This document shows positions 1 through 64,000 of a DNA stretch of 64,000 nucleotides, one piece after another; position 1 is the stretch's first letter; the number at the start of each line of letters is the position of its first letter. The notes beneath the pieces are model-generated. The model did no database searches, had not been told where the DNA came from, and saw nothing but the letters and a program-made list of their open reading frames with translations. The DNA comes from Trichodelitschia bisporula (taxonomy: Eukaryota). The stretch covers positions 1-64,000 of the forward strand of contig ML996713.1 in NCBI GenBank assembly GCA_010356995.1. The letters run 5' to 3'. Made by a program: the position numbers and the translations under genes.

Positions 1-232
1 TCGCGCGCCACAAGGCCCCATCGTGAACTACCTGGCGCGATACACGGGGCCGGTCGAGAAGGTGGACCTCAACGCGCTGTCGTGGTTCAAGATCTCAGAG
101 CGAGGGCTGGCAGCGGGTGGCCGGTGGGCCGTAGGCGAGATGATGGACGACGGGAACGTCACCGCCACGGTAACTCCGCATGGCATTGCGCCGGTGGCCC
201 ACATGCGTTGCGTACGTCAGCATGGTGCGTAG
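1..232 (+). pseudogene. Degenerate AA9 lytic polysaccharide monooxygenase fragment (5' part outside window)
   Basis: Translates as (H K) GPIVNYLA...LSWFKISERG...W...DDGNVTATVTPHGIAP, matching the AA9 HxGP..YLA / WFKI / IPxxIAPG motifs. The HKGP codons (cacaaggcccc) lack one G, giving a frameshift, and the YxxRHE motif is garbled with a stop at 230-232. Confidence 0.6.
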
Positions 233-327
233 TACTACGGTACCAGGCCGAATATATGTTAGGGGCCCAAAGTCCACCTAGAAAAGTAATAATTCCTCTC
301 CCGGTTCACTGGCCATGCCTCACAAAA

Positions 328-798
328 TGTCACGGTGCCAGCGAAGAGCGGTGCAAAAACCATAGATTGCTTCGAGACGATGATAAAGAGTTGGAGAAGT
401 AATCTACAGGGATGAGTGTGCAAAAGCATAACCGCAGTGTGGGGGCTTGGCGCCAGTCACATGGCTGCGCTATTCCCCATACGTCACAGCGGTACTGTGC
501 TGCCACCCGGACCACATCATGGCCTGAGGCATCACACCGTGTATGGCCAGAACCATGACAGTGTGATGCCTCAGGCCATGATGTGGTCTGGGTGGCAGCA
601 CAGTACCGAGGTGACGTATGGGGACTAGCGCAGTCATGTGACTGGCGCCAAGCCCCCACACTGCGGTTATGCTTTTGCACACCCATCCCTGTAGATTACT
701 TCTCCAACTCTTTATCATCGTCTCGAAGCAATCCATGGTTTTTGCACCGCTCTTCGCTGGCACCGTAACACACACCGTGTATGGCCAGAACCATGACA
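328..798. repeat. Long inverted repeat (210-bp arms, 23-bp spacer) followed by a 28-bp direct duplication covering the spacer
   Basis: 328-537 is the reverse complement of 561-770, with about 8 substitutions counted by eye and no indels. CACACCGTGTATGGCCAGAACCATGACA occurs at 533-560 and again at 771-798. Confidence 0.95.
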
Positions 799-1242
799 AG
801 GTCTCGGAGTGATGTTTATCGCTTTTTGAGCTCGCGAGGTGATGCGCATTGCTCACTTGCATAATGGAAGCGGCTATATTTCCTTACATAAAGAGAGGCT
901 CATAAGAAGCATTGACGTGCCTGTCATGGGAGGATACCATCTCTCCCATGTCAAATGGCCACATGCCCTGTATGGGTCACGTGACTCGGTAAGCTTGATG
1001 CCTGATGCCTGCAATTCCAGCCCGGCTGGACTTGCAGGGTGAGGGCTTGGCGCTGGCCTGTGCGCTAGTACCCCCAGCTCCCCCACACTGCACATTCATA
1101 CGCGAAACCCTTACATAGTTCTTCAAGCTTTTCAATGAATGTTATTCCACAACCAATGCTGTGCAACCAGTGATTTGTGCGCCCCTGACAGCGCCCTACT
1201 TATCGTAAAGGTACCTCAGTTGCGACCGCCCACCTGCACCGG

Positions 1243-2527
1243 CTAAGATGCAAAAAATACTGACAACAACGCCATCTCCTCGGCCATCGCGCCTCCAACT
1301 TGCTGCCGCCTGGGCTATTAGCGAAGATCAGTCTGTACCCGTGAAACATACCTTGGATGCTTAACCACGTCGTAATGCGCAACAAGGCTCAATTTATCCC
1401 CTTTGGACAGCTTAACTCCTTCCTCGCAATACGTCATCTCGCTGATAGTATCCCAGGGCGCCTTTGTGTCCGCTTTAGCGTCGCCCCCATGCCCATGCGT
1501 AGCCGCACCGGCACCGTACACTGCGGCGGAGCTGCACGCGGACTTGCCGTTGATGATGGCGGTCACGTTGACACCACCGTCTGCCGGTCAGAAACGAAGA
1601 CGCAACCACTTAGATTCAGAAGACTAACCATGGAGGTGACCGCGTGCAGTAACCATATATCCGTCCTGTACAATCTGCATCTCCTTGCTGGCGACAGTAA
1701 ACTGAGTCGCATTCTTTGGTACGTCCACTACCGCAAAGGCGCCATCACAGTCAGTCACGCTGATTAGTTGGATGGACACGTCCAGCGTCCCAGCCGGCCG
1801 GCCTTCGAGGTACTCGATGGTGGACTTGGTGTAGACGGTCTTCGTCTCGTTGGCGTAGTTGACAATGTCGCCGCTCATTACTATCGTGTCCGCCTTCCCA
1901 ATGTAATATCCCGACGCCAGCTTCGGATCCTTGGTCGCATACACACCGCGGCCGGCATCCTCCGACCCACCCATAAAGACGGAGGTGGGCGGTGCCGCGC
2001 CCTTGACGCCGTTGAGGCATTGGGCCATCGGCGGGGCCCCTTTGGCGCTGTCAACGAAGGCGAGGTGATGATTGTACAAGCCGTTGGTAATCTGCGCGCG
2101 TGTGCCATCGGCGTACACAATTTCTGACTCGACCTGCAGCACTGTGACGTCCTTGGGGAAGTCGCCGGCGAGGTACGTCCAGGCGGTGCCGGCAGGATCC
2201 ATGCTCATGCCATACTCCGTTTTGACGGTACTCTGACGGTTAGCGAGGCCTCAAGAGATGAGCAACTCACATTCGCGGCGCGAATCTTGTACGGCCCGTA
2301 CCAGATGACGGCCTTCTTCGCACCGGGCCGCGGAAAGCTGGACGCCGAAATGTCTTTTTTGAACGGCTTCTTCTCCTGCAGTCCTTGCCGGGCAAACTCC
2401 GCAAGGACAGAACTGAGCTCGGACTGGCGACGCTCTGCGGGGTCAGTCGATCGCTTTCATGAAGTGGAACGAACGAACCAAAGGGATGTGCGGCGGCGAG
2501 TGCCGCGAGAGCGAGTATGAGCTTCAT
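1243..2527 (-). CDS. Secreted protein with copper type II monooxygenase (PHM/DBH)-like His/Met motifs
   Basis: Signal peptide MKLILALAALAAAHP. Four GT-AG introns join the exons: ...WYGPYKIRAAN / ...GLYNHHLAF...ARGHLH|DGG...YDVVKHP|RRQQVGGAMAEEMALLSVFFAS* (stop 1243-1245). Confidence 0.75.
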
Positions 2528-5500
2528 TCTGTGTGGAGGTCGGGGGTACAGTCGCGCAACTGATCAGAGCAAGAGAATGATATGCCAGAGCGGGCCATAT
2601 TATGTCTTGTACCTCGCAACAAGGGCAAAGAACGGCAGTGCGGAGGTAGTCGGTCCTGAAACATATCCGTATTGCCCCACAAAGTGTGTCCAAGTTGATC
2701 ATACCGGTGGATCCTATGAGACTGATCCGCGATCATGCGTTCCCTTCCCCGGAAACGTATAGCTGATGAGAGGGCTGGAGGGCTGATTATTTAGCTTCTC
2801 CTGGTCTGGTGCACGTCGTTAACTTTATCGTATATTGATCACGTGCCGGTGGAGGACGGGCCGGACGCATCTGGATCAGGGCACGGCAGTCTGGCGGCAA
2901 ACAAGCCGCTGGCAGCTTCGGGATAGAGTTGAGACATATTGACCCAGATGCCGGTGGAACGGCCTATCGTTTTCGGTTTTCGCACCATTTGGAGTGCCAA
3001 GAACACTCGGTGAGGCTTGCCGTGGGAGCGGAGACTCCCCCGATGGTCTGCGCCTCCCATGGACACAGCAACCAAGGTTGCTTCCACCATCATAAGGCGA
3101 AGTTGAATCCACACCAATTCTTCAGTTTTCGGCATTATTCAATGCCAGCAAGCTGCGTTAGAAGCAACGGGACGGTGAAGAGCCTTAAAGGCAGACGCGT
3201 TTAACCAATACAAAATGCTCGGAACCGAACACGGGTACCCGAACATGGCCCAAAACACCAGTTGCCCGTCCCGGAATCCGGCCGCCTTCGACAGCAGTTC
3301 CTCTAGGGGCGGAAACCGCAATGACCCGGGGAATGGATTCAACTTACGGGAGCCGGTCTCGATCACCCACAACAGCGGCTTGTCCATCTCGCCGGCGCCT
3401 TCGATATGCCCGCGAGCGGGGCTTTCATGTCCAGTCCTACCAATTCAACCGCCGCGGACCCACCCAAGACTAGGCAGCTGATCAACTTCTCCCACTCTCC
3501 GATAGCCGGCAAGCCATGAAAAACGCCTTAGGCTCATCACACAAGATGCCGCCGATGACGGTGCCGACGAACCCGGCCGACTGGACTCCACGAAGCATCC
3601 ATGCCCGAAGCGAGGGCCTCTGGCCTCTCCAGTGCTGATCGCAGCTATCCAGAAGGGCCTCTGAGCGGCCAATATGCCGATCGATATGCGGAACAAATCA
3701 TCTGGATCACCGCGGAGCAAGCTGGACTCTTGCTAGATCGATGGGAGGTCAGCGCGGGATGTTGCCGTCCCCGGTCGTTCAGATTTCGGATCCCGTGTCC
3801 TACGGATCATCCTCCACACCGCTTCAATGACGAAGCTCTTCATTGCTTACTGCGGTAAGCCAGACTCAGTATCGAGGCCCATGATGGCGGGTCCCATGCT
3901 CCCTATTGGATGGCCGACCGATCAGCGTACGGTCCACTGCTCGACAAACATGATGCATGTTGCGGGGGAAGGCCGCGCCACCTAACGATCTGCAGGCTTG
4001 CAGACCTTCGCAACCATTGTGGCTTCTTCATCGAGGTTGAATGATGGCAGTCTTGCGCAGCTCAACGTCTACCTGCGGAGCATGAGGGATTACATCTGCT
4101 GAACAGGAAAGTGGGGAGGCTCTCACCTCCGCAGTCGAACCGAAACTGTAAATGTGAATAGACGGCGGCAAATACCACGGAAGACTGACCTTGATCTACG
4201 ATATCAGGTCCAGGTGCGTAATTCCAGCACCCATCAAAGCCAATGTCCACCAAATCGTCGACCGCTGCCTCTGGTGAGGTGTTCCCCGCAAGCTCGTCTG
4301 GCGGCTCCTCGAGACCCTCAACCGGCGGTGAATTCCGATACTGGACCCTAGACCCCCATGCGGCAGCTCTCCCTGCGCATAAAGTGCAAAGCAAACCCTC
4401 AACGAAGCAGTAACAATTCCCATAGCGTTAAAGGGCAACCCCGCTGCGGGATGGATCAGCGCCAGGTTTCTCCACAGCCAACGGCTTTTTCTCTAGTCCA
4501 TCCATGGTCCAATCATAGCATTCCATCCCAATCAGTTTTCATCTACGCCACATCTCACCAATGCACCCATTTCCCTCAGGCCCTTCAATTGGCCAATGCA
4601 TGAGCCCCCCAGCAACGCGTGACGTCCCACCCGCAGCGCAACGCCTACCCAGCGACGAAGACGGCGATCGTTGCCAGCCCCAGCGTCCCTTGCATCATTG
4701 CCAATACGTACGGCTGCCCGCCTGCATTGCTCCCGTTATGACGTGTACGGGCTGCTCAACAGGCCGAAGCCGCGATACCCCCAAAAGTCCCCTTGGGCAG
4801 GCCGACCCGGACCCTTATGCAGGGCGTGAATGGTTCGCGGAGGACACACGTCACTACCAGCGGCCGCGAAAGCCCAAAAAAAGCTACGTCAAGTACCGTA
4901 AGTTCGGGATAGATAATCGTCGCTGGTCGTTACCGGACCGTTTCAGCCACCGGATATCAGCCATCAGCCATCAGCCAAAAGACCGTTGAACCCGTTGGAC
5001 GATAAGCTCAAGAGATCCCAGACTGGCCGGAACAAATTTGCTGCGGAGAAAAGGCGCACATTCGCGGCTTGCATGCAGATGATATCTGCAATGTACCGTA
5101 CTACGGATTGACGTAGTCTCTTTTCGTCGGCTTTGCTTTGTGGTTTTGCTTTGGCTTCGCCCTTTTTTGTCTTTTCGGATGTATCTTGGCTCCAATGCAG
5201 CTGCGCGCAAGCCTGAAGGTGAAGAAGCGTGTAAAATTGGAATTGCATTGGCCGACGCAGGGTCGATGCTTTTTTTTCATCCGTATTGGCCCTCGCCGTA
5301 GTGCGAAGAACTGCTCCACAAAGGTCGAGATGCCCCTTCGAGCCCTAACCCCGAATCAGCGACTTCGAATCAAAGGGCCGAAATCCCGAATCCCGACTCT
5401 AGGACCTCAACCCGTGCCTCATCTGCCCCCATCCGCCCGTTGTTTGGCCCCACCCGCCCCTCACCAAGTGGTGAAACGCGCTACCCCCCACTTCCCACCT

Positions 5501-6242
5501 CCCATCTCCACCAACCCCATCGCTCAACGATCACGCCGCTACAAAACCTCCATAACAAAACCCGCGAAGCCCATGCTAAAGTCAGAGCCCGATCCCCTTC
5601 CCCACCAGGGGCATCCTCGCAATGGACCAGGGTCCAGCGCCGCTGACGCGCCCGCGCTGGCTCGCGGTCGCGATCCCGCCTGGAGCACTCGATCCGGCGG
5701 GACTCTCGTGGGCTCTCCCCCGCCGCGCCGGTCCCCGCAGCTCAACTCCCGAAGGAACGTCATTATTGCCGGTAGCTATTATTTGTTGCGAGAATTGCAG
5801 TCCAGCGGGTCGTCGGGGGCAAAATGAGGGGAGAGGGGAGGACTGCACGCAAAATGGTAGCGGCGCACGGGGTCACACACAAGTCGTACACCTGTGGAGA
5901 TGGGATTGTGGGAATTGCGTGCGCGCGGAGAACGCCGCATCGCATTCATCTCCCGCAGACCACATTGTGGGAGATGTGCAATCGGGTGATGAAGATTGTC
6001 TCAATAATACAAAAGAGCCACCAATGCGGCTGAAATCTCAATCCCCAAAACGCTAATCGTGCTTCAAGTGCAGTCCGTTCGCCATGCTGATCCTGATGTA
6101 CAAAGCCATGCGTGTGCGGCCCTCTATCCTCCCGCCCTTCCAAGAAATGCAGTCCACCATCGCAAGCCTGCGACCCAACGCCAAATGTGCAAAGTCCGTG
6201 TCATCGCCAACGTAACGTCGTTAAATCATGATGCAATGCAGC

Positions 6243-6449
6243 TTATGCGCCGCCTTGTTGCCCGCTGCCCTGCAGCGATGCCAGTGAGGCAAAGGCGCCG
6301 CTCATCGGCGAGTATCCGGAGGCTGATGACGCATTGGACGATGCGCGGCTAGACGAGGCGATATTGAGCGCGATGCAGTCGCCGCAGCGGCCTTGGTTTT
6401 GGTTGGTGCGACCGCGGCAGCCACGCTCGTAGTTGACGCAGGAGAACAT
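6243..6449 (-). CDS. 68-aa Cys-rich microprotein (C-x6-C-x10-C-x2-C plus Ser-rich tail)
   Basis: MFSCVNYERGCRGRTNQNQGRCGDC... Good start context (ACCACCATG), upstream TACATAAA near 6703-6710 and a pyrimidine-rich leader. Confidence 0.6.
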   Translation of the reverse strand: MFSCVNYERGCRGRTNQNQGRCGDCIALNIASSSRASSNASSASGYSPMSGAFASLASLQGSGQQGGA

Positions 6450-7963
6450 GGTGGTAGGGACGGAAGCGCGGAGATGGAGTGCGGTGGAGGAGTGGTCGGA
6501 GCGGTGAGAGAGGTTGATGACGCGGTAAGGGTGAGCAGAGCTTGCAGGATTCTTGCTGTGCCCGTCTTTTGACTTGGAAGCTACGAGACGACGATGCGTG
6601 GAAACGAAGTGTTTGGAGAGTATGGTCGCGTGGGGTAGAGGTAGGAGCGGGTTTGGAGCTTGAGGTCTGGAGCCGGAGTGAAAGGTTGCGAGGGAGACGG
6701 TGTTTATGTAAAGGAGTCTTGAGCAGAGAAGCGTTAAGCTTAAGTAGAGTTCGATATGACAGAAGTATTGAAGTTGGTGAGTGGATGAATGGCTTAAGAG
6801 TGACGATGTCAAGAGAGACCGCGCTTTTATCATAAAGCACGGCCCAACGACGGGCAGTAAGGCTTGAACAGGATTGGATAGTAAAATTGGACCTCTTCCC
6901 GACTCTGACGCCGCCAGTTCGCAGTCATTGGCATTCAGTAGACCGGTCCAGTCACACGATACATTACAATACCCGATGAAGCAGGGCTCCCCCTGCTGGA
7001 ATACTCCCCTTAGCCAGCTAGCTCCCTCTCAGTGCCTGCTGCCATTGGCCGTTATGCAGAGAATAGCAAAATCAAGGTAAGTGCCAGCAAAGACGTCGTA
7101 GCAGCCTAAGGCTTAGATGATGCACATTAACCGCACGACAGATTCCCGTCATTGGCATCCCCAGCTGGATCAAGTCGCTGACGCGCTTCTGCAGCTCGTA
7201 CGTTCTGTTGTCCATTGCTGAGTGCTGCTGTAGAAGGGGATGATGCAGGGTGCAGCCGTGCCGGTGAGCTGCCTTCCCCAAAATGGCTCCAAATCATGAC
7301 GAAGCTGGCTTTGTGTGCACCCAGCTCCATTGGGGCCCTTCCATCGGGTCCAGACTACCGTAATCACGACGGCCCGTTCTGGCCGCCTACTCTCCAAATG
7401 GGTCAAGACGAGCGAATGCAGAATTGCTGCAGGAGCTCTTTCCGTCGTTTCTTCGAGCCTCGCCGTCCGTTTCGGGCACCGATCCCGGCGCCTGCTCCGT
7501 TAGGGAGGGGATGATATATCGTTTGAGGAGTTACGCCCACGCAATCACTCCTCATGCGATCCATCAACTCCGATGGGATGTCTTTGCTGACCAGCTGTGG
7601 AAGGCGGGAACGCGGAGAAGGTGAGAACTGAAGGAGACCTCAAGGACAACTGTCAAGGAGAGCCCGGATGTACACCTAAAGCAAGTCCCGATGAAGCGGC
7701 CTCAAGGGGACCGAAAGGAAGAGCCGCGATGGAGACTACCTCACAGGTACCATCTGCCGGCGGTCTCCTGCCCACTCTGTTGCCGATGCTGTACTGCCAA
7801 TCCTTCCAATTCGGCAGCAATGCCCAAGGCCATATCGTCTGCGACTGCTCGATCTCAGAATGTGCTGAACCAGGCCTGGGCCTCAAGATCCGTAACCGAT
7901 CACTCGCAAATATCATTCACCAATCAACAATATCACTCTGCATTCCTACAGCAGACATTCACA

Positions 7964-9142
7964 ATGAGTATTCCTACCTTTCCATTCTTGCGTCTGCCCG
8001 GAGAGCTGCGCAACAAGGTTTACGACGCACACTTCGGTTCGATAACTATCGGAATCTGCCTGGACGGTGGACCAAGACATGGCCTAGACGCCCACGGTTA
8101 CCAGAAGTGGGACGAAACCCCCTATTTGAACAGCTCCTTGTACACACTGTTTGCCAGGCAGAACAGGAACTGCCTCGCGCTCCTGCGGACGTCGAAGCAG
8201 ATCTACCAGGAAACAAAAGACTACTGGGCCGGGAGGGTTTTGTTTGACATTCCCCTCACCGAGGATTTCTTGGATTTTATGCACGCCCGGCCGCAGGAGC
8301 TCGTACGACAGATCCGCCACGTAAGAACAGCTGGCTTCGACACAAAGCTTTGGTGGGAGCGGGAGGGCGCCCCCGATTGGCCTTCCGGTTCGAGTATCGC
8401 CGAAAAGATTCGATACCACCCCGCGTATCTCCTAAAGTTCCTACCTCCGATGACGTTGGACACTCTAACGGTGGTCGATGAGGGCCACTTCGAACGCCTT
8501 GCGGACTGGCTGGTGTCACCAGATACGTGGAAGGAGCTCCGGTTCTACAATAGGACCATACAGCCCTGGCTCAAGTTTTGGCTTCGTTGGTTGGAGGAGG
8601 ATCTTAACGTTGTACACCCCGGAGCGAGCATCACAATGGTTGACGACGGGGACCTTCACATGGGAGAGCTCTCATTCCTACCCGTAACGACGATGTCAAA
8701 CCAGCACGCGCCGTGGATGATACTCCTCGAATCCGCATCGAAAGTAAGGTCGAGTGAAAAGCTGACTTCCAAGGCTAACGTACCAATCAAGAAAACGTCT
8801 CAAAGTGGCCAAAAGGACGACGATCCTTGGGCAGTCTGGGAAGGCCAGCTCGACTACGGCTCCTACGCAGTTATTGTGAAACTGCCGCGAGAGGCGCACA
8901 CGGCGGGGAAGCGAATTGACCGGCCGTTCCCGTTCCCCGAAGACGACGTTAGGTGCTGGGCCGAGGGTATGACTTGGGCTAGACTTAGATTGGAGCTTTT
9001 CCATCACGAGCCTGATGAGGATTATCGAGATTACTGCACGGAGCGGCTCGAATACGTGCGGCAGCTATGCGGCAATACGAATCCGGATACATACGACCCT
9101 TCTGATCCCCGGAGGTGGTATTTTCGGGCAGGACGTCGCTGA
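7964..9142 (+). CDS. Hypothetical protein with N-terminal F-box-like FLxLPxELRxxIY motif
   Basis: Long ORF (7691-9142). Likely start at MSIPTFPFLRLPGELRNKVY, followed by ALLRTSKQIYQET and LVRQIRHV motifs typical of this fungal family. Confidence 0.75.
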   Translation: MSIPTFPFLRLPGELRNKVYDAHFGSITIGICLDGGPRHGLDAHGYQKWDETPYLNSSLYTLFARQNRNCLALLRTSKQIYQETKDYWAGRVLFDIPLTEDFLDFMHARPQELVRQIRHVRTAGFDTKLWWEREGAPDWPSGSSIAEKIRYHPAYLLKFLPPMTLDTLTVVDEGHFERLADWLVSPDTWKELRFYNRTIQPWLKFWLRWLEEDLNVVHPGASITMVDDGDLHMGELSFLPVTTMSNQHAPWMILLESASKVRSSEKLTSKANVPIKKTSQSGQKDDDPWAVWEGQLDYGSYAVIVKLPREAHTAGKRIDRPFPFPEDDVRCWAEGMTWARLRLELFHHEPDEDYRDYCTERLEYVRQLCGNTNPDTYDPSDPRRWYFRAGRR

Positions 9143-9203
9143 GGCGTGACGCGCACATGAGTCTGTACCCTCGCTAGTTCTTGAAGGAGTTGGGAAAAGA
9201 ATT

Positions 9204-9276
9204 GATTTTGGCCCCATCGCTAGGAAGAGCTGGGAAAGAAATTGGAATCGGGTCCATCGCTAGGAAGAGTTAGGAA
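9204..9276 (+). repeat. Short imperfect tandem repeat (about 40-bp unit)
   Basis: CCATCGCTAGGAAGAG occurs twice, each followed by similar (C/T)T(G/A)GGAA sequence. A more degenerate copy lies upstream at about 9170. Confidence 0.55.
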
Positions 9277-9694
9277 TGAAAATGAAGTTGAGCTTCGCAT
9301 TAGCGCTGTGCATCTCCGGCGGTGAAACGTGAATCTTACTCACAGCGGCCCTGCTGCAGGATCCGTAAGCAGTGTGGATTACTGACTTGGCAAACGTGCT
9401 CCACCATCGTATGGTTCGTGCGGCCTGGAGATCGAAGCATCCATGAGACCTTCGAGAAGCTCTAAAGATAGCAACCACTGGACCCGGATCGATCCCGCGG
9501 CGCAGATGTACGGTATTCGGAGCGCCGGATGGGCACAGGGCGTGGATCAGCTTGGCAGGGCCCACGGCAACTGTAGATCCAAGTTCGAGGCTGATTGATC
9601 CACGGTGTCAAGTCATGTCCGCTGCACAATACAGCTCACAGTCTCTGAACATTCCATTATCAACAACAATCAGCGTACTCCACTATCAATCCCG

Positions 9695-11770
9695 TCAAGA
9701 TTCCCCCTTCCCCTCCGCAAGCAGCCGCAGCCCCCTCTCCCGCAGCTTGAACTTCTGGATCTTCCCGCTCGCCGTCTTGGGAAAGTCCTCGACCCAAAAC
9801 ACGTACTTCGGCACTGTTTTCCGTCAGCATAATGCGTACACATCATCAGGCAAGGCCCACCAAGATGATGACTCAACTTCTCCCTCACCCACCCCCTCAC
9901 CTCATCAGCCCCAATCCGTGCCCCGTGATGTACAACCACGAAAGCCGCCACAGTCTCCCCATACCTCTCGTCCGGTAGCCCAACAACCGATACATCTGCC
10001 ACCGCCGCATGAGCAAGCAGGCAATTCTCAATTTCCAGCGGGTGGATGTTCTCCCCGCCCTTGATGATAAGATCCTTGATGCGGCCCGTGATCTTGACAT
10101 ACCCGTCCGCGTCAATCAGCGCTTCGTCGCCCGTGTGCATCCAAACCCGCCCCTCCGCGTCCGCCTGGAGCACGTCTGCTGTGCGGGCTTCGTCCCCCCA
10201 GTACCCCTTCATAACCAGGTACCCGCTGACCGCCAGCTCGCCGCGTTCGCCCACGCCCAGCACGCGTCCCCAGTCGTGCGGATCGACCACCTTGGCCGAT
10301 ACATGCGGTAGCACGCGACCCACGGTATCGACACGCTTGACGAGCGGATCGTCGGTAGTCGTCATCGCGCTCACGGGACTCGTCTCCGTCATGCCGTAGC
10401 AGATAGTCAGCTCCGTGAGGTTGAGCTCGCGGTGCAGCCGGCGCATGAGCTCAGCTGGGATGCTTGAGCCGGCTGCGATGCCGGTGCGCAGCTGCGAGAG
10501 GCCGAAACGCGGCACGGCGCCCGTTGAGAGCAGCTCCAGCTCGGCTAGGAACATGGTTGGCACGCCGTAGAGGGCGGTGCAGGCGTAGTCTTGTACGGCG
10601 TGGAGCGCGGCGGCTGAGTCGAAGGCTTCGGTTGGGAAGACGATGGCGCTGCCGTGGGTGGCTGTGGCCATGTAGCCCAGGATGCAGCCGAAGCAGCTGG
10701 CAGGTTAGATGTGACAAGACGGGTTGAAGAGATGAGGGAATCCTACTGGAAGAGAGGTGGTGGGCAGCAGACAATGTCCTCTGGCGTCAGAAGCATGCGA
10801 TCGCCAATGCTCTTGCCGTTGTTCAAGATGCTGGTGTGCGTGAGGCAGGCCGCTTTGGGCATGCTGGTTGTGCCGGATGTGAACTGGATGTTGACGACCT
10901 CGTCGGCAGACAGCCCCTGGTCACCGAGATGTTGCCCTCGGCCATCCTCGACGACATGTTCGTATGGGATCATGCAACGGAGGCTCGAGACGTCAATCCG
11001 ACCCGCCGAGTTGTCCACCAGCACCACGTTCGCCAGCGAAGGCACCGTCTCCGATTTGCACGCTCTACCTAAATTGGGAGCAAGCTGGCTTAGCAGCGGA
11101 ACGTTTGACCTCGGTGGTTTGCGCGGGAGGTTCGTCTCGGCGCTAAGGAGCAAGTGTTCGGCGGCTAGGTGGTTCAGCGCGGAGATGACTTGCGGCGCAT
11201 TGAAGGCGGGATTGAGGGGAACCTTCTCTCGTTAGCTGCCATTACAGCTTCCACTCCTCCAGACTCACTAGAACCGCTCCGAGCTTGAACAGCGCATAGG
11301 TGACCTTGACTTGTCAGATGGCACTTTCTCAATCGCTGCGACTGACCGTCGCGTACTCGACGCAATTGCCCAGCATCACTGCACAGCGATCTCCTTTCTT
11401 AACATTGAGCTTTTTCAGCCCTTGTGCCAACGCATCGCTCTCCCGATCGAGCTCATCGTATGTTAATCGAGACTGCTGATGCCGCGAGATGACGCTGTTC
11501 GTCAGCAGCCGTCTCCACCTAGGAATGTAGAGCGTACGCTGTCCGATCGCCGTGCTCCCTGACAATACCCGCGAAGTGCTCGCCAATAGTCTGCTTCAGC
11601 AATGGAGGCTGTTGTCCGTCAGCTCACATCGCGTCTCAACTCAGAGGCCAGCTCACGTCCTCCGGTCCCCGAACAAACGCTCTTGTAAGCAATCCCCTCC
11701 TCGTTGTTATCACCACACAGCGTACGCATCGCGGAGTCGTCCAGCGCGCCAGAACACTCCGCAGAAACAT
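9695..11770 (-). CDS. Acyl-CoA synthetase (AMP-binding, ACSF2-like), probably mitochondrial
   Basis: [39 protein letters not shown] and [10 protein letters not shown] motifs over several introns. Arg-rich N-terminus [14 protein letters not shown]. Confidence 0.92.
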
Positions 11771-12338
11771 GGTAAACGAGGAAGAGACATGCTGAGCACA
11801 AAGGGGCGCATGAATGAAGCGATGCAACGCGCCCGTCCGCCAGGCGAAGCTAGGCCAGACGGCGCAGGTCCCCGCGGCTTGGCATGTGGGGAACAGGAAG
11901 CGGAGGTGAAGTGGGAAAATGCGGGGTTGCGGGGAAAAGGGAACGGGATTCGGCTTACGCTCGCGGGTTGGATATCCGGATTTCGTGGTCCCAAATCAGA
12001 GTAGGAGTCTACTGTGCTGTGGATTAGGAGTCCGCCGCAGTGGTGGGGCAAGCAATGCGAGTTCTGCAATACCAATAATGACTTCATTGAGTGATCTAAA
12101 ACGGAGCACACGAATCACCAAATCACCAGCATATCGCCAGCAACGCAAAATGTCCGAAAGGGATACTGCTGGAAGATATGGTACAATTAACGCCATCGCC
12201 CAATGCACCGCCCGCCTATGAAGGATCATGTCGTCTACTCGTCACTCATCATCGCTGGCTTTTCCAACCTCAATCGTCCAAATAGCATAACAATCGCAGC
12301 CTCATCAATCGCCACATCCAACCACCCACTAACACTCG

Positions 12339-13725
12339 CTAAAAGTCCTTGAACGCCTCATCGTACAGCCGCGCCTTCTCATCCGTGTACGGCTCGCGCC
12401 CCTCCGCCTCGGGCTCGTACTCATCAAAGTTGCGCGTGTCGGCGGGTCCGCGCAGGTGTGGCACAATGGGGCCCGGCATGCGGCGGTGATACAAATCGTC
12501 CCAATTGATGTCGCGGAACCACGGGTGCGCCTTGACTGCCGCCGCGCCGCCCTGGATGTTGCCGAGGCGTTTGGAAGTGTCGACGGTGCAGAGGCCGCCG
12601 ATGATGCTGCGCGCGTCGGCCGACATGGCCGCGGGGTAGCGGACACGACCCTCGACGATTCTGACAATTAGAGGAAGAACAGAAAGGAGGAGGGAGACGT
12701 ACTGCTCGTAGATCTTGAGTGGGTTCTGGTCCCAAAATGGCGGCTGGCCAACGAGGAACTCGTAGATGAGAATGCCAAACGCCCACCAGTCAACCGCCCG
12801 GCCATGCCCTGTGTTCTTGATGACTTCCGGTGCCAGGTACTCAGGCGTCCCGCAGAGTGTGTACGTTTCACCTGCCATCTGTCAGCCTAGCCCGGTGCCG
12901 AATTTTTTTGCCGGTACCCACGGTTGTCCACCTTCTTTGCGAAGCCAAAGTCCACTAGCTTCAGATGTCCCTCAGCGTCGATCAAGATATTCTCCGGCTT
13001 CAGATCCCGGTATGCCACACCCTGCTTCTCGTGCAGGAACTCGAGGATGAGCACAATCTCGGCCGCATAGAACTGCGATGTGGGCTCGTTAAAGCGTCGC
13101 GCACGGCGCAGATAGCTAAAAACTTCCCCACCAGGGCAGTAGTCGAGCTGTACCGTCAGCGCCCGCACATGCACTAGAACCGCTCAAAACCTACCAGCAT
13201 ATACAGCGACTCGCGGTCCTGGAAGCTCGCTTGAAGTGTCGTGATGAACGGATGTCCTACGACGGCGGCGAGTACATTGCGCTCGTTGCGCACATGCTCC
13301 ACCTGCTTCAGCCGAATCACATCCACCTTGCGCAAGATCTTAAGCGCAAACACCTTGTCCGCATCGGCCTGGTCTGCGGGCTCTGCCAGCTTCACCAACC
13401 AGACGCGCGCAAAGGTGCCAGTCCCAAGTGTCTTGATGAGTTGGAAGTCCTCGCAGCGCAGCGTGCGCCGATTGAGTGTCTCACTATGCGCGTGGTTCTG
13501 TGAAGGTACAGTCTCGTGGTGCTCTCTGTTCCAGTGGTTTGAGTGCCAGTGACTTGCGTGTGCGCGCGAGCTGTCGCCAGCGCCAGCGCCAGTCCCCGCG
13601 CCGCTGTCGTGCTTCTGTTTCGCGCTGGGCTCGTCGCCATGGTTGTCGCCGTGGTTGTCGCTGGACTTATCATCGGAGGAACGCAGTACGTTCGGGAGGA
13701 TATGTGAAATGGCGGCGGCGGCCAT
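12339..13725 (-). CDS. pkaB: cAMP-dependent protein kinase catalytic subunit, secondary (PkaB/PRKX-like) type
   Basis: LGTGTFARV, YRDLKPEN, DFGFAK, TYTLCGTPEYLAPE, AVDWWAFG and an AGC C-terminal tail ending FKDF; three introns. Confidence 0.9.
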
Positions 13726-14445
13726 GATGGAGATGGATGAAGAGTAGATGCAAATTGGCCGTGATGCGCTCTAACACATTGCTTTGCGTGAGCCAAAAAG
13801 AGCAGTCAATTGATGCTAATCTGAAGGTGAGGTGGAATTGCGTTTGGGTATGGTTTCATGCGACGGCAGAATAACGGGCAATAATGAGGGAGCAGCAGCG
13901 ATGACGGGGTAAACAAGGTTTGGGGCGGCACTTGCCCTCGACTCGAACCCGACTCGAGCGTGGGATTTCGGGGGTGACGCCAAAGGCTGACAAGCAGCAC
14001 GACACAAGCGTCAAGATTTCCTGCTTAGGCCAGTTTGGCCCGCATCCGGGGCGGGGGTGCGTCGGAGCCGGGCGAGCCCTGTCGATTTGCTGTAGATAGG
14101 CCGAGCGAACCAACTTGGATGTAAGAATGCAGTAAATGAAAGAATAGCCGCGGGATGCTCAACATGTGGGGGTCACGGTCGTGAGAGATGGTGCGTGTTG
14201 TAAATATTGATGAAGATGTGAACGGCAGGGCAAATCAAGGGTTGATTGCCGTGCGCGGCTTTCACTGTCACTGCTTTGGTGAACGCAGCTTTGCTTGCTT
14301 CACTCTCTTCAAGCACCCAACAGCAGCTCGACTGTCATTATGCCTGAACACTCAAACCACAGTTCAAACGCTCCTGTCTTGTCCCAAACAGAAAGACAGA
14401 GCCCGTAGGCCCAGGAACCCAAACGCCAACCTTATCGTACACCGG

Positions 14446-15206
14446 TTATGCTTGTGCGCGCGTGTTAAGGATGAGGCCAACGATCAACCTATTTCCATTA
14501 GCTCGTCTTCACCATCATCTCTCTAGCAACACTGACCCGTAGAGCCCCAGGACTTCGGCAAAAATCAGAATTAGCACCATGCCCACAAAGATGCGTGACT
14601 GTTGCATGTAGGACCGCACTCCCTGCGCGTGTGAGCATTGTCCTCACTGCTAACCGGTCCGACTCACCACATCACCCACGATGCCGATCGCATAGCCCGC
14701 CGCCAGACCTGCGCCTCCAACCGAGAGCCCGCAGCCGAGATGCATGAAGCCGTCAAACAAGCTGTAGTTGTCGGGGCCCAGGTTGCCGGCAATGAGCACG
14801 GCAATGACGAGCGCATAGACGGCGAGGATACCGGACATGACGACGGGGATAAGGGACTGCATTGCCAGCTGTTAGCGTGCTGCGAAGAGCGTCCGTAGTG
14901 CTATGCGCACCTTCATAATCAGGTCTGGCCGGTAGGTGCCGATACCTGCGATACCGATGCCCGACTTCGCTGTGCCATAGGCAGCTCCCGCACCTGTTGT
15001 CTTTAGCCCCGTCCATCGGCAACAGTCGCAGCCATACATCCGAGAATCATCTGGCGGGTCAGCTCGGTCAGCTAGGCAAAGGTAAAGGGAACTCACTGCA
15101 GAAGCAATGCCAGCCTGCGTCTTGATTAGCCTTGCCTGACGGTTTTTGATGCGCGACTCACCATGCTGAAGAAGGGTGCAAACTTGGGCGTCAGCTCCGA
15201 CTCCAT
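14446..15206 (-). CDS. VMA11: V-ATPase V0 proteolipid subunit c'
   Basis: [15 protein letters not shown] / [13 protein letters not shown] / [14 protein letters not shown] / [11 protein letters not shown] / [14 protein letters not shown]. Multi-exon gene with 18-nt and 13-nt microexons. Confidence 0.9.
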
Positions 15207-15878
15207 GGCAGCGGATGCGGCGGTATTCTAGAGTGATATGCTGTGGAAAGCGAGTTACTATCAGGTATCGTCAATTATGGTCAGTTGCTACAAGCTTTGC
15301 AATGTGACAAGAGCCGTGAGGTGGTTCAGTTGATTGAAGAGACAATGAATAATCCCTAAAGCTGCAAGACACAGCTTGGAGAGTGCACAGGATTGCCAAG
15401 GCGGACCGCCACTCGCTCGTCCAATTGCTGACAGGGCAAAACACCAGCCAACGGAGCGCCCGTGATCCGCGATCCGCCCTCCAAGATCAACACCAACGAC
15501 CGAACAACCTCCCCGAAAAGGACCACCCGAGTCCCACTGCACCACTCCAAACCCCCCCTTTCCTCTCCGCGTTCTCTCTCAGCGTTCTGCGAAATCTTCA
15601 CAGGGCGCATAGATTGCTGCCCGCGTCGCCTGCACTGCGCTGTGCAATCCCGGTAGAAACCAATTCCCCGCCCATCCGGCCTGAGTCCCGCACTTCTCGT
15701 CCTCTGTACTCTTCATCACCGCCTGCAATCGCCATATCTGCACGATCTCTACAACCAGTACATAGTTCGCAATTCATAGCGCGCCTTCTGACTGCTTTTA
15801 ACCCCGAGCCCGCTGCGAGCGGCTTGAGAACCGTCTCCTCACCACCCCTCCCCCCCAAAAAATCTATCGTCACTCACT

Positions 15879-18800
15879 ATGGCCGACTACGGTTCGCAGC
15901 AGGGTCGCGACTACGGCCGCCACAATCCTAACACTCAGCGGGACGCCGCCTTTTCACACATCTTTGGCGCTGCACCTCCGCCCGGTCGCTCGCAGACAAT
16001 GACCTCGCAGTCATACCAACCTCCTCATCCTGATCGTGCCCAGACGATGGCAACACAATCACCGCAGCGCCCGCCCCCTCGACAATATCCCGGACAGCCT
16101 CAGCAAGTCGATGCATACCAGAATCCATACCCCCAAAATCCACGACCTCAGAATCCATACCCGCAACAGCGCGTTCCGTCGGGTCCGCCGCCACCGCGTC
16201 CGTCCGCCGCCCAGCGGATGCCACCCCCTCAGAGCCCGGCGTACCCGGGCCAGCGTCGTCCCTACGGATACCCTCAGCGTCTCGATACCGGACAGCCGAT
16301 TCAGCAGGGGCCGATGAGCAGCGGTCCTGTGCCAAATCGTTACCCCGGACCTCCCGGCCCAGCGTTGGCTTCCGACCCGTTTCGCTCTCAGTCCATGGCG
16401 ACACAACCGCGCCCGCAGTTCTCCCCCAATCCAGGGCCGGCTCCATACAACATGTCCCCCGCGCATGCTTTCCGCCAGCAGCCCTATGCCAATGCCGGAC
16501 ACCGCACAACCGCACAGGGTCGCATTGTCCCAGAACGACCGGATGAGCGCACAATGTCCATGACCTCCTATGCGCGCGACCACGAGCACACGCAAACAAT
16601 GAGTGGGCGCATCATTCCGACGCGCCAGCGCCTGTCCAATGAAGCTCCGACAGACCGCAGCTCGCAAGGCTCCTTCGCTGCGCCTTCGAGTCCCGTCTCC
16701 ACCAAGCAGCGCACGGCGAGCCAGAGCAGCATGGCGTCGCGCAGCATGTCCATGGCGTCTACCACCATATCCACGGCAACGACCGCTGTCCCTGAGCGCC
16801 CCAGCCCTGAAACCCCCAAATCTAGTAGCCAATCCGGCCAGACGATGACGGTATCGCGGCGCGCGCCGCTGGTGTACCCCGCACTTCTGTCACGCGTGGC
16901 CGAGTGCTTCCAGGAGCGCATCAATCTCTCGGATCTGACCAAGGATGGCCTTGACTACAAGAATGCTTTCACAGGAGAGGACGCTGTGACGTTGATCGCT
17001 TACATCATCAAGACGACAGATCGTAACCTTGCGCTGCTGCTCGGGCGGTCGCTTGACGCGCAAAAGTTCTTCCACGATGTGACCTACGCCCACCGCCTGC
17101 GTGACATGAGGCATGAGATCTACCAGTTCCGTGAGACGCTGCAGGAGGAACAACCTGAAGTCAACGGGGTCTTTACGCTGCTGACGGAGTGCTACTCGCC
17201 AACATGCACGCGCGACCGCCTGTGCTACTCGATCGCGTGCCCGCGCCGCCTCGAGCAGCAGGCGCGGCTGAACATGCGTGTCAAGCCGGTGCTCAAGGCC
17301 GACGACTCGGGCGCGAATCTGCACGATGACCAGCTGGATGACCAGAACCGCAAGCTGTGGATCAACACCGTCAGCAAGGAAATTGCCGACAGCCTTACGG
17401 ACCGCGAGAAGAAGCGCCAGGAAATTATTTCGGAGCTCATGTACACAGAGCGCGACTTCGTTAAGGACCTCGAGTACATGCGTGACTTTTGGATGAAGCC
17501 ACTGCGCAACCCGATGGTCTCGCCCATCCCCGAGGTCCGCCGTGATCGCTTCGTGCGCACCGTCTTCTCAAACGCGCTCGAGGTGTACGCAGTCAACTCG
17601 CGCCTCGCCGAGGCTCTTACGCGCCGCCAGCAGGAGCGCCCCGTCGTGCAGAACGTCGGTGATATCTTCCTGGAGATTGTGCCGCGCTTCTCGCCCTTCA
17701 TCACGTACGGTGCGTCGCAGCTGTACGGCAAGTATGAATTCGAGAACGAGAAGCGCAGCAACCCGGCTTTCGCGCGCTTCGTTGACGAGACGGAGCGCCT
17801 CAAGGAGTCCCGCAAGCTGGAGCTCAACGGGTATCTGACCAAGCCGACGACGCGTCTAGCGCGTTATCCACTACTTCTCGAGGGCATTCTCAAGTACACG
17901 GCTGATGACAGCTCTGACAAGGAGGACATCCCTAAGACGATCGCTATTATCAAGGACTTCCTGGGCAAGGTCAATGAGGAGTCGGGGAAGGCGGAGAACC
18001 GTTTCAATCTGATGCAGCTCGACAAGGACCTCAAGTTCCGGCCGGGCGAGTTCGTCGACCTCAAGTTGACGGACGAGCATCGTCAGCTCATTTTCAAGGG
18101 CATGCTCAAGAAGACACCGCAAGAGTCGACGGGCGACATCCAGGCCTTCCTCTTCGACCATGCCGTGCTGCTCGTCCGCATCAAAACAGTCAACAAGCGC
18201 GAGGAGCTGCGTGTCTACCGGAAGCCGATCCCACTGGAGCTGCTGACCATCGCAGAGATGACCATGCTAATGCCCAAGATGGGCATCACCAAGCGCCCGT
18301 CGTCCAGCCTGGCGACGCGCACGCAGACCATGTCTACGCAGAGCAAAGATCCGAAAGCGCAGTACCCGATCACGTTTAAACATCTCGGCAAGGGTGGCTA
18401 CGAGCAGACGCTCTTCTGCTCGACGGCCATCCAGCAGCAAAAGTGGATGGAGCACATCGAGAAGCAGCAGACGGCGCTGCGCCTGCGGAGCAACATCTTC
18501 ACCAAAGAGACGCTCAGCGAAGGCTTCTTCAACGGCACGAACCGCGTCAACTGCTGCGTGCCTATCGGTAAGACTCCCCTTCGCCCGTCTCTCGTTTTTG
18601 GAGCTAACTTGTCAGACGGCGGCCGCAAGCTCGTCATTGGTACCGATTTTGGCGTGTTTCTTGTGGATCGCAAGCCCAAAGATGCGTCATTCAAGCCGAG
18701 TCGTGTGCTCGACATCAAGCAGGTCACACAAATCGACGTGTTGGAGAACTACTCGCTGCTCTTGGTCCTCACCGAAAAGACCCTCTACTCGTACCCACTT

Positions 18801-19689
18801 GAAGCCCTCAGCACCGACCCCAGCCATCAGCCGGGGCTCATCAAGCGGGGCCGCAAGTTCTGCCATGCTAACTTTTTCAAGGCCGGAGTGTGTCAGGGCC
18901 AGCAGCTAGTATGCTGTGTCAAGACGTCGGCGCTTTCGAGTACGATCCGCGTGTACGAGCCGATGGACTCGATGATCAAGAAGTCGAAGAAGTCGGGCTT
19001 CACGAAGCTGCTCGCTGGGAACGACGAAGTGCTGAAGACGTACAAGGTATGTGTCGTCTCTGGTGATGCTCCGCTGACAATTCAGGAATTCTACATCCCG
19101 ACGGAATCGTCGTCCATCCACTTTCTCCGTTCCAAGCTGTGCGTCGGCTGCGCACGCGGGTTCGAGATCGTGTCACTCGAAACCCTTGAGACGCAGGAAC
19201 TGCTCGACCAGGCGGATACGTCGCTCGATTTTGTTGCTCACAAGGAAACGTCCAAGCCCATCTACATCGAGCGCATGGGCACTGAGTTCTTGCTCTGCTA
19301 CTGCGACTACTCCTTTTACGTCAACCGCAATGGCTGGCGCACGCGGCCGGATTGGATGATTCAGTGGGAGGGCACTCCGCAGTCATTCGCCATCTTCAAC
19401 CCGTACATTTTGGCTTTTGAGCCGAACTTCGTGGAGATCCGCAACCTCGAAACGTCGGCGCTGATGAACATTATCACGGCCAAGAATATCCGCATGCTCC
19501 ATTCGAGCTCGCGCGAGGTATGTCGACTTCCACCCCCGCTGAAACTTTCTGACCATCCAGATTCTGTACGCGTACGAAGATGAGCTGGGCGAAGATGTCA
19601 TTGCATCAATCGACTTTTGGCCCAACCAGGACGGCAAGGGGCCGGCCAACGGCGCCGGGGGTGCCATGATGGAGAAGAATGAGTTTTAG
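15879..19689 (+). CDS. ROM2: Rho1 guanine nucleotide exchange factor (DEP, DH/RhoGEF, PH, CNH)
   Basis: APLVYPALLS (DEP), KRQEIISELMYTERDFVKDL and KPTTRLARYPLLL (DH), FLFDHAVLL (PH) and a CNH region. Introns at 18568-18615, 19047-19085 and 19518-19560; stop at 19687-19689. Confidence 0.95.
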
Positions 19690-20769
19690 ATGGGGTACGT
19701 CCGTGTGCTGGAACACGCGGTTGCATTACAAATTTCGTGTTGTCGGCAACGTTCAGCCGGTCGGCTGCGAAAGAGCGAGCGATATCCAATGTGGGAAAGG
19801 GAAACGATGGTTGGTTTGGGGGGGGAGGCGGGGCGCCGGTGATTTTCGTTCCGATTTGACCGCTGGATCACATAGCTGGTTTTGCTGCCGTTTTCTCTCA
19901 GCCCTTTTCGCTTGAAGTTTCTACGCTTTTCTGCTTCTCCCGCGTCAACAAGCGGCTATATTCCCAGGGCATCTGAGGCGTTTCTTCTGCTTTTGCCGCT
20001 ATCTTGCATGCTGTGGTTGTCGGCTGCCCCCCCGTCCCTTGTTTCCGTCCCCTTTTCATGTGGTGGGCCTTGCATGTATACATCCTCCACGTTGCTTTGG
20101 GTAGAGCAGCGTTTGGGCGATAGGGTTGAACTGGTCGTCTCCCAACCGTGGCTTTTGTCCGCTCGTATCAGTACGATCGCTGCTGCTTGGCCATGACTCT
20201 CATGGGTGTCGACTGAGCTTTGCTAACGGTCGATATCGGTCTGATATAGGCGCGGATGCCACTCGTGTTGATGCAAGTCCATGGCCAGCGCTCCGACTCG
20301 TAGCTCTGTCCAGCAATATTCGCTAGCTCCTTGCTTCGACGCATCATGTGGGCAATGCACATACTTCCCATTGCGGAGCACACTGTGCGCCTTGCGCCCT
20401 GAACTCCTCGGATCGACTGGTCCCCGGCTCCCTCCACGATTTCCATCCGTTTCCGACTAGGCCAGTCACAGCATGACCCGGTTTCAGGCCCAATGCGCCA
20501 TATGGGCCAGTACATTGGAGAGTGTAGCTGTCACCTAATCAATGGTCGACAGCTTCCCTCTGAAGAGAATTCAGCATCGAAAAAGATGCGGATATCTCAC
20601 GATTTCTTGTCTAAGTTTTCCTAGCGCTTCTAAATACTCATCCTCCATAAACCCCTCCAATCAGCGTGCAAATGAAATTGTATTACGATCCAGGCCCATC
20701 CACCCATCGTTACGTGCCGTAAACTACAACTATACTCCAAAAATCCCTCCATCCCTTCAGACCAGAAAC

Positions 20770-22194
20770 TTAAGTGGAAGCATACGCCATCAGAGCCGGC
20801 TCGGCAATCACCTTGTTGGGGTACAGCATGATTGCAATCGTGGCAATGGGAATAGTGTCTGCGTCATTAGTCCGGGATCAATGGCACATTGCAGGAACAC
20901 TCACTCTCGGTGGAAACAATGTCCGCCAGCGTCAGCCCAGGCGCGGCGGTCTGGTTGCACACCGTGTTCAGGTTGAGACGGCTCGTCTGGCCCGGCCCGG
21001 CATTCTGCAACGCATCAAGCGCCAAGGCAACTGCGAGCCCGTTGTACAGCACGCCCTCGTGCGTGACATTGCCCACGTTCGGGCAAATGACTTGCAGCTC
21101 ATTGTTCGTGACGCCGACGTTGCGAGCATCCTTCAGGTAGGCGGAGGCGCCGGTGCCTGACTGCGGCTGCACGACCTGGTCGGCAGCGCTGTAGATGCTG
21201 GTCGTGGGCACGTAGCCAGAGTCACCGCCATTGGAGCGCAGGGCGGCAATCAACTGGCTGTTATAGTCCTGCTGGATGATGGCGGGCGCGCAGCCGTCGA
21301 CGCAAAGGAGGGTGCTGCCGGCGCTGCCATGGAAGTCAGGGGACATGCTGATGAGGTCGGAGACGACGGAGCGGGTCGAGGGCCAGTACTTGAGGGCCCA
21401 CTGGGAGAGGATGTTGCCCTGGGACCAGCCGATCACGGCCACGTTCTTCTTGCCCGAGATGGCACTGATGTAGTTGATGGCGTAGGCGACGTACTCGGCG
21501 TTGGTCTGGACGTCGTCGAGCAGGAAGTGTGGGATGTTCAGCCACACGGGGTCGGCGTAGGACGTGCCGGACAGGAGCTTGATGAAGTTGCCGGTGAAGG
21601 TGAGGCAGCCCTTGGTGCCCGTGCCGGGGACAAGGATGACGGGCTGCTTCCTGCCGTAGGTGAAGCCCGCCGGGATCTGGATGGCGCGGCGCAGCGTGCC
21701 CTCAGGCGTGCTGTACGGCGCATCACCGGAGGCCTTCTTGGGGTACACGGACACCGAGGGCGGCAGCAGGTTGATGTTATATTCGGAGTTGCAGCCAAGG
21801 GAGAATGTCATCAACAGCGTCATGACGTCGGACGGGCCGAGTCCGTTGGCGAACAGCTGGGCAGTGGCATCGACTAGCGTAGGGTTGGAGGCCCAGATGG
21901 CCTGGACCAAGGCGACGACCTCTGCTAGGGTTAGGGCTGCAAAGGGGGCCGGCCGCATCACTCACGTGCAATCGAGGTCGGTGTCGTCGCGGGGAGGCTG
22001 ATCAAGGAGTTGACAGCCGTCGAGATATCCGCCACGGCACCCGAGAGGGCCCTGTGGATGGTGTTGAGGGCATCCTGGAGCGCACCGCGCTTGGTCAGCG
22101 CGACCGCGGGCGCGGGAGCAGGCTGAGCATGAGGGGCGGCAGCGGCCCCGAGCATCAGCGGCGCAAAGGCCATCAAGAGAGTGGACGCACGCAT
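20770..22194 (-). CDS. Secreted lipase B-like (CalB family) alpha/beta hydrolase
   Basis: Signal peptide MRASTLLMAFAPLMLGAAAAP and a KR site. PVILVPGTG, nucleophile GWSQG, SAADQVVQPQ (Asp) and VTHEGVL (His). Last exon ends EPALMAYAST*. Confidence 0.9.
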
Positions 22195-23890
22195 GGTGCT
22201 TTTAAGGAATGACTGGCAAAGAGCGACTGGAAGGTAAGACAAGAGAAGGACTGGAAAGAAAGACAAATGAACAGAGGATAATTCTTGTGGGAGCGTCGAT
22301 CTTCTTCACTTGCGGCTATTCAGCCTGGCCTATTTAACTAACCGCCTTCACGTCCCCGGCTCCTCATGCGGGGCCTTGGGCCTAAGCGAAGCCGCGACCC
22401 CCTTCCATCACCTCGGACTGACTCGGAAGCTTCAGGTGCGGGGACGGGGGGCTCTGCCGCGCGGCTGAATATAAATGCCGACGACTGACTGGCTGACGAG
22501 TCCACATTATTGGTGGCGCGTCCCGTGGGGTTGGTAAGGCTGGAGTGCGGCGTTAACGGCTCGCACGCGAGGGGCACGACAAAGGAGCCGGGCCGCCTTC
22601 TAGAAGACGACCCGTCTTTCCTTCGTGTCGAGTCAGGCTGTGGCTGCGCGATATGCGGGGATCATCGATGGACCTTGGATTTGAAAAACTAGGCCCACGG
22701 GAAACCGCGCGACTTTGGGGAGTTGCTCCGGTCATGCAGAAACCAAGTGGGCGGCAGTCAGGACACCATGGGGAGTCAGCAAGCGCCGTGAGAAGCAATG
22801 TTCGCCTACAATGGGGCTTGATTTAGATACATATTGACATTCAAGCAGATCGGGGAAGGATGCTCATCTCGGTTAGGGATCGGATCAACACCACGATACA
22901 AAGATGTCGGTAACCAAACAGAGGTAAGCTGACGGGGTATCATTCCCAACCGAACCTTATCTGCAACAAATGGATCTGCAAGAGGCCGAGGATAGCAATG
23001 GGCAATTGGCAATTGCCTATGTGGAGCCGTCGCTCGAACTATCGAAGATGGGATGAATAGCGTCTTTGAGATGTGCGTGATGTGTTACGCTAAGACGAGA
23101 CTTGGTGAACTGTCGTTCATCCTTTCCCCTGAGACACGGAACGGAAGGGGTTGATCCGACGCCGGCTCAAGCCACCAGCGTCCCAGCGCTAGCATCTTTC
23201 CATCCATCATCTCCGGAGTATCCTCTATTATTCAGACCATCGCTCCACTACGAGCCGAGACTCCTTCTTCATTGCCGTCGTAGCCGCCTCGTTCCATCGT
23301 CACTCTACGAGGACGACATCTCGCAAGCGCCCTATTGCTTCTCCAACCGACTGGAACTCCATTGTCGCCATGGTCGTGTCAGTAATGGTCGTCTGCGCGT
23401 TAAGGTTCCCCAAACGTGCTTGAAACGCTAGCGTGTTCCTTACCGTCTTCCGTTATTCCATGCAGCTGTCAGGGCGATCTCAACTGCGTCATTTCTAGCC
23501 GCAGCTCGCAAACACCTCATGCCTATATTGAGGCGACTATCCGCCTTCTCAAACCATGGATCGCAGTCCGCTCCTTCGAGACCGAAACGTTGCTTGATTC
23601 ACTTCCGCTTCAACGACCGCCGTCTGGTAAGCAGCCACACCATGGTGGCCATCGCTGAGCGCCTACGGCAGTGGCTGCAGAGTGCGGTCTGGCGGCCACC
23701 GTCATGTCCCGACCGCTAGTCATTGCCCGTTTCCCTACGGATGTACGGAATAGTTAGCCGCCATTCACAACATGGGGCTCACCCGTTCGTGCACCTTCGG
23801 CTTATTTCTTTCATGCAGGACACTGGCATACATTCCATCGGTAGCAAATGTGACTTGAGTCCTGATCGCTGACAACTACTCGACTACAGT

Positions 23891-25100
23891 CTACCCCACA
23901 AACCTCCGCTGAATCTTTCCTGGCGCCGCCTTTGGCAGCGGATACGACAGCCCGGGAACTTCACTTCCCGGCCCACGCCCCTGCGGACTGTTGGGATCAT
24001 ACATCGGGCTCCCCTTCGGCTGCGCAAAGCCCACGTACGCCGGATTGCCCGGGTTTGTAGCGACACACTTGGCCGTGCTGGGATCCGCTCCAGGCTCCCA
24101 GTGGCAGCCTCCACCGCCGGGCTTCTTCGCCGAGTCGGCGTGCACGATGGCCTCAAAAGAGCTGTCCAGCGCCAGCTTGGCCTTTGCATATGCCTCGCCG
24201 CGTTCGCCCGTCAGAGCGCCAGTTTCGGTGACGGTGGGCGGTGGGCCGACGGGGGGCTTGGCCGGAGCCTGGTATACAGCAGGACCAGGCGAGGGATACC
24301 GGTTGACGCCGTAGTAGATGTTGTCAAGGATACCCGGGTGATCCCACTGGTAGCCGCCCGGGAACCGCACACCCGGCGGCGTTGCAGTCCCTTCGCCGAG
24401 TACCTGGACCTTGACACACTGCGGGAAGAACTGCGCGCCGGACACCTTGGTGGTTGTGTTGGCACGGAAGGAGAAATGCAGCGAGATCAGCTCATGGCGC
24501 ACGACGTAAAAGCCCGGCTTGATGTCGCTGGGGATGGTTGCGGTCATGACGTTGTTGTTTTTGATCAGCACATCGCTTCCCCACTCCTCGGTCTTCGAAT
24601 CGTATGTGCTCTCGTGGATCTTGAAGTACGACACGTCGTTGGGTGAGCTGTTCTCCGTCGGCATCAGACCCATGTACTACCACAGTCAGCGTTTGTTCAG
24701 CATCAAATGGCGATCACGTACCGTCAGCAACGGTCCCTTGTGGTTCGCGAACCAGTCCGTCCACTTGAAGCTAATGGTGCTCCCAGCCCGGGCAACGGCA
24801 TGGATCTGAGGCGCCTGCAGCGGCGAGAAGCGGCACGCAATGTCCGGCGAGCTGACGTCCATGACGGGCCCCAGGCCACGCGAACTCCCAGTCGTGTTCG
24901 AGTACTCCCACATCACGCGCTTGACACCCCACTCGGTGTCGAGCCGTGGGTCGTAGGCAGGATACCTGGCACTGTCAGCTGGACCGAGGTGGGCTGCCCC
25001 GACGGGATACATACGTGATGCCATCGATGACAAGGCTCTTCACGATACCGTGGGCGGCAGCCAGGCTCGCGGAGCCCAGGATGGCAGCGGCGTAACGCAT
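23891..25100 (-). CDS. AA9 lytic polysaccharide monooxygenase with C-terminal extension
   Basis: Signal peptide followed by mature N-terminal His (HGIV). Motifs SPDIAC, NHKGP, YFKI, IPSDIKPGFYVVRHELISLH, GAQFFPQC, FPGGY and YPSPGP; two introns. Confidence 0.92.
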
Positions 25101-25662
25101 TCTGGCGGAAAAGGAATGAGGGACGCGCAAGAGCGATGCTAATCTTCAGGTGCCCTCTCCCGATCCTAAATACTTGGTGTCGGCGGTTCCATCCTCCGAG
25201 CGGTTGCGGGGAAGCTGTCAAGCTATCGGCGCCGTCGTCATCCCCCCTGGTGTGAAACACGATCTCCCGTTCCCGAAGGGGACATGACCCGCATGGCCCA
25301 CGATGTGATTTGCTCGCGCCCGGAGACGATGCGAGAACGATGCACACGGGCCGGGATCGCGTTCGGATAGATTGCCGGGAGCTTGTTTAGCGCGCTGGGG
25401 TTGTATGAGGGTCTAAACGTGCAATATAGGATAGGACTCGTTTATGAGTCCGTGGTGAGAGTGGGACGAAGGGTGTGGTACGTTTTCAGGATGTCTATAG
25501 TGGTGTTCCGTTATCTCAATATGCGCAGCCTAGAATGCAGGTTTCCAGATCGGATCGATTAGATGATGACATCTCCATATCCCAGTATTCCCATGTTCAT
25601 TTACTTAGTGCCCAAGCCGTCTCAGCCTGGCTGCTAACCACCACTGCGTCGCCCACCTCCAG

Positions 25663-26418
25663 TCACCACATGCTGCTCCACATCTTGGGCGAGCGAGACC
25701 TCTCTGGCCCATTTGGATCATACTCCGGAGTCTGAGACTCCCTCACCCTCTCCGCTGCTCCCCACTGAACCTTCACCTGCCACGCAGGATTCATGCGGCC
25801 CATGTATACCGACCACAGCCGCGGGAGGAACTGAACGTCCTCCGCACAGTACTTCTTCAGCGCCTCGGGCAGCGGGCGCTGGTTGAATACCTCATAGGCG
25901 CCTCCGCGCTCCGGCGCAAACATCGCCTTCCCATGATCCTTGGATTGTTGCCATGCCGCTTTTTCGCTCGGGGAAAGATTGGCGTGCTCTTCCACGCACT
26001 TGGTGAGACCGCTTAAGAACTTCTTTGAGTAGTGGCGCGTGGCGAGTTCCATGAGCTGAACGTCGTGAACACCGGCGAGAGAAATGCCGAAGAGGGAGAA
26101 CATGGCATCGGAATCGTTCCGGACATCGAAGAAGACCTTCGGAATGTTTGGTGATTCGAGGATGAACTTCAGGGTTTGGCCCGACTCAGTCGCCGTTGTG
26201 AAGGCGGACGCACCGAGGCTGTAGACATCGATGAGGTAGGTGGTGTTCTTGGTGCTGACATGGATTTGTAGGATTGAGATCGTGCCTGTCCGACCCAGAT
26301 TGATCCCCTCAACATCGAGGTAAAGGGAGGGTGGGGACGTTGGGAGTCCGGTAATATCGCGGAGGAGCTCAGTGACTTGGACAGGATTGTCGATGAAGTG
26401 CACGGTAGGAGAAGCCAT
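25663..26418 (-). CDS. Stand-alone 3'-5' exonuclease (DEDDy, EXD1/Egalitarian-like)
   Basis: ExoI LYLDVEG, ExoII FFDVRNDSD, DVQLME and ExoIII YCAEDV; intronless 251-aa ORF. Confidence 0.9.
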   Translation of the reverse strand: MASPTVHFIDNPVQVTELLRDITGLPTSPPSLYLDVEGINLGRTGTISILQIHVSTKNTTYLIDVYSLGASAFTTATESGQTLKFILESPNIPKVFFDVRNDSDAMFSLFGISLAGVHDVQLMELATRHYSKKFLSGLTKCVEEHANLSPSEKAAWQQSKDHGKAMFAPERGGAYEVFNQRPLPEALKKYCAEDVQFLPRLWSVYMGRMNPAWQVKVQWGAAERVRESQTPEYDPNGPERSRSPKMWSSMW

Positions 26419-27118
26419 GGTGTGCAGGTAAGGTGCGCTGATGGAGGATATTCGTGTTGATGTAGGATGTCCGCGTCGCCGTAGACCTGATCACTCTTTA
26501 GGAGCTGCGCAGGCTGCGGTTGTGTAGAATACTGTGCCGCGAGGCAGGCACCAGCCGCATTGTTGGCGCTTACTGCTTAGTTGAGAAGGCAGACTGCGGT
26601 ATGTGGTAGAATGTCACGGACCAATGTCTGCGCTGGGTCCTACTCCCTCAAGGTATGACAGAAGCTCCGTTTGCCAGACCCGGGCTCCTGGAGGCCCGGG
26701 TTTTGAAAAGCCGTCGGTTCATGGCAAGTTGCAAAGATTAAAGTCTATTCAGAACCTGTAGAGCATCAGTTAGCTGAACAAATGATTCCGACCCCATGAG
26801 ACGGGAGAGACAAACACACTCACTGCATCCAGAGTCGATTAACTAGAACTAATGGCTCCGTGGGCTGGACACGTGCAATGGCTATGCTGTGAAATGAAAG
26901 ATCATCAAGAAGACGAAGAAGAGAAGAGTTTCAGAGACGATCGAAGCTTAAATACACTTGTGATGCCAAGTATCCTCCCACGCTCCTTCCTCCTAGCAAT
27001 GCTCCTGCCTCGTGTCTCCATTAACTCCGGCCGTATGTCCACGTCTTTAGATCCAAACGACATCGGCCCATCGGCTCATATTCCATTCTCCCTGTCGAAC
27101 GTACTGTATCGGCCCAAC

Positions 27119-27550
27119 CTACGAAGCGTGATACCGTATCTTATCATACCCGGCGATGGTTCTGCTAATCCCATCCACAACCTCCTGCTCCTCCACCGAC
27201 CAATACCCCACCGGCATGCTTCTCCAGCCCTCGACAGTAACAGTAACTTCCTTCAGCAGCGCATTGGCCTGAAACTTCAACTCCTCCCGGCGCGGTCGCT
27301 CCGCATCAACGCAGTTCTCCATTCCCCAAATCATGATATCCAGTGCGTACATCTGCCGCAGCAAGCCCGCGCACCGCGCCACGTGCTTCACCTTCGCGGC
27401 TTCGAAGGCGGCATCACTACTGATAGTGCGACTTTGGGGCCTCAGGGATTTACGGCTGATAGTCGAGGCCCGCTTGTGTTCGATGGCGGGAATGGCTTCT
27501 TTGGTAGGCCGGGGCTCGGGACCATCGTTGCGTTCCCACGGCCAGCGCAT
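27119..27550 (-). CDS. Small predicted all-helical hypothetical protein (about 143 aa; N-terminus uncertain)
   Basis: ORF with amphipathic helical pattern LLRQMYALDIMIW...ANALLKEV..TV..W...WSVEEQEVVDGI and start context AGCACCATG. The frame stays open upstream to about 27710. Confidence 0.65.
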   Translation of the reverse strand: MRWPWERNDGPEPRPTKEAIPAIEHKRASTISRKSLRPQSRTISSDAAFEAAKVKHVARCAGLLRQMYALDIMIWGMENCVDAERPRREELKFQANALLKEVTVTVEGWRSMPVGYWSVEEQEVVDGISRTIAGYDKIRYHAS

Positions 27551-28746
27551 GGTGCTAGATTGTTGCTTCAATTCGTGGATTGCCGAAGAAACAACATATG
27601 GCTGGATACTTGAGGCGTACCCAATTTGACGGCTCGCTGTTGAACTGGTACTGGATGAAGGCCCAGATAGCGTCAGGCGGAGCCGTGTGCTAGGCCTAGC
27701 AGGACTTGGAGTACTGTCGTAGATTGTCAGAGATAATTATCAACATCAGCAGCCTGGCCGCATCAGAGTACTATGGCGCCTCACATCACCTTTGACAAGT
27801 CCGAAAAGCGTCAAGCGCGAGCAGCTGTGAGAGAGCAGTCAGGGCCAAAGTCTGTTCGTACAAGCAAAAGAAAAGATTGAAGAGTCGCCAACGGTCGTTG
27901 ACGCTGTCAAATTGGAAAACCTTCGCGAAGTTGCTGTGCAAAGCTCGACTCTCATAGCCTTACCTCACCTGCTTCACCCTCCTCAGCCCCAGCGCGAAAG
28001 CGGGAGACAGCTTCCCCCGCAGGTGACAGGACCAAGGCTGAGCACCCACACCAACGCACAGACCAGGCGGAGAGGCTGCAGGGTTTCCAGGCTGGCACGG
28101 GTGCGGACGCGATGCAGCACGGCGAGGACTTGTAGGGATTGGTTGCGAAGTGAGTTCGGAGGACGGGTATGCAGGATACGTGTTCGATGGGCGTACATTG
28201 TTGAGTAGATTTGAGGCCGTGGATGATTCTAATGGTTGGAGTTGGCCTTGTCGTCATGTTGGGCTTGCCAAGCGAATGTCCGCATCGCTGGACGAGGCTA
28301 GATAGTGGGGCGCGAACAGAACGAGAATGCAAGATAGGGAGGCTAATTGCTGCACGCTCTGTATCTGGCGAGTCGTGCGGGATTTTGCGGGTTTCCGTAC
28401 TGAGGAACGCCTCCCTGATCCGCATCAGCCTGATTAAATTCAAGTTGACGTGGTTGAGATAGGCTGCATATCAGTGGGGTGCCCACAGACGAAGGAGGGA
28501 TCGGCCCGCATCGTATCGAGGCACTCACTTGATCCAAGCTAGAATATGGTTTGCCTTGCCTCGATTAACTAGTCTGTAGCCCGAAATGACCTGCACATCC
28601 CAGCTCGTCCGCTTAGGCCGCAGTCGAGTGTGAGGAGGGGAAGCGGCTCGGAAGCGGTACCTTGTACTGTGCTAGCAAACCAGGCATATCGCACCGAGCC
28701 GTACAAATGTAATCTATGCTATGCCCGCCTAGAACAAATCTTGCTT

Positions 28747-31092
28747 CTAAAGGTTGGTTGCAAAGTGCGCCAGAACGTCGTGCTTATGTATGATCGTCAC
28801 ATCAACCCGCTTGTCCACCACGATCATAGCCTCGACTTCAGCGCTATAGGGGTGGCGCACTCCACTTCGACGCTTGCCCGACTGCAAGTTTTGAACTGGA
28901 ATCCTCGAAAGATCAATTGCTAGATTGTGGACCTGACTGTCTCCTGAAATGTCTGCGCGTTAGCAGTTACTCGTAACCCTTTGCATCGCCCAGCCGAGGG
29001 CACTAACCTTGCGGGAGCTCCCGCAGCACCGTCGGCGGATCATCCATGCCGGTTGTAGTAAAGTCCAGGCTCAACTTCCCCCCTTCCTCATAATGCTTCT
29101 TTGTGAAATTGAGGCGGATGGGATATCTCTGGATCAGGGGATCGCCGGGGAAGATGACATCGCCTTTGTTCACCATCCAGGTGATCTGGTCGGTAACTTG
29201 GCGTTGACCATGATATGCGTTCTTAACAGCCTTTTGCTTGAAGTCGCGCCAATTTTCGTACGACCGCGAGACGCAAACGCCATATGAGCGACGGCATATC
29301 CAGACCTTAGAGGCGATACCGGCTCCCATGCCGATGGCTTTGAGGACGGCACCTTTGGCCACGCCGCCCCAGCTACATTCAGTCAGATTGAGTGCATAAA
29401 GGGTAGTGTACAAACCAGTCCTGGGCCCTTTTAACATCTATTTGATAGCCGGACGCCCAGTTCTTGACGGAACGCAGCAGGTATTCGTTTTCGGAGAAGC
29501 CCCCGGCCATAAACACGTTCTGAACCGCGTAAGCACCACACGTTGTCAAGCGTTCCAACTGACCGTGACCTGACAGTGCACACCATGGCTAATCGTCGAT
29601 TGAACTTGCCCCATCTGCCGTGCGATGAGTGCCACAGTTTCATCCACGCTATAACTGAAGATCTCTTTCATGTCGGCACTCGGGAAGTCAGCACACTCAG
29701 CACCAACGGGCGACACATACCCAGTGAGTCGCATCATTCCCGCCTGGATGGCGTCTGGATACTCCGGGGTAGCCACTGCTCCTCGAGGAAGCTGCAGCGT
29801 ACATCCACGGTCGACAGACGCGAACGCCCGCTTGTGTGGCTCAAAGCTGGCAAGACAGACTCTGGCCACCTTGCTCATCGCAGTGTGGCCGCCAGCGCCT
29901 AGATCGTGGGGTGGAAGCTTCACGTTCGTGATCCGCCTCGAAAGCCAGCGGAGGAAGCCTCTGTCGACATACGTTGCTCCGCATTGAGCCCCTTTTACCA
30001 TGTTAGTGGATCCTTCCAGCGGCAAATACACTAACCCGCGGGTGCTCCGATGATCTTCAGTTCGAGTGGGTCTAGACATTCTACCTGGTATGCCACCAGG
30101 TCAACCGTGCCGCCACCGCAATCGCAAACGATAAAGCAATCACCCCCAACTAGCGTATTGAGGTCGCGGCCCAACAAGTCTCGGATAGTGTACAAAGCGC
30201 AGGCTTCGGGTTCGGTGGTGACGAAGATATTGCGGAGGAGCGGTAGCATTTGATTTGTAAAGGAACCAAGCACAGCACGGACTGTTTTGTTTTTCGCCTC
30301 GTACGTCCAGCCCTGCGCCATTAGCGGACACCCTGATTATAAAGACGTTGCTTACCGCGGGATGTGTAACGACAACGTCCACTGGAACATTTTCAAGTAG
30401 ATGAGACTGCTTGCTTTGGACAAACCTGTACCAGTGTCTGGCGACCTTTGCGAGATAGTCCCGAATGATGTCCTCGTCATTGCGGGCGAGGTGTCGCGGC
30501 GGGTCTAGCGTGCTTCCCTCTTGGAGCTTGTTGGCCAATCTCATCCCCTTGGTCAGCTCCAGAAGCTTTTCTAACTCCTTCAGCGGTGAACGCCCCTGGA
30601 GCTCAAGCTTCGTCCATTGTAGTGCAACGTTCGCGGTTGCGGGGTCGATGGAATGTCCCCATTGGTGATATTGGCCTGAGGATCGGGAGTAAGAAAGCAC
30701 GGATGGGACTTTAGTTTCCTTTCTCTCCGGCCAGTCGCTGAAGCATTGGACCTGGTCCAAGGTGGGCTCGGAGACATCATCGCTTATTTGAGCCCAGGCC
30801 AGACCTAACGCTGTCAGAGAAGTCGGAAACTTGCGGAGTCCTCACCAGTGAATGTTGTGCCATAGTCGATGCCGACAACCACGTACGGCCCTGCGTCGCC
30901 GGTGGAAGCAGCCATCGCTTCTGAAGTTGAAGGCACCAACTCGCGCCTAGCGGGTATTCCTTCGTTGATCGAGATCCTAGAGGATCTTCTTCTGGGAATC
31001 GGGGTCCTAAGTGATATTCCTTCGGGATAGGCGTATTTCTTTGACCACGATGGGCCGCGTGGACCTTTACCAGCACCGGAACTGGAGGACAT
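28747..31092 (-). CDS. Atypical Hsp70-superfamily (HSPA12-like) actin-fold ATPase
   Basis: Spliced over 7 introns: VVGIDYGTTFTG, VVTHPAGW, TEPEACAL, IVCDCGGGTVD, CGATYVD, VFMAGGFSENEYL, VAKGAV, RRSYGV, WMVNKGDVI. Ends AHFATNL* at 28747-28749 with no EEVD. The start could alternatively be the Met of MAASTG. Confidence 0.9.
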
Positions 31093-31286
31093 TCGTGAGG
31101 GGCGTAGCGGTAGCAGCGGATCTTGTGGTCCACCTAACAGTGATATCCTTTAGGGAGGGTAAAAAGTCCGCGCCATTCTGGTGGCTACATACCCGTAGGG
31201 GGCGTCTGCCATGATATTGAGCAGCAGCGGGACAAGCATCTGGTTGACAAGGCTAGCTGTGGCGCTTCTTTGACAAGGATGCCGGT

Positions 31287-32840
31287 GTGTCGGCGGTTAG
31301 TGCAGCCTCGCCTCTCCACAGCACCTGCAGTTACATGCTGCGGGTGCTGCAGGGTTATGGGCCGCCAGCGAGGCAGATACATTTTGTGCCCCCGCATGGG
31401 GCCAAGAGGGACACAGCTGAAAGCGACACCGTCGGACTTCCTGGCCGCAAGGCTATCGCTCCAGCGCCCGCACGGTCGTGGGACCAACCCCTCCGAACTC
31501 CGCAACTTCTTCTTCATAACTTTCGCTTTGTTATCATTCCCGTGCTGATTATGAAGCTATCGAGGACCCCTGCATCCGAAGTGCGACGGGAGTATGATGA
31601 GCGAATTGAAGATTTCTTGAAGAGTGTCGGGGTGGGCTCCTCGAGGTGGAGGCCCACTTTCTCACAACAAGAACCGGTCTTGTCCCAGTTTATCCGATGG
31701 GGGGAGCAAACTTACAGGCAAAACGGCCTCCTGGAAGAAACAACATCTAAGGCATCGAACGAGCTGACGCGGTGTCAGAAGCGCAATGACGAGCTGGAGG
31801 AGAGACTCCGCAGAATGCAGCAACAGCTGGATGACGAGATCGCGAAGAACGAAAGGATGGCAGAGCGGAACAGCGCGATGGTGATAGAACATTCGAGGAG
31901 CTTGCAGGCGCAAGCAAGCGAGCACAAAAGGCGCGAGAACAAGCTGCTCGGCCAGCTCATGGTCAATCATGAGGACAGCCTCGGGTGGGCCGACGACGTT
32001 CTGAGGGTCCGGTTTCTCGACCTGAAACGCCAGCTGGATGAGTTGACGTCGAAGAGCGAACTCAGGCTTGAGCCGCATCGTAGATTGGGATCAAGACTCG
32101 ACCCGAATGGCTTCATCGAGCGGAACGGGACGGACCAGGCCCATTTTTTGCTCAGAAGCTCCATCTGGCGCATCCTAAAGCATCAGTTCTTCTCACAACC
32201 GTTCGGGTTCGGCGTCCTGGGCCGCGGTGACGGGTATAGTCAGCTGTTAAGCACCTTTTCCTCATGGCAAGGCCTCGTTTCCGGGAATTCCGCAGCAGGT
32301 GAGTTTCCGGAGCACATCAAAGATGGCGCTGACTTCCCAGACTCTCTTGACCGGCTCAAGCACGATAGACTGGCTAATAACTGGCGGATGGCAACGTTTC
32401 AGTACATCCACTCCATCGTTACTACTGAGCGCCCGGACCACGGTGTCATTCCAGTGAGCAGATACTACGCCGCGAACGTCGAGTCTAGCATAACCTTCAT
32501 CTGGGACTTCCTGTCGGGCATTGTGAAATTGTGCAACGGCAAGCTATGGGAAACAGCCGAGCGGGAAATCAGACAGATTGTGCGCCTCGTTGGCGAGATT
32601 GCGCTCCAGTTCGGGATGCAGAGCGCTCATCTAGAGCTGTTCGAGCCTAAGTTTAAAGACGAAATCAAGATCGGGGATGACTTTGAGGACTGCGAGAACA
32701 AGGATATGGACAGAGGCATGAAGTTCGAGGTTCACCTTGTGACGCTGCCCGGGCTGCGGAAGATTGGAGATGGACGGACAGACATGAGGACGCCGCGGAC
32801 CATCGTGGCATGCGGCATATATCCGCTGCGCGAAGCGTAG
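31287..32840 (+). CDS. Coiled-coil protein with helical core and short C-terminal beta domain (GrpE-like by inference); true start uncertain
   Basis: 517-codon ORF with a heptad stretch LEETTSKASNELTRCQKRNDELEERLRRMQQQLDDEIAKNERM. Later motifs DDVLRVRFLDL, IWRILKHQFF, ANNWRMAT and VHLVTLPGLRKIGDG; in-frame intron 32299-32340. Confidence 0.8.
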   Translation: MSAVSAASPLHSTCSYMLRVLQGYGPPARQIHFVPPHGAKRDTAESDTVGLPGRKAIAPAPARSWDQPLRTPQLLLHNFRFVIIPVLIMKLSRTPASEVRREYDERIEDFLKSVGVGSSRWRPTFSQQEPVLSQFIRWGEQTYRQNGLLEETTSKASNELTRCQKRNDELEERLRRMQQQLDDEIAKNERMAERNSAMVIEHSRSLQAQASEHKRRENKLLGQLMVNHEDSLGWADDVLRVRFLDLKRQLDELTSKSELRLEPHRRLGSRLDPNGFIERNGTDQAHFLLRSSIWRILKHQFFSQPFGFGVLGRGDGYSQLLSTFSSWQGLVSGNSAAGEFPEHIKDGADFPDSLDRLKHDRLANNWRMATFQYIHSIVTTERPDHGVIPVSRYYAANVESSITFIWDFLSGIVKLCNGKLWETAEREIRQIVRLVGEIALQFGMQSAHLELFEPKFKDEIKIGDDFEDCENKDMDRGMKFEVHLVTLPGLRKIGDGRTDMRTPRTIVACGIYPLREA

Positions 32841-34088
32841 GTAGTTGATCGTACAATCACCGGCAATGAGGTTTGTTTTGGACGTTTGGAGTTCAGATAA
32901 TCGTGGCCGACCTGTTGATGTACGTACTGTATTAAGTTGTGGATGCATTGGAGATGAAAGTCGAGTCTACGTAGTACTACGATGGCGTCCGAAGGTGCGC
33001 GATGCGCCAGCACTGACCATGCCTGGGACGACTTCATCCCATCCCCATCCCTCGAAACCTTCCACATCACCATTCTTACTGCTTCATATACTTCTCAGCA
33101 CGCATTCTCTTTGTTATCTTAAGTACCTTTGCTATCCAGCCATATCATACGGCATCTACTGTCCCAACCGACTTCGCAATGCCCAAAGGCAATAAGCAAC
33201 CCAAAAAGTGAGGCTGCACTGCACCCTGCGTCTTTCTTCCCCGCCGTGCCCGCATGCAATTCAACGCCCTTGAGCAACATTGTTCCGAGCTCGCTGCACT
33301 GACGGATAATGCATCTTCAAATGATCTTTCTTACATACCATAGTATGCCGTTGGTTCAAGCAATTCAACTGAATCACCGGCGATCTTCGAAGAGACTGTA
33401 CTCGTACTCTACAGGGCGCCCACACTGACCAGTTAACTTCAGCACGACCATTATCAAATTTCATTAGCAGCCGGTCACCTGGATCGAAGGCAGCCGTCTG
33501 CCCTCTTCGGTACGCACAGTTTCCCAAGTGCCGCTCTTTGCATGTACTGAAGGCGGGCTTATGGTTCCCATATCTGGTCTCACTTCCGCTTTTCAAGTCA
33601 CACCGAGGTCCCATGTTGATTCTCCGGACGCTGTGATTCCCCGCGCAGACTTTCGAGACCTGCTGCCTCCAAAATGGTGTATCAGGCTTTGGGCCAGCAG
33701 ATGGCGGGAACGCCACAGTCCACATCCCGTGTGTGAGTCGCCAGCCCAAAACTGCATATGTTTGCCAGCGCCTGCAGCCCCCACTCTATCCCCCCGTCAG
33801 GCTGAATGCCGAGCTTCCAATCCAAGAAGACCCGCTGGCTGCATACTGTATTAGTGCGCCCGCCTCAAGTCAGCCGTACAACCCCGGACGCCGCTCTTCG
33901 CCAAAGCCTACCACCCTTCTCCGTCTACTACGGTACCGCGGAGCATCCCAGCGCACGGGCTCTGGCGAGGCTATCCACGAACCCGACTTTATACCATCTT
34001 GCATTCTGAGATACGAGATCTCAGTCATTGTTCATTCTTTGTCTTTGAAACGGCCAACTCTCCGAACGGTATGTCCTCTGCATAAGGG

Positions 34089-36347
34089 ATGCTCGGACGC
34101 GCCATGCCTTTCGGCATCCACCTCAAATTTGGTCGCAGGCTCTCCACCTCTCCCATTACCGCCCAGACTGACGCTGCTCATCGCGATCGCTGGCACCGAG
34201 CAGTGCAGGACTTCCGTTCGGTCACAAGCTACCTCGCGGGCGGTAAACCCCTCGACCCTCAACGCCTCGAGCCGCTAAAGCGTCCGACGAAAACCTACCT
34301 CGACTGGCTACAGCGCAGCGTCTTTCTCTACCCCGCCCAACAGGATGACCACCTCCTGGCGCTCGTCGAAGAGCACGCTTCTGTCTACGCCGGTGCACGA
34401 GATGCGGCCTTACTGGCGTGTCTCCACCATCTCTCCTCCAACGCCGCTATCAACAACCTCGCACTCCTAAGCTCCTCCGAGCCGACGCGGTATCTGCGAT
34501 GTGTGGTCCTGGCAGCAGCACTGAAGCCTGGTGTGATCTCAGCCGGCGGCCTGGGCGCCACACGGGCTCTGTTGCGAATATCCTCCAGCGCTGGCGTGGA
34601 CAGCGAGCTCCCAGCAGTGTTCCGCGAGCTAGTGCAGTGTATTGCTCAGGGCAACCCGGATGCCGCGCTGCCGCTGGATCTCATCAGCGTGGTACTCGCG
34701 CGGTCAGAGCTGCCGACGCGCTTGCAGACTCAGGTTGCGGAGTACATCCGGTGGGGCAAGTTCCTATCGCTGTTTCACATGGTTAGCTGGTTACAGGGTG
34801 CGCGGCGTCTGGCCAACGCAGAACGCGTGATGCCACTGCTCGACGACAGCTTGCCGTTGTGGCCGGCACTATCAGTTTGGAGGCCGGATGTGCACCGGCT
34901 GGCTGTGTGGGAGTCAGGCACGTTTGCAGATATCCAGCGGCTAAAGTTGATGCCTTACTTTGAGCTGGACGGCCCAGACACGGCGACCAAAGCAAAGGAA
35001 TCTTTACGTCTGTCGGAGCCCGCTTGCTACGCTCACGTTTCAGTCGAGATACGGAGTCCGCGGGGCCTTGAGCGGGTGTTGGAAGTTCTGCATCGGGCGT
35101 ATGGGGTCGGGCCGGGAGCGCTGGAGCTGTTCATCTATCAGTGTGTGGATTTTGCCGCGAACGAGGCTCGGCTCGGCATGGTTCATGCAGTCATCCAGCA
35201 ATGCGACGACAAGCTCTGCAAGGACCTTCTTCAACTTTTTGCAGCGCTTGACACGGATGGCTATCTGATACAACAGATGGTTGCCCTGACACAGGCGCTC
35301 TCTGCACTTAGGGACGGCAATATGCCGCAAAGCGCAGCCTTCCCAGCCGATCAAATCGCAGCCCGCTTGGCGTATATTGTGCGCCTCGCGACGCGCGAAT
35401 TTCAGACCCAGAGCCGTACCGGCACTGGCGAGTATCTCGGCATGCGCATCTTTCACCTCTGCCAGGCGGCAGTCTCCGTTCCATGGGTTGCCCCCTACCT
35501 CCCGGCGGAACTTAGAACTCATATTGCAACTTTCCCTCCGCAACACTCTCTCGAAACGATCTTCGACCATCTACAATCCGAAGCTCACTCCGTTTCTACC
35601 TCCAATTCTCGCTTTAAGGCTTACGTTTCGACTCTCCTCGGCGGTGCACCTCCCACGTCTCCGCCCACCAATCTATCCACCTTGACCAGGGAGCTCGCAT
35701 TCTGGGCAGCCCCGCCCGACTTCGCGCGCTCCGATTTTGCTCGTTCTCTGGCCCGCATCTCTACGCTCCCTTATGAGGTTTACACCACCCTCCTACACGC
35801 CACCCTCGTTGAGGAGAACCTGTACATAGCCGAGCTCACCGCCATAACGGCCCAGCCTCCCTCGGCGGCTGTTCCCACCCTCGCAGCCTACCTCATCCAT
35901 CGTCGACGGCTGTCCCAGCTTCAAGATGTCTGCTGGCTGCTACTGTTGGTACATTTCTCACAAGTGCCCGAAGCAGACTTTCCTCCCTGCCTCGTTGGCA
36001 CGGAGAACCTCGCGGCCGTCCTCGCTGTTCTCACTCCCCTTCTTTTGAGAGTGGCGGATTCGCTCCCACCGTCGGGCCCAGGGTTGACGCTAGTCCGCGT
36101 CAAACTATGGGAGAGGCTGGCGCAGCGGATTGTGTTTGGGGGAACGGAGAACCCGTTATGGATGTTTCTCGTGCCTGATGCAGATGTGAAGGTGATGGGT
36201 GCCGTTATCGAGGCGCTGGATCCAGGGCAAGATGTACCGCAGGAGATGAGGAGAGTTGCAGGGCAACTGAAGATGAATGGAGAGAACTTGGGTGCTGTCT
36301 GCCGAGTGTTTGAGAGGATGCTGAGTGTGTCCGGACGGAAGCAATGA
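34089..36347 (+). CDS. Hypothetical Leu/Ala-rich, probably helical protein (752 aa)
   Basis: 2.26-kb uninterrupted ORF with protein-like composition; no motif recognised. Confidence 0.75.
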   Translation: MLGRAMPFGIHLKFGRRLSTSPITAQTDAAHRDRWHRAVQDFRSVTSYLAGGKPLDPQRLEPLKRPTKTYLDWLQRSVFLYPAQQDDHLLALVEEHASVYAGARDAALLACLHHLSSNAAINNLALLSSSEPTRYLRCVVLAAALKPGVISAGGLGATRALLRISSSAGVDSELPAVFRELVQCIAQGNPDAALPLDLISVVLARSELPTRLQTQVAEYIRWGKFLSLFHMVSWLQGARRLANAERVMPLLDDSLPLWPALSVWRPDVHRLAVWESGTFADIQRLKLMPYFELDGPDTATKAKESLRLSEPACYAHVSVEIRSPRGLERVLEVLHRAYGVGPGALELFIYQCVDFAANEARLGMVHAVIQQCDDKLCKDLLQLFAALDTDGYLIQQMVALTQALSALRDGNMPQSAAFPADQIAARLAYIVRLATREFQTQSRTGTGEYLGMRIFHLCQAAVSVPWVAPYLPAELRTHIATFPPQHSLETIFDHLQSEAHSVSTSNSRFKAYVSTLLGGAPPTSPPTNLSTLTRELAFWAAPPDFARSDFARSLARISTLPYEVYTTLLHATLVEENLYIAELTAITAQPPSAAVPTLAAYLIHRRRLSQLQDVCWLLLLVHFSQVPEADFPPCLVGTENLAAVLAVLTPLLLRVADSLPPSGPGLTLVRVKLWERLAQRIVFGGTENPLWMFLVPDADVKVMGAVIEALDPGQDVPQEMRRVAGQLKMNGENLGAVCRVFERMLSVSGRKQ

Positions 36348-36585
36348 CGAGGGTCTGTCGCCGAGCAAGAATGTGAATTGTCAGCTTGGAAGATTGAACT
36401 GCGCCGAGAACACCTCGGTGGAGGTCTTGTGAAGTTTGCTGTCGCAGTCGATATCTGCGCCATTCACAACGCTCAAGTCCATAAGTACCACTCCGCCAAC
36501 TCCAATTCCTTCATTTCCCTTGCATCCACACTCCACCTCCTCCACGCACCAACTTCCTCTCACCCTCTAGCCCGTCGAGGTCTCC

Positions 36586-36837
36586 ATGGACGATCCTGCC
36601 GACATCGTTATCTTCGATCAGGTTATTAAGACCCAGGAAGAAGAGAAGGAGAAGCCCATGCCGATGCCGTACGAGGTCAGCGGTGCGCCGCCGATCAAGT
36701 ACATGGGTTCTGGTCCGCCGAAGCCACCTCCTGGTTCGCAGCCGAAGCCTCCTCAGAAGCCGAAGCCAGAGGCCGAAACCGATGGTCTGCCACCTCCTCC
36801 GCGCGGGCACGAGTACTGGGACCCAGCCGCAGCGTAG
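36586..36837 (+). CDS. 83-aa acidic/Pro-Lys-rich microprotein, intact copy of a local 4-member family
   Basis: MDDPADIVIFDQVIKTQEEEKEKPMPMPYEVSGAPPIKYMGSGPPKPPPG...PPPPRGHEYWDPAAA. The paralogues diverge largely by conservative changes, which supports coding status. Confidence 0.7.
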   Translation: MDDPADIVIFDQVIKTQEEEKEKPMPMPYEVSGAPPIKYMGSGPPKPPPGSQPKPPQKPKPEAETDGLPPPPRGHEYWDPAAA

Positions 36838-37843
36838 CTCGCAGCCCCGACGGTCAGGTATACCCGAATTATCTCGTACTTCCCTTGCTAACTGGACACC
36901 AGACTCGTGGACCGCATTCAGCTTTTGTCATCCGTGTCATCGCTAGGCTTAGGGCCATTTCGTTGCACATGTTGTCTTCCGGGATTGAGGACAGCCAACC
37001 CGTTGTTCGACCAAGGTACTGGGAGAGGAACATAGCAAGATGGAACTGTTGGAGAGGGAGAATATCACTCTTGTCAATGCGTAGCTGCTTGCAGATTACG
37101 TAGAACAAATTGAAACACTTCCTAGTTCGTTTCTTTTTTTTTCTTCATTCCCGAAGTCCTTGAAGATCAGAGGCAGTGGAAAGTATCCTGACAGCCACCT
37201 CCGTCGGCAGTATGAAGATCACGCAGCAATTGAGAAGCTTTGGTTAGCTATATGGACTGCTGTCCCTTTTTTAGTCCGGTGTCTTTGGCAAGATTTGAGT
37301 TAATTGATTCCGATACCGGGCTTGATGCCACTGACATGTCGCTGAGAATATTGACAGCAATGATTCTTCCGGCCAGTCCTTGGATGCATCTACACTACTG
37401 CCTCGATATCTTCGAAATGAAGGTGAGTTGAAATTGACCATTCGGATATATTCAAACTCATGACTGCCCACTATCTAAACAGCATTCTCTCCGACTCACC
37501 CCGTGACAACGAATCACCGAAGTCATGTATATTGTTACTGCCTCGTCGTCACCGCCATACCACGTGTATATAGAGGTCACATTACTCGACTTGCCGCCGG
37601 CTGCCCGTCGATTCACGGGGACTGCTCCGTAAAGCCGCCTCCACCGCCTCCACCGCCGACTTCCTTTTTCTTTTCTCCATCATCATCCCCTACATCATCG
37701 TCACTTCAATTATCATTATTATCATCGTCTAAACTACTTTGCCCTTCGACTTCGTATATATAATAGCCCCAACCCTCATTGCAGCAGCTCTCCACCTTTG
37801 AATCTCAAATTGAGTTCCGACTCTTCTCTGCTACGCTGCCTAC

Positions 37844-38809
37844 ATGGACGACGCTTCGGACGTCTTCATCTTCAACCAAGTCATCGAAACCCAGGAAAAG
37901 GAAGAAGAGTTTTTTTTTGATGCCTTATGACGTCTCCGGTGTGCCACTGATTAAATATATGAGTACCGGTCTTCGGAAGCCGCCCCGGGGTCGCCGTCCA
38001 AGCTGCCCGAGAAGCCAAAGCCGAAGCTGATTACCTTCTCCTTCCTATATCACCATCATCAAAGCATCATATACATTCGGCATTATATCTAAAAACCTCC
38101 AGCCTTTGTGGTTATACCTTCCATCCGCACACCGCAAACCTTCATCCACATACGCCAGCTCATCCACACACCAGCTTTCTCTCATCCTCGAGACGTTCAT
38201 GTCTTTATGGACGACCCCTCTGACATTCTCCTCTTCGATCAACTCATCAAGACAAAAGAGGAACAGAAGAAGGTGCCGATGTCCTACGAGATTAGCGGTG
38301 TGCCTCCGATCAAATATGGGTACCAGTCCTCCGAAGCCGCCCCCTGGCTGGCCGTCGAAGCCACCTCAGAAGCCGAAGCCGAAGCCGACTCCCTTCTCTT
38401 CACAATATCATCAAAGCACCTTATACATTCGGCTTCATGTATGGTTCTAAAGGCCTCGACCTTCACTGTTTATGCCTTCCACCCCCTACCCGTGGAAACT
38501 GGAAATCGACTCTCTCCTGCCGCTGAGTTCTTCATAGACGACCCTTCGGACGCCGACGTCGTCAACCAGGTCATTCAGACACAGGAAGAAGAGAAGAAGA
38601 AAAGATGCCGATATCATACGGGACCAGCAATGCGTCCCTGTTATATGGATATAGAGCGGCAGTCAAGCTCGGCCTCCTGTTCATTATAAACGCCTAATCC
38701 GGGTTCACCGTCACAGCCGCCCCTGAAGCTGAAGCCGAAGACAGAGTCCCACGGCGGCTCACCGCCTCCTCCGCGCGGTCATGAGTACTAGGATCCTACT
38801 ATAGTCTAG
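37844..38809 (+). pseudogene. Tandem array of three disrupted paralogues of the 36586 microprotein
   Basis: Copies start at 37844 (MDDASDVFIFNQVIETQE; T9 frameshift), 38207 (MDDPSDILLFDQLIKTKEE; frameshift at KY) and 38534 (ATA for ATG; TGG>TAG at 38789). Spacing is 363 and 327 bp with homologous spacers (CATCAAAGCA..TATACATTCGGC). Confidence 0.75.
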
Positions 38810-39482
38810 GTGATCGCAACTCCGATGGTCAGTAATGTCTACCGTTCTTCATTTCTGACTTGCTAACTAGACCGCAGACTCGAGGAACCAGGCTCTGCCG
38901 TGGTGGAATGTGCCAGGATTAGAGTAGAGATGCTTGCAGACAAACGTGGCACGATAGAAGACCGAAGGAGGGACATGACAGTCGATGGCTACGTGCAGCT
39001 CTAGGCACATTGACATAGAACAATTGAGAAACACTTCCATACCGAGGAATGGCCTGTGTACCAAAAATGCCAGAGGCAGGGATACGAGACTATAGAGAGC
39101 AAGGGGAGAATAGAAGCCGTCAGATTTCATTACGCCGGAATACATGGATGCACATCGAACGAGCTCCTCATTGCATCTCACATGAAAGCATAAGCTCTTT
39201 CGCTAATGCAGCAAACTCTTCTTCCATCCCAGCAAACCCCCACTCGAACCTAACCAACGCCATCATGTCCTCTAACGCCTCTATCTCATCCATGTCCCGT
39301 CCATAGACGGTCACAGTCTCACAGTCCCATTCGCTGAATTGCGCTATCATGTTAGCAACCCATCACCCTACCACGGTACTAAGCCAGTAAAAACGAAAAA
39401 AGGTCAACTGGACCAGCCCATAGTTTTCAAATTCGTATCTGCCTGATGCGGCAAGCTAACGGAAAATCCCTCATCCTGAAAC

Positions 39483-40786
39483 TTACTCAATCATCAAGTC
39501 ATCATCCGCATCAGCGGCACCGTGTCCAGTACTCTGTTCAGCGCCACCTCCGCCCGCAGCACCCCAATAATCCTCCATCTCGGCATCCAGCTCCTCGGCC
39601 GTCTTGCGCGGGCGACCTTGTACAGTCTTCTCCCCGGTGTCTCTCCGGGGACTCCGCTGACGACGTCCACCGGCACCACCAGGACCCCCAGGACCCCCAG
39701 CACGCTTCAAATTCCCACGAGGCGTACCCCGACGCGGCGACCGACGACGGTCATCACCAGGAACGTAGCGATCGATGTGCTCAGGCGCTGGCTTGCTGAC
39801 ATTGCTGTGACGGATGGGACTCGCCGAGCGGCCACGATCGCCACGTCCACCACGGGAGGAAGTGGCCGGCCGCTCAATACGGTCGAAGAGGGAACGCGGC
39901 GGACGCTCAATGTTGTCGAAAGGATTACGTGGCTTGACCGGAGGGCTGTTCTGCAGAGTGATGCGAATGGGCTGACCGTGGGCGTTTGCACCGTCAAACT
40001 CCCGGATCGCATCTTGAGCGTCTTCGGGATTGGGGTACACAACGAAAGCGATGCCGCGCGAGCGATCTTGGCGGTCGTAGAGGAGTTGGACACTGCTGAC
40101 ACGTCCAATACGGCTAAAAAGTTCCTTGTTACAGTTAGGGGGGCTCTCCATCAGCGTAGGGTACATACGCGCAGCTCGTCTTCCGACAGGTCGTAGTGCA
40201 GGTTGTCTACACGCAGCTTCGTGCCCGTTTGCTGTCTCCTAGGCCTATTAGGACAATCCAAAAAGTTTTGGCGGCCATACAATTCCGGGTCTGAGTCGCG
40301 GCGAGTGTAGCGGGTGTTGCGGAAGTTCTGCACCGGCTGGCGAGCTGGAGGCGTGAGCGCGGGGTGTCCAGGAGGCGAAGTAGACGAACCATCGGACACG
40401 TCGTCATAGCGATCGTGAACCCATTCCCTGTTCCGTTAGCGGCATACCCACAAGTACAGAGGAATCACGTACTGGTCAATGTTTCTCGTGTCGTTCCGCG
40501 GCTGAGTCTAGGAGGTTCCTGAGGTTAGCAGGGCATTGCGACGGAGGCTGCGACTGTCGGCCGGGCGTCGCGGATCGTCCAGGAAGAGGAGGAAGAACCT
40601 GGCGGGTTACGAAATGGGCCGGCGACGTCGAGACGGGTACCTTTCTGTAATTATCACTGCGAGGAGCGGGACGGCGATCGCGAGACCGGTGGTTGCTCCG
40701 CTGGCGAGGGTTAGGGACAAACAGCATTGTCATGATTGCATACGTACCTGGCGTTCGGAGATGATGTCCTCCAGCGAGCGATCCAT
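39483..40786 (-). CDS. ALYREF/THOC4/Yra1-like RRM mRNA export adaptor
   Basis: N-terminal MDRSLEDIISERQ box, WVHDRY, RRM (LRVDNLHYDL; DRSRGIAFVVY) and C-terminal KTAEELDAEMEDYW box; multi-exon. Confidence 0.88.
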
Positions 40787-41182
40787 TTGGTGAGGATACG
40801 AAGAATGAATTGCGTTTGGGAGGGAAATGGGGGTTGGTTTGGAGATCGAGTCGGGGTTGCGGAGAAGCAAGCAGTTGGACTGCACTTTGCTGGCAGGGGG
40901 CAAGTTACAGGTCAGGCACGGGCCACGGCAGCGCGGTGAAAGCGAAGGCCCGTGCTCCACCCGCATCGACCTGCCAAGTATTCCGCTCCGCTAACATCTC
41001 AACCTCAACACCACGTCGCAGCTTGTATATGCGAATCTAGTGCACTTCCAGAACTTCGTACAACTTCGTTCTTTCCCAGAGTAATATTGAGCAGGTGGCT
41101 TACACAGGAACACCTAATGAAATTCGATTTGCACTGCTTACCTTGGTCTCAGTCGTCATATTGGATTCGTTCCTTGCACTTC

Positions 41183-41306
41183 GTGCTAGAGTAGCATTCA
41201 CTGCGAGTCGGTCTCCGCGACCTGGCATCGCAACCCAGCCGGGAGTCAAGCTGTATGGTGATGCCTGATCGCGGAAACGGACTCCCAGTGAATGCTACTC
41301 TAGCAC
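41183..41306. repeat. Imperfect 57-bp-stem hairpin with 10-nt loop
   Basis: GTGCTAGAGTAGCATTCACTG (41183-41203) is the perfect reverse complement of 41286-41306. Pairing continues without indels to 41239/41250. Confidence 0.9.
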
Positions 41307-42452
41307 ACTCCCCCCTATGTGCCCGCTCGGACCCTTCCTCCACCCGATACGGATTATCTATATTACACATACCACCCCGCCTTGTGCGGGGCTGTTCCCT
41401 CCCTCAGCACCATCCTTATCCCAAGCATCACGAATCCTCAGTCCCTCCCCATCCCATCCACATCACCCCTATCCCAAACCAAATCCAACCGAAAGCAACC
41501 ATACATTGCCCAGCCTACACAGGCGCAACCCCGTCAACCCCACAGTCCCCCTCGACACTAGCACCTTCGCCTCCAAAAGCATCCTCAAACCAACGGCGCC
41601 AGCGGGCTAGGTGAAGCCTTTGCAACGCGCAAGCCGTCCTCTGCGACGTCACCGTCTGGACCAACAAGTCTCCCTTTGGAAAGCCGCAAATGCAACCCCC
41701 CCCTCACACAACCATCGACGTCGTAACTGCTATGCTGGTACCGCAAGCACCGACACCGTCGGCGAGCCGAAGACTCAGACGAGCCCCTCGAGCCCACATA
41801 ATGATTATGCGGAGGGGGGTTTTATGGCCGAGGGGCAGCGGTTGATTTTGGAGTACTCGCATTACATGCGGGTGAGTGCATGGGGCGGTGGAGGAGACCA
41901 AATAACGCGGGCAGGTGCCGATTAATCAGCAGTAAGCTTAGGAAGGTGTCGGTGGGTTGCTGTAGGCTGGAAGGGTTTGCAGACGCGGGAGCCTTCGCTG
42001 CCTGCTGTAGCCTAGTGATAGGGGAGCAATGTCCAATGATTTGATTAGGGATGTCGTTGTGTCATCCTCGAGCATGAATCATACCGCCTGACCTACCGTT
42101 TGTCCAGCTGTTTAGCCGAGCTGCGGCAAGGATCCAGTGGAAGAGACTAGGCCCCAACAAGCAGAAGTGCAGTGATAACTTCTGCCTAGAGTCTTACTGG
42201 CCAGTCGCAGAGGCATTGATACAAGCATGGTATGGCATACGGTCGGATACCGAACAGTGGGAGAGTATGGCTCACACAGATCACAATGCACGCCAGTCAA
42301 ACGCAGTCAATAACCCATTTGTATTGATGTCGTCCACAAGTCAAGAAGTCATCAGCCCGTGGGCGGCATTGCTAAGTAAACACCGGAAAAGATCCCCGCA
42401 CACCCGCAACGCCAGACCACCAGCCCAAAGACAAGACCCGTACGACCACAAC

Positions 42453-43088
<636 letters not shown>

Positions 43089-44073
43089 TTTGAGATCGGA
43101 AAACTGATGGAGTTGATGAGAATAAGTGGCGGAAAAGTTGAACAGCGGTTCAACGTGAGTGGATGCGAGAGTTTGGGGATGGAAGAAAGAAGATCGCGGG
43201 TTTTGCTGGGGGGAGGGTGAGGGTATTTGTAGGCCGGGGAAAGCGGCGCGGGCCTCTTGTTGATTTTCGGGGCGGGGGGGGGGGTGGTCAGAGGAGGAAG
43301 GAACGAAGAGGGCACACGGCGGGCTGACTGGGGGGGGAAAGAGGGCGGAAGGAAAGGGAAGGGAAAAGGGAACGGGGCGATTCACCGAAAGCCGGTGCAC
43401 GGCAAAGAAAGAGAGCGGACGGGATGGCAGGAAAGTGCGCGGCTTTCCAGCGCTTCTTTGCCAGCCGTTTACATGGCCCGTGCACCATCAACTTTGCTGT
43501 TCTTGTTGCCAAGACCGAATCAGGCCCAGCCGAGCCAGGGGTGGGGAGGCTGAGAGGAACGTCAACCTGACCTCATTGCTGGCTGGAATGCACAGTCTTC
43601 ACGATGCAAGCTTTATACTGTCTTCCGACCATATCGGCTATGCTTCTGTTGTCGGTGTCTACTTCATTCTCCCATGCGCTGCTCCAACCTCCATCTCTGT
43701 ATCTTCATCGTTGTTGCGTACTGCCCCACTTCCCAGCCATGCCTCGCGCTTGTCGACGCTAGACGCTGCCCCGCAGAACAGACACGTCAACGCGTCGCGT
43801 CCATCGCAAAAACACTTTATCTTCCATCACGACCATTATTTGACCTCACCACCGCAGCAACCACAATCATGAGCTTCAATCAGTGTACAAAAGCTTTTCG
43901 TTTGCAAGAGACCGTCCCGCGCGGGCTATCCGCAATACCTTGCACGCCATCAATTTCAGACACATCCCAAACTCCCAGCTTGCCCTCAGACCAACACTCC
44001 TCGCACCAAGCGCATCACCCCTCCCCGGACTCATTCCAACCCCACATCCCCCACCCCACAAAGCTCACTCACC

Positions 44074-44867
44074 CTACGCCATCCCCCCATTAACCCTAAC
44101 CGTCTGCCCACTAACCCAGCGAGCTCCCTCCCCGGCCAAAAAGCTCACCACCTCCGCAATCTCCTCCGGCTCCCCAATCCGCTTAAACGGATTCATGCCC
44201 GCAATCATATTCAGCACCTGCTCGCTCTTCCCTTTGTAGAACAGCTCCGTCCCCGTCGGGCCGGGCGCAACCGCATTGACGCGGATCCCCTTCCGCCCCA
44301 GGTCCTTGCTCAGCAGCCGGGCCATTTGCTCGATAGCCCCCTTGGACGTCACGTAGCTCAGGTAGTCCGGCGTGATATTCCCCGATACCGTCAAGCTTGT
44401 CGATATGAGGATGATATGCGAGCCGGACGGCATGTGCGGCGCAGCAGCCTACGCTATCAGCTCGACTCATGACCCGACAAATCAGGACCACTCACCTGCG
44501 TCAAAAAGAACGGCCCCTTGACATTCAGGTTAAACACGGAATCGAACATCTCCTCGCTCGTATGCTCCAGATCTGCCATGGGCATCACCGCCGCGTTGGC
44601 CATCAGGATATCGATCCGCCCGTACTTCTCTACCGTTACGCGGACCAGCTCTTGGACGCCCGCCACGCTCCCCGCGTCGGCTTGTACGGCGAAGGCATCC
44701 TCCGAGCCGATGGTGTCTACGAGGGTGTTCGCCGCGTCTGCATCCCGACTGTAGTTCAGCACAACGGTTGCGCCTTCGCGGGCGAGCTGCGTCGCTACAG
44801 CGGCACCAATACCCTTCGTCGCACCGGTGATGAGGGCGATTTTGCCGGCGTGTGGTTGATGGGCCAT
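44074..44867 (-). CDS. Short-chain dehydrogenase/reductase (3-oxoacyl-ACP reductase-like)
   Basis: TGATKGIG, ILMANA, YVTSK and VNAVAPGPT motifs; one intron. Confidence 0.92.
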
Positions 44868-45510
44868 ATCGTGAGGTTGTTTCGAAGATCGGAATGCGGT
44901 CTTGAGATGCAACATCGACGGGCGTGTAATTGGCTCCAAATAGGTCGGTAAGGCTCACGGTAAGAATGTCTCCGTGATCTCTGTAGCTGATGTCATACCC
45001 GTCCCTCCCGCAGCCTGATATATACCCCACCTCACAAGCTTTAACTCCACCATCTCCGGCCCAAATGCCAAGCTCCGCCCGGGCCTTGGCGGTGCGCCTT
45101 AGACTCCGGGGTAGCCTTACGTCACTGGTCCGTATTGGGCGCGGGAGCAACGGCTGCAGGGCACCACGGTGCGTCCGCGCTGATAAATGCTCGATATCTA
45201 TGCATAGTACTGAGTCAACTAACCGGGTTGGTAACTCGGACCAATTCCGCAGTGCTGCCGCGCTGTCTCCTTGCCGCCGGTTGCGTTTCGAGGCGTCTAT
45301 CAGTAGATCCGCTATCATGGTGGTGGTGACCCGCAGGAGACTGCAGATGGACAGGTCCGTGAACCTGTAGGTGGATACCTGGAGAGTGCTGTTTGAGATC
45401 AAGGCAAAGCCAGGAAGAAAAGGCACTACTAGGCAGGTTAATGCTTCTCTCAAACCGCATCCAAACCCGAGCCAAAAGTAGTGAGACATGACTATCATTA
45501 ATCGCTACGC

Positions 45511-46732
45511 TCACCGCCACAGCCCATACGGCCCACTGGTAAACTTCCACAGCTTAATGGTGCCGTCCTCGCTGCCCGTTGCGTACAGCTTACCGTCCGG
45601 CGCAAACGCACACGCCCAGATGGGGCCGTGATGCCCCTTTCCGATTTCTGTCTCGTCAGCAACATCTTCCCCCTTCAGAGGGCAACATACCGGTTTCTTG
45701 CTCGGAGTCGTAGTCCCACACCCGCACCCATGTGTCCCCAGCCTGCCCCGTAACAAACTTCCTCTGACCCCCGTGGAGCGCCACGCTCGCAATCTCATAC
45801 GGCGTTGTTATCTGCTTTAGCACCGCTGCCGGCCGGTCCACATCGAAAAAATACACACTCTTTCCGGCTGCCACGCTCAGCGTCCCGTTTGCCGAGCCCC
45901 CAGTCAGCGCCAGAGGGTCGAGCTCACAAGAGCCCACAGGCCCGTCAAGCGTGTAGTCTGCTATAGGTGTTGGGGCGCGCAAGTCCCACCATCGCATCTT
46001 CTTGTCTTCCGCCGCCGTAATGAGTACATGCGAGTTCGGTGACCACACGATACTCTTGATTGTACCGCCGTGCGCCCCAGCACCGATTTCATAGCTCGGC
46101 GCGAGCGCCGCAGGCGTAGCGCCTGCGTCGGGTGTCTGCGTACCCGCTCGCGAGAGGTCCCAGATGCGGAGTTTACGCTCAGCGCCGCCGGTGGCAATGA
46201 TCTGCTGCGCCGCCTGTGGAGGGAAGGCGACCGAGCGGACGATGTGAGCATGCGGCAGGCTGTACAGCGTTTCGCCCGTGCTTGTATCCCAAACGTGTCT
46301 GGATGGGGGTTAACCTAGCGGGTGTGGAATGGGACATGCACCTTACGCTGAGAAGTCGGCGGAACCAGTTGCGGCAAGAGTTGCGTCTGTAGAGAGGCGG
46401 GCTTGCCAGACGGCGCCTTTGTGGCCGAGAAAGGTACCGATCCTTATGGTCAGTATGAATCTGGCAGAGCGGGGAGCCGTACCAGTCGCCTGTCACGCCA
46501 TCGCGTAGCATGGGGTTGTTGTCTGTCCGTCAGCCGGGCCAGATATTGTGCAGAGGGGCTGAACCTTTGCAGGCGGAGATCAAGTAGTACTGATCATCGT
46601 CGACAACGGGAGAGAAGTTGATATGGGTGACAGGCCGCGAGTGGCCATGGCAAGTGAGAGGGACGACTTTGGTCGTCTCTGGTCGGGTCAGCGGGGTTCT
46701 CAGAGGGTGGGCGAGGACATACCCGCGGCCAT
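45511..46732 (-). CDS. STRAP/UNRIP-like WD40 repeat protein
   Basis: [47 protein letters not shown] and [14 protein letters not shown]; multi-exon. Confidence 0.9.
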
Positions 46733-48515
46733 GGTGAATCAAGAGTCGCGGTACGTATGTCAGTTGGAAGGGCCCGATGGGGCAACGGTTTCTGGGATGG
46801 GCGAATCTACGTTGACTTCATGACTTCGTAACTGCGTAAATCGTCGCAAAATGGGGAAGAAGAAACGTATGGAGGGCTTGTGGATGTGTGAAGCAGAATG
46901 GAGTCTGGAGAAATATCAAAAGTGAAGCACCCTTGACCAAACGCCCCAAGACCACCAACAGACGTCGGCGGTACTTCGGACCGTTGCCCGCGATTTCGAA
47001 CCACGTCAAGCTATAGTCTCGTGACATCGTTCTCTCGAAGCACTGCATCGTCATCACCTTCATGATATTTTATCCCTTTTTTCCATCTGGAACTTTGAAT
47101 GGCGAGCAGCAGCACGCTGCCGGGGCGGAATTACGCGATAAAGCTGATCAAAGATGCCTATGCAGGCTGGCATTGTGCCTCTTAAACAATCCGTTGTGTG
47201 CACTTGAGCAGGACACAGTCCTTCCAGTCAAAAGTCCGCAAAACACATCTCTCTTCAGTCATGCGTAACCCTGGGTATGGCAAAGAAAAGGTAAAATGGG
47301 CGTATCACTGAGAATGTCGTCGCTGATACAGCCAGATCCATGTCTCCGTAATGAAAGCCCGCCTCCCCAGCTTTCGACCACCTCCGCTCGAAGATTTGTT
47401 GAGAATCCCGGATCCCGAATGCGGCCCATCGATAGACCCGCATGCACCAATATAACTCACTGGCTTCGTCGAAGCTCGTGGAGGCGGATGGGGGGTGAAA
47501 TGTGGCAAATCCTCACAACAGCGGCCAAGAGTTCCGGTGCCCCGCTTCCCGATGACAGGCAGTAAAGTCAGATAGATGGAAGCCATCAACGCAGGCATAT
47601 GGCAACATTGATCGCTTCAAGCATCAAATGCCGTTGAAGTGGGGCATTGCCTCGCCAATGAGAGCTAATGCTGAGTCGCTCGGTCAACGTGGTGTTTGAT
47701 TGGATTGAACAGCGGTTCTTGAGAGAACCATATTCCGCATGGAGCATGGAGCATAGCTAAGCGCATGACATCAATTCCCCGCGCCCACGAGCAATGAGAG
47801 CGGGGTCCGTGCGACGTGGTCTAGTTCTGAGAACGGAGACAACATCACAAATCGAGAGAATCATTTAGAACTACTGAACGGCACAAGCAAAGCTAACATC
47901 AGCACCGACGTTCGAGACTCAGCATTCGGAAGACGGAGAGCGGAGACCCTGCAGCTCTAGCCGTCAACACAATTGGCCCATTCCGTCAACCCCGCCTTCA
48001 GGGTCCGCTTCATTAACAATCACCACACACCCCTCCGCAATTCCGCGACTCCATCCCGTCGGGCGCTACCGAGCGACTTGCGCTGTGTCCCGCTCTCAAC
48101 CCTCCACCTTTCCCCTTGCCCCCCTGTCTCTTAGGCACGCCACGGTCCAGTAAAAGGCTGGACAACGTCGCTTTCATAATCCGTTTCTGTAGTAAGCCTT
48201 CTAGTCTTCGTGTGGGGTAACATACGTGGACTGTGGCGGGTTGCATGGTGCCCATGGTAATTGCACGTCCGCCCATAGCCGCGTCTCCATTTCCTGTAGC
48301 GTGTATGTCCGTTGGGGCGGGGGGGGGGGGAAGGGCGAGTGACCCCTCATCTCACATGGTATTTAACTCGGCTGTTTACCTCGTGCTGAGTCTTCTCTAC
48401 TTTACTTCACTCTTCATCTCGTGGCCAGTGAATCAACTTCATATCGACATCTCAATATCTCGACATTGACTGTCTTCCGCATCATCCCTCCGCCCTCTCC
48501 ATCACAGTCATCGCC

Positions 48516-50216
48516 ATGTCTTTCAACGCAACCCAGTCCCAGGCTCCTGACGCCCGCAAGAACGGTGACCTCTACCGCGACTACGTCGACGACAAGAACG
48601 CTCCCTCGCAGGACACTCTCTACGCTGCCAGCAATGGCGCCCCGATCGCCCACCCCTACGAGTCGCAGCGTGCCGGCGAGAACGGCCCGCTTCTGCTGCA
48701 GGACTTCCACCTGATCGACCTCCTCTCGCACTTTGACCGCGAGCGCATCCCGGAGCGCGTTGTCCACGCCAAGGGCAGCGGTGCCCACGGTTTCTACCGC
48801 ACCACAGATTCGCTCGAGGACCTGTCTCTCGCCGATGTCTTTAAGCCCGGCAAGACCGTCCCCATCACCATTCGCTTCTCCACCGTCGGCGGTGAGATGG
48901 GCTCCGCCGACTGCGCCCGCGACCCTCGCGGCTTCGCTATGAAGTTCCGCACCGAGGAGGGCAACTGGGACCTTGTTGCCAACAACACTCCCGTCTTCTT
49001 CCTGCGCGACCCGGCCAAGTTCCCGCACTTCATCCACACCCAGAAACGCCACCCCGCCACGAACCTCGGCGCCGCCGATGACAGCACCATGTTCTGGGAC
49101 TACCTGTCCCAAAACCCCGAGTCGGTGCACCAGGTCATGGTGCTCATGGGCGACCGTGGCATCCCCGACGGTTACCGGTACATGCACGGCTACTCCGGCC
49201 ACACGTTCAAGCTCGTCAACGCTCAGGGCGAGTGGGTGTACGCCCAGTTCCACATGAAGTCCAAGCAGGGCACCCGCTTCCTGACCAATGACCAGGCTGC
49301 CACCAAGGGCCCCGACTACTCGCAGCGCGACCTGTACGAGGCCATCGAGCGCGGCGAGTATCCCGGCTGGGACTTTGCGGTCCAGACTGTGACTCCCAAG
49401 CAGGCCGAGGAGATGTGGGAGAAGGAGGGCATCAATGTCTTCGACCTGACCCACGTCTGGCCGCAGGGCAAGTACCCGCTGCGCAAGGTCGGCGAGTTCT
49501 TCCTCAACGAAAACGCGAAGAACTACTTTGCCGAGGTCGAGCAGGCAGCCTTCAGCCCGTCGCACCTGGTGCCCGGTATCGAGCCGTCGGCCGACCCCGT
49601 CCTGCAGAGCCGCCTCTTCTCGTACCCCGATACCCACCGCCACCGCCTGGGCACCAACTACGCGCAGCTGCCGGTCAACGCTCCTCGCGTTCCTTACCGC
49701 TTCGCCAACTTTCAGCGCAACGGCGCCATGGCCTTCTACAACCAGGGCGGGCGCGAGAACTACCTGTCGTCGATTTCGCCGATCAACTTCCGCAAGCGCG
49801 CCGTCGATGCGGACGCCACGCACGCGCACTGGACCGGCGAGATGGTCACGTTCCTCTCTGAGATCCGGCCCGAGGATTTCCAGGCACCGCGGGCGCTGTG
49901 GGAGAAGGTGTGGGACGAGGGTGCGCGCAGCCGCTTCGTTGAGACCGTTGCTGGCAACATGTCCCGCTGCGGCGACAAGGAGATCATCAAGCGCCAGATT
50001 GGCATCTTCCGCGAGGTCAGCGATGATATGGCGACGCGCCTGGAGAAGGCGACGGGCGTGCAGGGCTACCCCGGCATCAAGGGGTTGCGGTTCAACGGGA
50101 GCCACAACGGCATGGCGGAGGAGAAGAGCCTGCGTGCTGCGAACGGGCAGGAGCAGAGCCGCGCGTGGGAGGCTAAGAACAACAACGGTGCCCCGAGGGC
50201 GGGGACACACCACTGA
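48516..50216 (+). CDS. cat: Monofunctional heme catalase (small subunit)
   Basis: FDRERIPERVVHAKGSG (distal His), RDPRGFAMKF and RLFSYPDTHRHRLG (proximal Tyr); intronless, 566 aa. Confidence 0.97.
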   Translation: MSFNATQSQAPDARKNGDLYRDYVDDKNAPSQDTLYAASNGAPIAHPYESQRAGENGPLLLQDFHLIDLLSHFDRERIPERVVHAKGSGAHGFYRTTDSLEDLSLADVFKPGKTVPITIRFSTVGGEMGSADCARDPRGFAMKFRTEEGNWDLVANNTPVFFLRDPAKFPHFIHTQKRHPATNLGAADDSTMFWDYLSQNPESVHQVMVLMGDRGIPDGYRYMHGYSGHTFKLVNAQGEWVYAQFHMKSKQGTRFLTNDQAATKGPDYSQRDLYEAIERGEYPGWDFAVQTVTPKQAEEMWEKEGINVFDLTHVWPQGKYPLRKVGEFFLNENAKNYFAEVEQAAFSPSHLVPGIEPSADPVLQSRLFSYPDTHRHRLGTNYAQLPVNAPRVPYRFANFQRNGAMAFYNQGGRENYLSSISPINFRKRAVDADATHAHWTGEMVTFLSEIRPEDFQAPRALWEKVWDEGARSRFVETVAGNMSRCGDKEIIKRQIGIFREVSDDMATRLEKATGVQGYPGIKGLRFNGSHNGMAEEKSLRAANGQEQSRAWEAKNNNGAPRAGTHH

Positions 50217-50786
50217 TGTGTTTGTTTTTTGGGATCTGAGCGAAAATGTCAATGTTTGAAGACTGAGCGATTTGACGAAGTGAGAAATAGTAGCATGAAC
50301 GAATGAAAATCCACTCCACTTTGCTTGACAGTTGTGACCGTTTCAATGCTTGTTTCGAGTATGTCCCAAGACAGCCCTATCCTGACAGCAAGCCAAACGC
50401 GGCGATGATCCAGCGCGATATCACGGGCATCGGACAAGGCCCCAAGGCGATTCGGACCTGCGGGAGCGAAGCGCCGACAACCTGACCGCTACAACAAGGA
50501 CTGGCTCGCCCGACTCAAGAATCCGCTGAGACAGCCTCAACGTTTCAACCTCCTGAACTTCAATACACTTCACCCAGCCATGTCTGCGGCTTCCCCCGAG
50601 ACTGACCTCTCCGATGCAGCCTCTCGTTGCAAAAGGGGGCCGTGGAGGTCTGCAAACAGCGGCAAAAGGAGGTGATGCCTGACACCTCTGCTGCTGCCTT
50701 ATCGCCTTATTGCCTGGCTGATTCTGGTGCCTGAGGCAGCTCGGACCGTCTCCCCCCCCGCCCGCGGCCAATTATTGGCGTGCGGG

Positions 50787-50833
50787 ACTGAGAGGAGAGG
50801 AGAGGAGAGGAGGAGAGAGTGAGGAGAGAGAGA
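50787..50833 (+). repeat. GA-rich (GAGAG)n microsatellite in the promoter/5' region of the PHD gene
   Basis: gagaggagaggagaggagaggaggagagagtgaggagagagaga. Confidence 0.8.
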
Positions 50834-51070
50834 CAAGACGCCCACAAGCACCCTTCAGACAACTTCGTCAGACACCGTCCACGGGACCTTCCGCACTCCT
50901 TTCAGACTCTCCAATCCATTCCTAGCACCAGTTTCCCACAAACACTTCCTTTCCCACCTCATTCGCCCTCTTCCCGCCCAGCTGCGAGCTGTGAGCTGCG
51001 AGCTTCGACGCAACCACACACGCTCACTGCGCGACGAACTACAACTGCGAATCTTATGCCCCGCGCTGCA

Positions 51071-52756
51071 ATGTCGCCGCGGCGGTCTTCGCGCGCGCGT
51101 ACGGCGATACCTGCTCCGCTGGCGCCGTCTCACAGCGCCTCTGGGAGCAGTAGTAGCTCGCGGGCGGAGCGCGCGACGCGGTCTGGCAAAGCCGCCTCTC
51201 CGCAGAAGTCTGGCACACCGGCGAGTTTATCGTCTTCGGAAGTTGGTGCTGCTGAGGCGGCGCTGGCGACAAGACGAAGTGGGCGCCGCGTGGAGGTTGA
51301 GGAGGGAGAGGCGGAGGAGGAAGAGGAGGATATTGTTGAGGATGAGGAGACCACACGGTGTATATGTGGATTGCTTGACTATCCTGGCCCGCCTGATGGG
51401 AAGGGCAGGGTGCTCGGTGTAGGAGAGGATGGGCAGCCGGATGAGGCGGGAGGCCTGTTCATCCAGTGCGATAATTGTAAGGTGTGGCAGCATGGTGGGT
51501 GCGTGGGGATTATGGAGCAGGAGTCGGCGCCCGAGAACTACTTCTGTGAAGAGTGCAAGCCGGAGCTGCACCATTTGTTCAAGAGTGTGAGCGGGTAAGT
51601 TTCGATCTGGTCTGCTACGAAGTGACAATGCTGACAGCAAAAGGCAAAGATACTCCCGCTACCTTCCCGTGCAGGAGAAGCTGCACCCTAAGCCGCACCG
51701 CAAGTCCGTCACTAAGGAGCCTGAGCTCAATAAACAATCTGCCAAGGACAAGGCGGCACGGCTCGCCGCCGAGGCCTTCACGAAGCGGCGCTCGACAATG
51801 AACAGCCGAGCAGCCTATGACGAGGACGAGGTGCTACGGAAGGTGATAGAGGAAAGCAAGGTCGAGGGCACGGCGCCGCCAGAGAGCAGCAGAAAGGGCA
51901 AGCGTCCGCGGGAAGAGAGCGAAGAGTAAGTTCCTCACAATGCGATTGCGGGTTATCTAACGTGGACAGAGCACGCTCCGACGTCAAGCGACAGCGCACG
52001 GGCACCACGTCCCCGACGTCATCCCACTCACGCGCCGTCTCCCTTGCCGTCGAATCAGACCATGAGCGCAAGAAGGCGCCTCCACGTGGGGCAGCGGCAC
52101 GTAGCCAGCGTGAGAAGGAGATGCGCGAGCGCGAGCGGGAGCGCCAGGAGGCTGCGAACAAGCGCAAGGGACGAGCGGAGCGGCGTCGTGCAGAGGGTAA
52201 GTGCTCGGTGTTGCAGCAAAAAGTTGTATTGTCGACTGACGGCTGCGTTGCAGACTCCGAACCTGTCGAAGATCCCAAGCCCAATTCTCCCGAAGACCCC
52301 CCTGCCCCAGCGGACCCGCCATCTGTTCCGCCCAGTCTGTCGACTAAGAAGCGACCGCTTCCGCAGAAACGGGGACGCAGTGGACGCGGACAGAATACGC
52401 GGGAGAATAGCACGCACGAAGGGTCGCCGACGCGCAAGGGGAAGGACAAATCGAGTGCCAGCCCTAAGGAGGGTGACGCGGGCAGCGGGGCGGATAGCGC
52501 GGCAACGGGCACGACGGCGAATAACCGCAAGGGCGGGAACAAGGCGGACAAAGGGGGCAAGGACCCGACGATGGGGGAGCTGAAGCGTCGTGCCGCTGCG
52601 ATGCTGGACTTTATTGCCCAGAGCCAGGTGGAGATGGCGCGGGCGGGGGGGAAGGGACTTACGATGGGGGGTGTAGAGGTGGAGGGGAGTGCGAAGCTGG
52701 CGGATGTGCTGGCGACGAAGCTGGTTAAGTGGCAGAATGAGTATGGGAAGTATTGA
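51071..52756 (+). CDS. CTI6: PHD finger protein, Cti6-like (Rpd3L-associated)
   Basis: MSPRRSSRAR, TRCICG, LFIQCDNCKVWQHGGCVGI, YFCEECKPELH, KRRSTMNSRAAYDE and ELKRRAAAMLDFI...KLVKWQNEYG; three introns. Confidence 0.85.
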
Positions 52757-53690
52757 TTGAGGGGCTAATGGGGATGGACTTGAGGGACTGGAGTGATGAC
52801 GGATGATAACACCGGCGTATGGATGTGGGTTTTTGGGGATGAGGATGGGGGACGGATAATTTGCAATGACATTTTGATTTTCGCTCTCGGAGGTGACGAT
52901 GTCCGATATCATGCAGTTGCCCGCGATATCAAAGCATCATAGTGAACCTCAGGCATTCAACTGTAGTGATAATGCCTCGTTGCCTTTTGGGTTACGTGGC
53001 TTGGAAGATGAAAATTGGCAGTTGACGAGTTGTGTGGGCAGAAGTGGTTGACTGGACGGCCTTCGATTGACTTCTGTCTCTCGCCAAATTGTGCCTCACT
53101 ACAGTACTGTGTGCGTGGTCTCTCCCTTCCAACTTCCTTACTCATCAATCTCTCTCGGACTCCGCACCACTGGGCCACCTGCAAAGAGCCAAGACTCTCA
53201 GTGAGCACATCCGAACACACAACGCTCCGTCGGCACCTTGCAAGGCACCGCCAACGACACCTCATCGCTTCTGCAACCACCACCACTTGAACTTCCAAGC
53301 CTTCCACTCTTCTTCTTCTTCTGCTGCCCTGAGCTTTTCCCCCATCTGCTGTTCTTTGACCTCTTGTACTTTGTGCAAATCCTCTACTGCATTCCTCCGT
53401 TGCATCGTAGCAATCGCTCCTCCTCCCCCTCCCCCTCCCCCTTCTTCAATACGCCACTGTACACGCTTCCTGCCAGCTCTCATATCTCCCCCACCTCCAC
53501 CTCCCTCTTTGCTCGGTCTCCGCTGACCACGAGTGCCACTTCACCTTGCACTTTGTGAGTTCAACCTATCCTTTCACCAGCTCTACACTTCTCCATTGCC
53601 GACACGACCACTCATCCCTCACCAGCCACCTGCACACCGATCCGCTTACAGTACTCGCAGTGCATTTGTCAACTGTTGCACCGCTCAGTG

Positions 53691-55466
53691 ATGGCTGCAA
53701 CAGGTACGTAGTTCCGTTACTTTTCTCTGACACCTGAACTCCAACACGTTCCCCTCCTCACCCCGCTATCGACTATGAACATGGGCATGTTGCTGAGCAA
53801 GCAAACTCCAGGAGGATACGAGTGGCGGTCGTCACCACCTCCTCGACACTCACCCAATCCCAGCATCTACTCGCCTGTCTATCCTGACCGTCCTATTCGA
53901 CCGCTCCCCAAACGCCACCTGAGAGACCGCCTCTCGGCTAAAGAGCGAGAGAACATCGTCTTCCCTCCGAACCCGCCTACCACGCCTCCGATATTCGGCT
54001 ACCCATACGTGCCCAAGGACAAGCCGGCCTCGACTCGCCGCGCCCCACACACGTGCGACAACTGCCGTCATGATGACTCGGATAGTGACGAGGGCAGTGA
54101 CGGCGGCGTGGTCTTTTCACCGGACCGGCACGACGCCAGAGTAGGGCGTACATACACTCTCCCAGTTCGGCCGAGCGAGAATAAGGCGGCACCGGACTCG
54201 GCTGCATCAAGCGCCGACGGGTACGATTCATTTGAAAATACAAACAACAAAAAGAAACGCAAGATTCCGCAGTCCAATGTCGGCCACCATACCACGCTGT
54301 CGCCTGAGATGGCCAATATGGGACTGCGCAGCACGACTTCGGACGAGGTTGACAGCGGTGCCTCATATCAGAGCCCCAGCTCGACGGCTGCATCGAGTGC
54401 CGGCACCGGCGTATCTGGCCCCGCGCGGGTGAGGTACGGTCGGTCGGGGCGCGGATCGATGGATCGGCGGCCGCTGGCGTCGTCGACGAACGGGGTGAAT
54501 GGTAACATTACGTCGCCGCGGCGCGGGGCAAGGACGGGTAAGGGTCCCTCGCTAAAGATTTAAATCCCGCACTAACACACGTGTCCAGGCTCCGCCGAAC
54601 CTGGCATCATCTCCGCCGCGATCGCAAGCGCGCAGACCACGCCTCAAAAGGGCAACGAAAATGTCAGTCTACTGTCGCAGGACCCCAAGTCGCCACCCCA
54701 AAAAACGGCCTTTACGTTCACCTGCGAATCGGACAAGCCCGTGTGGCCCGGCGGCCACAGCCAGGCGTCAGCTGCTTACCCTGCACAGACGCGTCGCCCG
54801 CAACCTGCCATGCAGTCGAGTCCTTCCGCGATCAGCACTGCCGCCGCCAACGCCGTCGTCGCTGGTGCGCCGCAACAACAGCCGCCTGCGCAGGCCGGTG
54901 CTCAAGCTCCGCCTCCACCGCCTCCAGATAAGAAAACCCGTCCCCGTCGCCCCGGTCGCGTCTACACACTGGCTGCCCGGCAACGTCGCCTGCAGCAGGA
55001 GTACGCCAACTACCACCATCCGCCGCGTCGGGAAGACATGTGGATCTGCGAATTCTGCGAGTACGAAGCGATCTTCGGAGCCCCGCCGGCAGCTCTGATC
55101 CGGCAGTACGAGATCAAGGACCGCAAGGAACAGAAGCGGCTTGCTGAGAAGCGGCGCTTGCTCGAGAAGGCGAAGATGAAGGGTCGGAAGGGGAAGAAGG
55201 GTGCTGGCAAGGGCGGGGGCAAGAATGCTCCACCTCCTGCGGCGCCGGCGCATACGAACCAGCAGCGTGCGTATGAGGCGCAAGAGGAGGCAGAGGAGGA
55301 GGAGTATTATGATGATGAGTATGGGGACGAGGAAGAGGAGGGTGCGTATGCGGAACAAGCTCCGTATGGGCCGGGGCAGGGGCAGGCTACTGCTGGTGCC
55401 ACTGGGGGTGGAGGTGGTGGTGGAGGAGGGAGACTAGTTGGTAGTCCGGGTGGTCGAGGAGCGTGA
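53691..55466 (+). CDS. Conserved fungal hypothetical protein with WICEFCEYE motif
   Basis: Probable 13-nt first exon (ATGGCTGCAACAG, 53691-53703) spliced in frame to 53812. Motifs YPDRPIRPLPKR, DGYDSFENTNNKKKRKIP and WICEFCEYEAIFG..P.ALIRQYEIKDR; intron at about 54538-54588. Confidence 0.8.
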
Positions 55467-58400
55467 TTGCTAGAGGCCCCTGGGTAGGCATTGTTGAGTG
55501 CGGTGTTTGTCTTGCTGTTGGCCTCGTTCGAGGTTGACGTTGTTCGACAGTATGCTTGGGCGTGATGAAGAATGAGGAGCCTGTGCATAGGGATAAACGG
55601 GGGTGTGGATGGTGCCTGTAGAGGCGCGTGGTTAGTATTGTTGCTTGAGTAATTCTGTTCGGTATGGTCATGGTCTGTGTATCTAGGCTTTTGGTCATAC
55701 TGGCGCTTGCTTTCTCCGCTCTGGCTTGGGTTGGTGGTTGTGGAGGAGGTGGTGTTTGTGTGAGGTGATGTAAGGGGTTGTTGTAGTGGATGTCAGTGGT
55801 GCATTCGGCATGGGATCGGGCGTCGATGGGCATTGGGTTGGTGGGTAGATAGGTGGGGTAGGGATATGATGTCAGTAGGGGTAGATGTGGGTATGGTCAA
55901 TGGCATTTTTGGTGAATTGCGGGATGGTGATGTGTGCTGTTGCTGGTGAGGTGGTGGATGGTTGGAGGGCGGGAACAGAGAGGTACGTAGCTGTAGTTGT
56001 TGTTTGATAGCAACTGGACTGACGAATGCTAAGCTGTGCCTAGTTTGATCGTGGTGTTTGCCCTGCCATGGACGATGGAAGCTCGTGATGTCGTCGGCTT
56101 GCTCACCCTTGAGTCATAAAGGGAAAAAGGAGGATTTATACTCCCCTTCCCTCCCTTCCATTCGAACTCGACATATTCGCTTCATTCAGTATATACCCGT
56201 CTCCGGTCTATCATCAACACGTTATCAGCACCATGCGCGCTGAGGTCGAACACACGGAGAAGCTACGCGAGGCCATTCGCCCTCTGCTAGGCCCAAAGGC
56301 CTTACATCTGCATACATCCCCATGGTCTATCGTTACGTCAAAGGGCCCTCTGCAGCGCAATTGAAGGCCAGCCTGGTCCCAGAGCGGCCTCGGGCATCGT
56401 AGAAGGCTGCGACTGAGGAGCAGCCTGTTGCGCGACCGCCGGTTTCGGATTTACTCCAGCGCTTCACCCCGCCGCCGGGCCGGGCGTCCCACGCCTGCAC
56501 CGCGTGGCAATAGTCGGCTGGAGCGTGTGTTTGGCAGGTGCTGGTGTGTTAATGGAGAGGGGGAGCGAAGGGTACTGGCTGGCTGCATTGTGACTCGTGG
56601 GAGGGGACGGAGAATGGTATTAACCTTTCCGACTTCTTGAGGGAATGGTTCTAATAGGGAGTGCAACTGACTAGATGCTACTTTTTCTGGTAGGGGACTG
56701 CGAAGCCTTGCGATGCAGCGATACCGCGGTTACTGGTGTTACGGTCATCCTCATCCTCACAAGAATCACCGGCGACCCACTTCTCTCCTCCACAATTCCC
56801 CTCACTGGGCGCCTTGCCACGTTTCATCGTTTCTGGAAGGAGGCTTGATGGTGCCTCTGAGATAAACGGTTGGTGACTGTCGACTGCACGCCACGGAGAC
56901 GTGCTATAGCTGCCGCGAGTTCGGAGGAGTGGTTCGGAGTGGGTAGTATGCCGATCTAGCCTGTCGTCCGGCCTTTCCACGCCTCCATCGTATGGCAATG
57001 GATGGACCTGAGATGAAGGCGATGGAGGACGGGGTTGGTGGGAGTTTGGTGGGTGTAGCGAAGCGACGGAGAAACACCTGCACCTTTAGCCGGTATGAGC
57101 GCATCTGATACTCCAATCCATTCGGGAGAGAATGGTATGGAACCATGCCAATGCCTTTACGCAGATATGTACTAATTGGAGCAGTATCTTTGACTAGTTC
57201 CAGCTGCTCCTTGCGCTGGGAAGCCGTTGGACTCTCGAGATGGACACCGGTGCGGCGGGCGGCGAGACCACGATCCTCGCCGCCCGTACAACAATCACCA
57301 GCACCCCATTCCTCCAGCTCATCCCCCCGTCTGCAAACCCCGCCCCGTCCCATCGGACAACATCAATGGTCCTGGTCCCAATCCCAGTCTTTCTCTTCTA
57401 CGCCAGTGCGGCTTGCTCGTCCCGGCGGCTCGGGATCCGCAGTATGAGCGGGCCTCCTTCGCTTTCCGGAGCTGCTCGTCCGTGACTTCCTCGAACTTCT
57501 CCACGAATCAATGCCCTGAGAATAGAGCACAGGCACCCGTTGCGCGGTCGCGATCTTAATCCAGGACCTCGCTGATGCTCGGATACCTTGACGATTCCGC
57601 AGCAACGCTCTCCGCCGGCTCCACTGACGGGTGGTTCCACACCAGTGATATCAGCCGTCTCTCGGGCGGAGTACTTATATACTGAAAGTACACGGCTAGC
57701 AATTCTCGGCATCCAAGGTCGAAGCCAAGTTATACGCACCTGATGTCGCGGACGGAGGAGGACGCACGTGCGACGCATAGGATGGACGCGGTGCGTGCGT
57801 TTGTGGTCCTCCGGCCTAGGGTCGGTGATATGAGAGGATTTGCAACACTGCATCCCGCACCATTGCCTTCAGCGGCCGACGAACCGTTGAGCAGCCTGCT
57901 GCCGTTCGCTGTTTCTGGAAACTTCTCAAGCTCGTCGAAGATGGGGAGTTTGCCACCATGCCTTCGGGGTCTTCGCGGTCGCGCTGCTCGGCGGCATATC
58001 CGGGAACTTCAGCATGCAAGTCAACATCTGCTCTTTGGGCGTGGAACACAGCGGGAGTGGCTGTGGACTGGGCCGATCTTCGGGGGCTGATTTTGCATGG
58101 CGGAAGAGAGAAGCTCGATGGGCCTCGCCCTTCCTCACCCAGTGCTGCTATCTAATAATCCAACACAGGCTGAATGAGTTGCCGATGGGCCCCGGCTTCT
58201 CAGAAGTGCCAATGTCTGAGATTCCTCTCTGGATCCGATGAAACCATCGTGCGTGATGGACTTGAGGTCCCAGGTCTCCATTGTTTCGTCACCCGGATGC
58301 CATCATGCGCTGCATCGACCACCGACCATTTCTCTCTTTGACAACCACAACTGCTTCCCTTGCTATAACAAACTCCAAAACAACCACTTTCAACACCGAA

Positions 58401-58993
58401 CCTCCGGTTTGGTTTATCGTCGCACGTTATATCGACGTTTCGCACGTCCTGTGCAGGCGTCGGGCACACTAGGCACATATATGCTGTACCACTCAAACCC
58501 GCCAAACCGGGCAAACCACGCAAGGACTTTCTCCGTTACTATGATCCTCCGCCCGCCCCCGGTGACCAAGACCTCAAACAGCTGAAGCACTGTCTACGCT
58601 CCTTCAGCGATGCGATACTTCCTACGAACCAAGAACCCGTACCAGCCATGCCGAGGCGCGCGCTAGCTCTAGCGCGGCTAGCACCTGAATACAACAAACG
58701 AAGGCGCCTTTCTGCGTTCCTGCCTCAATCAGGAAGATCTGATTCAAACCCCAGCATCTCGTTTGCCTAGCTAGGACTAACCTACCAATTCTTTGATCAC
58801 GGACGCTTTGGCAACTTGTTGTTATACCGAAGGCGTGCTTGAAAGTATGGTGTGCGGCTGCCGGACTTGCGGCACTTGACGACTAAATGAAGGATGTTTG
58901 CCGGTGTGCTTCGCCTAGAAACCGAACGCAATGGCCTGCGGCGCGGCTTCGGTAAGACGGTTTGGCTTTGATGGTAACATACGCTGGATTTCA

Positions 58994-59358
58994 ATCCTTG
59001 AGAACTATCTCCACGCCTTTGTCAACTTCCACCAAGATAATTGGGCTGAGCTCCCTCCTGTGGCAGAGTTCATGGCCAACAGCACAAATCAGCCAGTACA
59101 GGAGTCGCTCCTTTCGAGCTCCTCACAGGCAGAATTCCTGACATGGGAACACAGTCCCCTCGTCCGCTTTCAGAGCTCACAGCCCAAAGACGCACAGAGG
59201 CAGAGAAAGCGGATTCCGTAATGTATGGGCACCAGGAAGCCCAGGAGACGTGCCGCGCTCAGATGAGCTGGGTACAAGCAGTGCAGAAAGAGTTTGCGGA
59301 TCATCATAGGATACCGGCCCCGGCACTGAAGGTGGGAGACTGGGTAATGCTGAGCACG
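58994..59358 (+). mobile_element. Degenerate Ty3/gypsy LTR-retrotransposon integrase C-terminal fragment
   Basis: ILENYLHAFVNFHQDNWAELPPVAEFMANST, then a frameshift, then TGVAPFELLTG...AQMSWVQAVQKEFADHHRIPAPALKVGDWVMLST. This is typical of the gypsy integrase C-terminal region. No LTRs or RT were seen. Confidence 0.8.
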
Positions 59359-60574
59359 TCTCAAGGCATGATGGTAGTTGATAGTTTCTGCGCCAGAATG
59401 GTCCCGTCTCAAGCTCTTCGTGGTTTACGTTTGTCTCCCACTTTGATTGAAGTTCCCTTTAATGGATTGTATGAGAACCTTACTCCAGCATCTAGTCCAG
59501 AAACGGTGGCATCGCTTTCCTGCCTACACTTGCTCCACCCATAACTAGAACTAGGAACCGAAACGAACACAACCCCCCCGTGTATGCTCTCCATCCCCCA
59601 AAACTCCAGGAAAACGCCGCACGAAGCGCAAGCCGAAATGCCATAGTGACCGAAAGCAAGGTCTGTCCATAGGAGTCTATAGTGTGTCACGCCGTGTAAA
59701 CTTCAAGCTATTCGGAGGTCCGAGGGTCGGGCGGTTGGTGTATGATTTAGCGGATTTCTTCCTCATGAGAAGTAGTCTAGCGATGAGGGGCTGCGACTCC
59801 TCGATCCGCAAAAGGTCGTTCTTGCATGCCTTCTCGACCATAGGTCTGAGATGTTTCGGTGAGAACCATAGATCGACTGGAGATTTTATGGGAGTCTGGA
59901 CTTCTTCAAAGTGTGTCAGCTCAGAAAGCAATCAGAAAGAGCCTTTAGACAAAGCATGAACTCACCGCCGTCGATCGGTTTGCCGAAGTAAGAACACATT
60001 GTGATATAACGGGAAAGTGAATATATTGGGTGATGAGTGGGGATCGTGTCATATGGCTGAAAGTATTCGCTGATCGAGTCTGACATATCTGTGGCTGATG
60101 GCTGTGCTTTTAAGAGGCTGTTATTCGGCCTCCACAAGGCAACAATTGTCACTCAGGAAGCGTCCCTCAATAATTGTCACCAGCACTTACCGCCCAACAC
60201 CTGTCGCCCTAAAACATGAGTATAAAATGCACAGACACTCGCAAGCCTGCATCGCCAAAGAGCATGACAGATGGACGCCTCATTAGCAATCCACCAATTG
60301 ACTCATCCACATTTCCAAGACTGCCTGCTCGGGAAGCCGGAGACGTCAGCCTTACAGTCTTGGCCGACCAGGGCGGGGCTGTCGGAAGCACGCCGTCCTA
60401 TCTCCGGTTGCATAAAAGCGATGCACAGTTGCCGACGGTGATACAGTAGCCGGCCATGCCGGCCTACAGTAATATCAGATTCATAGCAGATTCATAGCAT
60501 TTCTACCCTCAAGCAGATTGTAAATCCAAACAACGGAACAATTCCGCCCCCCCCAGCCATCAAGCCTTTCCTAT

Positions 60575-61450
60575 CTACAACTTCTCACTCTTCAAGAAAA
60601 CCCCATAATTCCGCCTCAACCGCCAGAAACCAGCCTCCATCCCCTTAACATCAGCAAGCACCCTCTTCGTCCACTCCGTCTCATCCACCTTCTCAATCGC
60701 CGCCATATCCAACCCCTCCCCCTCAAACTCATGAATCGCAACCCAGGCCCCAGTCATCGCATCATCCTTCCGCACAAACCGATCCAGGATAGTCCCCTCG
60801 TCCACGCGGTACCGCCGCGTGCGCACATACCCGCGCACCTTGGACAGGAGCGGGACATGCTCCGCCCTGTACCACTTATCGATCTCAGCGGCATGCGCCT
60901 CGTCCTTGGGCTGGATAAACGCAGTAATGACCAGCGGCGCCGGGCGCCGCGCCGCGTGGTACGGCGCGTTGAGCGCGGACGCGGGGTTCTCATCCACCTG
61001 CACCGCGCCCATGAAGCGGGTATTAAACCACGCGTTCTTGAACACGCTGTTCAGCAGTTCCGGCTTCGGCTCAGACTGTCCGTCCAGAGCCAAAAACTCA
61101 TCCGTCTTGCGGTATGCAATGTCGTTGAACTCGTATAGCGTGAGCCAGCCGCCGAAGGCGAGCCATGAGGGAGGCTCGGTGGGGGTAGAGGGAGCCGCAG
61201 CGCGCGGGTCGGTGAGTTGGTGCAGCGGGATGGCTTCGTAGCGGGTTGCGGCGGGGACGCCGGGGAGGTCGACTACTTCGTCAACGTGGATGTTTTCGTA
61301 CCAGGTTACGAATTTGGAGGGGGGGAGTTTGGTCTCATCGAGCGTGGCGGAGGAGACGTAGAGGGTGCCTTGGACCATGGTTGCGGTTTGAGGGTAGTTG
61401 GTGGTTAGGTGTTCAGGAGGTAGTGAGGTAGGGTTGGAGGTGAGGGGCAT
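60575..61450 (-). CDS. Tandem EthD-like dimeric alpha-beta barrel protein
   Basis: Two repeats of the W-Y-x-x-x-H motif: FVTWYENIHVDEV and IDKWYRAEHVPLLSKVRGYVRTRRY. The start could be at 61498, 61450 or 61378. Confidence 0.8.
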   Translation of the reverse strand: MPLTSNPTSLPPEHLTTNYPQTATMVQGTLYVSSATLDETKLPPSKFVTWYENIHVDEVVDLPGVPAATRYEAIPLHQLTDPRAAAPSTPTEPPSWLAFGGWLTLYEFNDIAYRKTDEFLALDGQSEPKPELLNSVFKNAWFNTRFMGAVQVDENPASALNAPYHAARRPAPLVITAFIQPKDEAHAAEIDKWYRAEHVPLLSKVRGYVRTRRYRVDEGTILDRFVRKDDAMTGAWVAIHEFEGEGLDMAAIEKVDETEWTKRVLADVKGMEAGFWRLRRNYGVFLKSEKL

Positions 61451-62927
61451 TGTGGGAGTGCTGTGGATGAGGTCTTCTATGCCTCCCCGGATCTCCATCC
61501 CGAACTTCTGTTAGCCGTGTATTTCCCCTGCAGCAGCGTTACCCGTACCCCACATCCCCACATACCAACCTTCATCCCCAGCGCTCACCTAGCGCGTCTT
61601 ATTTCCCCAGAAAGTGATGCCATCAACCCCGAAATCCGGGGTAATCACCTCCACCTCCTCCTCCACGGCCCTATTCCAACGACCGGCACGAGTCGAGGTC
61701 GCGCGGTGCAGCGCCGGCGACAGTGGCAAGTGCATACACAATCGGCATCGGCTCGCAGAAACTCTGTTGTCGTACGAGATTAGCATATCCGCTGTTGCGC
61801 CCAGAAAGGACGACCTTACCCGCCTCGCATACGGAAACCGACACCCCCCCCCGCGGGGCCACCATTAGCTGTTAACCCCATTATCCCCGACGCTGCTAGG
61901 CGCCTGCGCTCGTATGCGGGGTATGTACCAAGCCAGCCTCATCGTGAAGGCGAGCGAAGCGAGAACAGCGGTGACTTTGACAGCGATATCGAGATAGAAT
62001 ACCACACCCATCGTGCAGCCCAGTCTCTCACACTCGCCGTCAAAAAGCACCCGGGGTACGCCCGCGCGATTACCTCATACCCCCCCTCCCCACCTTCTCC
62101 CGGCCCCAACACCCAACACCCAAGCCCTAAGCCCACTAGAACTACCCCACACCCCACCTACGTAGCCCTGCGTCTTCCCCCCGGTGCAAGCGACGGACCC
62201 CGCGATCGACCCGTTTGCGGCCGGATGACGTCGCTACATGATGTGCAGCGTAAATTTGTTGCCACGCTTGATTTCGGAAGGTGTTAAGGTGTGGGTTGAT
62301 GATGATGTTACTGCTTGCGTCAGTAATCCCCCGGCTGAGGGTGAGAGGGTGGGTTTGGGTTGTTGGTATGCTGGGCGGGATGATGCCATCGCCGGTGGAA
62401 TTGGCGGTGGCATTCCGGCGCAGATTGTTAGTGGGAAGGAGCGGTGATAGCTTCACATACGAAAAAAGAGCGATGGAGTGTACCATAGTGCCATTGCTTT
62501 TGTACGAAATATGTACGTGCGAACCGCATCTGATATATACTTGCGCGTCCTTTCCGCGCATTGGGAGCAATGAAGCTTCCATCTCCTGTCGCCGTGATGA
62601 AACATCAGTAAATCGTCACTTTACCAAAGTGACACCTCGCAAAAGCCCACATGAACAATAGCAACTTGTCCCACTCGACGGAGGACCCATTACTGCCGAC
62701 GCTTAAAATGCCTGCGCAATGTGTACACCGGCTGGACTCTAGCATGAGCAGCAGAAAAACGATCACGCACCACAGAACGCCCAGAGCAACAAATCATGGA
62801 AAACAGTTGACGCGAAAACCACGCGCCCCGCTCATCCGCACACTGACTCCGCAAGCTGATGCATACCGCCACCATATCACTGTCATACCGAAAGCAGTCC
62901 ACCTGGATCCCCGTCCGTCTGTCCACG

Positions 62928-64000
62928 CTAGTTGTAACCATCCCCCATATCAAAGCGGTGCTGAAGCGCCTTGGGGGTGCGGTGTTCACGCGGAGGAATG
63001 TGGTTATGCTTCTTCACAATCGTCATCTTGCGGGCGGCGGTGCTGAAGGCCTTTTTATCGGCCGCGTCGATGCAGCACTGCTGCTCTTCATCGGACTCGG
63101 GGCTGCAGCATTCGATGCCGCGCACGTACGGCGATGCGAGGATCTCCTTGACCGAAATGCGGCGGTCGGGGTCGGGGTGCATCATCTTGAGGAGCAGGCG
63201 CTTCAGAGCCGGAGAGCCGAGACGATCAGCGTTGAAGAGAGGGCCGCACATTGGCGCGCCGCCAGGCTGGTCGGTGATTATGCCATCAGGATTTTTCGCG
63301 AGCCAAGTGTCCCAACCTTTCTTGAAGGAGGCGTAGAATGGAGAGTCCTCGCGCGCAGCTGACCAAGGGGAACCAGAGTAGGTCATGGTGAGGAAGACAA
63401 TGGCGCAAGACCAAATGTCCAGCGGGCGAGGGTCGTAATCCCCACGCTTTTCCAGAACCTCGGGAGCGATGTACGGCAGGGAGCCGCAGATGCCGGGCGC
63501 ACAGCGTCGCACAGCGCCCATGTTCTTACCGCACTGACCACCAGCTGAACGAAGACCAGGGTGCTCACCGCTGAAGACTTCCGACACACCGAAGTCAGTG
63601 ATCTTGAGATGCCCATCTGCCGTAAGCAGCAGATTTTCGAGCTTGATGTCCCGATGCGCGATGCCGTGGCTATGGAGATAATCGACTCCACGAAGCAGCT
63701 GCTTGAAGAAACACAGACGGTCGGTCAGTTTGTAAAATGTCTTGAAAAGACTCTTGTCGACCAGACCATAGAGCTCGCCAAGCTGGCAGTACTCCATCAC
63801 ATGGTTCCAACGGTCCTTGTGTTTGCAGAGACGAACCGTCTCTACAATGTTTGGGTGATGAAGGGACTTGGCGATCGTGAACTCCGACTGCACTTTCTTA
63901 ATGTATTCTTCCGCATCTTCTGACTTGTCTTTCCCGCGGAATTCCTTCACGGCGAAGAGAACATCCTTTGCGCCGCCCTTGCGAAGCATCACCGTCACCT
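62928..64000 (-). CDS. NPR/HAL-family Ser/Thr protein kinase (5' end outside window)
   Basis: AVKEFR, SEFTIAKSLHHPNIV, HRDIKLENLL, KITDFG and CGSLPYIAPE. Confidence 0.92.
   Translation of the reverse strand, partial: VTVMLRKGGAKDVLFAVKEFRGKDKSEDAEEYIKKVQSEFTIAKSLHHPNIVETVRLCKHKDRWNHVMEYCQLGELYGLVDKSLFKTFYKLTDRLCFFKQLLRGVDYLHSHGIAHRDIKLENLLLTADGHLKITDFGVSEVFSGEHPGLRSAGGQCGKNMGAVRRCAPGICGSLPYIAPEVLEKRGDYDPRPLDIWSCAIVFLTMTYSGSPWSAAREDSPFYASFKKGWDTWLAKNPDGIITDQPGGAPMCGPLFNADRLGSPALKRLLLKMMHPDPDRRISVKEILASPYVRGIECCSPESDEEQQCCIDAADKKAFSTAARKMTIVKKHNHIPPREHRTPKALQHRFDMGDGYN

Follow-up and report, generated by a model that had tools for sequence, protein, structure and literature searches.

A divergent pair of genes in Trichodelitschia bisporula encodes an atypical Hsp70-superfamily ATPase of the HSPA12 type and a 415-aa protein built around a long helix (here called the partner), and both are linked to a third, small gene that lies beyond the ATPase gene. 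We propose, tentatively and with confidence somewhat under an even chance, that these genes form a module conserved in filamentous ascomycetes in which the HSPA12-type Hsp70 would be served by a dedicated GrpE-like cofactor, with a mechanism that we infer.

Gene organization and transcription

Within the window (the whole stretch of 64,000 nucleotides that was analysed), the ATPase gene occupies positions 28747..31092 of the minus strand, with its ATG at 31092 and its stop at 28747, and has eight exons encoding 674 aa (annotated protein P0003). The partner gene lies on the plus strand at 31551..32840, is covered by RNA contigs, and encodes its 415 aa (P0001) with a single intron of 42 nt (32299-32340). 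The two start codons are 458 bp apart, in agreement with the original prediction of genes diverging across a few hundred bp, and the intergenic region between the ATG positions (31093..31550, no strand assigned) is a putative bidirectional promoter. The RNA contigs of the partner begin at 31382 or 31467, and the bin 31082-31395 shows low cover.

The small gene (27119..27550, minus strand) has its own transcript and a coding sequence of 143 aa, which is covered by RNA contigs and left unchanged by splicing. A 71-nt intron in its 5'UTR (27714..27784, minus strand) is seen as the joint 27713->27785, with CT..AC ends, in both sequencing runs; the intron itself has the ends GTGAGG...GACAG. The transcript extends up to ~28255, and positions 28256-28569 are without cover in the RNA contigs. 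A fourth gene of 752 aa (34089..36347, plus strand), which is loosely linked and without known family, is defined by an ORF and RNA contigs, with introns in the 5'UTR of its transcript near 33208-33442 and 33509-33563.

Spliced RNA contigs were obtained for all four genes from one sample, confirming the three core gene models and with them the coordinates originally proposed for all three. The two sequencing runs used come from the same sample and the same study. None of the runs listed is recorded as RNA, and the RNA status of these two is the tool's guess; we took them as RNA since the introns are missing from their contigs. All seven introns of the ATPase gene are skipped in contigs of the two runs, each being GT..AG on the strand of the gene.

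The HSPA12-type ATPase

The ATPase has phosphate-1 (GIDYGTT), phosphate-2 (DCGGGTVD) and adenosine (GGFS) motifs, which in an alignment of 67 family sequences sit on invariant or nearly invariant columns and align with the motifs of DnaK, so that the earlier description of them as intact holds. The invariant or nearly invariant residues are D76, G78, T79, T80, E266, E268, D296, G298-T301, D303, G459 and G460, and the catalytic Glu is present alongside the three motifs. The protein ends in ...HFATNL and lacks the EEVD terminus, again as predicted.

A profile of the 67 relatives matches the nucleotide-binding domain of DnaK (1dkg_D, E 3.8e-22) and a total of 120 PDB sequences at E<=0.001. The HSPA12-type C-terminus that had been suggested was recovered by hhalign, in which the family alignment matched the HSPA12A-like protein P0091 with a probability of 100 and an E of 5.8e-46 over 511 columns; the match spans columns 11-573 of 637 and includes the C-terminal domain. 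Pfam HSP70 (PF00012) gave no match to P0003 at E<=1, and is present in more distant relatives of the ATPase. No match was returned by phmmer for P0003 against PDB sequences, and a Pfam scan of the single exons of the gene gave no useful match. On its sequence, the ATPase belongs to the HSPA12 branch of the Hsp70 superfamily, with an intact DnaK-type nucleotide-binding domain.

Relatives of the ATPase also occur in bacteria, where they adjoin AAA ATPase, WD40 and PIN genes. Seven such loci were retrieved; among the 12 ORFs neighbouring the relatives at two of them, none matched GrpE in Pfam (cut-off E<=0.001) and none could be recognised as resembling the partner gene.

Conserved linkage of the genes

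Relatives of the partner, sought in metagenomes with an 18-sequence alignment, are encoded at 34 loci, of which 24 have at least 856 bp free upstream and are informative for the ATPase gene. An Hsp70-like gene lies upstream in 18 of these 24, head-to-head in 17, and the divergent pair of the original prediction is conserved. The gap between the genes, measured from match to match, is 460-1415 bp at 16 of the 17 head-to-head loci. At one locus (L021) the orientation of the pair has changed, yet the genes are still within 2.8 kb. The ATPase gene is absent from the remaining six informative loci, in one of which the partner gene lies among housekeeping genes. None of the 14 loci with at least 2.4 kb downstream of the partner has an Hsp70-like gene on that side. 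The pairing of the two genes is far above chance.

Annotated genomes give a similar view. Where both proteins of a species are named, the pair is found on contigs of equal length in nine of 12 cases; in Bombardia the two genes are numbered in succession (611369/611370), and in Echria their numbers differ by two (383808/383810). Relatives bearing species names include ones from Podospora, Apodospora, Bombardia and Fusarium. Geoglossum umbratile, Apodospora and Podospora didyma each have two Hsp70-like genes, and Echria and Apodospora each have two partner genes. Orthologues are only 35-45% identical.

As to congruence of the two gene trees, which the original prediction had put forward as a check, the two clades with good support in the partner tree are both found again in the ATPase tree, but the pairwise distances of the two proteins are uncorrelated once duplicate loci are removed (Mantel r 0.09, reached by 1524 of 5000 permutations, not significant). 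A Mantel r of 0.80 for the partner-ATPase distances was rejected as an artefact of the duplicate loci.

The small gene belongs to the same arrangement. The C-terminal ~100 aa of its protein form a conserved domain, and the protein aligns with the C-terminus of P0004 at 44% identity over 103 aa (E 8e-28) and matches P0012 too; in these two annotated proteins the small gene has been fused to the ATPase or merged with it. Homologues were found by tblastn at 11 of the 34 partner loci, and in nine of ten informative loci the small gene comes downstream, after the ATPase gene, and shares its strand. The suggested link of the small gene to the pair is therefore upheld, and the three genes form a conserved linkage. 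The small protein has no Pfam match and no PDB sequence match by phmmer.

Homologues of the fourth gene were located by tblastn on the downstream side of the partner in six of the 14 loci with at least 2.4 kb there. Its protein matched no Pfam family at the curated cut-off, the sole match at E<=0.01 being TarS_linker (E 0.0085, 16.9 bits), and no PDB sequence by phmmer; the ESM Atlas offered only weak helical-repeat look-alikes.

Architecture of the partner and comparison with GrpE

The partner family has 284 representatives, carries no name and has no Pfam match, and those of its members that are named or in the Atlas are from Ascomycota. Searches of PDB sequences gave no meaningful match for P0001 with phmmer and, with the family profile, only generic coiled coils among the best 60 matches listed. 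A fusion of partner and ATPase was found in none of 149 partner-family proteins, nor in P0004.

An AlphaFold2 monomer model of the full-length partner (pLDDT 91.4) starts its ordered part with a helix of 96 residues at 43-138, followed by helices at 148-342 and by a beta domain at 346-412, which matches the order of coiled coil, helices and beta-rich tail read earlier from the sequence. The long helix has a weak heptad signal (0.43 vs 0.29 overall), and the helical region holds an invariant FFSxPFGFGxLG motif. The C-terminal domain was modelled separately (pLDDT 92.3, pTM 0.90), because the long helix had dominated a wide VIA fold search with the full-length model, in which long-helix matches prevailed and GrpE was absent from the best 50. 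The domain model has the same order of elements, and at the level of these predictions that order is established. Sordariales have long forms of the partner (900-1150 aa), in which 'LPPExL'-type repeats stand at the N-terminus, some stretches are rich in proline and the helices are far longer.

When the model of the C-terminal domain was compared with 48,161 chains, only nine reached Z>=5. Rank 1 was an ABC-transporter chain (Z 6.1), and ranks 2-4 were human GrpEL1 (Z 5.7, 109 residues aligned), Geobacillus GrpE (Z 5.7, 105 residues) and E. coli GrpE (Z 5.3, 101 residues). On re-comparison of 987 Foldseek candidates, the top four were all GrpE entries, with Z 6.0-6.9, an rmsd of 3.3-5.1 and 97-115 residues aligned, at about GrpE residues 79-217. 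All of these partner-GrpE values (Z 5.3-6.9) are below 8, the value under which, by the tool's own caution, a match could mean no more than a common arrangement. Foldseek against the PDB gave no match at E<=0.001 for either partner model, GrpEL1 appearing for the domain at E about 0.9-1.2. With the full-length model, GrpE was found at ranks 10, 16 and 22 with an rmsd of about 16 A, and the in-order alignment covered 152 of 159 residues of GrpEL1 and 153 of 168 of Thermus GrpE. Two helices and the beta domain of the modelled partner would superpose best on GrpE, with modest Z-scores.

By sequence the partner appears to have no relationship to GrpE. PF01025 (GrpE) did not match P0001 or its closest relative P0002 at E<=1 and is absent from the 25 Pfam families listed for 80 members of the partner family, while hhalign of the family alignment against E. 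coli GrpE gave a probability of 0.44%, the template being a single sequence and the comparison of low power. The GrpE-like character that had been predicted is accordingly retained in one respect, GrpE being the top structural neighbour of the domain (ranks 2-4 of 48,161 chains and the top four of 987 candidates); it is weakened by the sequence comparisons and by Z-scores below the trusted value, and also by the size of the partner, which is double that of GrpE, with a helical insertion of ~170 residues separating its GrpE-like elements.

Proposed mechanism and alternative explanations

In the proposed module, the ATPase combines a DnaK-type nucleotide-binding domain that looks functional with an HSPA12-type C-terminal domain that replaces the canonical substrate-binding domain and lid. 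The partner, transcribed divergently, probably from a promoter region of ~0.5 kb shared with the ATPase gene, would dimerise through its long helix and bind the ATPase domain with its GrpE-like core. We infer that it may act as the dedicated nucleotide-exchange or regulatory cofactor of the ATPase. The family-specific helical insertion with the FFSxPFGFGxLG motif may add a function absent from GrpE, and the small helical protein could be a further subunit or adaptor.

The partner may instead be a coiled-coil scaffold or adaptor of the kind of MIEAP and plant GIL1-IRKI, whose likeness to GrpE is that of a generic helix-plus-small-sheet arrangement; it would then recruit the ATPase to a structure, or the ATPase would remodel it as a client or adaptor. 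The nearest named ESM Atlas clusters are indeed PF24994 GIL1_IRKI_C (feature score 0.83; TM 0.60 and 0.52) and PF16026 MIEAP (feature score 0.79; TM 0.53), the long Sordariales forms look scaffold-like, the Z-scores to GrpE are modest, and some family members stand alone. Atlas scores below 0.9 are leads only according to the tool, however, and neither PF16026 nor PF24994 was found in Pfam scans of P0001 and P0002 or among the families listed for the 80 members. A scaffold would also leave unexplained why, for a protein whose gene adjoins that of an Hsp70-type ATPase, three independent GrpE entries stand at ranks 2-4 of 48,161 chains. We consider this explanation on the whole unlikely, and it is compatible with a GrpE-like cofactor, as MIEAP-like domains could themselves be GrpE-like.

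Co-expression from a shared bidirectional promoter could also suffice to hold the genes together without any contact between their products, since head-to-head pairs with short gaps can persist for regulatory reasons. We regard this as very unlikely: the third gene, beyond the ATPase, is also conserved and even fused to the ATPase, the pair at L021 has been reoriented and is still close, and the predicted fold of the partner points to an Hsp70 cofactor. We give the lowest probability to a role of the module in fungal conflict or non-self recognition, with the ATPase as a switch and the linked genes as sensors or effectors. The patchy sampling of the family, its multiple copies in some genomes, the low identity of orthologues, and the AAA ATPase, WD40 and PIN genes beside the bacterial relatives would fit such a role, but in the four genes of the window Pfam detected neither a toxin or nuclease domain nor one of the pore-forming, HET or NLR type, and the neighbours there are ordinary genes, such as one for a 3'-5' exonuclease. 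The accessory region, the conflict role and the small gene as client or effector, all raised by the original prediction, found no support in the analysis.

Relation to known systems and significance

In bacteria and mitochondria, an Hsp70 works with a homodimeric nucleotide-exchange factor (DnaK-GrpE and mortalin-GrpEL1/Mge1, respectively), and bacterial grpE and dnaK are often neighbours. The fungal pair resembles these systems in joining an Hsp70-superfamily ATPase to a protein with a long helix, further helices and a small beta domain. It differs in that the ATPase lacks the canonical substrate-binding domain, the lid and the EEVD terminus, and in that the partner has 415 aa compared with about 200 for GrpE, with the insertion described above and no sequence similarity; no indication of a mitochondrial location emerged from the analysis. 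Outside metabolic clusters, fungi have few conserved head-to-head pairs. Other eukaryotic Hsp70 exchange factors are of the BAG domain, HspBP1/Fes1 and Hsp110 types. These fill the same functional slot as that proposed for the partner, and none of them was among the matches listed in the partner fold searches; the model is predicted to be neither a three-helix bundle alone nor an armadillo repeat or Hsp70 fold.

HSPA12-type Hsp70s are known from animals, fungi and some bacteria, with a massive expansion in bivalves. The fungal ATPase is homologous to animal HSPA12A/HSPA12B over the 511 columns aligned, and both lack the helical lid; unlike the animal proteins, it represents a fungal clade with a linked candidate cofactor. 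The partner shares with MIEAP and plant GIL1/IRKI a coiled coil followed by a C-terminal domain (Atlas scores 0.79-0.83, TM 0.52-0.60). Literature searches returned no paper describing the ATPase-partner gene pair, an HSPA12 cofactor or a GrpE-like MIEAP. In the portions available of two recent reviews no HSPA12 cofactor is described, and the corresponding portion of one of them calls the function of HSPA12 'presently unknown' (PMC13580251).

A broader proposal, which we think quite unlikely, is that the partner family constitutes a new class of GrpE-like exchange factors for HSPA12-type Hsp70s, unrecognisable by sequence, with MIEAP and GIL1/IRKI as distant relatives. If true, the fungal module would show which cofactor has been missing for the HSPA12 branch throughout the eukaryotes, and would amount to a complete Hsp70-like machine of its own, with an ATPase, an exchange factor, a small adaptor and possibly a large helical client. 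The pair supplies a concrete candidate for an HSPA12 cofactor, with a predicted fold pointing to nucleotide exchange, together with two further candidate components. It makes the partners of an HSPA12-type ATPase, and whether this ATPase cycles like an Hsp70, experimentally approachable in culturable fungi. Should the link to MIEAP and GIL1/IRKI hold, it may also hint at the roles of these poorly understood animal and plant proteins.

Gene models and transcripts

The window is of fungal origin, and database entries for the proteins of these genes are named Trichodelitschia bisporula. The Hsp70-like ATPase gene is located on the minus strand, from its ATG at 31092 to its stop codon at 28747, and is annotated as P0003, a protein of 674 aa. 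Its seven introns (41–64 nt), all of which are GT..AG on the gene's strand, are borne out by contigs of two public runs, in which they were found to be spliced out. These runs come from one sample of one study and their RNA nature is a guess of the search tool; the contigs were read as spliced RNA because the introns are absent from them. The partner gene is encoded on the plus strand (ATG at 31551, stop at 32840) and contains an intron of 42 nt at 32299–32340. As this intron is spliced out in the same contigs, the annotated product of 415 aa (P0001) is confirmed. The start codons of the two genes have 458 bp between them. The small gene (27550–27119, minus strand), an ORF of 143 aa downstream of the ATPase gene, appears in the contigs as a separate transcript with a 71-nt intron in its 5'UTR, and no contig of the two runs was found to join it to the ATPase gene. 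ORFs in this region are interrupted by very short introns; introns of this genome are unusually short, as those of the ATPase gene (28943–30845) show. The ATPase and partner genes each contain a 42-nt intron that keeps the frame, so that the unspliced ORFs read through.

The ATPase

P0003 alone did not reach the Pfam HSP70 family and matched no PDB sequence. A word-indexed search identified 89 relatives, which grade into fungal proteins bearing PF00012 and an HSPA12A-like mite protein. A profile built from 67 relatives matched the nucleotide-binding domain of DnaK (E 3.8e-22), bringing the phosphate-1, phosphate-2 and adenosine motifs into register, and hhalign against the HSPA12A-like protein gave a probability of 100 over 511 columns, the C-terminal domain included. 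The original prediction of an HSPA12-type protein with intact motifs and no EEVD is therefore correct. In the text available, PMC3879978 treats the seven classical fungal Hsp70 subfamilies and no others, PMC13580251 describes the function of HspA12 as ‘presently unknown’ and PMC13149161 does not name an HSPA12 cofactor.

Relatives of the ATPase were also observed in bacteria. On a Calothrix contig (L035, 1812–9689) one relative belongs to a row of genes that share a strand, the others being a double AAA ATPase, a second Hsp70-like gene and an unknown ORF of 218 aa overlapping the start of the relative; the row is flanked by WD40 and radical-SAM genes. At a second bacterial locus (L039) a DUF5615 gene is found directly upstream of the ATPase relative, and a gene with a PIN domain follows downstream after a few ORFs, surroundings which resemble a conflict neighbourhood.

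The partner family

No Pfam family was matched by the partner. The word-indexed search returned one other relative, compared with 284 (45 of them at E<=1e-30) when 1.84 billion representatives were searched exhaustively with phmmer. Every source name among the looked-up members carrying names is that of a filamentous ascomycete. Members have in common a C-terminal region of ~280 residues, in which the motif FFSxPFGFGxLG is invariant, preceded by helical parts of widely differing length, and Sordariales forms reach 900–1150 aa with ‘LPPExL’-like repeats. Four of these (P0106, P0108, P0112 and P0242; 938–1119 aa) carry tandem ‘LPPE(T/V)L..L’-like repeats at the N-terminus, then a proline-/serine-rich stretch and a far longer helical region before the conserved C-terminal domain. 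No fusion to an Hsp70-like domain was detected among the family members checked.

Linkage of the ATPase and partner genes

The linkage census is based on metagenome contigs and named proteins. Scanning of JGI metagenome contigs with the partner-family motif gave 34 loci encoding a partner relative, which were then searched with the 89 Hsp70-like proteins and the small protein. Ten loci were too short; the other 24, in which the free DNA upstream of the partner gene amounts to 856 bp or more, were informative. Adjacency beyond chance, on which the original prediction depended, is upheld by these loci: an Hsp70-like gene is present upstream in 18 of the 24, in 17 of them on the opposite strand and thus head-to-head. 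In 16 of these 17 loci the two matches are separated by 460–1415 bp, the exception being L017 (3359 bp); in L021 both genes share a strand, and the ATPase gene is 2.8 kb upstream. No upstream Hsp70-like gene was found in the other six (L005, L006, L020, L030, L032 and L033), nor was one found downstream of the partner in any of 14 loci with at least 2.4 kb there. With the apparent duplicates (L023/L024, L028/L029 and L005/L006) taken into account, about 16 of 21 distinct loci have the pair. The partner paralogue of L005 (9581–11285) is solitary: the 9.5 kb upstream of it contain no Hsp70-like gene, and it sits amid housekeeping genes, for a PIG-A glycosyltransferase, an MPN/JAB protein and a short-chain dehydrogenase.

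Both proteins are named in 12 species, and in nine of these they are on contigs of identical size (only 186 and 215 kb in two cases), which suggests that they share one contig. In Bombardia the two genes bear consecutive numbers, and in Echria their numbers differ by two. The proteins listed for Cercophora sp. LCS_1 and for Triangularia setosa are encoded on separate contigs, and those of Rhypophila are from different assemblies.

Co-divergence of the two proteins is weakly shown. Raw distances were uncorrelated (r 0.09 without duplicate loci, a value reached in 1524 of 5000 permutations). In maximum-likelihood trees of 11 pairs, two partner clades are well supported, L017+L021 and L016+L023, and both were also present in the ATPase tree.

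Small gene and other neighbors

The conserved C-terminal 100 residues of the small protein are 44% identical (E 8e-28) to the C-terminus of a Cudoniella protein of 928 aa, in which the ATPase occupies the first 630 residues. A Tricladium protein of 816 aa is matched at its end as well. A small-gene homologue follows the ATPase gene on the same strand in nine of ten loci with enough DNA there. In L009 (3758–4102, minus strand) and L013 (1422–1766, minus strand) a weak homologue (26% over 117 aa, E 3e-8) is found after the partner, in convergent orientation; the trio is still clustered though its order differs.

Past the partner lies a fourth gene, a plus-strand ORF of 752 aa (34089–36347) with no known family. 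Homologues occur downstream of the partner, in either orientation, in six of the 14 loci that extend far enough past the partner, for example in L002 (12779–14977), L010 (15918–17471), L031 (6566–8023) and L027 (2471–4213), and this gene may be a further component of the module, linked more loosely than the others. The module is adjoined by a minus-strand gene for a 3'-5' exonuclease of 251 aa (25663–26418; PF01612, E 5e-16), which showed no synteny in the related loci.

Structural comparison with GrpE

A relationship to GrpE is not indicated at the sequence level: the partner has no match to PF01025, hhalign of its family against E. coli GrpE gave a probability of 0.44%, and the family profile found generic coiled coils only among the PDB matches listed. 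The full-length AlphaFold2 model (85 sequences) is confident, with a pLDDT of 91.4, and runs from a 96-residue helix through a helical region to a beta domain. As the long helix swamps fold searches, residues 139–415 were modelled separately, using the translation of the unspliced window sequence and an alignment of 80 sequences (pLDDT 92.3, pTM 0.90).

Foldseek returned nothing significant with this model. In a Foldseek-independent search of 48,161 representative chains, nine reached Z>=5; an ABC-transporter chain ranked first (Z 6.1), and ranks 2 to 4 went to GrpE proteins, those of human (GrpEL1; Z 5.7, rmsd 5.1, 109 residues aligned), Geobacillus (Z 5.7, rmsd 4.0, 105) and E. coli (Z 5.3, rmsd 4.5, 101). 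Among the 987 best Foldseek candidates the top four entries were all GrpE (Z 6.9, 6.8, 6.4 and 6.0), with Thermus GrpE at Z 4.2. The aligned span of GrpE, about residues 79–217, comprises the bundle helices and beta domain nearly completely. The full-length model allowed 152 of the 159 GrpEL1 residues to be aligned in order (Z 5.3), at an rmsd of about 16 A. By the search tool's stated warning, none of these Z-scores is high enough to establish a common fold. The ranking carries weight because the family named beforehand tops an unbiased list and the partner is encoded beside an Hsp70-type ATPase. From aligned ranges and secondary structure, rather than residue-level alignment, we infer that the GrpE-like core of the model would consist of helix 148–166, helix 336–356 and the beta domain, with ~170 helical residues probably inserted between these elements.

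Interpretation

It is highly probable that the ATPase, the partner and the small gene form a real, conserved functional module. The role of the partner is a more tentative matter, and a putative dedicated GrpE-like exchange or regulatory factor of the ATPase is the reading we favor, at somewhat less than even chances. The main rival, a MIEAP-like scaffold or adaptor that either recruits the ATPase or is acted on by it, is rather unlikely. Its basis is that the nearest named look-alikes of the partner in the ESM Atlas are the C-terminal domain of plant GIL1/IRKI (features 0.83) and animal MIEAP (0.79), with predicted structures at TM 0.52–0.60; however, these scores are under the Atlas bar, and a scaffold of this kind is compatible with a GrpE-like fold. 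Mere co-regulation and a conflict system are both less likely than either reading and seem improbable, the latter slightly more so.

No description of the ATPase/partner gene pair was found in the literature searched. Compared with GrpE, the partner would be similar in shape, to judge from its predicted structure, but is unrelated in sequence and much larger. What is new would be an Hsp70-type ATPase kept as a gene module with a larger, sequence-unrelated partner of putative GrpE-like shape, a module which is retained across classes of filamentous ascomycetes.
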